Below, piece by piece: positions 1 through 64,000 of a DNA stretch of 64,000 nucleotides; position 1 is the stretch's first letter, and each line of letters starts with the position of its first letter. A program made the position numbers and the translations under genes. The notes under the pieces are model-generated. The model was not told the DNA's origin and ran no database searches. It worked only from the letters and a program-made list of their open reading frames with translations. Source of the stretch: Malacoraja senta (lineage: Eukaryota); assembly GCA_038087875.1 (NCBI GenBank), contig CM075991.1, positions 5,456,001 through 5,520,000 of the forward strand, given 5' to 3'.

Positions 1-133
1 CCCCCCACCCCACACATACACAACCCAATATACTAAAATTTAACTGAAACAGGACAAAAGAAAACAACAAAAAAAGTAAAAACAGACGGACTGCAGGCGA
101 GCCGCTGCTGTACGACAGCGCCGCCACTTCCGG
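1..133 (-). mobile_element. 5' end of a GC-rich non-autonomous retroelement (same family as 24051 and 49416)
   Basis: The reverse complement ccggaagtggcggcgctg...gcagcggctcgcctgcagtccgtctg matches the end of the 49416-50231 copy. Confidence 0.55.
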
Positions 134-372
134 ATCATCCCCAATCAGTACCCCGTTCCTGCCTTCGCCCCATATCCCCTGACTCCGCTATCTTTAAGAG
201 CCCTATCTAGCTCTCTCTTGAAAGTATCCAGAGAACCGGCCTCCACCGCCCTCTGAGGCAGAGAATTCCACAGACTCACAACTCTCTGTGAGAAAAAGTG
301 TTTCCTCGTCTCCGTTCTAAATGGCTCACCCCTTATTCTTAAACTGTGGCCCCTGGTTCTGGACTCCCCCAG
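134..372 (-). mobile_element. CR1/HER1-type LINE 3' fragment
   Basis: Close reverse complement of 58050-58265 (SRTRGHSLRIR...RVVSLWNSLPQ). Confidence 0.85.
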
Positions 373-484
373 AACATCAGTTCCCTTTGGAATCTTTTGT
401 CACTCACCAACGCCAGGGGTAGTTTACAAGGTGAAATAACCTATCAACACGTCCATGCGATGTGGGAGGAAACCATGGGCTTAA

Positions 485-660
485 TGAAGGACCAGTCTCA
501 CCCCGGTCACTCGCTCTTCTCCCCTCTCCCATCAGGAGGTACAGAACTTTGAAAACGCACACCTCCAGATTCAGGGACAGTTTCTTCCGAGCTGTGATCA
601 GGCAACTGAACCATCCTATCACCAACTCGACAGCGGTCCTGACTTACCATCCACCTCATT
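485..660 (+). mobile_element. Rex1/Babar LINE 3' fragment
   Basis: HPGHSLFSPLPSG/RYRTLKTHTSRFRDSFF...IRQLN motif, shared with the ORF at 11273-12121. Confidence 0.75.
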
Positions 661-949
661 TGAATTACCATGAGCAAGTGCTTGCAAAACAGTTGTCTAG
701 TCTATGCTTGGGTCACACAGATATAAAACAGGCCACATTGGGAGATAAGTGGATTGTTTTTCAGTTGGTAATCAGTAAACAGTGGGTGCCTCAACAATCA
801 GTCCTGAAGCCTCAAGTATTTGTGCATTATGGTTCAACCAGGCCTGCTGACAGACAATATATCAAGCATTATTCTCTGTCAGAAATGTTATGCAGAGTTC
901 CAAATCTACAGATCACCATTCATTTCCATTCTAATATAATTCAGATGAC

Positions 950-2570
950 TAATAGGGTTGTCATAACAGGAGGTTTTAATTTTCCCAATATAGATGAGGA
1001 CAGCCTTAGCGCGAAGGGCTTCGATGGAGTGTAATATGTTAAGTGTGTTCAGGAAGTTTTCTCAAGTAATATGTAGAGGGCCTTACAAGGGAGAGGGCAA
1101 AGTTTGACCTACTCTTGGGGAAATGGGCAGGGCAAGTGACTGACGTGTCAGTCGACGAGCCTTTACGACCAGCGACTACAGTTCTGTTAGCTTTAAAATA
1201 GTTGTGGATAATGGACACAAGTTAAGGTTTCTAAATGGGAGCAAAGCTAACTTTAATGGGAAGGGTCTCAACCCGAAACATCATCCATTCCTTCTATCCA
1301 AAGATGCTGCCTGTCCCGTGAGTTCCTCCAGCATTTTGTGTCTATCTTAACTTTGATGGTATTGGACAGGAACTTGCAAAAGTTGATTGGAATCCGTTTT
1401 TGGTGGGGGAAAAGACATCTGGAAAATGGGATCTTTTAAAAGTGTGAAAGTGTGAGTGCAGATATATAGATAGATAGATAGAAGATAGAATGCCTTTATC
1501 GTCTTTCAAACAAACAGAGGTCTGAACGAATTTTCGTTCCCTGCAGTCATAACAGCAAAATAAACAACACACACAATTAGCACAGTTTCACACAAACATC
1601 CATCACAGTGAATCTCCAAACACCTCCTCACTGTGATGGAAGGCAAAAGTCTTATCTCTTCCCTGTTCTTTGTTCTTTTCCTGCGTCGAGGCGATCGAGG
1701 CTCTTGATGTTAAAGCCCCCGGCGGGCGATGGTGATCCTGTTAGAGTGATCCTGTTAGATTGAAGGGCAAGGTAGGGAAGAGTAAGGAACCCTGGATGAT
1801 GAGAGAAATTGAGGATCTGCTCAGGAACCAGAAAGACGCATGGATCAGGAATCGGCAACTGGAATCAAATGAATCCCTGGAGGAGTATAAGGAACTGTGG
1901 AGCAGACTTAGGAAGGAAATTAGGAGGGCAAAAAGGAAGCATGAAATAGCTCTTGCAGTTACGATTAAGAAGAATCTAAAGAGATGTTATATTTATATTA
2001 AGGGGGAAAGGGTAACTAAAGAGAGAATAGGATCGCTCAGAAACCAAAGTGGGTCATGTGTTTGTGGAGCTTTAGATGAGCAAGGAAATATTTCTCCTTC
2101 ACTTTTATAGCAACGTGAGACATGAAGATAAGTGTATTTGGGAAAGTTAATGCTGATGACAGTCCTTATTACAGTCAAGGAGATGCTGGATGTCCTTAGA
2201 CATATGACGGTAGATAGATTTCCCTGGCCTGATCAGATATATCCGAAGACATTGTGCGAAGCTTGGAAATAAATTGTATGAGACCTGGATGAGATATAAA
2301 TCATCTTTGGACATAGGTGAGAGGCCGGAAGACTGGAGGGTGGCTAAAGTCATGCCTCAATGTAAAAGGAGCTGCCAGGGCTGGGAAATATGGACTGGTA
2401 AATCTGACATCAAAGGTGGGAATGATACTGCAGACGATTCTACGGGATATTGTATGCATGTATTTGGAAAGACAGGGGTTGATTGGAGATAATCATCGTG
2501 GCTATGTGTGTAGGAGATCGTGCCTCTTCAATCTGATTGGATTTTTTGAAGAAGTAACTAAGAAGGTTGC
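950..2570 (+). mobile_element. Old fragmented CR1 LINE ORF2 (endonuclease to RT) interrupted by younger inserts
   Basis: Peptides RVVITGGFNFPNID, EPWMMREIEDLL..KEIRRAKRKHE, PEDWRVAKV and RSCLFNLIGFFEEVTK, with many stops and frameshifts. Confidence 0.85.
1465..1735 (-). mobile_element. 3' part of the GC-rich non-autonomous element, with (TCTA)n tail
   Basis: Close match to 49430-49650 (aaacatccatcacagtgaatctccaaacacctcctcactgtgatggaaggcaaa). Confidence 0.7.
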
Positions 2571-2574
2571 TATG

Positions 2575-2745
2575 AAAATGTGGGTTGGTAGGTTAATTGC
2601 CCTCTGTAAATTGCCTTGTGTGTGTAGGGAGTGGATGTGAAAGTGGGATAACATAGAACTAGTGCGAACAGGTGATCGATGGCTGGCATGGCCACGATGG
2701 GCCGAAGGGCCTGCTTCCATGCTGTATCTCTAAACTAAACCAAAC
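2575..2745 (+). mobile_element. HE1-like SINE, 3' half
   Basis: ggttaattg...gggccgaagggcctg...tgtatctctaaactaaa tail. Confidence 0.75.
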
Positions 2746-2814
2746 TGAATTTGCAGCAGCGTTTTGCGTGCTTTTGACTTCTATCCAACTGGATTCAAAT
2801 CCGGTGAACTTTTA

Positions 2815-3122
2815 TTTTAGTTTTGATTTCAGAGATAAAGCATGGAGCATGGAAACAGGCCCTGCATCCACGCTGACAACTGATCACCCATACACTAGTT
2901 CTATCCTACACACTAGGGACAATTTACAGAAGCCAATTGACCTACAAACCTGCTCGTCTTTGGAGTGTGGGAGGAAACCGGAGCACCCGGACGAAACCCA
3001 CGTGGTCACGTTCAATACTCATAACATGCAAACTCCACACAGACAGCAGCCGAGGTCGGGATCAAACCTGGGTCTCTGGCGCTGTGAGGCAACTGCCCCA
3101 CCAGTTACGCCACTGTACCGCC
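2815..3122 (-). mobile_element. HE1-like tRNA-derived V-SINE
   Basis: tRNA-like head with A/B-box-like motifs, central domain and CR1-like tail, matching other copies in the window. Confidence 0.8.
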
Positions 3123-3149
3123 CTTCATGCTTTTAGGCTGACATGCTCA

Positions 3150-3312
3150 TGCAGGCCTGAGGGAGTGCTGCACTGTTCAGGGTGCTGTTGTTCGGATGAG
3201 AGTTAGACTAGAAGCCTTACTTACCTCTCCAGGTGGACCCACCAGTTCCCATGGAGCTGTTTTGCAGAACAGGGCGCTATCCCTGGTGTCCTGTGGCCAA
3301 TATTTATCCCCT
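3150..3312 (+). mobile_element. Ancient DeuSINE (SacSINE1/AmnSINE1-like) Deu-domain fragment
   Basis: ctgagggagtgctgcactg...cggatgaga...caggtgga...ggtgtcctgtggccaatatttatccc; homologous to the reverse complement of 29320-29520. Confidence 0.7.
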
Positions 3313-3540
3313 CGCTTGGAACGAGTTCTGCTGTTGAGTTGTGCATCCTCCCCCGTTCCAATGTAAGATCATCATATTATCAATCCCAAGGGCTTCTATT
3401 GACTGAGTAAACAGACCAAGAATAGATTGGTAAGAGACTTTTTTATTCCAGAGAGAGCTCAAACAAAAGATACTTCTCAAGCCAGAGATTTCTGGGGCTA
3501 TGTTCTGTGATTGGCGTTGCTTTGCTCCTTTGGAAGTTCC

Positions 3541-4210
3541 AGTTTACAGTTCAGTTTAGTTTACAGTTTAGTTTATTGTCACGTGTGCAGAGGTACAGTG
3601 AAAAGCTTTTGTTGCGTACTATCCAGTCAGCGGAAAGATAATCCATGATTGCAACCGAGCCATTTACTGTGTAAAGATACCTAATAAGGGAATATTTAGA
3701 GCAAGATAAAGCCAGAAAAGTCCATTCAAGGATAGTTCGAGGGTCACCAATGAACCTTCTGAACCTTCTGAACCTTCTGAATTTTGTAGTCGGCAGGGCA
3801 GTACTCTGCATATCGCCAACTTGGACAATTCTACATTTTTATCAAGCCAATTAATCAAGCCAATTAACCTACAAACCTGCACGTCTTTGGAGTGTGGGGA
3901 GGAAACCGAAGATCTCGGAGAAAACCCACACAGATCACGGGGAGAACGTACAAACTCCATACAGACAGCACCCGTAGTCGGGATCGAACCCGGGTCTCTG
4001 GCGCTGCATTTTGCTGTAAGTCAGCAACTCTACCGCTGTGCCACCGTGACTGCCTTATGGGGTAGATTGTACTTCAGGACTGCTCTCTAGTTGTTGGTAG
4101 GATGGTTCAGTTACCTGATAACAGCTGGGAAGAAACTGTCTCTGAATCTGGAAGTACAATATGTGCTTTCACACTTCTGTACCTTTTGCCTGATGGGAGA
4201 GGGGAGAAGA
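3541..4210 (-). mobile_element. Rex1-type LINE 3' end split by an HE1-like SINE (about 3820-4050) and a (TGAACCTTC)3 run
   Basis: 3541-3752 and 4075-4210 are colinear with the uninterrupted copy at 60920-61200. Confidence 0.7.
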
Positions 4211-4499
4211 TTAATTGTGCACTATCTAAAAATAAGGAAGCTTTTAATTTTTACTACACTTTTACCATTACTTTTTCTTGAAGTCTGTCATAGTTCAGGA
4301 AGTTCTTTCTGAAGTGTAGTCACTGCAGGAATTTGAACAAGGGGGATACCAGACTTAATAATAAATTCACTTTTCATGACCTTTGGTTGAGGTTTAGGTA
4401 TTGACTTGCACAAGGGAGAGAAGTCCACAAATGAGCAATGCCACAAATCTATATTAAAATGCTTTTAAAAGGAAGTTATTCATAAATCAATTTAGTTCA

Positions 4500-4872
4500 A
4501 TTTGGTGGTGGTAGAGTTGCTGCCTTACAGCGCCATGGAACCCCATGGTTCGATCCTGACTGTGGTGACCAGCGAGCACCCTTACACTAGTTCTATCCAA
4601 AGAACTAGGGACAATTTACAAAACCCAATGAACCTACAAACCTGTATCTTTGGAGTGTGGGAGGAAATCGGAGCACCTGGAAAAAACGCACGCGGTCACC
4701 GGGAGAATGTACAAATTCCGTACAGACATCACCCGTAGTCAGGATCGAACCCGGTCTCTGGCACTGTAGGGCAGCAATTCTACCGCAGTGCCACTGTACC
4801 ACCCGTACAGCACGGAAACAGGCCCTGTCACTGCAAGGCAGCAGCTCTTCTGCTGTGCCACTGTGCCACCCC
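4500..4872 (-). mobile_element. Rearranged cluster of HE1-like SINE pieces
   Basis: A plus-strand head at 4503-4562, a minus-strand body at 4565-4803 and a tail-head junction at 4805-4872. Confidence 0.7.
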
Positions 4873-4959
4873 TTGGTGACCAAGAGCTCGGTAATGGGAT
4901 TATTCTGAACCATCTTCCTTGGCTATGAAGGTGTAAGCCATTTCCCTCTGTATGACTCC

Positions 4960-5465
4960 ATAAAAAATATCCTAACAGGATGCATCGCAACTTGGTTTGG
5001 CAGCTGCTCTGCCCAAGAGCGCAAGAAACTGCAGCGAGTTGTGGATGCTGTCTGTCATGTAATCCACCCTGCCCCCTAGATTCCATCTACACTAGACACG
5101 ACCTGGGGAAAAGAGCCAACCTAATCAAACACCAGATTCCAGTCAATCCTTCATCTCCCCTCTCACGTCAGGCAGAAGATAAAGAAACTTGAAAGTACAT
5201 ACTGTGTAGGGAGGAACTGCAGATGCTGATTTAAACCGAAGATAGACACATAAAGCTGGAGTAACTCAGCAGGTCAGACAGCATCTCTGGAGAAGAGGAA
5301 TAGGTGACGTTTCGGGTTGTCACATACCACTAGATTCAAGAAGGACTTCTTCCCCACTGTTGCCAGACTACTGAACAGTCCTCTCATCAACTAAGAATCT
5401 ATTGCTGATCTTCCAATCTATCACATTGTGACCATTGCACCTTTTTAAATCTGCACTTTCTCTAT
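4960..5465 (+). mobile_element. Degraded Rex1-type fragment containing a Penelope terminal-repeat insert (about 5205-5320)
   Basis: GCIATWFGSCSAQERKKLQRVV-like coding remnant. Confidence 0.65.
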
Positions 5466-6052
5466 AGCAGTCGTCCCATTGAAATGTGCGGCATAGGTTC
5501 ACGACAATAGTGCTAGCTCTGCTGCATGCTGTTCACTGCCAACATTCAGTGCTTCAGCAGATGAGGGATGAACAGCCTGTGTCTTCAGAGGAAGGATACC
5601 CACGTAGATTTGTACATGTTTTACATTGAGCCACAGTAATACTTCACTCCGCTGTTGCCGCTACCCCATTAAATTAATTGAGTCACCAGTCAGCATGTTG
5701 GTTTTGTGATTTAAAATTACGTTAGGCTGGAGTGTTTGACCTGAGTGAATTCACCCCACTCTATCCAATGTAAGATTAACATATAATTAGTGCAGTGTAT
5801 AGAAAGGAACTGTCGATGCTGGTACATACCGCAGATAGACACAAAATGCTGGGGTAACTCAGCGGGTCAGGCAACATCTCCTGGGAAAAAGGATAGGTGA
5901 CGTTTCCAACCTTCAGATAATGAGTGAAATCAGCTTTTGAGGTGAAACTGAAAATATAGGATAATGAAGCTGTCATTAAGAGATGCGCCTTTGCTCTCTG
6001 AACTATAAGGCAAACTGCCTTAATGCAAACAAGCATTAATACTATTGCTGTT

Positions 6053-6162
6053 AAAGAAGGACTCTGTCTGAAGAAGGGGTTTCGGCCTGAAACGTTGCCT
6101 ATCTCCTTCGCTCCATAGATGCTGCTGCACCCGCTGAGTTTCTCCAGCATTTTCGTGTACCT
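6053..6162 (+). mobile_element. Penelope-derived terminal-repeat unit with hammerhead-like core and 17-bp TSD
   Basis: TSD ttaatactattgctgtt at 6036-6052 and 6163-6179; core ctgaagaaggggtttcggcctgaaacgtt. Confidence 0.8.
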
Positions 6163-6369
6163 TTAATACTATTGCTGTTCAGATGGTGGAACTTATCCCC
6201 CTTTCTGGTGGGGAGAATGGACCGTGATTTAGACCCTAATGATACGTGAGGGGACAGGAACTACACAGCAGAAGCACAAGTGCTATTAAGTCAATACCAT
6301 GCCAACTAATGGGTGAGAAGATCAGAGCCAACGTAGCACTGGTATGGAAGACACTAGAGGAGTTGATGC

Positions 6370-6632
6370 GCACAGTGGCACAGCGGTAGAGTTGATGCCA
6401 GGGTTTGATACTAACTAAAGGTGCCTTCTGTACGGAGTTTGTACGTCCTCCCTGTGACTGGGTGGGTTTTCTCTTTGTGCTCCGGTTTCCTCTCACATTC
6501 CAAAGATGTGCAGGTTTATAGGTCAAATGGCTTCTGTAACAATTGCCCCAAGTGTGCAGGATTGAGCTAGTTGACGCTGACTTGGTGGGCCGAAGGGCCT
6601 GTTTCCACACAGTATCTCTAAACTAAACTAAA
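6370..6632 (+). mobile_element. HE1-like SINE
   Basis: cacagtggcacagcggtagagttg head and (ctaaa)n tail. Confidence 0.8.
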
Positions 6633-7039
6633 GATGAAACACTGGAGCTGGAGTAACTCTGCGGGACAGGCAGCATCTCTGGGGAGAAGGAATGGGTGAC
6701 GTTTTGGGTCGAGACCCTTTTTCAGACTGAACAAAACTAAAGCTTCTTTGATACTTCTATCTAATTTCCAGAGGCTGGAAATTGTGCATAAAAACAGCCA
6801 CCATTTCAGAGGAGATTTTGGCTAGTTTTACTCAGAGCACCCAGACTGATATTGCATTCAGAACAAACCATCAAGTGTTGTGTGCGGGAGAGCAGTTTTT
6901 GTGGTAACAAACACACATTGTATTCCTTCCTCCAAAGCCTGTTATCACGGTGCAAAATGATTATGAAGGAAGGAGCTCAAGACGTTATTGGGACTGGGTG
7001 GTGAGAAATGGTGGGAATTCAGAAGTGAAAGCAGAGACT

Positions 7040-7368
7040 TTAGACTTTAGGCTTTTAGACTTTTCGATTTTTAGACTTTAAACATACAGCGCGGGAACAG
7101 GCCCTTCAAACCACCTAGACCGCACCTACCAGGATTCACCCTGTATACTAACATTATCCTAACATTACACACTAGGGACAATTTGCAATTTGATCAAAAC
7201 CGGTTAACCTACAAACCTGCATGTCTTTGGAGTGTGGGAGGAAACCAGAGCACCCAGAGAAAACCCACGCAGTCACAGGGAGAATGTACATATTCCGTAC
7301 AGACAGCACCTGTAGTCAGGATCGAACCTGGGTCTCTAGCGCTGCGAGGCAACAACTCTACCACTGTG
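7040..7368 (-). mobile_element. HE1-like SINE
   Basis: Matches other copies; (tagactt)n tail. Confidence 0.8.
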
Positions 7369-7737
7369 AGACCCTGAGGGTTGTGGAGAAAGCCCAGGTG
7401 GGCTTACTGTGGTGGTGATATGGGTGGAGGGAAGGAGGTGTACAGGTGGTTTGGATGCAGAATGACAGAATGGGGCAGTTAATTGTTATGGTGTTTGGGA
7501 TGGGTGGGAGAGTTGTGGAGATGGTCAGGAGAGATTGGTGGGTGGCAGTGATCAGTACAATGACCATTTAACCAAGTACACACATGAAGGAAAATAGAGG
7601 TTTTAGCCTTCCTGACAATGACCCAGGGGTCTCAACCCACCTCAAGGTTGCATCGTAGGGGAAGAGCTGGGGGAACCCAGGTAACCTGAAGGATTCTGAT
7701 GAGGCTTCTGATGGCTGCAGGGAGGTGTGGACGACAT

Positions 7738-8148
7738 GGAGAGAGATGGGAGGTCACAGAGAGGTTGGAAGTCACAGTGAGAGGTTGGAGGTCACAGAGA
7801 GAGGTGGGAGGTCACAGAGAGGTTGGTCACAGGGAGAGGTGGGAGGTCAGAAAGAGAGGTTGGAGGTCACAGAGAGAGGTGGGAGGTCACAGAGAGAGGT
7901 TGGAGTTCACAGAGAGAGGTTGGAGGTCACAGAGATAGGTTGGAGGTCACAGAGATAGGTTGGAGGTCACAGAGAGAGGTTGGCCACAGAGAGAGGTTGG
8001 AGGTAGAGAGAGGTTGGAGGTCACAGACAGAGTTGGGAGTTCACAGAGAGAGGTTGGAGGTCACAGAGAGAGGTTGGAGGTCACAGAGAGAGGTTGGAGG
8101 TCACAGAGAGAGGTTGGAGTTCACAGAGAGAGGTTGGAGGTCACAGAG
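7738..8148. repeat. G-rich minisatellite, 20-bp unit GAGAGAGGTTGGAGGTCACA, about 20 copies
   Basis: Tandem array read directly from the sequence. Confidence 0.95.
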
Positions 8149-8913
8149 TGCGATGGGTAGTCAGTGATATTAATTTTAAATTCTTTGCTATGTTGGGCCG
8201 TGTACCAGAGCTGTCGATGAGCAATGGAGGGATATGTAGCTTGCCATCCACCAGGAGCTCTGCACCCTACCTTTTGTCCACCTCAAGTCTATGGCAGGAG
8301 GGAATGCGTCGCGGGGGGGGGGGGGGCACTAGGGGTGGGGGACAGAAGCTGCAATGAATAACAGGAGATGTTCATCCTTTGCTTCTGCCCGTGTAATATA
8401 AATATGTAAATTACCGATGCAATGCTAAAATAAATCGAGACTGTTTGATTTGTCTTGCTGTTCTGCTCAAGCCGTTTCCCGGGCTTGATGAGTCATGCTC
8501 TCCAGCATTTAATGTGTAATTTGAAGGCTGTAATGAGCTTGTGGGCGGGTTCACCACTCCTTATTAATTTTTTCTTCAGTAATTTATTCTGAATTCTGAT
8601 CCACATTTGCCAAAAACCCGAGTCGGTAAACATTGAGCAAGTAAGAAAGGGAATGTGAGGGGGCGGCCGGTATAACTGGAGGCCGGGAACTGCAGGTTTA
8701 AAGGTTGCACAATGTGTTTCTAGCCACATGTTTGGAGGCCCCATGGGGTTGGGGCTACAAGGGCAGCTGGTGGCCGGGAGGAGGGGGTCATTGTACTGCT
8801 GTGGAATCAACGAGACAGTCAGGGGAACGAATGCTGGTCGTTCTACAGAAATACCAAGAGAATGTCAGAGATAGATATGCCCTGTGAGAAGCTGGCATAA
8901 ATTCAGGAGCGTG

Positions 8914-9288
8914 CAAGGTCGTGGGGAGAGGTGGAAGGTCATGGGGAGAGGTGAAAGGTCGCGGGGAGAGGTGGAAGGTCGCAGGGAAGAGATGAAAGGT
9001 CGCAGGGAGAGGTGAAAGGTCGCGGGAGGGGCGGAAGGACGTGGGGAGAGGTGGAAGGTCATGGGGAGAGGTGAAAGGTCGCGGGGAGGTGAAAGGTCAT
9101 GGGGAGAGGTGAAAGGTCGCGGGGTGAGGTGGAAGGTCGCGGGGAGGGGTGGAAGGTCGTGGGGAGAGGTGGAAGGTCATTGGGAGAGGTGAAAGGTCGT
9201 GGGGAGAGGTGGAAGGTCATGGGGAGACGTAGAAGGTCACAGGGAGAGGTAGAAGGTCATGGGGAGAGCTGGAAAATCACAGAGAGGA
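8914..9288. repeat. G-rich minisatellite, about 20-bp unit GGGGAGAGGTGRAAGGTCRY
   Basis: Tandem array read directly from the sequence. Confidence 0.95.
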
Positions 9289-9289
9289 A

Positions 9290-9573
9290 ATAGGCCCTTC
9301 GGCCCACCAAATCCACGCTGACCAACGATCACCCCGTACACTAGTTCTGTCCTACACACTTTACAGAACATTTTACAGGGTCAATTTACAGAAGCTAATT
9401 AACGTACAAACGTGGGAGTGTGGGAGGTGGGAGTAAACCGGAGCACCCGGAGAAAACCCACACGGTTACGGAGAGAACGTCAAACCCCATACAGACAGCA
9501 TCTGTAGTCAGGATCAAACCTGGGTGTCTGGTGTTGTAAGGCCGCACTCTACTGCTACGCCACCATGCCACCC
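9290..9573 (-). mobile_element. HE1-like SINE
   Basis: Matches other copies in the window. Confidence 0.78.
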
Positions 9574-10234
9574 TGTCAGGAAGCGAACTCAGAGAAAGGA
9601 ACGGAGGCAGCAAACAGGTTAACCATCTGTTTATGGTTCATAGACTTGGGATGTATCCATGGATACTGCCTTACCTGCTGGGTGTTTCCAGCTTTTACTA
9701 TTTTAGTTTCAAATCTAACCTTTATCTGATGTACGCCTGTACAAACAAAAGCGGATTCTAAGAGCAGTCACCAGCGAGTGAGTGGGAGTAACATTTCCGG
9801 GCGATCTTAACTTACTTGTCCTGAAGATAAGGTGAAAGCTCCTAGCTCCCTAAATGCTGGCCAAGCCAATGTTTCCAGCACTTTGTTGATCGAAGTTGAA
9901 TCTTGCATTTTCCTTTTGCTTTGTTAATTATGAGGGAAGTTAATATTTCAGGTCGACGACCTTTCAACAAACCAACGCAATGGGACGAATCACTTCAGTA
10001 GAAGTTGCGATCACTGTCGTATATAGCATTGTAAAATATCAGTCTCTTTAATATCGTTAATATTTGGATTACTGCCGCGTGGCTTTGTAATATCACACGC
10101 TGTAAAAAAAAAGCAAGTTGTTGTTTTGGCAAATGGTCCAATGGAGAAGAGAGGTAGGACGTGCAACACCGTCTGAAGAAGGGTTTCGGCCCGAAACGTT
10201 GCCTTTCTCCTTCGCTCCATAGATGCTGCTGACC

Positions 10235-11000
10235 CAAGAGCGGAACTCGCTATGAAAACATGGAGGGGACGGGGGACACAAATTTTTTGCCGTCCGCGCG
10301 CACATGCGCACACTCACACACACGCGCGAGGCTTCGGAGGCTCAATCCAGCGCTAAATGCAGCTCAACTCTGCCTGTATCACCGGGTTAACTACAGCCCT
10401 GGCTGGACTGACGGGATACGAGCGCTGCTTCTCCGCGCTGGCCATATTTCCCGAAATCCAGAAAGGGCTGTAGGCTCACCTGGCGGGACAGGCAGAGTTG
10501 ACCTGGTTTAGCGCTGCTTCTCTGCGCTGCCTGTGGGCCTGGGGGCATCGCGCTGGTCTGATTCCCAACCAAAGATCCTATAGCGGAGGATCTTTGCTGC
10601 CGACCTCTCTGGCCACCCCCCCACCTGGGGGGGGTGGGGCACTCGGGACAGCGCCGGAGACCCGGCCGGGAGCGATCCTGCCTGCGGATGAAGCGCAGGT
10701 CTGTGCCACGTCTCCCTCCTCCAATAACCGCGCTCTATCCTCAGGCCCACCCCCCCACTCCTCCCACCTCCAATCATCGCACTGAATTATCATGTCCCGC
10801 CCCCATTGCCTGCTGACCGACGTCTCTCTCGTCCAATCGGCGCCCTCGATCTTCAGTCCCACCCCCACTGTCTCGCGGAAAGCGGAGATTTCATCGGGTT
10901 TTAAAATCCGGATCACAAAAACTTGGGGGGGATGTCCCCCACATCTCAAAACATGGGGGGGACGTGTCCCCTCTGGCCCCCCCTGGGTTTTCCGCCCCTG
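10235..11000. mobile_element. Non-autonomous hAT-like DNA transposon inserted in a Penelope terminal-repeat unit
   Basis: Ends caagagcggaa and ttccgcccctg (CAGGGGCGGAA-type terminal inverted repeat, TIR); TSD gctg-acc/gctgcacc. Removing it restores ccatagatgctgctgcacccgctgag as at 6114-6140. Confidence 0.72.
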
Positions 11001-11095
11001 GCTGCACCCGCTGAGTTTCTCCAGCGTTTTGTGTACCTTCGATTTTCCATCTGCAGTTCCTTCTTAAACACCACCTGTTATTGGTCGGAAAGTTC

Positions 11096-12291
11096 AAGTC
11101 AAGTCAAGTGAGTTTATTGTCATGTGTCCCTGGTAGGACAATGAAATTCTTGCTTTGCTTGAGCACAACAGAACATAGTAGGCATTTACTACAAGGCATT
11201 CTATAAATATATACACAATGGTCAATATACTGATAAAGTGCAAATAACAGTATTGGCTAGTAAAGTTCAGTGTTATGTCCGAGCCAGGTTTAATAGCCTG
11301 ATGGCTGTGGGGAAGTAGCTGTTCCTGAACCTGGTCGTTGCAGTCTTCAGGCTCCTGTACCTTCTACCTGATTGAATTGAAAATTGAAAATTGAAAATTG
11401 AAATACCTGAAGGTAGTAGGGAGATGAGTGTGTGGCCAGGATGGTGTGGGTCCTTGATGATGCTGCCAGCCTTTTTGAGGCAGCGACTGTGGTAGATCCC
11501 CTCGATGGAAGGGAGGTCAGAGCCGATGATGGACTGGGCAGTGTTTACTACTTTTTGTAGTCTTTTCCTCTCCAGGGCACTCAAGTTGCCGAACCAAGCC
11601 ACGATGCAACCGGTCAGCATGCTCTCTACTGTGCACCTGTAGAAGTTAGAGAGAGTCCTCCTTGACAAACCGACTCTCCGTAATCTTCTCAGGAAGTAGA
11701 AGCGCTGATGGGCTTTCTTAATAATGGCATCATTGTTCTCGGACCAGGAAAGATCTTCAGAGATGTGCACGCCCAGGAATTTGAAGCTCTTCACCCTTTC
11801 AACCATCGACCCGTTGATATAAACGGGACTGTGTGTCCTCATCCTACTCCTTCCAAAGTCCACAATCAGTTCCTTGGTTTTGCTGGTGTTGAGGGCCAGG
11901 TTGTTGTGCTGGCACCATATGAACAGTTGCTCGATCTCTCTTCTATACTCTGACTCATCCCCATCAGTGATACGTCCCACAACAGTGGTGTCATCAGCGA
12001 ACTTGATGATGGAGTTCGCACTATGTCCGGCTACGCAGTCATGAGTATAGAGTGAGTACAGCAGGGGACTGAGCACGCAGGCTTGAGGTGCTCCCGTGCT
12101 GATTGTTATCGAGTCTGACACATTTCCACCAATACGAACAGACTGTGGTCTGAGAGTGAGGAAGTCGAGGATCCAATTGCAGAGGGATGCGCAGAGACCC
12201 AGTTCTGCGAGTTTGGTAACCAGCTTGGAGGGGATGATTGTGTTAAATGCCGAGCTGTAATCGATGAATAACAGCCTGACATATGAGTTTC
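11096..12291 (-). mobile_element. 5'-truncated young Rex1/Babar LINE with open RT frame
   Basis: The frame stays open from about 12289 to the stop at 11273 ([34 protein letters not shown]); (CTTGA)n tail; 7-bp TSD aaagttc at 11089-11095 and 12292-12298. Confidence 0.92.
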
Positions 12292-12859
12292 AAAGTTCCT
12301 CTGAAGAACACCTTTGACCATAGAGTCATCAGGCAATGGTCCACATGGAACGTCTTACAGACACTGTGGGAAGAAGTACACGACCGACCCTGTCGGATGG
12401 TTCCTGAGCGGAAGGTCCCCTTGTATGGCCATCCCAACATTTGTTTCCCTGACGGGTGTCAAAGAGAGGTAGCCTGTCAGAGCAAGGTGTTCATTCCAGT
12501 TTCTATGAGGAAGTGGGATGGAAGGTTACTACAATGGAAAAGCTTTACTCACTCTCACTGGAACAGTACAGTTTCTATAGATACTGGGGGAAAATACACA
12601 ACATAATTAAAAATCATTAGCATAAAGGAAACATTTTGTTTTCAAATTAAGGGTTTATAAGGAATGACAAGATCTGCTGTGCAGTAACATCTGTTCGCGC
12701 AGATGTTCTTATTTAATGGAATCAGAACAGATCTGGATATATCAACATAAGAGTTGCAGCAAAGTTGTTAATCTGGGTCTATCATTTCCTTTAAATAACG
12801 CACTTCATCACAACCACAAGACACGTACAATACCTGCATTCTTTCTGCCAAGCTTGTTT

Positions 12860-13012
12860 TCGTTTAGTTTAGAGATGCAGAGTGGAGACAGGCCCTTTGG
12901 TCCACCGAGTCCATGCCGACTAGCAATCACCCAGACAGCACCCGTAGTTAGGATCAAACCCAGGTTTCTGGCCCTGTGAGGTAGCAACGCTACCGCTGCG
13001 CCACTGTGCCAC
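12860..13012 (-). mobile_element. Internally deleted HE1-like SINE
   Basis: Head joined directly to tail at about 12930. Confidence 0.75.
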
Positions 13013-13025
13013 TCATTATATTCCA

Positions 13026-13430
13026 GTCTAAACACATCCTGTACTCTCAATTGAAGGAAGGTTGGCGAGCCCCCGGTGGGCCAAAGAAACGCTTCAAGGA
13101 CAACATCAAGAATTGTCTGAAGAAATTCCACATCACATCGAGCAACAGGGAGCACATTGCAATGGACAGGCGCTCCTGGAGGAAATCCGTGCAGGAAGGA
13201 GCTGCACGTCACAAAATGGAACTACGCCGTGTCGCAGAGACAAAGCGACTGCACCGTAAGGAGAAAGAGAAGGGGGCTCGATGACTACCAACCACCGCCC
13301 GTCTCCACTGGCCACGTTGCACCAAGGTGTGTGGATCGCAGATCAGCCTCTACAGACATCTGAAGACCCACAAGTAGACGACTCTTTGGAGAGCACAGTT
13401 TCGAGTAACCATCGATGATTCCAGTTGTAG
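13026..13430 (+). mobile_element. RTE-clade LINE 3' fragment
   Basis: KHILYSQLKEGWRAPGGPKKRFKDNIK...DRRSWR, followed by a C2H2-like remnant ending HLKTHK-stop. Confidence 0.85.
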
Positions 13431-13940
13431 TTAATAACCAGAACTCTTTACAGAAAACCAGGCGAACAGAACTGAGCACTGAATGAAAAGGAGTGGCTCA
13501 TGCTGGTAACATAACTCCCAACTGAATGAAACTATTTAGTCAGTAAATGTGTACATTGGGATCTTATCTCTTTCTGTAGTTGGGATTACTAGTGAACAGG
13601 ACTATGGCCAGTGTATGCAACTGCAACACTTGGCCAGAGATCTCCATTTTATTCAACCATATGGACGTGGATTTGCTTCCAATTTTCCTTGTGAAATGTA
13701 AGCTTACATTTTTAGCATGAATCTTGCTACTTGCAGAATTGGCTAGCGCAAGTGTAGATGCATACGCTGGAAGAGTGGGGAGCTGGCAGACTATATGTGG
13801 GCTACACAGATCCAGCTAAGATTGTATGGCAGCAGGAAGAGCTCACACCATCACTCCCAGGGATCTTCAAAGACTATCCACTTGTTGGGGTTTGACTGGT
13901 AGAGTCAGCTGGAGGAAACGATCTACCTGCAGCACCACAG

Positions 13941-14250
13941 GGCAGCAGGGTGGCACAGCGGGTGGAGCCGCTGCCTCACCACGTCAGAGACCCGAGTTCG
14001 ATCCTGACCTCGGGTGCTGTCTGTGCGGAGTTTGCACGTTCTCCCTGTGACTGCATGGGTTTCCTCCGGGTACTCCGGTTTCCCACCACATCCCAAAGAC
14101 ACGTGGGTTTGAAGGTTAATTGGCCTCTGTAAATTGCCCCTAGTGTGTAGGGCGTGGGATAACATGGAACTAGTTCAAACGTGTGATCTATGGTCAGCGT
14201 GGACTCGTTGGACCGAAGGGCCAGTGTCCATGCTGTATCTCTTCACTAAA
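13941..14250 (+). mobile_element. HE1-like SINE
   Basis: ggtggcacagcgggtggagc...gagttcgatcc (A/B boxes) and tail. Confidence 0.82.
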
Positions 14251-14476
14251 CCACTGTCAGGTAACTATAAACGCACTAAATCCCTCTGATCTACAACACT
14301 CTCCAAGTACCCTACCATTCACTGTGAAGGTCCTGCCCTGGTTAGACTTCCCCAAATACTGCTCCTCTCACTTATCTGAATTAAACTCCATTTATCATTC
14401 CGTGTCCACTTGCCCAAGATCCTATAATAATTCTTGTTACCCATCTTCAATGTCTAGAATCCCACCTATTTTAGTG

Positions 14477-14662
14477 CAGGAAGGAACTGCAGGTGCTGTG
14501 TTCCACCAAGTATAGACACAAAATGCTGGAGTCAAGACATTTTGGGTCAAGACTCTTCTTCAGGCTGAGAGTCTGATGAAGGGTCTCGACCCGAAACACT
14601 ACCTATTCCTTTTCTCCAGAGATGCTCCCTGACCCGCTGAGTTACTCCAGCATTTTGTGTCT
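14477..14662. mobile_element. Inverted Penelope terminal-repeat pair with CTGATGA hammerhead-like core
   Basis: Arms agacacaaaatgctggagt and actccagcattttgtgtct; TSD acctat(t/g)ttagtg. Confidence 0.75.
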
Positions 14663-14709
14663 ACCTATGTTAGTGTCATGTGCAAACTTACTAACCAGGT
14701 CTTATACAT

Positions 14710-15066
14710 AGATACATAGATACATAGAAAATAGGTGCAGGAGTAGGCCATTCGGCCCTTCGAGCCTGCACCGCCATTCAATATGATCATGGCTGATCAT
14801 CCAACTCAGTATCCCGTACCTGCCTTCTCTCCATACCCCCTGATCCCTTTAGCCACAAGGGCCACATCTAACTCCCTCTTAAATATAGCCAATGAACTGG
14901 CCTCAACTACCCTCTGTGGCAGAGAGTTCCAGAGATTCACCACTCTCTGCATGAAAAAGTTTTTTCTCATCTCGGTCTTAAAGGATTTCCCCCTTATCCT
15001 TAAGCTGTGACCCCTTGTCCTGGACTTCCCCAACATCGGGAACAGTCTTCCTGCATCTAGCCTGTC
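14710..15066 (-). mobile_element. Young CR1 3' end with 27-bp flanking duplication
   Basis: Near-identical to 17180-17540; (ctatgtat)n tail; duplication at 14683-14709 and 15067-15093. Confidence 0.92.
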
Positions 15067-15414
15067 CAAACTTACGAACCAGGTCTTATACATTCTCATC
15101 CAAATTGTTGTATTGATAAAGATGACAAATAGAAGTGGGTCCAACACCGATCCCTGAGGCACACCACTACTCACAGGCCCACAGTCTGAAAAGCAACCTT
15201 CCAGCACCACCCTCTGCTTCCTGCCATACTTGAGAGGCTTGGCACAATCTGAGACAGAGCGTGAGTAGCAGCCTGGCCAGTGTGCAGCAAAGTGCATGTT
15301 GGAAATTTGCTGAGGCTTTCTGGATAGCAACCCCCAACTCCTGCCACCTGCAGGAGAAAAGCAGCAATTGCATGGCCCACCACCAGCCCTTAACTTGCCC
15401 TCCAGTTACACAAA

Positions 15415-15855
15415 AAATAGACACAAAATAGACAATAGACAATAGGTGCAGGTGGAGGCCATTCGGCCCTTCGAGCCAGCACCGCCATTCACTGTGACCA
15501 TGGCTGATCATCCACAATCAGTACCCCGTTCCTGCCTTCTCCCCATATCCGCTGACTCCGCTATCTTTAAGAAGTCTATCTAACTCTCTCTTGAAAGCAT
15601 CCAGAAGAATTGGCCTCCACTGCCTTCTGAGGCAGAGAATTCCACAGATTCACAACCCTGCTGGAGTAACTCCGCAGGATAGGCAGCATCTCTGGATAGG
15701 AATGGGTGACGTTTCGGGTCGAGAAGTCGGAAGAAGGGTCTCGACCCAAAATGTCACCCATTCCTTCTATCCAGAGATGCTGCCTGTCCCGCTGAGTTAC
15801 TCCAGCATTTTGTGTCTATCTTCACTATAAACCAGCATCTGTAGCTCCTTCCTAC
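15415..15855. mobile_element. CR1 3' end (minus strand) fused to an inverted Penelope terminal-repeat pair
   Basis: CR1 tail (tagacaa)n at 15418-15443; inverted arms at 15661-15720 and 15730-15810. Confidence 0.75.
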
Positions 15856-15877
15856 GCATTCCCAATTATAATCTCAA

Positions 15878-16578
15878 GTTTAGAGATACAGCACGGAAAC
15901 AGGCACTTTGGCCCCTCTAGTCCGCGCCGACCAGCAATCCCTGCACACTAACACTGTCCTGCACACACTAGGGTCAATTTTACATTTATACCAAGCCAAT
16001 TAACCTATAAACCTGTACTTCTTTGGTGTGTGGGAAGAAACCGAAGATCCCGGAGAAAACCCACGCGGGTCACGTGGGGAACGTACAGACAAGCCCCCTA
16101 GTCAGGATTGAACTTGGTCTCTGGCGCTGTAAAGGGCCTGTCCCATTTTCACGAGATAATTCACAAATTCTCCCGAGTTTTCCCCTTGATTCAAACTCGC
16201 GGAATGTTCGTGACGAGTCCGTAGGAGGTCGTAGGAGTCCGTAGATACATCGTAGCAGCTCGTTATGCCAGCCGTAGGTACTCGTGGCATCAGGCAAGCC
16301 GGGACGTTTTTTCCAGCCCGATAGAAAATGTCCACGAGTAAAAAAATGGTCGGGATGCAAGAAATTGCAACTTTTTACTCGTAAGGAGGGCATCGAAATA
16401 GTCGTGGGAATTCGTAGACATACTCGTAGGAGTTCGTGGACATAGTCGTGGAAGGTCGTAGGAGTTCGTAGATTACCACGATCTTGATTTTTTTTTTAGG
16501 TCCTTTAAACTCGGCAGAGGTTTTGAATTAAGTCGTGAAAGTGGGACAGGCCCTTAAGGCAGTAACTCTGCCGCCCCA
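15878..16578 (-). mobile_element. HE1-like SINE interrupted by a MITE
   Basis: ctggcgctgtaa|ggcagtaactct is restored when the MITE is removed. Confidence 0.82.
16133..16554. mobile_element. PIF/Harbinger-type MITE (422 bp)
   Basis: TIRs agggcctgtcccattttcacga and tcgtgaaagtgggacaggccct; TAA TSD at 16130-16132 and 16555-16557. Confidence 0.9.
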
Positions 16579-16837
16579 TTGATCATCCACTGCACCAATT
16601 CTATGATCTTCTGCTTTCTCATCCTCTCCCCACACACTAGGGGCAATCCTAGCATTACAGGGCAGAGCTGCATTCCTAGTAACGGTCCAAATTGTGATTT
16701 TTTTGTAACATGAAGATGTGTCATCCTCACATGCACCAAGAAATGCCAGTTGAAGAAAAAATGGTGTTACTTTATTTACTTTCCTTTGCATAAAATTTGC
16801 ATTAGAACAAATTGTATTCTGTATCTTGGACAGCACT

Positions 16838-17635
16838 GGGGTGGAGTTGCTGCCTTTACAGCGTCAGAGACCCGGGTTCGATCCTGACTACAGGTGCTAT
16901 CTGTACGGTATTTGAACGTTCTCCCTGTGACCGCGTGGGTTTTCTCCGGGTGCTCCAGTTACCTCCCATACTCCAAAGACGTACAGGTTTGTCGGCTAAT
17001 TGGCCTCTGTAAATTGTCCCTAGAGTGTAGGATAGAACTAGAGAAGGTTCACCAGACTGATTCCTGGGATGGCTGGACTTTCATATGAAGAAAGACTGGA
17101 TAGACTTGGCTTGTACTCGCTAGAATTTAGAAGATTGAGGGGGGATCTTATAGAAACTTACAAGATTCTTAAGTGGTTGGACAGGCTAGATGCAGGAAGA
17201 TTGTTCCCGATGTTGGGGAAGTCCAGAACAAGGGGTCACAGTTTAAGGATAAGGGGGAAGTCTTTTAGGACCGAGATGAGAAAATCATTTTTCACACAGA
17301 GAGTGGTGAATCTGTGGAATTCTCTGCCACAGAAGGTAGTTGAGGCCAGTTCATTGGCTATATTTAAGAGGGAGTTAGATGTGGCCCTTGTGGCTAAAGG
17401 GATCAGGGGGTATGGAGAGAAGGCAGGTACAGGATACTGAGTTGGATGATCAGCCATGATGATATTGAATGGCGGTGCAGGCTCGAAGGGCCGAATGGCC
17501 TACTCCTGCACCTATTTTCTATGTTTCTATGTATCTATGTTTATAGTGTACGGGTCGATCGATGGTCGGCACAGACTCGGTGGGCCAATGTGCCTGTTTC
17601 CATGCTGTATGTCTAAACTAAACTAAGAAACTAAA
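16838..17635 (+). mobile_element. HE1-like SINE split by a young CR1 3' end (17041-17543)
   Basis: The SINE continues as gatagaacta|...|tagtgtacggg; the CR1 C-terminal ORF at 17069-17440 is intact. Confidence 0.88.
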
Positions 17636-18585
17636 GAAACTGACTTTAATCTGGTTCAGGAACCTGGGGCAAATTGCCTGGACCAAAGGGATCAGGTTGC
17701 AGGCAGGCAGGGCGGCGTTAACTGGAGTCTCACCTGGGGAATGGCAAACGATAGGAAGAGCAGACAGGCAGAACCGACAAGAAAACAGAAACCGAGGGGT
17801 GTATTAAAAGCAGGAAGTAAAGACGTCGCTGCAGGAAGCAATTAGCAAGGCCAGGGCGATGTTGACCTTTATTGCAAAAGGAGTTAGAATACTAAAGCAA
17901 GGAAGTCCTGTTGCAGTTGTTCAGGCCTTTAGCGACACCTCATTTGGAAAACAGCGTGTGGTTTTGGCGTCTGGTACCTGAAAGAGGATGTCCTTGTTCG
18001 GGGAACGCAAACGCTGTGAGAGTCTCTACCTCCACCACCCCCTCAGGCAATGTGATCCAGATCCCAACCCCTCTCAGGGTGAAAAAAACACTTCCTCAGA
18101 TCCCCTTTAAATCCCTTCTTACTCATCTTAACCCTTTGCCATCTGGTCTCCAACACTTCAAATTTCACTGTGTCAATTCTAGCGAACAAACATATGAACC
18201 TGATGCAGGAGGAAGCCCCAAAAGGCTGCTCCACCATTTAATAAGATCATTTAATACGATCTGACGAACACATCATCTCTGATGTCACCTAATTCCAATT
18301 CCAATTCCTTTGCACCTTTTCATTAACACTGTAAATAAAGAAATGCATCTTTGAGTCATACAGCATTGAAACAGACCATCGGCCCGACTCATCTAAACCA
18401 AACAAGATGCCCCATCTAATTAGCTTTAGTTTAGTTTACATAAAGTGCAAGTGAAATGAATTTGCCAGCAGCGGTACAATGAAAAACACACAAAAACACA
18501 ATAAAAATTTAACACAAACATCCACCACAGCATTCATCACTGTGGTGGAAGGCACCAAATTTGGCCAGTCCTCCTCCATTTTCCA

Positions 18586-18765
18586 TTAACCTACAAACCT
18601 GTACGTCTTTGGAGTGCGGGAGGAAACCAGAGCTCTTGGAGAAAACCCACGCAGGTCACGGTGAAAAAGTACAAACTCCATACAGACAGCACCCGTAGTC
18701 AGTATCAAACCCGGGTCTGTGGCGCTGTAAGGCAGCAACTCTACCGTTGCGCTACCATGGCACCC
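18586..18765 (-). mobile_element. HE1-like SINE 5' half, next to a 3' piece of the non-autonomous element (18430-18585)
   Basis: Matches other copies in the window. Confidence 0.72.
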
Positions 18766-19670
18766 TAATCTAGTACCAGTTGCCTGTGTTTGGCCATATC
18801 CCCTTGGTCCTTGAATCAGGTCCTTGAAACTTGGCAGCATCATCGTAAATTTTCTCTACACTCTTTCCAGCTTAATAACATTTGTCCTACAGCAGGGTGG
18901 CCATAACTGAACATAATACTCCAAATGTGGCTTGAGCAATGTCTTGTTGAACTGTACTAGAGGGTTCCAGCCCGAAATGTCACTTTTCCATGTTCTCCAA
19001 AGTTGCTGCCAAACCTACTGAGTTACTCTGGAACTTTGTGTCTTTTTTAACCCAATTTCTACAATCAATTCCCTGACTGAGTAAGGCCAGTGTGCCAAGA
19101 TCCTTCTTCAGACTCCTCAACCTTGCACAGACTCTTCTAGGAGCAGAATTCGTCCATTTGGCCCATAAAGTCTACTCCACCATTCAATCATGGCTGATCT
19201 ATCTTTCCCTCTCAACCCCATTCTTCTACCTTCTCCCCATAACACCAGACACCCGTATTAATCAAGAATCTGTCTGTCTTGACTCGTCCTTGGAACAGAC
19301 AGCTGGGTGCGGCCTTCCACAAGGATCTGGATCCAATAGACTGGGGAGACTCTGGGCATGGGGGGCATCTCCGAGCCTGCATGGTGTGTGCTGTCCTCAA
19401 CGATTAGTAAAGCTTAGCATCCAGGCCCATCGCTACCTCACCTGCTGTTGAGACTGAATGGTTAGAATTGCCTTTGACACTGACAAGTTTCCAAAAACAT
19501 TAGAACATCAAACAGTACAGCAAAGGAACAGGCCCTTCAGCCTACAATCCCTGTGCTGAACATGATGCCAAGTTAAATTAACCATATCTGCATGCACATC
19601 CCTCCATTCCCTGCATATCCATGTACCTATCTAAAAGTCTTTAAAATGCCACTATCGTATCCGCCTCCAT

Positions 19671-20074
19671 CACCCTTTAGACATTTTTAAGGCGACTACA
19701 GGCGACTAGGCTGTCGCCACATGGTCACCGGGGTGTCGCCTGTATGGTCGTGAGTCGTCTCCTCAGTCACCCAAAGAGTCGTAGCGCTTTTCTGGTCACC
19801 GCTGGATTTTCAACATGTTGAAAATTTTCGGAGACAGTCGGCGACAGTGGGTTTGACGCCAATGAGCGTAGCTTGACTTCTCCTGATGTAGGTGCTGTCG
19901 TAGTTGTTGCCGGATTAAGGTAGGTTGTCGCCGGTGCTGACTTTGTTTTTTTGTTGGTGTTATAAGTAATAATTCAATTTCAAATTTTATGTCTAAGGGG
20001 GGTCCAGTCGCCGTTTTTTCGACTATGCCAGTTGCCGACAGTCGCCTAAAAATAGCCTAAGTGGGACAGGCCCA
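19671..20074. mobile_element. Harbinger-type MITE with an eroded left TIR
   Basis: Right end gtcgcctaaaaatagcctaagtgggacaggccc mirrors left-end tttttaaggcgac; internal gcgac/gtcgc sub-repeats. Confidence 0.75.
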
Positions 20075-20075
20075 T

Positions 20076-20380
20076 TAGACTTTAAACTTTAGAGATGATG
20101 CAGGAAACAGGACCTTCGGCCCACCGAGTCTGTGCCACTCTATACACAAACTTACATACACTAGGGAGAATTTGTACAATCTTTACAATTTTTTTTTACA
20201 ACTTACCGAAGCCAATTAACCTACAAATCCGAACGTCTTTGGAGTGTGGGAGGAAACGGTGCACCTGAAGAAAACCCACGTTGTCACAGGGAGAATGTAC
20301 AAACAGCACCCGTGGTCTGGATCGAACCCGGGTCTCTGGCGCTGTACGGGAGCAACTCTACTGCTGCGCCACTGTGCCGC
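20076..20380 (-). mobile_element. HE1-like SINE
   Basis: Matches other copies in the window. Confidence 0.82.
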
Positions 20381-20914
20381 TCGAAAATTCCTAATTTCTT
20401 TTTGATTGCTTGAATTTAAATTCTCCAGCCACCATGGTGGGATTTGAACTCATGCTCTGAACCTGGACTCTGGTTGCCAGTCCAGTAACTTAACCACTAC
20501 ACTACCACATGCACCATTCGCTGTGGCACTATCAGAACAGTGAGAATATTACAATAGATTTTAAGCATTATTTAAAAAAAAAATTATATAACACAATTTA
20601 TTCTATTACACAAACACTGTTAATGAAAGCAAATTTTAAAAAAGGAAGTTAACTTGTATGTTCCATTCTCCGCACACACACACACACTTCCCCTCTTGAG
20701 ATGAATGGGCCGGTTTCGTCACACGAGCTATGGCAGCTTCTGAGCCTGGAAATGAGGTGCAGTGCATGCGAGCTGGGGCATTGAGCAATCGACAGAAGGC
20801 TGCATTGCCAGCAGCATCCACAGGCCTCAACATTTGCCCGTGAAGTTGGGAAATACTGGCAGTTCACGCAGAACTGTCGTGCGTTGAGCAGAAGATTCCA
20901 TGTTTTGTTCCCAC

Positions 20915-21262
20915 GCCCCTCTCCCCGGCTCCCTCCGCCTCCCCTCTTCCTCCTCCCTCCTCCCTCCTCCTCCTCCTCCCTCCTCCCTCCTCCCTCCTCC
21001 CTCCTCCCTCCTCCCTCCTCCCTCCTCCCTCCTCCCTCCTCCCTCCTCCCTCCTCCCTCCTCCCTCCTCCCTCCTCCCTCCTCCCTCCTCCCTCTCCCTC
21101 CTCCCTCCTCCTCCTCCCTCTCCCTCTCCCCTCTCCCCTCTCCCCTCTCCCCTCTCCCCTTTTCCCCTCTTCCCCTCTTCCCCTCTTCCCCTCTTCCCCT
21201 CTCCCCCTCTCCCCCTCTTCCCCTCTTCCCCTCTTCCCCTCTCCCCCTCCTCCTGTGTGTGT

Positions 21263-21303
<41 letters not shown>

Positions 21304-21368
21304 TGTGTGTGTGTGTGTGTGCGTGTGTGTGTGTGTGTGTGGGTGCGTGTGTGTGTGTGGGTGTGTGT

Positions 21369-21455
<87 letters not shown>

Positions 21456-21456
21456 C

Positions 21457-21500
<44 letters not shown>

Positions 21501-21579
21501 GTGTATGTGTGTGTGTGTGTATGTGTGTGTGTGTGTGTCTGTGTGTGTGTGTGTCTGTGTGTGTGTCTATGTGTGGTGT

Positions 21580-21616
<37 letters not shown>

Positions 21617-22230
21617 TGTGTGTGTGTGTATGTGTGTGTGTCTGTATGTGTGTCTGTGTGTGTGTATATGTGTGTGTGTGTATATGTGTGTGTCTGTGTG
21701 TGTGTGTGTGTGTGTCTGTCTGTGTGACTGTGTGTGTGTCTAAGTGTGGTGTGAATGTGTGTATGCTTGTGTGTCTGTGTGTGTGCGTGTGCGGTTTTGT
21801 GTGTGTTTGGTTGTCTGTGTGTGTGGTTGTGTGTGTGGTTATGTGTGTGTCTGTGTCGCTGTGCATCTATATGTGTGTCTGTGTATGTATGTCTATATCT
21901 GTGTATGTTTCCGTGTGTGTATATTTATGTGTCTGTACATCTGTTTGTCCGTGTGTATGTGTGTACATTTCTCTGTCTCTGCCTCTGTATATATCTCTGC
22001 TTATGTGTGCCTATGGTTATATCTGTTTGTCTATTTCTGTGCATCTATGCTTGTCTATGTGTGTGTTTGTGTGTATGCGCCTGTGTGCTTCCGTGTGCCT
22101 GTGTCTGTGCTTTTGTCTGTTGGTCTGTGTTTGCGTCTGTTGACCTTTGTTGTCTATGCATGTGCCTTGAGTCTGCCTCTGTGTGTGAATGTGTGTGTGT
22201 GCATTTGCTTGAGTCTGCCTCTGTGTGTGT
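20915..22230. repeat. Compound microsatellite: C/T-only tract (about 20939-21254) then about 1 kb of decaying (GT)n
   Basis: Read directly from the sequence. Confidence 0.97.
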
Positions 22231-22747
22231 CTATATTGCATCAAACATCTTTGTCTGGCCCAGCTTTCTTCTGGGCAATTGCTCCCAAATTGTGGAAGGC
22301 TGCCTGGGAGCTTCCTGCTGGGGCTAATGGCATGGATATGGGACAGGGGAATCACCAGTTCCCAAGTGTTCTTGATTCCAGAGGTGATGACCATTAAGCA
22401 TCATTATTAAGCAATTTAATAAGAGAAACTTAACGCCACATTAACAAGTGAGATTTTTGATACCTTTGGACAGCGCTGTGTGGGGCAGATAGTAGAGTTG
22501 CTGCCTCACAGCATCAGATGCTGTCTCTGTGGAGTTTGCACGTTCTCCCTGTGACCGCGTGGGTTTCCTCCAGGTGCTCCGGTTTCCTCCCCCATCCCAA
22601 AGACACATGGGTTGGTAGGTCAACTGTTCCTGCCGTGTAAGTGAGGGGTAGAGTCTGGGGAGGAGTTGAAGAGAAAGTGGGAAGAACAAAATTGGATTCA
22701 TGTCGGAATAGTTTCCATCCTGTATATTTCTATGATGCACCATCTCT

Positions 22748-23087
22748 TTTATTTTCAAAATTAAACTTTATTAATAATAAAAATATGTACTAAACAAGAA
22801 CCATGCAAAACTTTTCATACATTCTTCGTGCCTACGCATGCAATAGTGTCAGGCTCAATAAGGTTCAGACCTGTTGTTACACAAAACACCCTTGCCGCTC
22901 ATGTGGCCCCCCTGGGGTGATATCCCTTCCTTATTTTGGGGGGTGTCCTAGACCGTGGTCCTCCCCCACAGAGCCTTGGCGTTGGCTGCACCGAGCTTCA
23001 GTGCGTCCCTCAGCACGTACCCTTGCAGTCTGGAGCGGGCAGTCGGCAACATTCTCCGAGGGACATCTCGCTCTGCTGGAAGACCAA
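22748..23087 (-). mobile_element. Tx1-type (L1 clade) LINE 3' end, family A
   Basis: LVFQQSEMSLGECCRL / RLQGYVLRDALKLGAANAKALWGRTTV*, then AATAAA and an A-rich tail. Confidence 0.72.
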
Positions 23088-23510
23088 GAAGTTTTGCTGC
23101 ATTTTTAGCGCCATGCTCCTGATCTTTGGTCACCCAGTACGGAGGGGGGTGGTTTGGTGGGGGAGAATCTCCCTGTCGGTTTGCTCCTGGGCCTGGGCTA
23201 AGACGGCCATTCATGGGTCCAGATAGCGGGCAGTCCAGGGTTCTACCCAATTCGAATGCTTGTCCCTCTTCTGGGCTTACGTCTGTGCCCACGTGTCCCT
23301 AAAGAGGGAGCACGCATTGACCACGGGCACTTTAGAGGCCTTCCGTGAACACTGATGGCTGCCGGGGCTGGAAAGCACCATGGATACGGCTGACAATGTT
23401 GTAATATGATGGTCTATGTTTGCAAACCGCATGAACAGCAGTTTTAATTAATGCAGTTCTTTGTAAATTGTAAATTTGCAATAAAAGCTCCTCGTTAATG
23501 GGAAAAAAAA
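23088..23510 (+). mobile_element. Tx1-type LINE 3' end, family B
   Basis: FSAMLLIFGHPVRRG...GLLLGL/AKTAIHGSR; AATAAA at about 23480 and an A run ending at 23510. Confidence 0.72.
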
Positions 23511-23774
23511 GAGGTTCTGAGCAGACAAATGGCCGTCTTTCACCAAATTGATTGACTTCCATTGGCACTTGATCTCCTTCCGACCTTGGAGAGATTGCCT
23601 TGTTGAACCTTGGCAGAGGACAGGTAAAAATCAATCACTTTGTTATGAGCCAGCGCTCACATTCAGGTCATAACAGTAAAGAAGGCATATTCACTTCCTT
23701 GAAGGACATTGTGAACTTTTTTTGCTTTAGGGCAATCATGAAACCATTTAAAAAAAGAGACATATTTTCCTAAA

Positions 23775-24850
23775 GTCTTTAGACTTGAGACTTTGGAGAT
23801 ACAGCCAGGAAACAGGCCCTTCGGCCCACCGAGATGGTGCTGACCAATGATCACTCCCTACACTAGCACAATCGTACACACTGGGGATAATTTATAATTT
23901 TACTGAATCCGATTAACTTACAAACCTGCACGTCTTTGGAGTGTGGGAGGAAACCGGAACTCCTGGAGAAAACCCACACAGTCACAGGGAGAATGTACAA
24001 ACTCCATACCGACAGCACCCATAGTCAGGATCGAACCCAGGTCTCTGGCACAATCAATCACAATAATACTTTATTCGCCAATTTTGTTTTGCAACATACG
24101 AGGAATTTCATTTGCCAAGTCAGTCATACAAATAAAAAGCAACGGAACAGACAAAATACATTTTAACATAAACATCCACCACAGTGACTCCTCCACATTC
24201 CTCACTGTGATGGAAGGCGAAAAAAAGTTCAAATCTCTTCCCATCTTTGTTCTCCCGCCATCGGGGGCCTCGAGCCCTCCGTTGACGGGACGATCTTGAC
24301 TCTTGGCGGCGTTTGGGCCCTCCGCATTGGGGCGATCAGCTCCTGCATTTGGGGGGGGGGGGGATATAAGTTCCCCGCGCCGGCAATCGGACCCCACGTC
24401 GGGGTTGGTCGAGCCTCTGCGACGTTGGAGCTTCACGACTAGCCTATCCCGAGACTGCGAGCTCTCGATGTAATGTCCGCAGCCCGCGGTTGGAGCTATC
24501 CAAGGCAAGGGATCGACTCCGGTGTTAAGTCCATGCCCCGTGGCAGGGCCCAAGGTCAGTCCGAGGAGGCCTCCAGCTCCATCAATGGTAGGCCGCAGAG
24601 CGACCAGAGACACAATCTCATCTCTGGCAAGGTAAGAAACTGGAAACAAAAATTCCCCTGACCCCCTCCCCCTCCCCCTCCCCCTCCCCCCACATAAAAC
24701 AAACCGGAGAACATTCACACAAACTTTTAACACACATTAAAACATTTTAAAAAGACGAATAAAGCAGACAGACTGTTGGCGGGGCTGCCAATCGTGCAGC
24801 GCCCCTGATGTGTCAGGCAGCAACTCTACTGCTGCGCCATTGTGCCACTC
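23775..24850 (-). mobile_element. HE1-like SINE interrupted by a GC-rich non-autonomous element (about 24051-24814)
   Basis: SINE junction gtctctggca|...|aggcagcaactctac; the insert has a (GATT)n tail and a catccaccacagtga...cctcactgtgatggaaggc block. Confidence 0.8.
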
Positions 24851-25143
24851 CGAGAAAAACATAGAAACATATCTGAATTATAGGTAATCAAACTTACCAA
24901 TAGCTGCTTCCTCTGGTTACAATTCGTAACTCCTCCATTCTTTGGACACACACCTTTATTTTAATCACTGACCTTTCTCTAACCATCTGCCCTCTCCCCC
25001 CTCCCCTTCCCTTCGCCTGTGACCTGCCAGTTTGACCTGCCCCTCCTCTCTTCTAGCTTGCTCCCACCTCCACGCTCCCCACCCCTACCCCGCTCTCACA
25101 ATCAGTTTGAAGAAGGGTCCCAACCTGCAACATCACCTATCCA

Positions 25144-25280
25144 CTGAGTCTGAAGAAGGGTGTCAACCCGAAATGTCACCCATTCCTTCTCTCCAGAAAT
25201 GCTGCCTGTCCCGCTGAGTTATTCCAGCTTTTTTGTGTCCATCTTCGGTTTAAACCAGCGTCTACAGTTCCCTCCTACGC
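25144..25280 (+). mobile_element. Penelope terminal-repeat unit nested in an older Penelope 3' end (about 24970-25350)
   Basis: 14-bp TSD acatcacctatcca at 25130-25143 and 25281-25294. Confidence 0.8.
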
Positions 25281-25869
25281 ACATCACCTATCCATGTCCT
25301 CCAGAGATGCTGCCTGACCCGTTGAGTTACTCCAGCACTTTGTGTCTTTTATGTTACTTTATTGGTGGCTGAATTCCCTGTATCTGTTAATCTAAGAAAT
25401 TGTGATTGTTGCTCCAGCAATTAAAATATTTGCTAGTCCCTCTGAAGCATTTTACCTTCGCTGTGATTCATAAAGGCTTCAGGTAAAGGTCTATTATTAT
25501 ATAATCTCTCTAACTGATTAATAAAACTAAGGATCAGATATTTCAGCCATATTATTTTGCTCTCCCAAGTTTACATTTCCAATTTTAATCATTGGGATGA
25601 GCTTGAAAATTAATTCCGAGCTGGAGATTGGTGTCTTAAAACTGGTGATCAGATTCTAAATTTAAAATTAAACTCTCCTCAAAAGCCTTTAATATGATAA
25701 ATATAACTGGCGTGCAGAGCTATCAAGAAGGTACATTAGCAGGCTGTGAGATCTGGCAATGTTTACTATTCCCCTTGTCCTCGTTAGCCATCAATGTGAA
25801 TATTCACAACCTGTCTCATCAATGCGCTTGCAGGCAGTGAACTTGCAACAGGTTCATATCTGTTGAAGG

Positions 25870-26125
25870 ACGATGGGAGCAGGTGATAAACGGTGCCTTG
25901 GCTGACGTTTCGACTCTGTGTGGTCCCCCTTTATGAGAAGACAGACAACACAATAAAGGCTCAGGAAGTTCGGCAGGTCCTCGATAACTCTCACCAACTT
26001 CGACGGATACGCCGTAGAAAACATTTCATCGGGACACTTCACGGCTTGGTTTGGGACACAGCTCCATCCAAGAGTGCAAGAATTTGCAGTGAGTTGTGCA
26101 GAGGTGGTGCCCAGTGGACACAGGA
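25870..26125 (+). mobile_element. Degraded Rex1-type fragment
   Basis: LRKFGRSSITLTNFDGYAVENISSGHFTAWFG-like remnant. Confidence 0.6.
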
Positions 26126-26269
26126 AGGCCGTTAGAAACAGTAACATACTGGTCTTTTCTTGCTTCCACTTCCCCCCTCCCCATACAATCAGTCTGAAGA
26201 TCGTGCTGGTTTTGTGGGTTAATTGGCCTGTGTAAAAAATCTCCCCTAGAATGCAGGCAGTGGAGGCAC

Positions 26270-26482
26270 GAGCACTACCCTACACACACTAGGGACAATT
26301 TACATGTTTTACCAAAGCCAATTAACCTACAAACCTGCAGGTCTTTGGAGTGTGGGAGGAAACTGGAGCACCTGGAGAAAACCCACATGGTCATGGAGAG
26401 AAGGTACAAACTCCGTATAGACAGCACCCATAGTCAGGATTGTCTCTGTTGCTATAAGGCAGCAACTCTACCACGCCACCCT
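26270..26482 (-). mobile_element. HE1-like SINE (partial)
   Basis: Matches other copies in the window. Confidence 0.75.
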
Positions 26483-28870
26483 CATTGGCAAGGCTGTCGG
26501 GAAAATATTCCAGCTTTGGTTGTAATCAACATTCAGGCATCGTTGCTCTGGTCACTAACTCCCCGGTCAGATAGTAGTCATGGAAATCTCACTCCCTCTC
26601 TCCCACTGCCTGAAACACAATCTCTGAGTTGGTCACGTTACATAAATATCACTGCCACACCCTCCCTCTCCTTTCCACAGTCCATTGGAAATTGGGACCT
26701 CTCCTTGCTGTTTGATAGGAAGACGAAACTGCATTGTGAGTCAAGCAACCCTTCCTTTTCTCAATGCCCACATCTTTGTGACAAACATGCAAAGTGTGGA
26801 TAGATCATGATTCACTCACTAACGCCTCCATGGTTTTTCTCCCAGGTTGCCCTGGAGATTAATCAGCATGTCCCTGTGATGCTGGCCTGCTGCCGAGAGA
26901 CTGCCTCTCCTGCTACGGGTGGAACCTGATAATGGCTTCTCCATGTCTCCAGATGGCTAACATCAGGAAAATGTCACACCGAACACATTACCTCAGCCGG
27001 TCAGGGATTAGGAAGCAAAGCTGAGGTCGGGAGCACTGACCCACTGCGCATACGTCTGAGATTAGTTTTGTTTCTAAAACTATTAATGGAAAAGGGAAGT
27101 GAGGCCTTGATGAATTTGGCAGAAATAGAAACACAGAGAGAAAAAAACAGACCTCAACCACTTCCCATGTCACCGCGTCACAGTCTTCTATCACATGGTT
27201 AGTGTCTAAAACAAGACAATAGCTGCAGTCACTTCAACAACTTCCTGCAATGTTTTTCCTATTTTCGACAGTAAACACCGCTTGTCACTAACAAACAATA
27301 CATCCTCGTAAGGTGTTGCCGCTACAAACAGCGCTGTGTGTTATTGAGTAAAATCCACTTAACTCCTTTAGTAGCGATACAGGGTTCAAAGCACTCACAT
27401 CATTGAGAGGCCTGCTGCAAATACAGCAGTGCCCTGCTGAGCTGCTACTGCATTGTCAAATGTTTGTTGGAATTTGTTTGTGCAAGCTCTCCAGCTGTGA
27501 AGCCTGCACTGCAGATAGACACAAAATGCTGGAGTAACTCAGCGGGACAGGCAGCGTCTCTGGATAGAAGGAATGGGTGACATTTCGGGTCGAGATCCTT
27601 CTTCAGGTTGCACTGCTCTAGTAAGACTGAGCTGAGTGGAATTGGTGATGCCACAGTCAGAGAGTCAAACAGCACAGAACCAGGCCCTTCGGTCTGACTT
27701 GTCCATGTATGCCCACACCGACCAAGATGCCCAATCTACGCTAGTCCCACCTGCCCTCATGTGGCCAATATCTCTCGAAACCTTTTCTATCCAAATCCAT
27801 TGCTGGTTCTTAATTCATGTCTTTGAATTTAGTTGGAACCATGGCAAATTGCAACGGTGAAAAGCTTTTGTTGCGTACTAACAAGTCAGTGGAGATACTA
27901 TCCATTACAATCGAGCCATTCACTGCGTACAGATACATGATAACGGGATTAATGCTTGGTGCAAGATAAAGGCCAGTATTAGAGTTTTGGGGACAAGGTG
28001 GTGATAGATTAGATTACAAACCCAGTGTATGGTGGGACAGGCTTGAGGTGCTAAACAACCTTAGGTTCCAATAACCTGATCACCTGGAACTAAGTCTTGT
28101 CCACGACAGGATTTGACAAAAGGCTCCGGCCTCCTCCAATGTGTAGGATTAGTGTCAATGGGTGCAAACCTGCTCAGCGGAAAGGCCTGTTTCCATGCTG
28201 CATTTTTCCATCTATCGCCAAGTATCAGGAAACTGTTGGATGGCTGAAAAATTTTGAACCTAAATTCATAAAACCACAATGCGTAATCGTCAGATGTTGG
28301 TCAACAGAATCCATTATAGACTCATGTAGTATGGAAACAGGCCCTTCGGCCCAGCTTGCCCATGTGACCAAAGTGCCCCATCTCCGCTGGTCTCACTTGC
28401 CAGCATTTGACCTACATCCCTCTAAACCTTTCCTCGCCATGTACCTGTCCAAATGTCTTTTAAATGTTGCTATAGTTTCTGCCTCAACTACCTCCTCCGG
28501 CAGCTCATTCCATATACCCACCAGCCTCTGTGTGAAATAGTTGCCCCTCAGATTCCCGTTAAACCTTTCCCTCTCTCACCTTAAACCTATATCATCTGGT
28601 TCTTGATTTCTGTAACTTCCTGTGAAAAAATGTGGCTCTACGTTGCCAGATTCTCATCTGTGGCACAGTTTCCAGTGTGGCCCGATGAAGAACCTTGGCT
28701 TTGAGGTGACAACCTGGCAGACCCTGACGGTCTAGGCTGCCCGTGTGCAGTCTTTGGCCCAGTTATCCCGTAGCAGATGACATTACTGGCAACATAGGTT
28801 TACTTCTTGGAACGTACATGGAAAAAAGCTACTGAAACACTGGCTTGCCAGTCCGAGTGAGGATGTGTGT

Positions 28871-29002
28871 TAAAGCTCGATCTCCCCTTCTCTCTGCCCT
28901 TACAGTTACATTAGGCTTAGTAATAAATTGCTGCATTAAAGCTCAATCTCCCCTCCTTGCTGCCCCTGCAGTTAAATTTAGATTATTAATAAATTGCTGC
29001 AT
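28871..29002. repeat. Diverged 2 x 66-bp tandem duplication
   Basis: Units 28871-28936 and 28937-29002, each taaagctc...taataaattgctgcat. Confidence 0.9.
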
Positions 29003-29199
29003 TCCTAGCAATGTTGAATTTAATTTATTTAAAGAATTAACTGTTGGCGAGATCTCTTAATGTCCTCATGCCAAGGCAAATTAACTTGTAAAAGCTTTCT
29101 GAGCCAGTGGTGTAGAGGAGGTGCCAATCCAGGGGATAAAAACACACAGTAGAATATTTCTGCAATGATGGTATTTTAGTGTACACATGAAAGAAAAAC

Positions 29200-29605
29200 C
29201 ATGCGTTCTTACAACAATTTTCATGTCATTTAAAGCACCTCGCAGCTGGTTAAGTACCATTATACTGCACAAACGGTGGCAACACAGGAAGCTTGGCAGC
29301 ACACTGGGGCACAGAAAATTCCCACAAACAGCAGTGCGATAATGAGTAGATAATCTGTTTTAGTGGTTTTGGTTCAGGGATAAATATTGGCAGAGTTCAC
29401 TGGGGAGAACTCCCCTACTCTTCGTCAAAATAGGGCCGTGGGATGGATTAGATCCAGCTGAAAGAGCAGATGGCATCTTGGTTGAAAGTCTCTGCCAGAA
29501 GGTGGCACCTCTGCGGACACGGCATCACATGAGTACCAAACTGGAGCTGGTGTTGAACCCAGGCCCGTCGAGGCCAGGAAAAAGTGCTTCACGATTAGCC
29601 ACGAT
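29200..29605 (-). mobile_element. Ancient DeuSINE (SacSINE1-like), near full length
   Basis: cccacaaacagcag...gataatctgttttagtg...agggataaatattggc...ggggagaactcccct is the reverse complement of the Deu domain. Confidence 0.75.
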
Positions 29606-29714
29606 AAAGGTAAAGGGATGTCTGGCATGTGGCTTTCAACGTGAGATTAGAAGAGTTCAGGGCCAGCACGTTCCTGTTAGAGTGAAGGGGAATTCTGGGA
29701 AGAGATATTCTGGG

Positions 29715-30518
29715 AAGAGATTTGGTGGCAAAAACAAGAAAGTAGACTATTACCTGAATGGTGGCTGATTAGGAAAAGGGGTGATGCAACGAGACCTGGG
29801 TGTCATGGTACACCAGTCATTGAAAGTGGGCATGCAGGTGCTGCAGGCAGTGAAGAAAGCGAATGGTATGTTAGCATTCATAGCAAAAGGATTTGAGTAT
29901 AGGAGCAGGGAGGTTCTACTGCAGCTGTGCAGGGTCTTGGTGAAACCACACCTGGAGTATTGTGTACAGTTTTGGTCTCCTAATCTGAGGAAGGACATTC
30001 TTGCCATAGAGGGAGTACAGAGAAGGTTCACCAGACTGATTCCTGGGATGTCAGGACTTTCATATGAGGAAAGACTGGATGGACTCGGCTTGTACTCGCT
30101 AGAATTTAGAAGACTGAGCGGGGATCTTATAGAAACTTACAAAAATTCTTAAGGGGTTGGACAGGCTAGATGCAGGAAGATTGTTCCCGATGTTGGGGGA
30201 GTCCAGAACAAGGGGTCACAGTTTAAGGATAAAGGGGAAATCTTTTAGGACTGAGATGAGAAAAACATTTTTTACACAGAGAGTGGTGAATCTCTGGAAT
30301 TCTCTGCCACAGAAAGTAGTTGAGGCCAGTTCATTGGCTATATTTAAGAGGGAGTTAGATGTGGCCCTTGTGGCTAAAGGGATCAGGGGGTATGGAGAGA
30401 AAGCAGGTACAGGATACTGAGTTGGATGATCAGCCATGATCATATTGAATGGCGGTGCAGGCTCGAAGGGCCGAATGGCCTACTCCTGCACCTATTTTCT
30501 ATGTTTCTATGTTTCTAT
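29715..30518 (+). mobile_element. Young CR1 3' fragment inserted in an older CR1
   Basis: QRDLGVMVHQSLK...PHLEYCVQFWSP...; one frameshift at about 30145; (ctatgttt)n tail. Confidence 0.92.
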
Positions 30519-32610
30519 ATTGAGGCTCTGGTCAGGAAAAAGGAGGAGGCAGATGACGTGTAGACAGCTGGGATCAAGTGATCCTCGTGATGCAGCAGAC
30601 CTAAGAAGGAAGTTAGAAGAGCAAAAAGAGGCAATTAAATATCCCAGCAGATAATGTAAATGACGATCGTAAAAGAGTCTACGTTTTTTAAAGAACAAAA
30701 GAGCAATGGTGCCATGGGAAATGGGCAAAGTCTTAAATGAATACTTCTTGTCCATATTTACCTTGGAGAAGGACATGGAAGCCTGTGAGTTCAGATGATA
30801 TCCTGGAGTGTACCAACATTATGAAGGACCTGATGTTGGAAGTCTTAAAATTCACAAAGGTTTAATAAATGCCCAGAGCCTGATCAGGCATATCTTAGGA
30901 ATATGTTATGGGAAGCAAGGGATTAGATTGCTGGGGTCTTGGGATAGTTTCTTCCCCGCTTTTAAGAGCAACTGAAGTGTTCTCTCACCAACTAGAGAGC
31001 AGTCCTGACCTCCCGTCGACCTCATTGGAGACCTTTGAGCTATCTTTAATCAGAATTGACTGGACTTCATCTTACACTGAACCCTTTACCCTGTATCTGC
31101 AAACTGTGTAAGGCTTAATTGTAATCATGTATGATCTTTTCGTTGACTGGATAGCATGCACCGAAAAAGCTTTTCACGGTACCTCGGTATACATGACAAT
31201 AATAAATTAAACCAAACTAAGAAACTTTTGTATCTTTGTTAGCCAGAGGTTCCTTAGTTCATAAGTTTTAGGAGCAGAATTAGGCTCATCAAGTCTACTC
31301 TGCCATTCAATCATGGCTGATCTATCTTTCCCTCTCAACCCCATTCTCCGGCCTTCTCCCCATAAACCCTGAATGGTGAGGTACCAGAAGACTGGAGGAT
31401 AGCTAATGTAAGAAGGCCAGCAGGGATAAACCATGGATTGATAGGCCAGTGAGCTTTACATCAGTGGTGGAGGATTATTGGAAGGAATTTTGAGTTGCAT
31501 TTGGAAAGACAAGGGTTGATTACCAATAGTCAGCATGGCTTTGCACATTGGAAATCCTGAGTTTGACAGAATGTCCTTCTGTTGAGGTGACTAAGAGAAC
31601 AGATGAGGGTCGGGTAGTAGAAAGCTTTTAGCAAGGCCTTTGACAAGATTCCACATGGTAGGCTGGAAATGTAAATCACATGAGATGCAAAGGGAGCTAA
31701 TTAATTGGATACAAATTGGCTTGGTGGTCGGACTCAGAGGGTGTTAGTGGAGGGATGCGTTTCAGATTGGAGGCCTGTGACCTGTGGCGTGTTGCAAGGA
31801 TTAGTGCTGGGTCCTTTGCTGTTTGTTTATACCAATGATTTGAATGAGAATGTCGGTGGCATGATGAGTAAGTCTGCAGACAGCACCAACATTGAAGATA
31901 TGGTGGACAGTGAGGAATGTTGTCTAATGTTTACACAGGATGTAGGTCAACTGAAAAAGTGGAAAAGGGGACAATGGTTAACTCACTCAAAATCACAGTG
32001 AAGATAGACACAAAATGCTGGAATAACTCAGTGGGACAGGCAGCATCTCTGGAGAGAAGGAATGGGTGACGTTTCAGGTCGAGACCCTTATTCAGATGCA
32101 TTTCGGGAAGTTAAATTAGGGCTGGACAAACACAGTGAATGGCAAGTTCCTGGGAAGTTTTGTTGAAGAGTGAGAACTTGGGGTACAAATACATAATTCC
32201 CTCAAATTGGCGGCATAGGTAGATAGGATATGTGGTGAAGAAGGCTTTATGGTGTGCCTGCCTTCATCGGCCGAGACATTGGAGTATAAGAGTTGGGACA
32301 TCGTGTTACAGCTGTGGCCACACTTGGGCGTATTATGTACAATTCAGGTCTTCACATTGTGGAAACAAGGTGATTAAGTTAGAGGTGGTGCAGAAAAGAT
32401 TCACAAGGATGTTAGCTGAATCGGAGGGCTTCAGTTACAAGGAGGGATTGGATGGGATGGGACTATTTTCCCTGGAGCCTACAAGGGTGAGGTAATATAA
32501 AAGAGCCACATAAAATTATGAGGAGCACTAATAGGGCAGATCACCAGCGTCTGTTTCCCTGGCTGGGGAAGTTTAAAACGAGCAGGCATAGGTTTAAGGT
32601 AAAGTGGGTT
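30519..32610 (+). mobile_element. Old degraded CR1 ORF2 with nested Rex1-type, CR1 and Penelope pieces
   Basis: NWLGGRTQRVLVEGCVSDWRPVTCGVLQGLVLGPLLF and LEVVQKRFTRML. Confidence 0.8.
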
Positions 32611-32685
32611 TGAGCGGAGAATTGGTACGGACTAGTTGGTGTCAGGATTGAACTGACACAGGAGGTGATGGAGGCAAGAAGAGGA

Positions 32686-33008
32686 ACGGCACGGTGACGC
32701 AGCGGTAGAGCTACTGCCTTCCAGCTCCTGAGATCTGGGTTCGATCCTGACTACAGTTGCCTGTCTGTACGGAGGTTGTACGTTCTCCCCGTGACCTACG
32801 TGAGTTTTCTCCCAGATCTTCGGTTTCCTCCCACACTCCAAAGACGTACAGGTTTGTAGGTTAATTGGCTCGGTATTAATGTATACATGTAAAATTGTCC
32901 CTAGTGTGGTGTTAATGTGAGGGGATTGCTGGTCGGTGCAGACTCGGTGGGCTGAAGGCCTGTTTCCGTGCTGTATCTCTACAGCAAACTAAATTAAACT
33001 AAACTAAA
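32686..33008 (+). mobile_element. HE1-like SINE
   Basis: cggcacggtgacgcagcggtagag...gggttcgatcc; (actaa)n tail. Confidence 0.85.
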
Positions 33009-34166
33009 AGGAACAATATTTAGGAGGTATCTGGACAGATATTTCAATGGCAAAGCATAGAGGGGCATGGACTTAATGTAGGCAAGTGGTATTAGTATAG
33101 ATAAGCAGGATGGTTGACATGGGTGAGGTGGGCCAAAGGGCCTGTTTCTTTGCTGAATGAGCCTGTAACTCCACAACACAATAACTTTGCAAGCAGGAAC
33201 ACATAATATATTCTTACAATGCAAATGTGATTTTTCTTTTAAGAAGTACTCAATTAGTTGTAACTGCTTTGAGACACGAAAGTAGCAAAATAAATTAAAA
33301 TGATATCTCCTTACTCCTGCTGATACGTTAATAGAATTAGTAAATTTGAAACACGGCTGTTCCTGTTCGACTGGGTGTTGTGTTTACAACGTCACCCATG
33401 CAATGGAAATAAATGCAAATGTTGAACACCAGTCCCTCCAAAAGGAAACATCACAGAACAATCTATTAAAAATCAATAAGTAATGCATCTGACAGAAATA
33501 GTCTCAGAATAATCCTTCACTAACACTGTTCCATTACAGAAGCAAGAAACAGTCTGCGGTGAGAAATTTGGTCACCCATTTCCTCTCCAGAGCTGTACAT
33601 TTCCTTTTGCCTTTCAACACAATTAGCAGCAGAAGATTTCCACATTTAGCACCCAGTTATCATGCTTGTTTTAAAAAGGAAGTTTTGATGCAAAATAAAT
33701 GCCTCGAGCTATTTTTTAAAATTTGAACCGGACTCTACAGTTTTGCATTCATTAGCATTTTTTTAACAGTGCCGGGCATTGTGAGACAGAAAGGTGCGGC
33801 TTCCAGTGAGACAGAGATGCATGTGTTCGTCTGTGGGCAGTGGGTGAGGTTAGAGGAGTGGTCACCTTTCCTCTCTGTTCCTGTCACACACTCCTCCCCA
33901 AATGCCCCCCTCTCCCATCACACCCACACCATAATTAAAAACCTTGGATGGATTCCACTAACTATGTTTCTCCAACAACTGACACCTGCATCTGTTCATT
34001 TGCATTCAGATCCCTCTTTGAGTGTTGTCACATTTCCTCTTCAGAATGGCTAGTGCATATAACGCAGTGTGAGCCATCTCAGGTTGGAGTCGTTGGGACA
34101 GGGTCAGGTTCAGGAACACACCACCCACCCTCCTCTTTGGGTGGAGACAATTAGATTGTACAATAA

Positions 34167-34648
34167 AGGGCCTGTCCCACTTGGGGGACCTAATCCGCGA
34201 GTTCTGGTGAGTTTGCCCTCGACTCACACTCGCAGCATGTAACTCTTCGTAACTCTCCTTCATGCTCGAGAGTGGTCTCCGCGTACTCGAGGCCTTAGCT
34301 AGGTCGCGGCGTTTTTTTCAAAATGCCCGCGAGTAAAAAAAGGTCGCCATGGAAAAAATCAATACTTTTTTTACTCGTAGGTTTAGTCGTAGTAGGTCGT
34401 AGTAGGTCGGCATGTTTGTCGTAGGTAATCGAGGGTAATCGAAAGTAGTCAAAGGTAGTCGTAGATAGTCTTCATCATAGTCGAAGGGAGGTCGAAGGGA
34501 GGTCGAAGGAGATCGAAGGAGGTCGAAGGAGGTCGTCTTCACTCTCCACTATTCGGTGTCCAATTTTCACGAAGTTAGTCGTAACTAGTCATAGCTAGTC
34601 GAAGCTGGTCTTCAACATAGTCAAAGGAGGTCTTCAACATGTCATTTT
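34167..34648. mobile_element. Harbinger-type MITE, right end missing
   Basis: TAA followed by agggcctgtcccactt; internal gtcgtag/gtcgaag sub-repeats related to the 16133 element. Confidence 0.75.
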
Positions 34649-34659
34649 CCCTCTGGACA

Positions 34660-34891
34660 CAAGCACTACCCTACACATTAGGGATTAATTTCCTTTTTTT
34701 TTAAACCAAATTCAATTAACCTTCAAACCTGTACATCTTTGGAGTTCGGTAGGAAAGGAAAACTAGAGAAAATCCACGCGGTCATGGGGAGAACGTACAA
34801 ACCCTGTACAGACAGCACCCATAGTCAGGATCGAACCTGGATCTCTGGCGCTGTAAGGCAACAACTCTACCACTGCACCACTGTGCCGCCC
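34660..34891 (-). mobile_element. HE1-like SINE
   Basis: Matches other copies in the window. Confidence 0.78.
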
Positions 34892-34899
34892 TCCATTAT

Positions 34900-35330
34900 G
34901 AAAAGGCTGCAAAAAGTAGTAAACACTGCCCAGGCCATCACCGGCTCTGACCTCCCTACCATCGAGGGGATCTATCGCAGGCGCTGCCTCAAAAAGGCTG
35001 GCAGCATCATCAAGGACCGACACCATCCTGGCCACTCACTCACCTCTCCGCTGCCATCAGGTAGAAGGTACAGGAGCCTGAAATCTGCAACATCCAGGTT
35101 CAGGAACAGTTTCTTCCCCACAGCCATCAGACAATTAAACACAACTCTGAACTATAACAGCCTATTGCACTTTATCTGTTTATTTATGTGTATGTATATA
35201 TGGTCTATGGTATATGGACACACTGATCTGTTCTGTATTTATGCCTACAATATTCTGTTGTGCTGAAGCAAAGCAAGAATTTCATTGTCCTATCTGGGAC
35301 ACATGACAATAAACTCTCTTGACTTGAACT
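34900..35330 (+). mobile_element. Rex1/Babar 3' end
   Basis: [19 protein letters not shown]...TAIRQLN; ends gaatttcattgtcc...gacaataaa-(cttga)n. Confidence 0.88.
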
Positions 35331-35567
35331 GAAGTTTGGGGGGAATGCTTGGTAAGGTGATATTTACTTGGTAAGGTCCCAATGTTTTCTCCTGCGAATT
35401 AGTTGGTTTTGCAGCACAGGAGAGATTCGGATGTGGGAAAGATGCCGGCAGCGATTCTACGCTGAGGTGAATGACCTTTGTTAGTTTGTTGTTAGAATGA
35501 AAACAAAAAATGGTGGAAATCAGTGGCTCAGGCAACATCGTGGGAAGAGAAATAGATATCATGTCTC

Positions 35568-35805
35568 AGTTTAGGTTTAGTTTAAGAGATTTAGCGTGGA
35601 AACAGGCCCTTTGGCCCAATGAGTACCCACCGAGCAACAACCACCTACAACTATACTGAACGGACAATTTACAGAACCCAATTAACCTACAAATCTGCAA
35701 TTCTTTGGAGTGTGGGAGGAAAACGAAGCAGTCAGAGAAAACCCGTATGGTCACAGGGAGAACGTACACACTCCGTACAGACAACACCCGTAGTCAGGAT
35801 TGAAA
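35568..35805 (-). mobile_element. HE1-like SINE lacking its head
   Basis: Matches other copies in the window. Confidence 0.75.
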
Positions 35806-35999
35806 CGTCACCTCTCCATGTTGTCACAGGCACACACCCAGGGGAAAGAGACGCTATCATGTGGCCAAATATCAGAAAGTGTGACAAATTGTGTTCATTG
35901 ATTAAAGAGGCAGAGTGGGAGGAGGCAGCCGTGGTGAGTGTAGAGGCTTTCTGTCAATGGATCAGCAAAACAATGACTCACCAGTGTCCATGAGAGTAT

Positions 36000-36628
36000 A
36001 GGGCCTGTCCCACTTGGCCGTCATTTGCGCAACAGGCCGGTAGTGACTGACGCGCGACAGTCGCACGCATCATCATGCGTCCGCACAGACGTCTGGAGCG
36101 CGTGACGTCATTTAAATACCCAGTTTATGATATTTACCCAGTTTATGATATTTATGGTGATTTTCTAAAATGTTCCAGTTTCTTGAGTGGTGCTAGCAAT
36201 TGGAAAAATTGCAGATGTAATGCCCCTATTCAAAAAAAGAACTGAATGAAAAGTAGCAAGCTGCAGACCAAATTAATCTGTGGGAAGGAACTGCAGATGC
36301 TGGTTTAAATTGAAGATAGACACAAAATGCAGGAGTAACTCAGCCTGACCGGCAGCATCTCTGGAGAGAAGGAATGGATGATGTCTCTGTCTGAAGAAGG
36401 GTCTCGACCCAAAACGTCACCCATTCGACCCGAAACGTCACCCTGTCCCACTTGGGTGTCATTTACGCGACAGGCCGGTGGCGCGCGAAGATTTCGTACA
36501 GGACGAAATCCTGGAGCGCTGCGTGATACCGCGCGCAACTCCACACTCCTCCACGCCACTCCGCGCTACCCACACGCTACCAGGTCGCGTAAATGGAGCG
36601 CAAATGACGGCCAAGTGGGACAGGCCCT
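36000..36628. mobile_element. Harbinger-type MITE pieces (36000-36112 and 36441-36628) bracketing CR1 and Penelope fragments
   Basis: Perfect 31-bp inverted repeat at 36000-36030 and 36598-36628; TAA at 36629. Confidence 0.8.
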
Positions 36629-38129
36629 TAAGAATTGGGCTTTAAACCCTGGCAGCTGCACTATTAGAGGGCAAAGCTTGGGCAGCTGCTATTGGATTTC
36701 TCTCAGATTAGATGCTTTCTCCACCCTAGCTTCTCCGAGAGGGAGCTCAGCAGATCCCACCAGGCGAGGGCAGGGAGCTCCCTCCTCCTGTTGCCCAGCT
36801 CCCAACATCTGTCAACATTATCCTGCAGCTGCACCAACATGGACAGAGTTGGAAAAATGGATCATGAGGGAGAGGGAGAGCAAAAGAGAGAGAGAAAAAG
36901 AGAGAAAGAAAGAGAGAAATATAGAGAAAGGGAGAAAGAAAGAACAAGAGACAAAGAAAGTTTAGAGAGAAGGACAAAAAGAGAGAGAAAAAGAGTGAAT
37001 TAAATGTTTCAACATTCGGATCTAAAGTCTCCTGTAACTTGAACATGCAGAATGTATACACTCTCATTCTAGCTTCATCACTAAGGTGTAGCAAAGGTTG
37101 TGCTTTACAAGTCATCAAATGAAGTTTGCTAAAACTGCTCAAATTAAATTGCTTGTTTCCTTTCCTTTGGTTATTTAACTCTGATGACATGCAGGTTTTG
37201 TTCCCTTGTGCGGTGGCGTATTGCTTTGTAGACTTCCTTTATTTTTCAACTTGCAACACCCTTCCCTGTGACGAGTTGCACTTTCACTGTGCAAGCTCTG
37301 TACAATGGGAACCTACGAAGCTCCAAGGTCTTAATATAGCAAATGGCAGACTGGGGGCCGATGTCGGCAGGCTGGTCTGGTGGTGAAGATCGGTAGCTCC
37401 GTCTGCTATAACCGAAATCCATTATAAACAGGTCCGTAAAAATGAGGGTTTGCTGTATAATCTTTTCTTTGACTGGATAGCACGTAACAAAAAAGATTTT
37501 CACTGTACCTTGTTACACATAACAATAATAATAACCATTGGGTTCTAAAAACGGTTCAGTTGAGAAAAATATTTTACTTGAACCTTCACCTTTTGGACTG
37601 AGAACTTCAGGCTCAAGGTACGAGTTAAACCAAAGGCAGAGATGACACTCCACCCATGGTTGAGTCTGTCACACCTCTCAACAGCTTCCCCACTTGTTCC
37701 TATTTTAAACCGGCCCCAGCTGACATCTTCTCTAGTTTGTTTCAAACTCTCCTGGGATTGTAAGCAATTATTTCCCAAGTTCTCCCACGATAAAACGTCA
37801 TTAGTAAATGTTGGAATTTCTTTTTGCTAGTTATGTGTTTAGCATTTTTCAGATCATTCATGATCAGAAAGAAAAGTTACTGGATGAAAATCCTTTCGCT
37901 AAAAGTTTTTGCACGATTTGTTTGGTTCATTGAAAAGTTATGGAGGGCATTGAAAATAAAAATTCCACTGTACATATTGGCGATAAAAAGTATCACAAAA
38001 TTTTTTAATGTGCTTGCAAAGATGTTCAGTAATATTGTACACGAGGCCTTCATACATTTTAAGATGTCCAGCAACACCTCTAGTGATGGACTATTCCAAA
38101 GGCATACGCATTAATGTTCCTCTGTTCCC

Positions 38130-39315
38130 TCGTCTTCAATTCTTTCTCCATGATAAAAGCTGAAGTACTCATTGAGGACTCATTGAGGACCTCCATGATA
38201 AAAACAGAGGTGAAGTTCTCATTGAGGACCTTGCCCACTTTGATCTTTGAGGGGCCCTATTCTCTTAGTTACTCTTTTGTCCTTGAATATACTTGCAATA
38301 TCTCTTTGGATTCTCCTTCAACTTCTCAAGCTATCTCATCCCCCCTTTTTGCCCTTCTGGTTTCCTTCTTAAGTATCCTCCTACAGCCCCCTATACTCCT
38401 CCAGGGATTCACTTGATCCCAGCTACTTGTAACTGACTCATGCCTCCTTGTTTTTCTTACCATAGCCTCAATGTCTCTTGTCATGCATGGTTTCATACTC
38501 CTGCCAGTCTTCCCTTCACACAACAGGAACATGCAGATCTTGAACTCTCTTTAAACTAGCGGCAAGGCTTTAAACACTTTTTAAGGCCTTGCCGCTTGTC
38601 CATTTGCCCTCAAACAACCTGCTCAAATCAACCTTTGCAAGCTCCTGGTTAATACCGTCATAATTCACCTTGCCCCAATGTAGAAATTTCAATTGTGGAC
38701 CAGATCTATCCTTTTCCTTAAATGTTTATAAACACTATGGTCACCGGTCCCAAAGTGCTCCCCCAATGGCACCTCAGTCACTTGCTCTGCCCCATTTCCC
38801 AAGATTTGCCCTCTTCCTGGTATGTATTGCCAGAGGAAACTTTCTTGAATACTTTCTCAACAAAATCTATCTTCCCCTACCCATCAACACCCTTCACACT
38901 ATGGCAGTCTCAGTATATATTAAGAAAGTTAAATTCCCCTGCAATGACCACCCTATTATTCTTGCAACATGATGTCACTTTCCTGCATGTTTGTTCCTCT
39001 ATGTCCCGTCAACTATTTAGGGTCCATATTACAAAGCCAACATGGTGATCATCCATTCCTTATATCTCAACTTAGCCCATCGAGCCTCACTGGACTATCC
39101 CTCAGTAATTTTATTTTAGTTTACTGCTTTGAAGTTCTCCTTAATCAAAAATGCAAACCCCTCCTCACTTTCCCCCACCTCAATCCCGACTAGTACCTGT
39201 ACCCTGGAACATTAAGTTGCCAGTCATGTCCTTCCCTTAGACATGCTTCTGTAATGGCTATGATATCCCAGTCCCAGGTATCTATCCATGCCCTGACTTC
39301 ATCCACCTTTCCCAT
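38130..39315 (-). mobile_element. Old CR1 ORF2 5' region (endonuclease and linker)
   Basis: KPCMTRDIEAMVRK and KKETRRAKRGDEIA; degraded ETWL..GHDWQLNVPGY-like segment near 39250. Confidence 0.75.
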
Positions 39316-39796
39316 CTGATTGAATGGGTGCACTTCACACTAGAGAGAGTCGGCATCCATATTACATGGCCATGCAGCTGTAGCCTTTTATATAACTGAA
39401 CGCAGTGGATGCATTTGGTCACGACACCAGCCCAGAATACAAAGGGCTGCTGGAAAGCTTTACAATGTACCTCGGGACATGTGACAATAACAAACTAAAG
39501 AAATACAGAGTGCAGAATATAGTTAGCATTGTAATGCATCAATTCCATAGACAAGGTCCAATGTCACCAGTGGCGTGGAGGTGAATTGGACTGAATTAAA
39601 CAGAAGCGAGGGGAGATAGAATGTTGCAAAAATAAAATGAACACTACTCTCTGGTGTACTTTTCATGGCTATGAAAATGCTGACTAACATCAGAAACAGC
39701 TGCTGCAGATTCACATCTGAAACACACGTCTCTGGCAGTAGAAATGGAAAGATATGGCTTAGCTAGAGGGATGGTTTGGGGCATCAGTCATGTTGA

Positions 39797-39831
39797 GGGG
39801 GGGGGGGAGGGGGGGAGGGGGGGAGGGGGGG
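39797..39831 (+). repeat. Poly-G runs with G-quadruplex potential
   Basis: Four long G runs separated by single A residues. Confidence 0.85.
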
Positions 39832-40614
39832 TGATCTGTTTATTTCAGTAGGAATTACAGTTGCAGAAGATTGAGCACATGAGAATGAGATAAACTAGAG
39901 GATTAGAAAGTCAGTGGGAGTTGTAACTGGGCTTGCAAACAACCTGGAGGAGTGTAGTAATCTGAATAGATGTGGTTAGGATTCTTGCCAACAAGCATAA
40001 TCATACTATTACTGTACTGAGTGAAAAGCCGATTTCTCTGAAAGACAGATGAATGTTAATGAGTTTTTCCCCCATTGCTGGCCTGATATGATATTCCAAG
40101 TAAAGTCAAATCTTTCATCAGAAATTAAATCTGCATATGCAGAGGGACGTAGGCTTTGCTGTTTGAAGCAGGAATAATCCAGGAGGTACTAATGGGTAAG
40201 GACCTTTGTAGGGATTGAGGTATAGGTGAATATTATAGTTGCAATCAGTTCTGAGCAGCAGTACTTGGAAAACACTACTTGGAAAATAAATCTGCGTTAC
40301 AAAGACCGTCAACAGTGGTCAGTAACAGATGGGAGATTGGAGTAAAGAATGTTTGGATATGCTTTCTATTACTCAATGGAGAAGTAGAAAAGTACAATGT
40401 TGATAGGGAGAATCTGAGGGAGGTTAGCTTTACTGAGGTGTGGAAGGAATGTTTGCCACAGGTGCTCCAGAACTGGAGGATGCTTTATGGGATGGATGGT
40501 CGGAGACGTTTGCTCAGACAGCATGGAACTGTGATATGGGAAATCTAGTTCATCATGGGAAAAAGCCTTTCAGTCCACACCGGCCATCGATCACCTGTTC
40601 ACACTAGTTCTAAG

Positions 40615-40966
40615 TTAGAAACATAGAAAATAGGTGCAGGAGGCCATTTGGCCCTTTGAGCCAGCACCGCCATTCAATGTGATCATGGCTGATCGTCCCC
40701 AATCAATAACCCGTGCCTGCCTTCTCCCCATACCCCTTGATTCCACTGGCCCCTGGAGCTCTATCTAACTCCCTCTTAAATCCATCCACTGATTCGGCCT
40801 CCACTGCCCTCTGTGGCATGGAATTCCACAAATTCACAACTCTCTGGGTGAAAACGTTTTTTTCTCACCTCAGTCTTAAATGGCCTCCCCTTTATTCTAA
40901 GACTGTGGCCCCTGGTTCAGGACTCGCCCAACATTGGGAACATTTTTCCTGCATTTAGCTTGTCCA
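40615..40966 (-). mobile_element. CR1 3' end nested in a SINE remnant
   Basis: tagaaacatagaaaataggtgcagg...; homologous to 14710-15066. Confidence 0.85.
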
Positions 40967-41419
40967 TAGTTTTGCCAGTTTCTCATCCACCTCCCTCCTA
41001 CACACTAGAGGCAAAACCCACACGTCTGTGGTTACTGTGCAGGCACAGAAGGAGAAACTGCCACTGCAACCATGCATAGAGCAAAAACCAGAAACTGGGT
41101 CGTCAGGAATTGATAAGATGACAAGGAAAGTCTCTCTGACTCACACGTTAGTTTCACATTTTCTCACAGACATTTGTCAAGGGCAGGGAGATGAAACCAG
41201 CAGAAGAACAAAGTTCCACGGAGTCCTTGCACGAGTCCATGTGGACAACCTACGCTGAGCAAAGCCTGTGTTTCGGACTGAGGTGTGCAGCCAAAGTTCA
41301 CATTCACTTATGGTTCCTGCAACAGCACAGTGGGTCTGTGCTCCCTCTCCCGCACTCCCTGCCTCCAAGGTCCTTTGCACTGATGAAACATCTATTTTCA
41401 CTTCTATGCACTTTTCTTT

Positions 41420-41660
41420 TTTAGAGATACAGCATGGAAACAGCCCCTTGGCCCACTGGGTGCGTGCTGACCAATGATCACCCACTCACTAGTTCTATTC
41501 TACACACTAGGCACAATTTACAGAAGTCAGTTAATCGACCAGTAAACCCACGTGTTCACAGGGAGAAAGTACAAACGCCGTACAGACAGCACCTATAGTC
41601 AGAATCGAATCCGTGTTGTTGTCACTTTAAGGCAGCAAGTCTACTGCTGCGTCACCAGGC
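41420..41660 (-). mobile_element. HE1-like SINE (partly deleted)
   Basis: Matches other copies in the window. Confidence 0.72.
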
Positions 41661-43211
41661 CGTCCTTTTACCTCTTCTTGGTAGAGTCCGTATGTCGCTG
41701 GACTTTAATGGTGTTTACTCTCTCCCCTTTTCCTGCTGGCTAAAAGGCCGCAGTATAACATTTCACCCTCTGCTGAATATGCTATATATCGTAGAACATA
41801 GAACAGTACAGCACAAGAACAATGTCTGTGTCGATTATGATGCAAAGACCATCTCTTATCTACCTATGCATAATTCATATCACTCCATTACCTGCATATC
41901 CTTATGCCTATCCAAAAGCCTCTTAAATGCCACTATCGTATCTGCCTCCACCACCACCCCTTAAACTTTCCCCTTCGCATCTTAAATCTATGTATATTTG
42001 AGATTTTCCATCCTGGGAAAAAATGTTCTGACTGTCTACCCTATCTATGCCTCTCAAAATGTTATATTCTTCACCAGGTCTCCTCGCAACCTCCGCCTTT
42101 CCAGATCATGCTTCGTATTTTGAACTCCACTTTTGATATTCAGTCCCGTCAATAGATTGTGCATTCAGCACTCTCAGCTGGGGAGGATTTTCCATCTCCA
42201 TTCGTCTATCGGGTGGCACCCGATTTCCTGTGCCCCTTCCTCTTCCCATTGTTCCCAACCAGAAGGTGAGGTGGCAGAAGTCACAACTTGTCATTGGCCT
42301 TCCATTGATTAGTGGTTGACCACTAAAGCGCGTACCCATTTGCCATCCCAGCAGGAAGGTGAGATAAATGTGGGGGAGGAGAGCATGAATTGAACAATGG
42401 ATCCATAACTCCATTATTCCTGCATTAGCGATCCAATGATAAGAGACCAAATCCCAACATGGCAACTGGTGGAATTAAAACACAATTGTTCAAATATATC
42501 TTGATGTGGAAGTTGGACACAAAGTGCTGGTGTAACTCAAGAGAAAAGGTTGGGCAAACCCGTCTTCAGACCAGAAACGTCACCCATTCTTTTTCTCCAG
42601 AGATGCTGACTGACCCGCTGAGTTACTCCAGAATTTTGTGTCTATCTTTGGTGTAAACCAGCATCTGCAGTTAACTGCCAGGCAAGACATCTTGATGTGT
42701 GCATGAAACCACTGCTTGATTTTTGTCCTTCCCAATTTTGGATCGAAGTGGCCATGGGCAGCACACATCACGACAGTTAACTCTTCAATGCCCTGTGAAA
42801 TAAACCAACAGGCACCTAGTTCAGGCAAAAATGGAGAAGGGGGAAATTGGAGAAACTGGAAAATGTGACAAACAGAAACCTTGCCAGCAGTGGCCAAATG
42901 TTGTGAATGAATAGAGCGATTGTTTTAGCTCCGCAGGTGTTGGTGAGTCACCTGTGTTGCTGATATTGTTGCACTGCCTGTCCTCTTGTGTTTCCACTGT
43001 TGTCCCTGAAGAGCCAGTTCATTCGCATGCCCATGGGCCTGAGCCTCCCGCTTTGTGGAACTCAGTGCACCAGCTGCAAAGGAGTATTAATATTAGGGAT
43101 CTCCAACTGAGACCTCGAGGATGGAGCACCGAGCAGGTTGGGAGCAAGATCAGCTGGCAGCTGGTGGACAGGAGTCTGTCTCTCAGGAGGGGATCTCTTT
43201 GCTGTCTGCTG

Positions 43212-43494
43212 TTTAGTTTTTAGTTTAGAGACAAAGCGTGGAAACAGGCCCTTTGAGGCTGCTCCGACCAGCTATCCCCACACATAAACACAATCCTACA
43301 CACTAGGGACAATTTTACCATGCCAATTAACCTGTACATCTTTGGAGTGTGGGAATAAACCGGAGCTCCCAGAGAAAACCCACCTGGTCACATGGAAAAT
43401 GTACAAACTCCATACAGACAGCACCCGCAGTCAGGAACGAACCTGGGTACCTGGCGCTGTAAGGCAGCAACTCTACTGCTTCACCACCGTGCCC
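43212..43494 (-). mobile_element. HE1-like SINE
   Basis: Matches other copies in the window. Confidence 0.82.
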
Positions 43495-43639
43495 GGGTGA
43501 GGCGACTGAACGAGCAATAATTCATGGTAGAATATGGTGAGATCCTCCGATAAACCAGTGATTGTTTTATGTAAGACAAAGAACAGGACAGGAAAAACGT
43601 CAGAAATTAGCAGATGTTTTTAGAAAGTGGGAGCTTTTG

Positions 43640-43997
43640 ACGTACTGGGCCTGTACTCGCTGGAGTTCAGAAGGATGAGGGGGAACCTCATTGAAACTTA
43701 CCGAATTGTGAAAGGCCTGGGTAGAGTGGATGTGGAGAGAATGTTTCCATTAGTGAGAGAGTCTCGGACCAGAGGGCACAGCCTCAGAATAAAAGGACGT
43801 ACCTTTAAAAAGATGAGGAGGAATTTCTTTAGTTAGAAGATGGTGAATCTCTGGAATTCATTGCAACAGATGGCTGTTGGATAGAAGGTAACTTTTCTGT
43901 GGTTGAGAGGAAAAGATGGATCAGCCATAATTAAATGGTGGAGTGGACTCGGGGAGCGGAATAGCCTCATTCTGCTCCAACGACTTTTGAACTTATG
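43640..43997 (+). mobile_element. CR1 3' fragment
   Basis: LGLYSLEFRRMRGNLIETYRIVKG...SRTRGHSL. Confidence 0.85.
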
Positions 43998-45009
43998 AAC
44001 AAACAGGATAACCTCACAATTATTCGGGTCAGACACGAGGAACTGCATATGTTGGTTTACGGAAAAAAAAGGCTAAGTGCTGGAATTACCCAGCGGGTCA
44101 GTCAGCATCCCGGAAGAACATATTCCATGCATTTGTCCAATCACTCAATTTATTTAACCCACACTGTCTCTTTGCATCTCCTTTATTATTCATACATCCG
44201 CTCCAGCTTTCTGTTGTATGCAAACCTATAGATGTTGCATTTGGTTACATCATCCAGATCACTGATACATATTGTAAATAGCTGGGGGCTAAGCAATAAT
44301 CCCTGTGGCACCCTGCTAGTCAGTACCTGCCACCGGATGAAGACTTGTTTATTTCTACGCTATGTTTTCTGTTTACTTCCTAACTTACCTGCTGATCATC
44401 AAAATAGTTCCAAAAGACCTCTTATACCCACCTGAGAGCAGACAGAGCCTCCGTTTACCGTCTCATCCAAATGATGCTACCTTCAATATCCTGTAGATCC
44501 TCAGCATGTCAGGCTAGGATTTTGTGCACAAATCTCGAAAATAGTTTTTGAACGTGAAACCTACTGACCCAGAGGCCAGAGAGCAATCCATGAGGCCACA
44601 GCTGTGCTAAAGCTGCTAACGTACTTCATCAACCTCACAATAAACTTTGAAGAGGAAGTACCTGACATACTAAGAAATGTTTAACAAAGGCACTATCATC
44701 CCCAGACCCCACTGTGTTGGCTCATTTGATTGGTAATAATGGGTAATAATTAATAATGGTTTCTCTGTTCAATGATTATCCTGCCATTACTGAATCTTCA
44801 CAAGACCCAGTTTAAATTAAGAGACGGAGAGCGGAGGAGGATTTTAATTTTATGCATTCAGTCGCTGTCGAGGTTATTGCTCATCCCTGATTGTTGTTGG
44901 ATTGTTGGCTTGCTGGGCCACTTTGAAGGGCAATTAAGAGACAATTGCTGGGGATGGACAGAGCAGACTGTGTTAGAACAAATTACTTCCATCTAACAAG
45001 GATAATAGC

Positions 45010-45411
45010 CAGAGCTGGATTTACCATTAGGCTTCATAGGCTAAAGCCTAGAGCCTCGAAATCCAGGGGGCCTCTGGCCAAGTGTATAATATTTTTGACA
45101 CTGTCACAGGCCTTTCTTACATATGCTGTCACAACGCACTGTAGTCTCTAAACAAACCTTCAGTAATTTTCCTTGCCCTCCATTTCAGAATAATAGTGTT
45201 TTAAGCCGATAACTCGACACTAGCACTGGCAATAAATAAATAAATAAAACGCGCTGCTTTCCAGCCCCTTATCTCATTGGACACGCTCGGCTGCAAATCG
45301 GTGTCAATCTGGTGGACTGTTTCATCTTCTTCTAGTCGTGGGGGTGGGGGATTGGGAGGGGCCTCACAAGTGGAACAGCCTAGGGCCTCTCTTCATCTAA
45401 ATCCAGCACTG
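45010..45411. mobile_element. hAT-type MITE (402 bp)
   Basis: TIRs cagagctggattta and taaatccagcactg (13/14 match); perfect 8-bp TSD ataatagc at 45002-45009 and 45412-45419. Confidence 0.9.
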
Positions 45412-45620
45412 ATAATAGCGAACCACTGTTCAACAACCAAGTCCTGACCCTTGGTAAAAATCACCCTTTGGCCCTGTCTTATTTAGTGGGGGTGCCGCCC
45501 TCTTTATTTTGCCCTGGTCATGGCCTTGGTCCCATGTGGAATCTTTTCCAATGTAGAACAATGCAAAAATGCAAGGTGCCTTTTATTCAACATGCACATT
45601 GCACCCTTTCAATACGCTTT

Positions 45621-45920
45621 GGGTGGCACAGAGGCGCAACAGTAGAGTTACTGCCTTACAAATATAGGGACACAGGTTCGATCCTGACTATGGGTGCTGT
45701 CTGTACAGAGTTTGTACGTTCTCGCTGTGAACTGTGCGGGTTTTCCCCGGGTGCTCCGGTTTCCTCCCACACTCCAAAGATGTACAGGTTTATAGGCTAA
45801 TTGGCTTGGTAAAATTGTAAATTGTCCCTAGTGTGTTAGTGTAAGGGAATCACTGGTCAGCATGAACTCGGTGGGCCAAAAGGCCAGTTTCCGCCCTATA
45901 TCTGAAAACTAAACTAAAGT
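45621..45920 (+). mobile_element. HE1-like SINE
   Basis: Matches other copies in the window. Confidence 0.85.
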
Positions 45921-47154
45921 AAAAAAGCAAAACCAGAGCTGATACCAATGTAGTGAATGGGGAAAAAGAAGAAATAAATTCTGTCTGATTTAGTTACATC
46001 TATGTGATGAAAAGGCTGGTTGTATTTTCACTACATCAAGCAGTGCTTTATTCATTGCTTTGATTAGAAACTACAGAAAGGGTCACAGAAAGGAAAAGTG
46101 AATAAAATTGAAACTCCTTCAGAAGAATAAACCAAGTGCGATTTAGTAGTTTGCATAACAGATCTCAGCTAAATCCATGACAGCGTAGTGTTTTATTTTG
46201 TCGACCTTAATGGTTTTTATCAAAAATCAATTCATATCAAAGGAACTTACAAAATTCATGCGTTTTGACATTACCCAAATCTTGAAACTTAAGAATTATG
46301 TTTACTTCAATTAATAAGAAAATTAGTTAGTCCTGATAAGCCAATCAGGTAGCTAAGTAACATTCACTGAAGTCTCAAACGTTTTTATCGTTTATAAAAT
46401 GTACGAGCAAATTTTCACGATTGAAAGTGCAAACAGGGTGTGAGATGGTCTGGTATGCAATTCCACATTTTGTGCTGGGACTGAGACTAGATATACTCAC
46501 ATTCTCCACTGCCCTCATTTACTCAGATGAATGCAGTAACATGGATGTAAGGAGTTGGGTGGGAAAAGGACACTTGTGGAAAGATTATTCAAAAAATAGA
46601 TACTTAGCCTTCCATTCTAGAATGGATGAATTTAAGTTGTGTTTTATATAACTGACTAGGGAAAGATGAAACCGGATAATTTATATAACTAAATCGTGGA
46701 ACGGAACAAGGATGCACAGATTCAAGTAAATGGAAGGCAATGAAGTCAGGATTTTTTATTATCACGCTCCGGTTGATCAACGTAAAAGATAAATTGCAAT
46801 CAGGTGTTACCATGGGTGAATTTCCACAGACAATGAACTAACACAGGGAAAATACATTTCTTCATTGTAATTGTCTTACAATCTTGTGCAAATATGATCA
46901 GTGCATAGGTTCGTACCAAAGTGTGCTCATCTACAGCTGTGATGTGATAGTTACGCTTGTTTTAAATAGTAGTTTGGCCTACTTTTTACTCCATACCTTT
47001 TGTTTGGAGAATCATAAGATTGTTTGGTCAAAACAGAACAGAAACTCTTATATCCCTTAATAAATTCATTGCAAAAATAAAGAGAACATAAAAGCATCTC
47101 TCCACCATCAAGTAGATTTAATTAGACATCTCACGCCAACATATCACCCCAAAA

Positions 47155-47356
47155 GGTAGACACAAAATACTGGAGTAACTCAGCGGGTGAGGCAGCCTAT
47201 CTGGAGAGAAGGAATGGGCAACTTTTCGGACTGAACAAGGGTCTCGACCCGAAACGTCGCCCATTCCTTCTCTCCAGAGATGCTGCCTCACCCGATGAGT
47301 TACTCCAGCATTTTGTGTCTACCTTCGATTTAAACCAGCCTCCGCAGTTTTTTCTT
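47155..47356. mobile_element. Inverted Penelope terminal-repeat pair (arms about 75 bp)
   Basis: ggtagacacaaaat...cgg and ccgaaacgtc...ttttgtgtctacc; TSD acatatc(a/t)ccccaaaa. Confidence 0.85.
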
Positions 47357-48044
47357 ACATATCTCCCCAAAACCTTTTCATAACATTCCCTTATGAGCTA
47401 ATTATATTCCACATTAATATTGCCAACACATTCTGTCTAGTGTGGACCAAAATGTACAGAGATCTACATGACCCATTGACCTGGTGTCAACCAGTATAGG
47501 TGGTACTATTGGGGCCTGGAAGTAATCTCTCATGGCAACATCTGATTGCTGACTTTTCTAGTCACATGAGACCTATCGTATGATTTGAAAATGCCTGGAA
47601 GAAAGTGCAGTCCATCATTGTTTCTTAGTATGAATATGTAAAATGGGAAAGTTTAATGGAGATATGCGGGGGAAGTTTTCTTCCACAGAGGGCAGTGGAG
47701 GCCTGGAATGCATTGCCATGGGTGGTGGTGGGGTTAGACACGATAATGGTGTTTAAGAGGCTTTTAGAAAGGCACATGGAAGTGCAGGGAAGTGAGGGAT
47801 GTGGATCATGTACAGGTTGATGAGATCAGTTAAATTTAACACCATGTTTGGCACAAACACAGGGATGAAAGGTCTGTTCCTGTGCTGTACCGTTCTAGTA
47901 GGCCCCCCTCGGTCATGACTGACTGAGGTACTGTTCTATGTTCTGTGTATGTAGAAAGTAAATCACAGAGTTACAGATTATGTATCTAAATATCATGGAA
48001 TTTTCTGTTCCTGTTACTGATGATAAAATACTTCAAATTCAGTT

Positions 48045-48050
48045 TTTATT
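48045..48050 (-). terminator. Candidate polyadenylation signal (AATAAA) for PEBP4
   Basis: tttatt on the plus strand, about 200 nt past the stop codon in AT-rich unique sequence. Confidence 0.55.
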
Positions 48051-48245
48051 GCAATCATGACAAAGGTAAGGGTTATCCCTTATTATACATTATTTTTTAA
48101 TTAACCTGTGTGGTCAAACAGCAAAATAATACCATCTTATCGATCTTTGTTAGTACTTAATCAACAGAAGTGAAGAGGTTTCACCAGCAGGTATTATCTA
48201 ATGCTTAACTTCCTCTTTGAAAGTTTTTGGAGAATTGCCTTCTTT

Positions 48246-48395
<150 letters not shown>

Positions 48396-49242
48396 TCAAC
48401 ACTCTTTCTTGGATTCCTGCACCTCTATCTATTGCAGCATACAAAAGATACATTCCAAACTTGCCTGTAAACATACAAATGAACACATCAGGATGAGCAT
48501 ATCCAGGGATTTGTGGATATTCTTCTGCATTTGGATTGTATGTAGAATGGAAGTGGCATAAGCTGCTCACAGATTAGAAACACTGAATGCTGGTTTAAGA
48601 TGTCGTTGCGATTCAGAAAATCTTCAAAAGGAGTGTATCGAGCTATACATGTAGCTCCAAGATATGACTTCCATCTCATATTGTTTCTTAAAATATAAGA
48701 TATATAATTACATTTTGCTATTTATTGGTGAGACTTCTTATGATTCCCACTCGTAAAATCACAGTATACCCAAGACATAAAATGCTAGAGTAACTCCGCT
48801 GGTCAGGCAGCATCTCTCGAGAAAATGGGCGGGTGATGTTTCGGGTCGGGTCCAAAGAAGGGAAACGACACCAATCCTTTTTCTCCAGAGATGCTGCCTG
48901 ACCCGATAGGTTACTCCAGCCCTTTGTGCCTATCAATTGACAATTAAATCCATTAGTCCTTAACTATTACCATTCTGGTATTATTTGTGAACATTTTGTT
49001 AGGCTTGGAACTATTCTCATTATTACAGCTCAGGTGAGTCGGGAGGTGGAGAACGGATGGGGAGGAATATTGGTAAAAAACAATGTGGTGGGGAGAACAG
49101 TGGCTGTCAGAAGTTGGAGTTAGGAAAAACACCCTGTTCTCTCAGAGATTACCCTGCACTCTCTATCAAGACCACCCTGGTCACTCTGCCCTCTCTAGGT
49201 CCAAATGAATAGGATTTCTGAAATTATGTTGCATAAAACACA

Positions 49243-50342
49243 GGGCGGCACAGTGGCCCAGCAGTAGAGTTGCTGCCTTTCAGTGCCAGAGACCCGGGTT
49301 CGAGCCTGACTATGGGTGCAGTCTGTACATAGTTTGTACATTATACCTGTGAGCGCGTGGGTTTTTTCCGGGAGCTCACACACTCCTCTCACACTCCAAA
49401 GACGTACAGGTTTGTAGAATAGAATAGAATAGAATACCATTTATTGTCATTTGAACCTAAATTCAAACGAAATTACATTTTCTGCAGTCATACAAACAAG
49501 AAAAAAAAACAAGACACACAATTAACACAATTTACATAAACATCCATCACAGTGAATCTCCAAACACCTCCTCACTGTGATGGAAGGCAAAGTCTTGTCT
49601 CTCCCCTGATCTTTATTCTTCTCCCGATGTTAAAGCCCCCGGCGGGCGTTGGTAAGTCCCACGGCTGTTAAGGCCGCGCCGGGCGATGTAAGGCCCTGCT
49701 CCGGGTCTTGATGTTGGGGCCCCCGGCGGGAAATGGTAAGTCCCGCGGCCATTAAAGCCGCGCCGGGCGATGTAAGGCCCCGCTCCCGGTCGTTTTAACC
49801 CTGCGATTCGGGCGGGAGAAGTTGCCGTTGCGGGAGCTCCGAAAAGTGGTCTCCCACCAGGGACCCGCGAACTGATGTTACCGTCCACAGCACCTGCAGC
49901 TGGAGCCACCGAAGCTCCGAAGTCGGGTCGCAGCCACGCGCCACCACAGCTCTCCACGCTCCGAAGTCGGCCAGCTCTGCGATGGTGAGTCTGCAGGCCC
50001 TGCGACCGGTGTCCCAGGTCAATTCCGGTTGGAGGCCGCTCCACGGTGCTAGGCCCCAATGACAACGGAGACCCTACAAGGAAAGGTCGCAGAAGTTTCC
50101 ATCACCCCGCCCCCCCCCTCCCCCTCCCACATATACACAGCTAAAAATGATATATAAACAGCAACCAAAACATAGACTTAACAGGACAAAAAGGAAAAAA
50201 AGACAGACAGACTGCAGAGGCCGCTGCCGCGAGGTTAATTGGATTCTGTAAATAATCTCAAGTGCTAGTGCTATGGGGTGATTACTGGTTGGCGTGACTC
50301 GGTGGGCCGAAGGGCCTGTTTCTATGCTGTATCTCTAAAGTC
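49243..50342 (+). mobile_element. HE1-like SINE interrupted by a minus-strand GC-rich non-autonomous element (49416-50231)
   Basis: gacgtacaggtttgt|...|aggttaatt is restored when the insert is removed; the insert has a (TTCTA)n tail. Confidence 0.85.
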
Positions 50343-50554
50343 TCTCTGAAGAGCAATGTCTATGACTACACATGAAATCTAGTGAAAACACACACGTTAC
50401 ACAGCTTGTAAAATACTCCCTGGGGTTTCCATGTGCATGGTGTGCCAGCACTTGAAGCACTTACAGCGGGCATGGATGATGTAAATCATAGTGCAACAGG
50501 CTCTTGTAGCCATCCATTAGAACTATATCACATGTCTGATCAAGAGATAATGAG

Positions 50555-51100
50555 TAGGAAAGAACTGCATATGCTGGTTTACATCAAAGATAGACACAAA
50601 ATGCTGGAGAAACTCAGCGGGTCAGGCAGCAACTCTGGAGAAAAGGAATAGGTGATCTTTACAGGTCAAGATCCTTCTTCAGACTGAGAGGCCTCTCGCT
50701 GGAGTTCAGAAAGATGAGGGGGGACCTCAATGAAATTTACCGAATAGTGAAAGGCTTGGATAGAGTGAATTTGGAGAGGATGTTTCCACTAGTGGGAGAG
50801 TCTAGGAGCAGAGGTCATAGCCTCAGAATAAAAGGTTGTATCTTTAGGAAAGGAGATGAGGTGGAATTTCTTTAGTCAGAGGGTGGTGAATCTGTGGAAT
50901 TCATTGCCAGACAGCTGTGGAAGGCATGTCAATGGATATTTTTAAGGCGGAGATTGATAAATTCTTGATTAGTAAGGATGTCAGGGATTATGGGGAGAAG
51001 GCATTGGAATGGGGTTGGGAGGAAAAGATAGATCAGCCATGATTGAATGGCAGAGTAAACTTGATGGGCCGAATGGCCTAACTCTGTCCCCATAACATGA
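50555..51100 (+). mobile_element. Penelope terminal repeat (minus strand) followed by a CR1 3' fragment (about 50694-51100)
   Basis: Homologous to other copies in the window. Confidence 0.78.
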
Positions 51101-52302
51101 ACAAGAACTTTCCACTGTTCCGAGTCCATAGATTAATACACGTAAAGTAATAATCACTTTTCAACAGGACTTCCTTTAAGCAATAGTCAGCCAAGAAAGT
51201 TTTCCAGTGAATTGAATCTTTCTGATGTTTATAAAGCATTGTTATGTGCAAGCATACATGTTTTATTTCATCTCATTTTCTGAGTGGTATGTTGTTTTCC
51301 TATTATGATTCTTATTAATCATCAGACACACTGTTTTTTTATGCTGTGATTGTGATGAGATTTCGATGTTTTACCATTGGGGTTGCTGCTTGTCATATTT
51401 TTAAATCCTGCTGAAAATTGCTCAATGACCCTTGCGTGCACCCTGAATCAATGTTGTTCCCTAATTTCTCCATTGGCCATTTAATAATAGAGTACGATCC
51501 CGCAATGCTTATTTTACATTCGCAGATGAAAGAAAGAGCAACAATGTCCTTCTTACTATTATTGCCAGAATTATTCCAGAGAGATTTACCCATGTTACTC
51601 TTTGCTTTATACTTTTTCTTTTACTTTTTCTGCATCTTACATTATGGTTCACAAACCACGCAAATTAAATGCAAATCTTTTTCACGGTACTATTCAATTT
51701 GCATTACGGAATGTGTCTATTAACTGTTGAGGTGTGAATTATTTTTCTTCCCATCCATTTCCTTTAATTAATTTTATTTTCTTCCTCATTTTAAGTTATT
51801 ATGAAAGCTGAACTGATAGCCAGCTGTCACATCTCAGGTTGCTTTGGGTTTGAAACAAGTCGTGAAAGGTGTGTGAGACAGGTTGTGTTCCCTATCTCAC
51901 TGTAAGCATTTACAGTCTGGCCCTTCAGTCTTATGCTCCTCCCATACCCACCTGGCTTACATTGCAGCATGTGGCAATGCATCATCCTGATGCACACTGT
52001 TCAGTTGGAGGGAAAAAAACAACCACGTCTTTTTTTTAAACTGTGTTGAGTTGCAATTTATCGCTTCTTCTTTGCCAGCAAACATGAGCTTTCAATTAAG
52101 ATAGGGATAAACATTGCTTCTCCCCTAAATCTCTGCCAATGTCACTCCATAACATTCTGCAAACAAGAATACGCGCGTAATTTAGGATAACTCAATTGCT
52201 GATATTTCAACCCCGCCTGTGCAAAATCACCATTTTGCCTTTGTTTGTGTCCTGGATTTTGTGGGAATTTTTTGATTCTTTCAAAAGTAAACTTTACTCA
52301 GA

Positions 52303-52594
52303 ACGGCACGATGGTGCAATGGTAGAGTTGCTGCCTCACAGCGCCAGGGACTCGGCTTTAATCTTGAATATGGGTACGGGGGGTTTGTACGTTCTGCCTG
52401 TGACCTAGTAGGTTTTCTCTGGGTGCTCCAGTTTCCTCCCACATTTCAAAGACGTACAGATTTATAGGCTAATTGCCTTCTGTAAATTGTCCCAAGTGTG
52501 TAGGTTACGAAAGTGGGATAACATCGTACTCGAGTGGTCGACATGGGCTCAGTGGGCCGAAGGGCCTGTTTCCACGTTGTATCCCTAAACTAAA
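52303..52594 (+). mobile_element. HE1-like SINE
   Basis: Matches other copies in the window. Confidence 0.82.
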
Positions 52595-54217
52595 CACCAG
52601 TAAATAAATACAACAGTAAATGTCTTTCTTTACATTCACAGTGCCAACAAACCAATGCATTCTATATATATAGCTCCATTGACACTCATGTGGCCTCTTT
52701 GACAATACATCCACCCAATGTTTGAGAGGTTGTTGCACAGGAACTGCCCCTCAGTTCCCAGTGGCAGAAAGTCCTTGGTCTGCAGTCCTACCCCACTAAG
52801 TCTTTGTGTTTGCTGCACGGAGCTTCAGTGCACAGATATCCAGTCGGTGGCATTTACTTCTGGATATCTTGTTGCACTGGAACACCAACAAGTTTCAAAC
52901 TGACCAACATTTAAGGAATTTGAGCAGTTCAAATGCCTTAACCTTAATGGCTTCAGTCCAAACGCTGGAAAGTGAAAGGCTGGATAGTTCTCTAAAGCTG
53001 CATGAACACGATGAGACAAACAATTCTTAATTGTAAACTTCCTCGATTCTAGCAAACATTTATCGAGAGTCAAGAGTGTTTGTCATGTGTACTGACAACG
53101 GAACAATAAAATTCTTACTTGCAGCTGCTTAACAGGCCCGCAAACACAATACACACAGATGATATATAATGAAAAAATGCAACAAAATTGATAACCCTAA
53201 TGCCAGGTAACCATCATAGTGCAAAAACTGAAGCCTGTAGTGCAATCGTAGTGCCATAGTCCATGGAAGTTCACAGTTGCTGAGGTTAGGGGTGTGCAGT
53301 TTTCAGGCTTCTGCACCTTATTCCCGATATAGGAGCGAAATGAGGGCATAGCCAGGGATGTGCATGTCTTTGATGATCCCACAACTCCTTGGCACAGTAT
53401 CCTTTAATACCAAGTTGTTGCATACAAAAAGATACCCATATAAAATTTACATAAGATATGTAAAATAATTCAGTACTAACTTGAGCTGAGGGGCTGTATT
53501 CTTTGCTTTGCAATTCAATAAGGGCTTAAACTATAATTTTCCTTCTTGACTTTTATATAATAAACCTGCAAATTATTTAAGAAGTTTTATGGCATTATTT
53601 ATCTTTAATAATAAGAACCTTTTCCGGGCCAAATTGCACGAATGTTTTTGCCTCTGCTTTGGTAAATCATGGAATTACATATAATATTTTTGGACAGGGA
53701 TTCAATAGCAACAGTGGGTAAAAAAGGCTAAGTCTGTGGAAGTGGAAAGATAGGCGCACTTTCAACTCATTTCAACTCTATATTAATATAATGAAATGGC
53801 CTCAAGTCTCAACAAGAAATATAACCGTTATAAACAAAATTCTACTCAAAAATTAGATGAAAAGATGTACAAAGAGTCACTTTATCTACAACTAAGCTGG
53901 TTGCTAGGAGATTCTCTTCTACTGCTATGGTGATAGTTTTAGTTTCAGAAGCAAGGCTGGGGCACCATTTAAACAACCGATCAGTATAGAGGTGCCACAT
54001 CTCCTAGCAACAGTTGCAGATTGGTAAGCCTCTTTTGCTTTTTTTCTAATTCTATGATTATGGAAAAGCGAATAAGCTATCATGCATTAATGGTGTGTTC
54101 ATATATACTCGGTGGTGCTGTGGGGAAGTTTAGGATCTGCAATGCACTGCGTTTAAGAGTGTTGAAAATGAATTCAATAATGGCTTTGAAAAGGAAATTG
54201 GGTAAAGAATTAGGGCT

Positions 54218-54657
54218 GTTTAGTTTAAGTCAGAGATACAGCATGGAAACAGGCCCATTGGCCCACTGAGTCCACGCTGACCACCAGTCACGCATTCACC
54301 CTTGTTTAGAAACATAGAAAATAGGTGCAGGAGGAGGCCATTCGGCCCTTCGAGCCAGCACCGCCATTCATTGTGATCATGGCTGATCGTCCCCTATCAA
54401 TAACCCGTTTATGTTATGTTGATATTATTCCACGTTCTCATCCACTCCCTAGAACACCAGGAGCAATTTACAGAGGCCAATCAACCTGCAAATCCGCACA
54501 TCTCTGGGATGTGGAGGAAACCGAGGCACTCGGAAGACACCCAAGAATCACAGGGGAACGTGCAAACTCCATACAGACAAGCACCCAGGGTCAGCATTGA
54601 ACCCAGGTGTGTGGCGCTCTGAGGCAGCAGCTCTACCAGCTGCACCACTGTGTCACC
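54218..54657 (-). mobile_element. Older HE1-like SINE with a nested CR1 tail (about 54307-54407)
   Basis: Matches other copies in the window. Confidence 0.7.
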
Positions 54658-54714
54658 TCGGAATAAAGATGAATGGTGCAGGACTAAAATATAAGCAAGG
54701 CTGCAAATACTGGA

Positions 54715-55565
54715 ATTCCCCTAGTCCTCACCTTCCACCTCACCAATCTCTGCATTCAATGGACCAACATTTGTGATTTCCCTAAGATCCAGCAAGATTC
54801 ACAGCCCGACACCTCCTCTCCTCTCATTTTGATGGCACCATTCCTTTTGTCACTCCCTGGACTGTTCTTCTATCGCGACCAGTCGCTGCCTTTCTTACAC
54901 CATTTTCCCATGCAGCCGCAGGGAACGCAGCATCTATCCTTTCAAATCTACCCATGAGGGCTTCAAACATTCCTTCCGGGATAATAGTGATTCACTTTTG
55001 CAGCCAGCTTTCATAATACAAGTCAAGTCAAGTCAAGAGAGTTTATTGACATGTGTCCCTGACAGGACAATGAAATTCTTGCTTTTCTTCAGCACAACAG
55101 AACATAGTAGGCATTGACTACAAAACAGATCAGTGTGTCCATATACCATTATATACGTAAATACACAAATACAATGTTGAGATTATCACAGATTTGGGTA
55201 ATCGCTTTGTGGAGTACCTGCGCTCAGTCCAGATTTGACCCTCAGCTCCCTCTGGCAAGACATTAATTTTCCATCCCACTCACACTCTGACCTATGTGTC
55301 TGTCCGTCCCTCCCACAGCACCTCATGTTCCATCTGGGCATGGTGCAGCCTTCCAAAATCCATTGTGAATTTGATATCTTCTGGTAACTCATTTTCTTGA
55401 TCTGTGTCACAACTGGCCACTTCTGTTGTAAGGCAACCAGTCCGGAGAAGGGACCCGACCCGAAACTTCGCCTATCCATGTTCTTCAATGATACTTCCCT
55501 GCCGAGTTGCTCCAGCACTTTGTGTCTTTCTTTGGTAAATCAGCATCTGCAGTTCCTCGTTACTA
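54715..55565 (+). mobile_element. Degraded Penelope 3' half ending in the terminal repeat, split by a Rex1 tail (about 55018-55180)
   Basis: RLGNRFVEYLRSV- and FHLGMVQP-like remnants run into gaagggacccgacccgaaac. Confidence 0.65.
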
Positions 55566-56892
55566 CTAACCATCTGTTATATTAGCTCAGCCTTTCTCTC
55601 TCCGTTAGCACAGCCAGACCTGCTGGAATTTTACATAGGACACGAAGTGCTGGAGTAACCCAACGGGTCAGGCGGTGTCTCTGCAAGACATGGCACCCTT
55701 CTTCAGACTGATTGTAGAGGGGGAGAGAAAATTGCAAAAGAGATGGGAACAGGACAAAGCCTTGCAAATGTTAATTTGATATTGGTGTAGGGGAATTCTG
55801 ATTGGCAGATGGGTGGACAAATTATTTTGTTTTTCTTTCTTTCCTGGTTCTGGTGATAGCACTTTGACCTGAATTGTTGGATTCTTCCTTCAGTTACTGT
55901 TTGATCTGCTGAATGTTAGCAGCATTTTCTGTTATTAAAAGGGAGTGAAACTAATTGGACAGCTTTTTCAAAGAATTAACAGAAGCGTGATGGGCCAAAT
56001 TGCCTCCTGTAGTGCAACATTCTGGTGATTCTATTTATAGGCTGCGCATAATATTCTAAACCTTTGCTAGCTTGCTATGGGACTGTGGAGACCTATGTTG
56101 GTTTTACTTAATTAAATTTTAATCCTTACAACAGAAGTTAAATGCATATTCTTCCCAATGCTCCTGTAATTTTAATTTGGTAAGGAACATTTTTAAAAAA
56201 CGGATATAGCCTTCTTAGCATTAAACGTTAGGCTAAAGAAACGACAGCATATTAGAATATAAGTTGATACATCAGTGAAGCATTGCAAGTAAGACCTTAG
56301 AGTAAGGATTCAATCAGGTGGATCTCCTGACATGTTTGATGGTACAACCGGCTGAATCTAAAGCAATGTCTGTCACTATGCATTTACCTCTTAAACATAA
56401 ACCACGTGACGGTGACTTCTCGGTCTTGACAGCAGTTGGTGCACAGAAGTGCGCAGACTCGAACCGAAGGAGAGATGAAAACTGCAAGTCCATCATTCCT
56501 GCACTGGCTACCCACAACAGTTTCTCAGGGGTAAGGGAGAAAGCCACAGTCTTTTCCAGATTTACGGGCCAGCACCATCCAGTGGTTATCTTTTGAACCC
56601 AGTCTCACCCTCTTCTGGAGCATTTGCGTCAATTTCCAAGACGGGTTTAGCAGTAAGGGTGCATATTGAACAATGCAGTGTAAATGTCGACAAAGTGAAA
56701 ATGATCTGTGGATCGTTTCATCAAAGCTCGACACAGCAGCCTCCATTCCTAACTTCAAACTCTCCAACATAAAGCACAATCCATGTCAACACACGTAACA
56801 TGGATGTGCAACTGTAAAGGCATGGGAATAGATCCATGGCTGCACCTGTGTTTCACTATCAAGCACTTTCTACAGTTTGTTAAAAGCACAGT

Positions 56893-57168
56893 CGGGCGGC
56901 ACAGTGGTGCATGGTAGAGTTGCTGCCTTACAGTGCAAGAGACCCAGATTCAATCCTGACTGTGCAGAGTTTGTAGATTCTCCCTGTGACTGTGTGAGTT
57001 TTCTCCGGGTGCTCTGGTTTCCTCCCACATTCCAAAGACGTACAGGTTTGTAAGTTAATTGGCTTTGGTCAAATTGTCCCTAGTGTGTAGATAGTGCTAG
57101 TGTACAGGGATCGCTGGTCAGTGGGCAGAAGGGACGATTTCTGCGCTGTTTCTCTAAACTAAACTAAA
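56893..57168 (+). mobile_element. HE1-like SINE
   Basis: Matches other copies in the window. Confidence 0.85.
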
Positions 57169-57823
57169 CACAGTCGCGGGTCATACCAATTTTGTGTCAG
57201 TTTGGCTGCAGCTACTTTCTTGCATGCATCAGGGAGTCACGTTCGCACATACGTTTCATAAAACGAAAGCCTAATGATGTCAGTTTTGAAAGTTCAACTG
57301 ACCCAACATCCACAATGTTTTGGAGAAGCAAGTTCCGCTTTCCACTGCCTGTGTGGAAAAAAAACATTTCCTCATTGTTTTGCATATCAGACTCAGCATA
57401 AGGATTCATCCCCGGTTGGTGGCTAAATAATAAAAAAAGTAATCATGTTCATTGATTGGAGTGAGAAGCAGACTAGAAATGCAGTTGCCACCATTCACTA
57501 GATATGAATATCGTGGCATTTGAAGGTATAACTCTAGTCTGTGCAATAATAGGGATGACGAAAATTTGATCAGGAACAAAAACCGCTGTGACTTTTTAGC
57601 TTCCCGGAGCGAGGCTGAGATACGATTGCTCACTTCCTACCTTGACACCAATGACCTCACTAAACATAGATCCTCACCATACTTAATGCTGTGCCTCTGA
57701 CATAAAGTCTGAGGTTGAAAACTTAGATTTTAGCAAAATGCTTGAAACAAAGAAGAATTGTTCACTAAGGGGAAAAAAATCTTTCTTTTATTTTTTTGAT
57801 TGTAAAAAAACACATTGTGCACA

Positions 57824-58340
57824 CAATTTGAGGAAGGACATTCTTGCTATTGAGGGAGTGCAGCGTAGGTTTACAAGGTTAATTCCCGGGATGGCAGGAC
57901 TGTCATATGCTGAGGGAATGGAGCGGCTGGGCTTGTACACTCTGGAGTTTAGAAGGATGAGAGGGAACCTTATTGAAACATATAAGATTGTTAAGGGTTT
58001 GGACACGCTAGAGGCAGGACACATGTTCCCGATGTTGGGGGAGTCCAGAACCAGGGGCCACAGTTTAAGAATAAGGGGCAAGCCATTAAGAACGGAGACG
58101 AGGAAACACTTTTTCTCACAGAGAGTTGTGAGTCTGTGGAATTCTCTGCCTCAGAGGGCGGTGGAGGCAGGTTCTCTGGATGCTTTCAAGAGAGAGCTAG
58201 ATAGGGCTCTTAAAGATAGCGGAGTAAGGGGATAAGGCAGGAACGGGGTACTGATTGGGGATGATCAGCCATGATCACATTGAATGGCGGTGCTGGCTCA
58301 AAGGGCCGAATGGCCTACTCCTGCACCTATTGTCTATTTC
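57824..58340 (+). mobile_element. CR1 3' fragment with near-intact frame
   Basis: NLRKDILAIEGVQRRFTRLIPGM...RVVSLWNSLPQ. Confidence 0.9.
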
Positions 58341-59134
58341 TACTTGACTCTTAATGGATCAATAAATGGTTGTGATTTGGAAAACAAACAAACATGGCCT
58401 TATTAAAGATACTGAATATCAAATGGAAGTGTTCAAAATAGAGCGATAGATTTGTCTGACGGTACAGTCAGCTCTGGTTCAGTATGTAGTTTGCACAACT
58501 GAGTAAAATGGCTGTTGGTTCAGGTTCTGCTCAGCAACTTAAGCACAAAATACAAGCAAATACTCCATTGCAGCACTGGGGGATTGCTGTACTGTTGGAG
58601 ATGCCATTTCAGATAAGGCAAACTGAGATATTTACTGTACTTTCAGCTAAATTTGACAAGCAGAATAGGTGCATTCCCCCAGATATTCTCCCAATATCAA
58701 TCCCTCAAACCAGACATCTCACCACTAGCTGAACATGCTTGCTGTATGCTTTTACAACTTTCTCCCCCTGACTACAATCAGTCTGAAGAAGGATTCTGAC
58801 CCGAAAATATCACATATCCATGTTCTCCACAGATGCTGCCAGACCCGTTGAGGTACTCCAGCAATGGGTTCTACCTTGATTTGTAAGGACTGACACATTT
58901 TCCCATTCCAATATTGAACAAACTACAAGTATTTCATGTGTAGGAAGGAACTGCAGATGCTGGTTTAAATCTAAATGCTGGAGTAACTCAGTGGGACAGG
59001 CAGCATCGCTGGAGAGAAGGAAGGAGTGACGTTTCGGGTTGAGACCCTTCTTCAGACTGAAGTCAGGGGAGTGGGTGGTACATAGATAAGGAAGTCTGAA
59101 GAAGGGTCTCGACCCGAAATGTCACCCATTCCGT

Positions 59135-60425
59135 CTTCCTTGAATGGAGGCCCTAGTAGTTCACCTCCATACTCACTGACTTGGCTGAACACAATTTCAG
59201 ATTAAACGACTTCTCCTTCATTTTAACTCAATGTCCTCAGAACAAAGGTAGTGCCATGGGAACTTGCATGGACCCAAGCCATGCCTGTCTTTTTTCTTGG
59301 ACACATGCAACAGTCTTTGTTTCAATCCTACTCAATTCTTTCACTGGTACATTGAGAATTGAATTATCAGTAGTGATATTTCCTGCACTCATAGAGAACT
59401 CACAAATTTCATTATGTTTACCATCAATTTCTTCCTTGCTCTTACCTTTACGAGGTCCCTTTCTGACTCTCTCCTTTCTGGGTCTGTCCACCACTTCAGG
59501 AGATAGGTTAGACATAAACACCCATTACATATCCACAGAACGCACATGGTTATACTTGCTCCCACCATGTCTCTTGTAAGTACTCTAAAGCATTCTCCCA
59601 GTTCCTCAATCTCATAAGGTCATAAGTGATAGGAGTGGAAATAGGCCATTCGGCCCATGAGTTCTACTCCGCCATTCAATCATGGCTGATCTATCTCTCC
59701 TTCTTAACCCCATTCTCCTGCCTTCTCCCCATAACTCCTGACACATGTACTAATCAAGAATCTATCTATCTCTTCCTTAAAAATAACCATTGACTTGGTC
59801 TCCAAAGTCTTCTGTGTCATTTAATTCTGAGGCTATGAGCTCTAGTCCTAGACTCTCCCAAATAACTAATTTGATCCATTGTTGGTGCTCCCGAAATGTC
59901 TGCCTTATTCATAAACTATAGCTTCCCCCTCTACTGTAATGGCCAGGATCCCTGACCCCATCTGATCCATTTCTTGAGCTTCTCTCAGCATCTCTCCTCT
60001 TGAAACAATGTCAGAGACCAATGGTCTTCATCAACACCTCTGCATTCAACGGGTCATTTTTTAACAATTTCTGGCAGGTCCAACAAAATTGCACCACTGG
60101 ATACGTATACCACTCCATTCCCTTTTTAGCATTTTGGAGCAATTATTCCCTTTGTGACTCCTGGTGCACTCTCGGTTCCCACCTGCCACTCCTCACCTTG
60201 TGGCACTGTCAGTTTTCCACGGGACATGCAACAACTGTTCTTACACATCTTCCCTTCCCACTATTCAGGACTCAAACAGTCTATCCCATGAAGCAGTGGT
60301 TCACTAGCACTTTGGCCAATCTCTTCTCCTATACCTGGTGTTCACAATGTGGTCTCCTCATCACTGGTGAAGCCACCTGCAGATTAAGTGATCACTTTAC
60401 ATAGCAGCAGCATTCAGTCTGTCAG
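59135..60425 (+). mobile_element. Degraded Penelope-like element (RT plus GIY-YIG), split by a CR1 fragment at about 59615-59860
   Basis: LNDFSF..QNKGSAMGTCMDPSHACLF (Penelope RT) and FTSTLANLFSYTWCSQCGLLITGEATCRLSDHF (decayed GIY-YIG). Confidence 0.8.
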
Positions 60426-60917
60426 TGCAACAACAGGGGGGCTCTGAGTAAGATGGGCATGAATTTGGAAAGATAAAACACATTTACAATGTTTGGTAAG
60501 GAAGGAAGGTTGGACATGGGGCAATAGGTTTGTAAAGATGAAAAGGCTTTTGAGAAGAGCGTGGTGATGATGATAATTTTCTACAGTCTATCTCAGTTTT
60601 CCAAATTCTTGCCACTTACCCAGATCTCCTTGTGCGAATGACCCCAATTATGTTTCCATCCCTACCACTAGATTGAAATTCAGCCCTGATCAAAGTTGCA
60701 AATTGGCACCAATCCAGAACTTGAGGAGAAAGCTGTTAATGATGTCAGTTAACATAGAATTCAGGAAGAAAGTTGGGTGGTCAGGAGTTTAATGAGAACA
60801 GGATTGAGGGAGATGGGGACAAGTTTTATCGATGAATTTGGAAAGAACAACGTTTGATAAGAAGGAAACTAGAGAAATGCAGATAGTGACAAGGAGCTCC
60901 TTGCACCTATTGGATGG

Positions 60918-61210
60918 CTAGTTTAGTTTAGTTTATTGTCATTAGCACATGTAACGAGGTACAGTGAAAAGCTTGTTGTTGCAAGCTAGCCAGTCAGCAG
61001 AAAGAGTATACATGATTACAATCAAGCCATCCACAGTGTGCAGATACACTAGGATAAAGGGTATAACGTTTAGTGCAAGATAACGTCCAATAAAGTCCAA
61101 TTAAAGATAGTCCGAGAGTTTTCAATGACGTAGAAAGTAGCTCAGGTCTGCTCTCTAGTTGTTGGTAGGATGGTTCAGTTGTCTGATAACAGCTGAGAAG
61201 CTGCTCTGGA
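60918..61210 (-). mobile_element. Rex1-type 3' end
   Basis: (actaa)n tail, gacaataaa and an AVIRQLNHP-type remnant. Confidence 0.72.
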
Positions 61211-62359
61211 TGTGAGGATATAGGAGACAAGCTTCAGAGGTTTAAAAATATAATTAGCAGTTGAGCAATTTCTACAGATGAAAGAGAGACTTTGTGGGTC
61301 AGTCAGATCTTTCAGTAAATAGCTAATCCAATTGTTTATTATTACTGCACTCCTTTGAGGTGAGAGAGATTATAGTTTTAATCGAAGATAAATTGTCAAA
61401 GTCAGTTTTTACTAATTATTAATAGTAATTAATAAGTTAATAATAGTAGAAATTAGGGGTACGCAGAATGGATTGAGCTTGGAAATGGATTTAAGGCTAA
61501 AGATCAAATTAGATCTTACGGAGTGGAGCAGTTGTATGGCTAATTTCTGCAGATTAAGGTTAATGTTTAGTTTCTGTTTAGTTTGGTTTATTATTTCCTT
61601 GTCCACCAAGGTACAGTGAAATGCGACAGTATTTGTGCTATCCAGTCAAAGAAAGCACTATTAATGATTACAACCAAGCAATCCACAGTGTACAGACACA
61701 GGATAAAGGGTACAGGGAGTTGAGATTGAAGTAGAGAGGAGAGTGAAATGAGAAAGGATCTTTTTCCGTGGACAGACACAAAAGGAGAGAAGGGAGGAGG
61801 AGGAGGAGGGCACGATAAATTATAGGGAGTCCATCAGCTATGACTCTTTTCGGAAAGGTCACCGGAGAGTGGCTATGATTGAACCTTTAGGATGAGTCAT
61901 AATATCAATTAAACTATTATGTATTTGTAAAGCTCTCAATTCATTACAAATCATGATAGAATCCTAGACAAAAACAGAGTGATTCAATTCTCCACATTCC
62001 TGCCAGTGTTAATAAAACTGATTGGTTCCCAGGCAATATTAGAAGACTTGCCGATAATCTGTGACAAATGGGAGATACTAAAGCCAAAGTAGAAGTCAGC
62101 TAAAATATTGTGGTCCAATTAACCCAATGTCTTGGGATTTTACTTCATGCCTCTGCTTCCACAATCACACAACTGCTTTGTTAATCTGTTCTCCAACCTT
62201 TCTAGATTTGTAAACAGTCAGTCTGGGTCTCTTATCCAGGAGTCAGTTGAGTCAAACCTACGTGCAAGAAATCTGATAAGATTTGGTTTTACCATCCCTC
62301 CAGATTTTAATCTTTTAGCACAGATTATGATCTTGCAAAAAGATTGTCAGCAAATAAGT

Positions 62360-62985
62360 TCAATTCCGTGTGAAAAATATACATCTTCTAGATGCGCTGG
62401 GACGCATCCTCAGTGATGTGATCTGGGGTCATCGCGTGTTTCGGGTCTCACAACATCAGACACCCTCGCCCAGGCGACCCAGCCGGGCGGGGTTGATCAG
62501 GACCTTCCAGAGAGTAGAGGCCCAATGCCGTCAAACACTCATCATATGTTAACCCACTCATTCCTGGGATTATTCACGTAAACCTCCTCTGGACCCTCTC
62601 CAGAGCCAGCACATGCCTGCTCAGATATGGGGCCCAAAATTGCTCACAATACTCCAAATACCTCCTGACCAGTGCCTCAAGGGCCTGTCCCACTTGGGCG
62701 TTATTTGCGCGTCATTTACGCGACATCATTTACGCATCACGCGCACATGGCGTGCATTATGCGTGCATGGCGCGTGGTGAGACGTGGTGGCGTAGGCAGT
62801 GACGCGCGGTCGCGAGCGGCGCCCCAGGATATTGGGATTCACAAAATCTTCGCGAGCCACCTGCATGACGCGCAAATGACGGCCAAGTGGGACAGGCCCT
62901 TTATAGAGCCTCAGTATTACAGCCCTGTTTTTTTACTCTAGTCCTCTAGAAATAAATGTTTGCATTGTGTTTGCCTTCCTTACTA
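62360..62985 (-). mobile_element. CR1 fragment hosting a MITE
   Basis: Reverse complement of a LEYCEQFWAPYL...LERVQRRFT..IPGMSGLTY-type sequence. Confidence 0.75.
62680..62900. mobile_element. PIF/Harbinger-type MITE (221 bp)
   Basis: TIRs agggcctgtcccacttgg and ccaagtgggacaggccct; flanks TCA/TTA (3-bp TSD with one mismatch); interior related to 36441-36628 in reverse orientation. Confidence 0.9.
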
Positions 62986-64000
62986 CTTACGACTATTCAG
63001 AGCAAAAGATAATGTCATATTCTGGTTTTACAGTGACCAGATAACAAAGTGGAATTAACTGCAGGAAGCTTTATGGGACAAAAAAGATTGCTGAGAAATC
63101 TTGTGGTTTTTTTAAATTCCACTATAACAACATGACCTAAAAACTAACCTGATATAAACTTTCAAAGCAGAGCTTCACATATAGGTAAAAGTTGTATGAC
63201 ACAAAAGTGACTAGTTATGTTTAGGTATTTATATGAGGTATAGATTCAAACCTAGACACAGCAGCAAGGATTCACATTTAAAAATTAAATGCTTATCTTT
63301 GCAACATTTTGGCTTGAGTTCATTTTTTCTGTGGTCTACAACATTGCAACATAAATATAAAGGTTAAATAAAATCTGAAAATTTGTGGAGGAGTCTTAAA
63401 AGCCTGTGGCATCCTGTTGAACTACTCCAACCTACTTCTGACATTTCCCTGCTTTGCTGACTTCTGCCTTTCATGATCCTAAGAGTTTCTTCTGAGTCAC
63501 CGTTCCAGTGAGTAGATCAGTGAGTAGATATACATATCTGCCAGCATGACTCATACACTAACATACATTACTACTGTCTCCAGTTAGATGCTGTACAGGG
63601 TGGTTGGGGATTTCCAAATCTTTGCACTGTTGAGTTTAACAAGATTATTAAACAAACATGGTTTCCAGATTTTCCTGAGCCAATCTCTAAATATGATGGT
63701 TTCCAATCTTTTCGTGCTATGAAACCTTTTTGAATTAAAACTGGATGAATCTTGCTAATCTTTCAATTTTGGAACAATCAAATGCCCAAGTTATGATGAA
63801 GAGTCTCAGACCAGAAACATTTACTGTGCCTCTTTCCATAGATGCTGTCTAACCTGCTGGTGTTTTCAGCATTTTCTGTTTTATTGTAGATTTCCAACAT
63901 CTGCTGTTTTTGACATTACCAATTTAGTTTTATAGCCACAATTCAATTTCCCCTCCTCGAATCTTCATGCAATTATTGTTTTTTTAAATTTGAGCTATCT

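Follow-up and report, generated by a model that had tools for sequence, protein, structure and literature searches.

Two copies of a short repeat lie head-to-head at 58940–59135 of the window (the whole 64-kb stretch of DNA analysed), each carrying a hammerhead ribozyme motif, and next to them is the decayed ORF of a Penelope-like element (PLE). An iterated profile seeded from the feature at 59028 gave 35 pieces of a unit of ~132 nt, which occupy 26 loci and 3,289 bp, i.e. 5% of the window. Principal copies and neighbouring features are listed in Table 1. The subfamily labels A, B and C were assigned by eye; the divergence analysis omits two of the 35 pieces, and its B-type figures, with three members, are uninformative.

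Table 1. Hammerhead-bearing units, head-to-head pairs and PLE ORF remnants in the window
Position	Strand	Feature
1260..1347	+	tail-less unit, 5'-truncated, target duplication of 12 bp
6053..6160	+	B-type unit, GUU triplet, AACGUU, 17-19-bp target duplication
6634..6729	-	tail-less unit, 13-bp duplication within low-complexity DNA
10170..10247	+	B-type unit, intact hammerhead, 3'-truncated
14477..14662		head-to-head pair, one tail, 13-bp target duplication, palindromic junction
15659..15855		head-to-head pair, one tail
25144..25280	+	A-type unit inside C-type unit (25103-25351), 14-bp duplication of unit positions 28-41
36280..36426		head-to-head pair, one tail, other arm ending at position 40
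42509..42686		head-to-head pair, one tail, 13-bp target duplication
47155..47356		head-to-head pair, one tail, 16-bp target duplication
48771..48935		head-to-head pair, both arms tail-less
54694..55387	+	second PLE ORF remnant, thumb/linker to GIY-YIG end, stop 55385-55387
55438..55562	+	C-type unit with tail, 50 nt past stop codon, same strand
55621..55710	-	C-type unit, internal deletion, long upstream region
58779..58878	+	older C-type unit without tail, upstream pyrimidine-rich sequence
58940..59059	-	tailed A-type unit (hammerhead, body of ~65 nt, PLE tail of ~34 nt) with 12 nt deleted internally
59025..59058	-	minimal type I hammerhead, predicted cleavage site 59028/59027
59060..59092	-	pyrimidine-rich stretch upstream of hammerhead
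59093..59135	+	partner in inverted head-to-head orientation, covering unit positions 2 to ~41
59096-59123	+	partner's hammerhead, palindrome changed to AUGU
59133..60430	+	decayed PLE ORF remnant: RT, thumb, linker, N-terminal half of GIY-YIG
59612..59860		other multi-copy repeat, inserted in RT remnant

Anatomy and condition of the hammerhead

The hammerhead occupies unit positions 2–35, with the core at 5–11, an extra A at 12, stem II at 13–16/21–24, GAAA at 25–28, a palindrome at 28–31 and predicted cleavage after 32. In the minus-strand 59055 copy, stem I (AGU, 59058–59056) pairs with ACU at 59027–59025; the core CUGAAGA begins at 59055 and is followed by a single extra A, then by stem II (GGGU/ACCC around a 4-nt loop), GAAA, the palindrome ACGU and a GUC triplet that ends at 59028. 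The full core and GUC triplet that a sequence-only reading of this DNA had described here are therefore present, and the motif copies listed by that reading were all found within 1–2 nt of where it placed them (its 58782 is 58783). It was also right that stem III is reduced to a palindrome, ACGU or, at 6068 and 10173, AACGUU; the A-U pair of the palindrome is kept in 17 of 18 aligned rows. The 3-bp stem I that it gave holds for the 59055 copy but not for the family: the third pair occurs in three of the 18 rows (A-U in the 59055 copy and in a locus outside the window, L001; G-C in one row), so that the family stem I is 2 bp, a helix formed in 15–16 of the 18 rows, and a 3-bp stem I is ruled out as a family trait.

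Thirteen matches in the window to CTGAWGAAGGGTN4RCCCGAAA with at most two mismatches, against none in 100 dinucleotide shuffles, rule out a chance motif. The unit has the core CUGANGA...GAAA, a NUH triplet, the G10.1-C11.1 pair and an extra base after A9, as in minimal type I hammerheads, and a palindrome in place of helix III, as in those of PLEs; this anatomy supports the earlier assignment to the minimal type I hammerheads of PLE terminal repeats. At a threshold of E<=10, no hammerhead model of Rfam matched the window. Pattern scans gave no matches in viral contigs, prokaryote genomes or plasmids; in metagenomes the exact 33-mer had none and a looser pattern had two.

Eighteen pieces span the core to the cleavage site. 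With insertions ignored, core letters are kept in eight of them, together with all four stem II pairs in five, and with a Watson-Crick ACGU palindrome as well in three (59055, 10173 and 6068); the others are mostly decayed, often at CpGs. Conservation was compared within the 13 copies that cover both regions, at non-CpG positions, a test that supersedes an earlier pooled one (p=0.002), in which copies of different extent were mixed. Differences from the consensus are rarer in the core than downstream (7/130 vs 87/731, p=0.03), which lends modest support to selection on master copies; stem II has 6/91 and loop II 6/26. The covariation that the sequence-only reading proposed as a check does not exceed shuffles, the score being 0.155 vs 0.137 for shuffled alignments (59 of 500 shuffles reach the observed score), and stem II changes among the 18 rows are one-sided only. 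Changes in subfamily B preserve pairing (U-A to U-G) and a permitted triplet.

In five of the six window copies that gave a valid read-out, stem II has a predicted probability of <=0.06, the core being paired instead with the pyrimidine tract downstream. An alternative hairpin that sequesters the core (unit positions 5–16 with 33–51) is predicted in A-type and B-type units and in a metagenome contig, L002 (L002:6-61), and is absent in L001; judged from these folds, it could be a ribozyme lock or an effect of base composition. For the inverted pair at 58940–59135, a 35-bp hairpin that buries both motifs is predicted in the transcript of either strand.

Unit ends, target duplications and inverted pairs

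The 3' ends fall at two places, 13 of the 35 pieces ending at positions 92–101 and 14 at 123–132 (eight elsewhere). These ends, ~34 nt apart (positions ~98 and ~132), delimit an optional PLE "tail" of the 30–40 bp seen in pseudo-LTR (pLTR) insertions of EN+ PLEs. Neither a poly(A) nor a simple-repeat tail was found in the unit alignment, and ARAGORN gave 0 tRNA genes in the window, a program that decayed SINE heads can escape. The tail contains a 10-bp palindrome, GGTTTAAACC, at unit positions 101–110 (e.g. in 25147–25278), and its positions 110–117 are able to pair with body positions 51–58.

At the other end, 19 of the 35 pieces reach position 6 or lower, and in the trimmed alignment of all 35 no 5' end falls at position 33, the cleavage site. 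With 5' ends upstream of that site and none at it, the templates were uncleaved. No upstream sequence is shared in 15 of the 19 pieces that reach the 5' edge, the ORF-adjacent copy among them; compared, on hand-entered counts, with the rate at which pieces terminate between positions 98 and 7, such a stop has p~1e-15. The subfamilies behave differently: 13 of the 14 A/B-type pieces reaching position <=6 stop at about -3 to +5, vs three of four C-type pieces that run on into upstream sequence of weak similarity (two pairs align with scores of 41 and 54, vs shuffle maxima of 38 and 43; a third pair, 29 vs 44, fails). The only A/B-type copy that continues upstream does so at 59060–59092, where its likeness to C-type upstream sequence is not above shuffles.

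Simple random 5' truncation fails to account for the A/B-type stops at the ribozyme edge. Candidate causes are a transcript start at the boundary sequence TCAGT, which we take to fit the initiator consensus, resolution at a short palindrome such as that of the 14477 junction, or an independent master that is itself short; a splice acceptor at CAG is ruled out as the cause, no common upstream exon being present. Rotifer PLEs have pLTRs with defined 5' ends and palindromes (PMC3846280, accessible text), which makes such an edge less surprising.

Target duplications of 12–19 bp with at most one mismatch flank seven of the 26 loci, vs 13 of 400 random intervals (3.25%; p=1.5e-5); one of the seven lies in low-complexity sequence, and the other 19 loci, that at 58940–59135 included, have no duplication passing the threshold. 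The duplications are AT-rich (69 of 100 bases, vs 55% A/T for the window). They bound inserts of 88–202 bp and directly abut them, so that the copies must have been inserted short, and erosion of formerly long copies is ruled out.

Seven of the 26 loci are head-to-head pairs, with a tail at one end only in six. Wherever a pair has a duplication (three cases), its tail-less arm stops at the short site, as would fit a priming of both target strands; in three of the six one-tailed pairs the other arm ends early, at positions 40, ~41–45 and 84. Like insertions of EN+ PLEs, the loci thus include target-site duplications and an inverted 5'-truncated copy beside the 5' end. None of 34 TRF rows is a tandem array of the unit, the sole overlap being a 21-bp local duplication at 36404, and permuted or head-to-tail units were not found in the window.

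Some copies have peculiarities. (i) The forward arms at 25103, 36388 and 59093 all end near position 40–41, possibly a preferred cut site within the repeat. (ii) Both arms of 47155–47356 carry the same three uncommon variants (positions 33, 62 and 96), suggesting one template or conversion between arms. (iii) The unit-in-unit insertion at 25103–25351 falls across the cleavage-site region. (iv) A short inverted piece resembling a tail end (6053–6061) precedes a B-type unit, inside its target duplication. (v) More diverged relatives at 63794–63908 (with a CUGAUGA core), 9654–9715 and 35495–35558 are probably an older subfamily. The window also holds 20-bp minisatellites (7739–8148 and 8911–9274, about 21 and 18 copies), a 600-bp TG microsatellite (21254–21856) and a separate window-wide family of ~300-bp repeats (e.g. 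2816–3135, 13935–14253, 45618–45926) with at least 20 overlapping matches per locus in self-comparison.

PLE protein remnants beside the units

The RT remnant that had been placed at 59135–60425 is real: the stretch 59133–60430 matches proteins of sharks and rays across RT, thumb, linker and GIY-YIG, with remnant cysteines in the linker, and is broken by stops and frameshifts. The chondrichthyan context proposed for it also stands. The four nearest RT relatives that were looked up are whale-shark proteins, and relatives named with a species come from sharks, rays and a skate, with the exception of one partial bacterial record. Three of eight phmmer matches (P0004, P0005 and P0008) were discarded as repetitive proteins. 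Pfam gave nothing above threshold for three pieces of the remnant, a word-index search with the endonuclease piece gave no candidate, and viral and prokaryote contigs held no loci related to the relative P0012. A cysteine linker and a GIY-YIG at the C terminus are present in P0012, P0056 and L002 and partly decayed in the remnant; the available part of PMC8557442 gives the RT-EN linker cysteine motif as common to Neptune and Nematis, and from the protein sequences the PLE clade is likely Neptune.

The RT of the remnant is 45–53% identical to its named relatives, which are themselves 77–95% identical to the whale-shark reference. The adjoining hammerhead pair is 7–9% from its subfamily, so that the far more decayed remnant would be a separate, older insertion; a single insertion of pair and remnant with an internal deletion is disfavoured by the age mismatch. 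The earlier proposal that the family is driven by a Penelope RT holds as regards mobilisation by PLE machinery; the adjoining remnant, judged by its divergence, probably did not drive these copies.

The second remnant, which the sequence-only reading had not mentioned and which is interrupted by other sequence at about 55000–55180, is compatible with forming one old element with the C-type unit that follows it, itself about 19% diverged from its subfamily; the 50 nt between them (55388–55437) are unlike what lies upstream in other C-type copies. Each of the ORF remnants has one end less than about 60 nt from a unit (chance 0.009). In L002 the same hammerhead architecture directly precedes an intact ORF of ~900 aa with RT and GIY-YIG, and in L001 the motif lies head-to-head with an RT. 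In L002:10-200 the ORF's frame stays open from just past the core's two UGA codons up to the first ATG, ~60 codons on. The unit-ORF link thus comes from a pair of decayed remnants and a single contig from another organism; the window contains no full element and no A/B-type copy joined to an ORF 3' end.

Origin of the units and known systems

The anatomy of the unit, the target duplications, the two 3' ends, the inverted pairs and the ORF adjacency, all observed directly, are in our judgement likely the outcome of solo pLTR insertion by a chondrichthyan PLE of Neptune type. A mechanism can be modelled on the biochemistry of the anole PLE (PMC11167929, accessible text), a Poseidon and not a Neptune element. 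The GIY-YIG domain would cut both strands of AT-rich DNA, and the RT would prime inside the RNA at either of the two sites ~34 nt apart (positions ~98 and ~132). The cDNA would then run back through the uncleaved hammerhead, usually ending in it or at its 5' edge. A single cDNA would give a solo unit, and priming from both target strands a head-to-head pair with one tail; self-priming has also been proposed for such pairs (PMC3846280, accessible text). The hammerhead probably worked in the RNA of a master element, as a dimer or with protein help, and in these genomic copies would by analogy be a decaying passenger.

Three other origins were weighed. The young A/B-type units may instead form an independent non-autonomous element of ~135 nt, with its own masters and start site, using PLE protein in trans on uncleaved RNA. 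Their sharp edge without common upstream sequence speaks for this, as do the upstream continuation, weakly similar, of most C-type pieces, the lack in the window of an A/B-type copy at an ORF 3' end and the boundary TCAGT, presumably initiator-like. Yet there is one A-type copy that continues upstream, autonomous PLEs are known to produce solo pLTRs as well as pLTRs that have a defined length and a 5' palindrome (PMC3846280), and the anole protein required RNA downstream of the priming sites (PMC11167929), which such units would not have; from what these sources make available, we think this origin unlikely. Far less credible is a non-LTR retrozyme, in which tandem units cleave themselves and form circles that are reverse-transcribed, either as monomers or as multimers. 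The type I hammerhead fits, tandem source arrays could lie outside the window, and retrozymes are reported as PLE pLTR derivatives, present in the sole chondrichthyan genome sampled (10.64898/2026.07.22.740005, accessible part). But the hammerhead is minimal rather than canonical, and the window has neither unit arrays nor permuted or head-to-tail units. Uncleaved templates, taken with a definition that requires tandem units, argue against a retrozyme cycle, and the "retrozyme-like" label of the sequence-only reading is not supported, with no arrays in the window and with 5' ends upstream of the cleavage site.

Nor does it seem at all probable that the motif is, in this lineage, an inherited non-cleaving relic, retained for some different role (protein binding, RNA dimerisation) or without one. 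A stem I of only 2 bp, the weak predicted stem II, the copying of uncleaved templates and the failure of eight of nine predicted Xenopus dimers to cleave (10.64898/2026.07.22.740005) are what such a relic would lead one to expect; against it, core and stem II are conserved more than loop II and the downstream sequence, subfamily B keeps its pairing and a permitted triplet, and the anole minimal hammerhead likewise looked silent until protein was added (PMC11167929), again from the accessible parts of both sources. One further idea we hold only tentatively, doubting it more than not. The young copies may record a defined RNA 5' end 0–8 nt before the core, as run-off cDNAs reaching from an internal priming site back to where the transcript starts or as a ~135-nt non-autonomous element that PLE protein spreads on uncleaved RNA, with ACGU pairing two RNAs in a dimeric PLE particle and the hammerhead serving as a dimerisation signal first, cleaving late if at all. 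If true, ACGU-paired RNAs would have both target strands primed and yield head-to-head pairs.

Returning to solo pLTR insertion, the units are best read from their sequence as a known kind, PLE end pieces with a minimal hammerhead, in a new animal group of shark or ray type. Motif class, insertion pattern and retrozyme link are already published. We found no description of this particular family in the literature covered; Repbase/Dfam, subscription papers and preprint supplements, outside that coverage, may contain it. PLE minimal hammerheads are thereby extended to a cartilaginous-fish family, dense here with 26 loci in 64 kb. The many short duplication-bounded inserts naturally record the points at which PLE reverse transcription begins and ends, and the agreement of uncleaved templates with in vitro data bears on what weak PLE ribozymes do.

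In the accessible parts of the sources compared here, the closest motifs are those of metazoan PLE pLTRs (Cervera & de la Pena 2014, PMC4209133), reported among others from Neptune PLEs of fishes. As here, they are type I without a real helix III, have a palindromic 15.2–16.2, an extra nucleotide between 9 and 10.1 and a G10.1-C11.1 pair, and are mostly dispersed single motifs with some close opposite-strand pairs. Helices I and II are 2 and 4 bp here vs 4–5 and 7–8 bp in the Schistosoma families; D. virilis is reported to have a helix I of 2 bp. Cartilaginous fish were not found in the accessible text of that paper or in two of its three supplementary files. Non-LTR retrozymes (PMC7229834, 10.64898/2026.07.22.740005) are likewise short and non-coding, with a type I hammerhead, PLE pLTR kinship and dependence on PLE protein, but are defined by at least two tandem ribozyme-bearing units, of which the window has none, and by circular RNA; vertebrates sampled in the latter study had Neptune and Poseidon.

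PLE insertions are described with an inverted pLTR, an optional 30–40-bp tail, a target duplication and solo pLTRs (PMC3846280, PMC8557442, PMC2377424), and the window shares with them head-to-head pairs, one-end tails, a palindromic junction, target duplications and insertion into earlier copies. Unlike the insertions described in the available text of those papers, a whole insert here spans only 88–202 bp and has the ribozyme edge as its 5' boundary, and duplications are 12–19 bp vs 8–10 bp in rotifer PLE examples. Poseidon_Ac of the green anole (Frangieh et al. 2024, PMC11167929, accessible text) differs in clade, relatives of the window remnant carrying the Neptune/Nematis cysteine linker, and in that no ORF start is evident in the window unit; it resembles the units in that its hammerhead lies near the 5' region of the RNA, its tail is set by two RT start sites inside the RNA, its targets are AT-rich, both strands are extended and uncleaved RNA is the main template.
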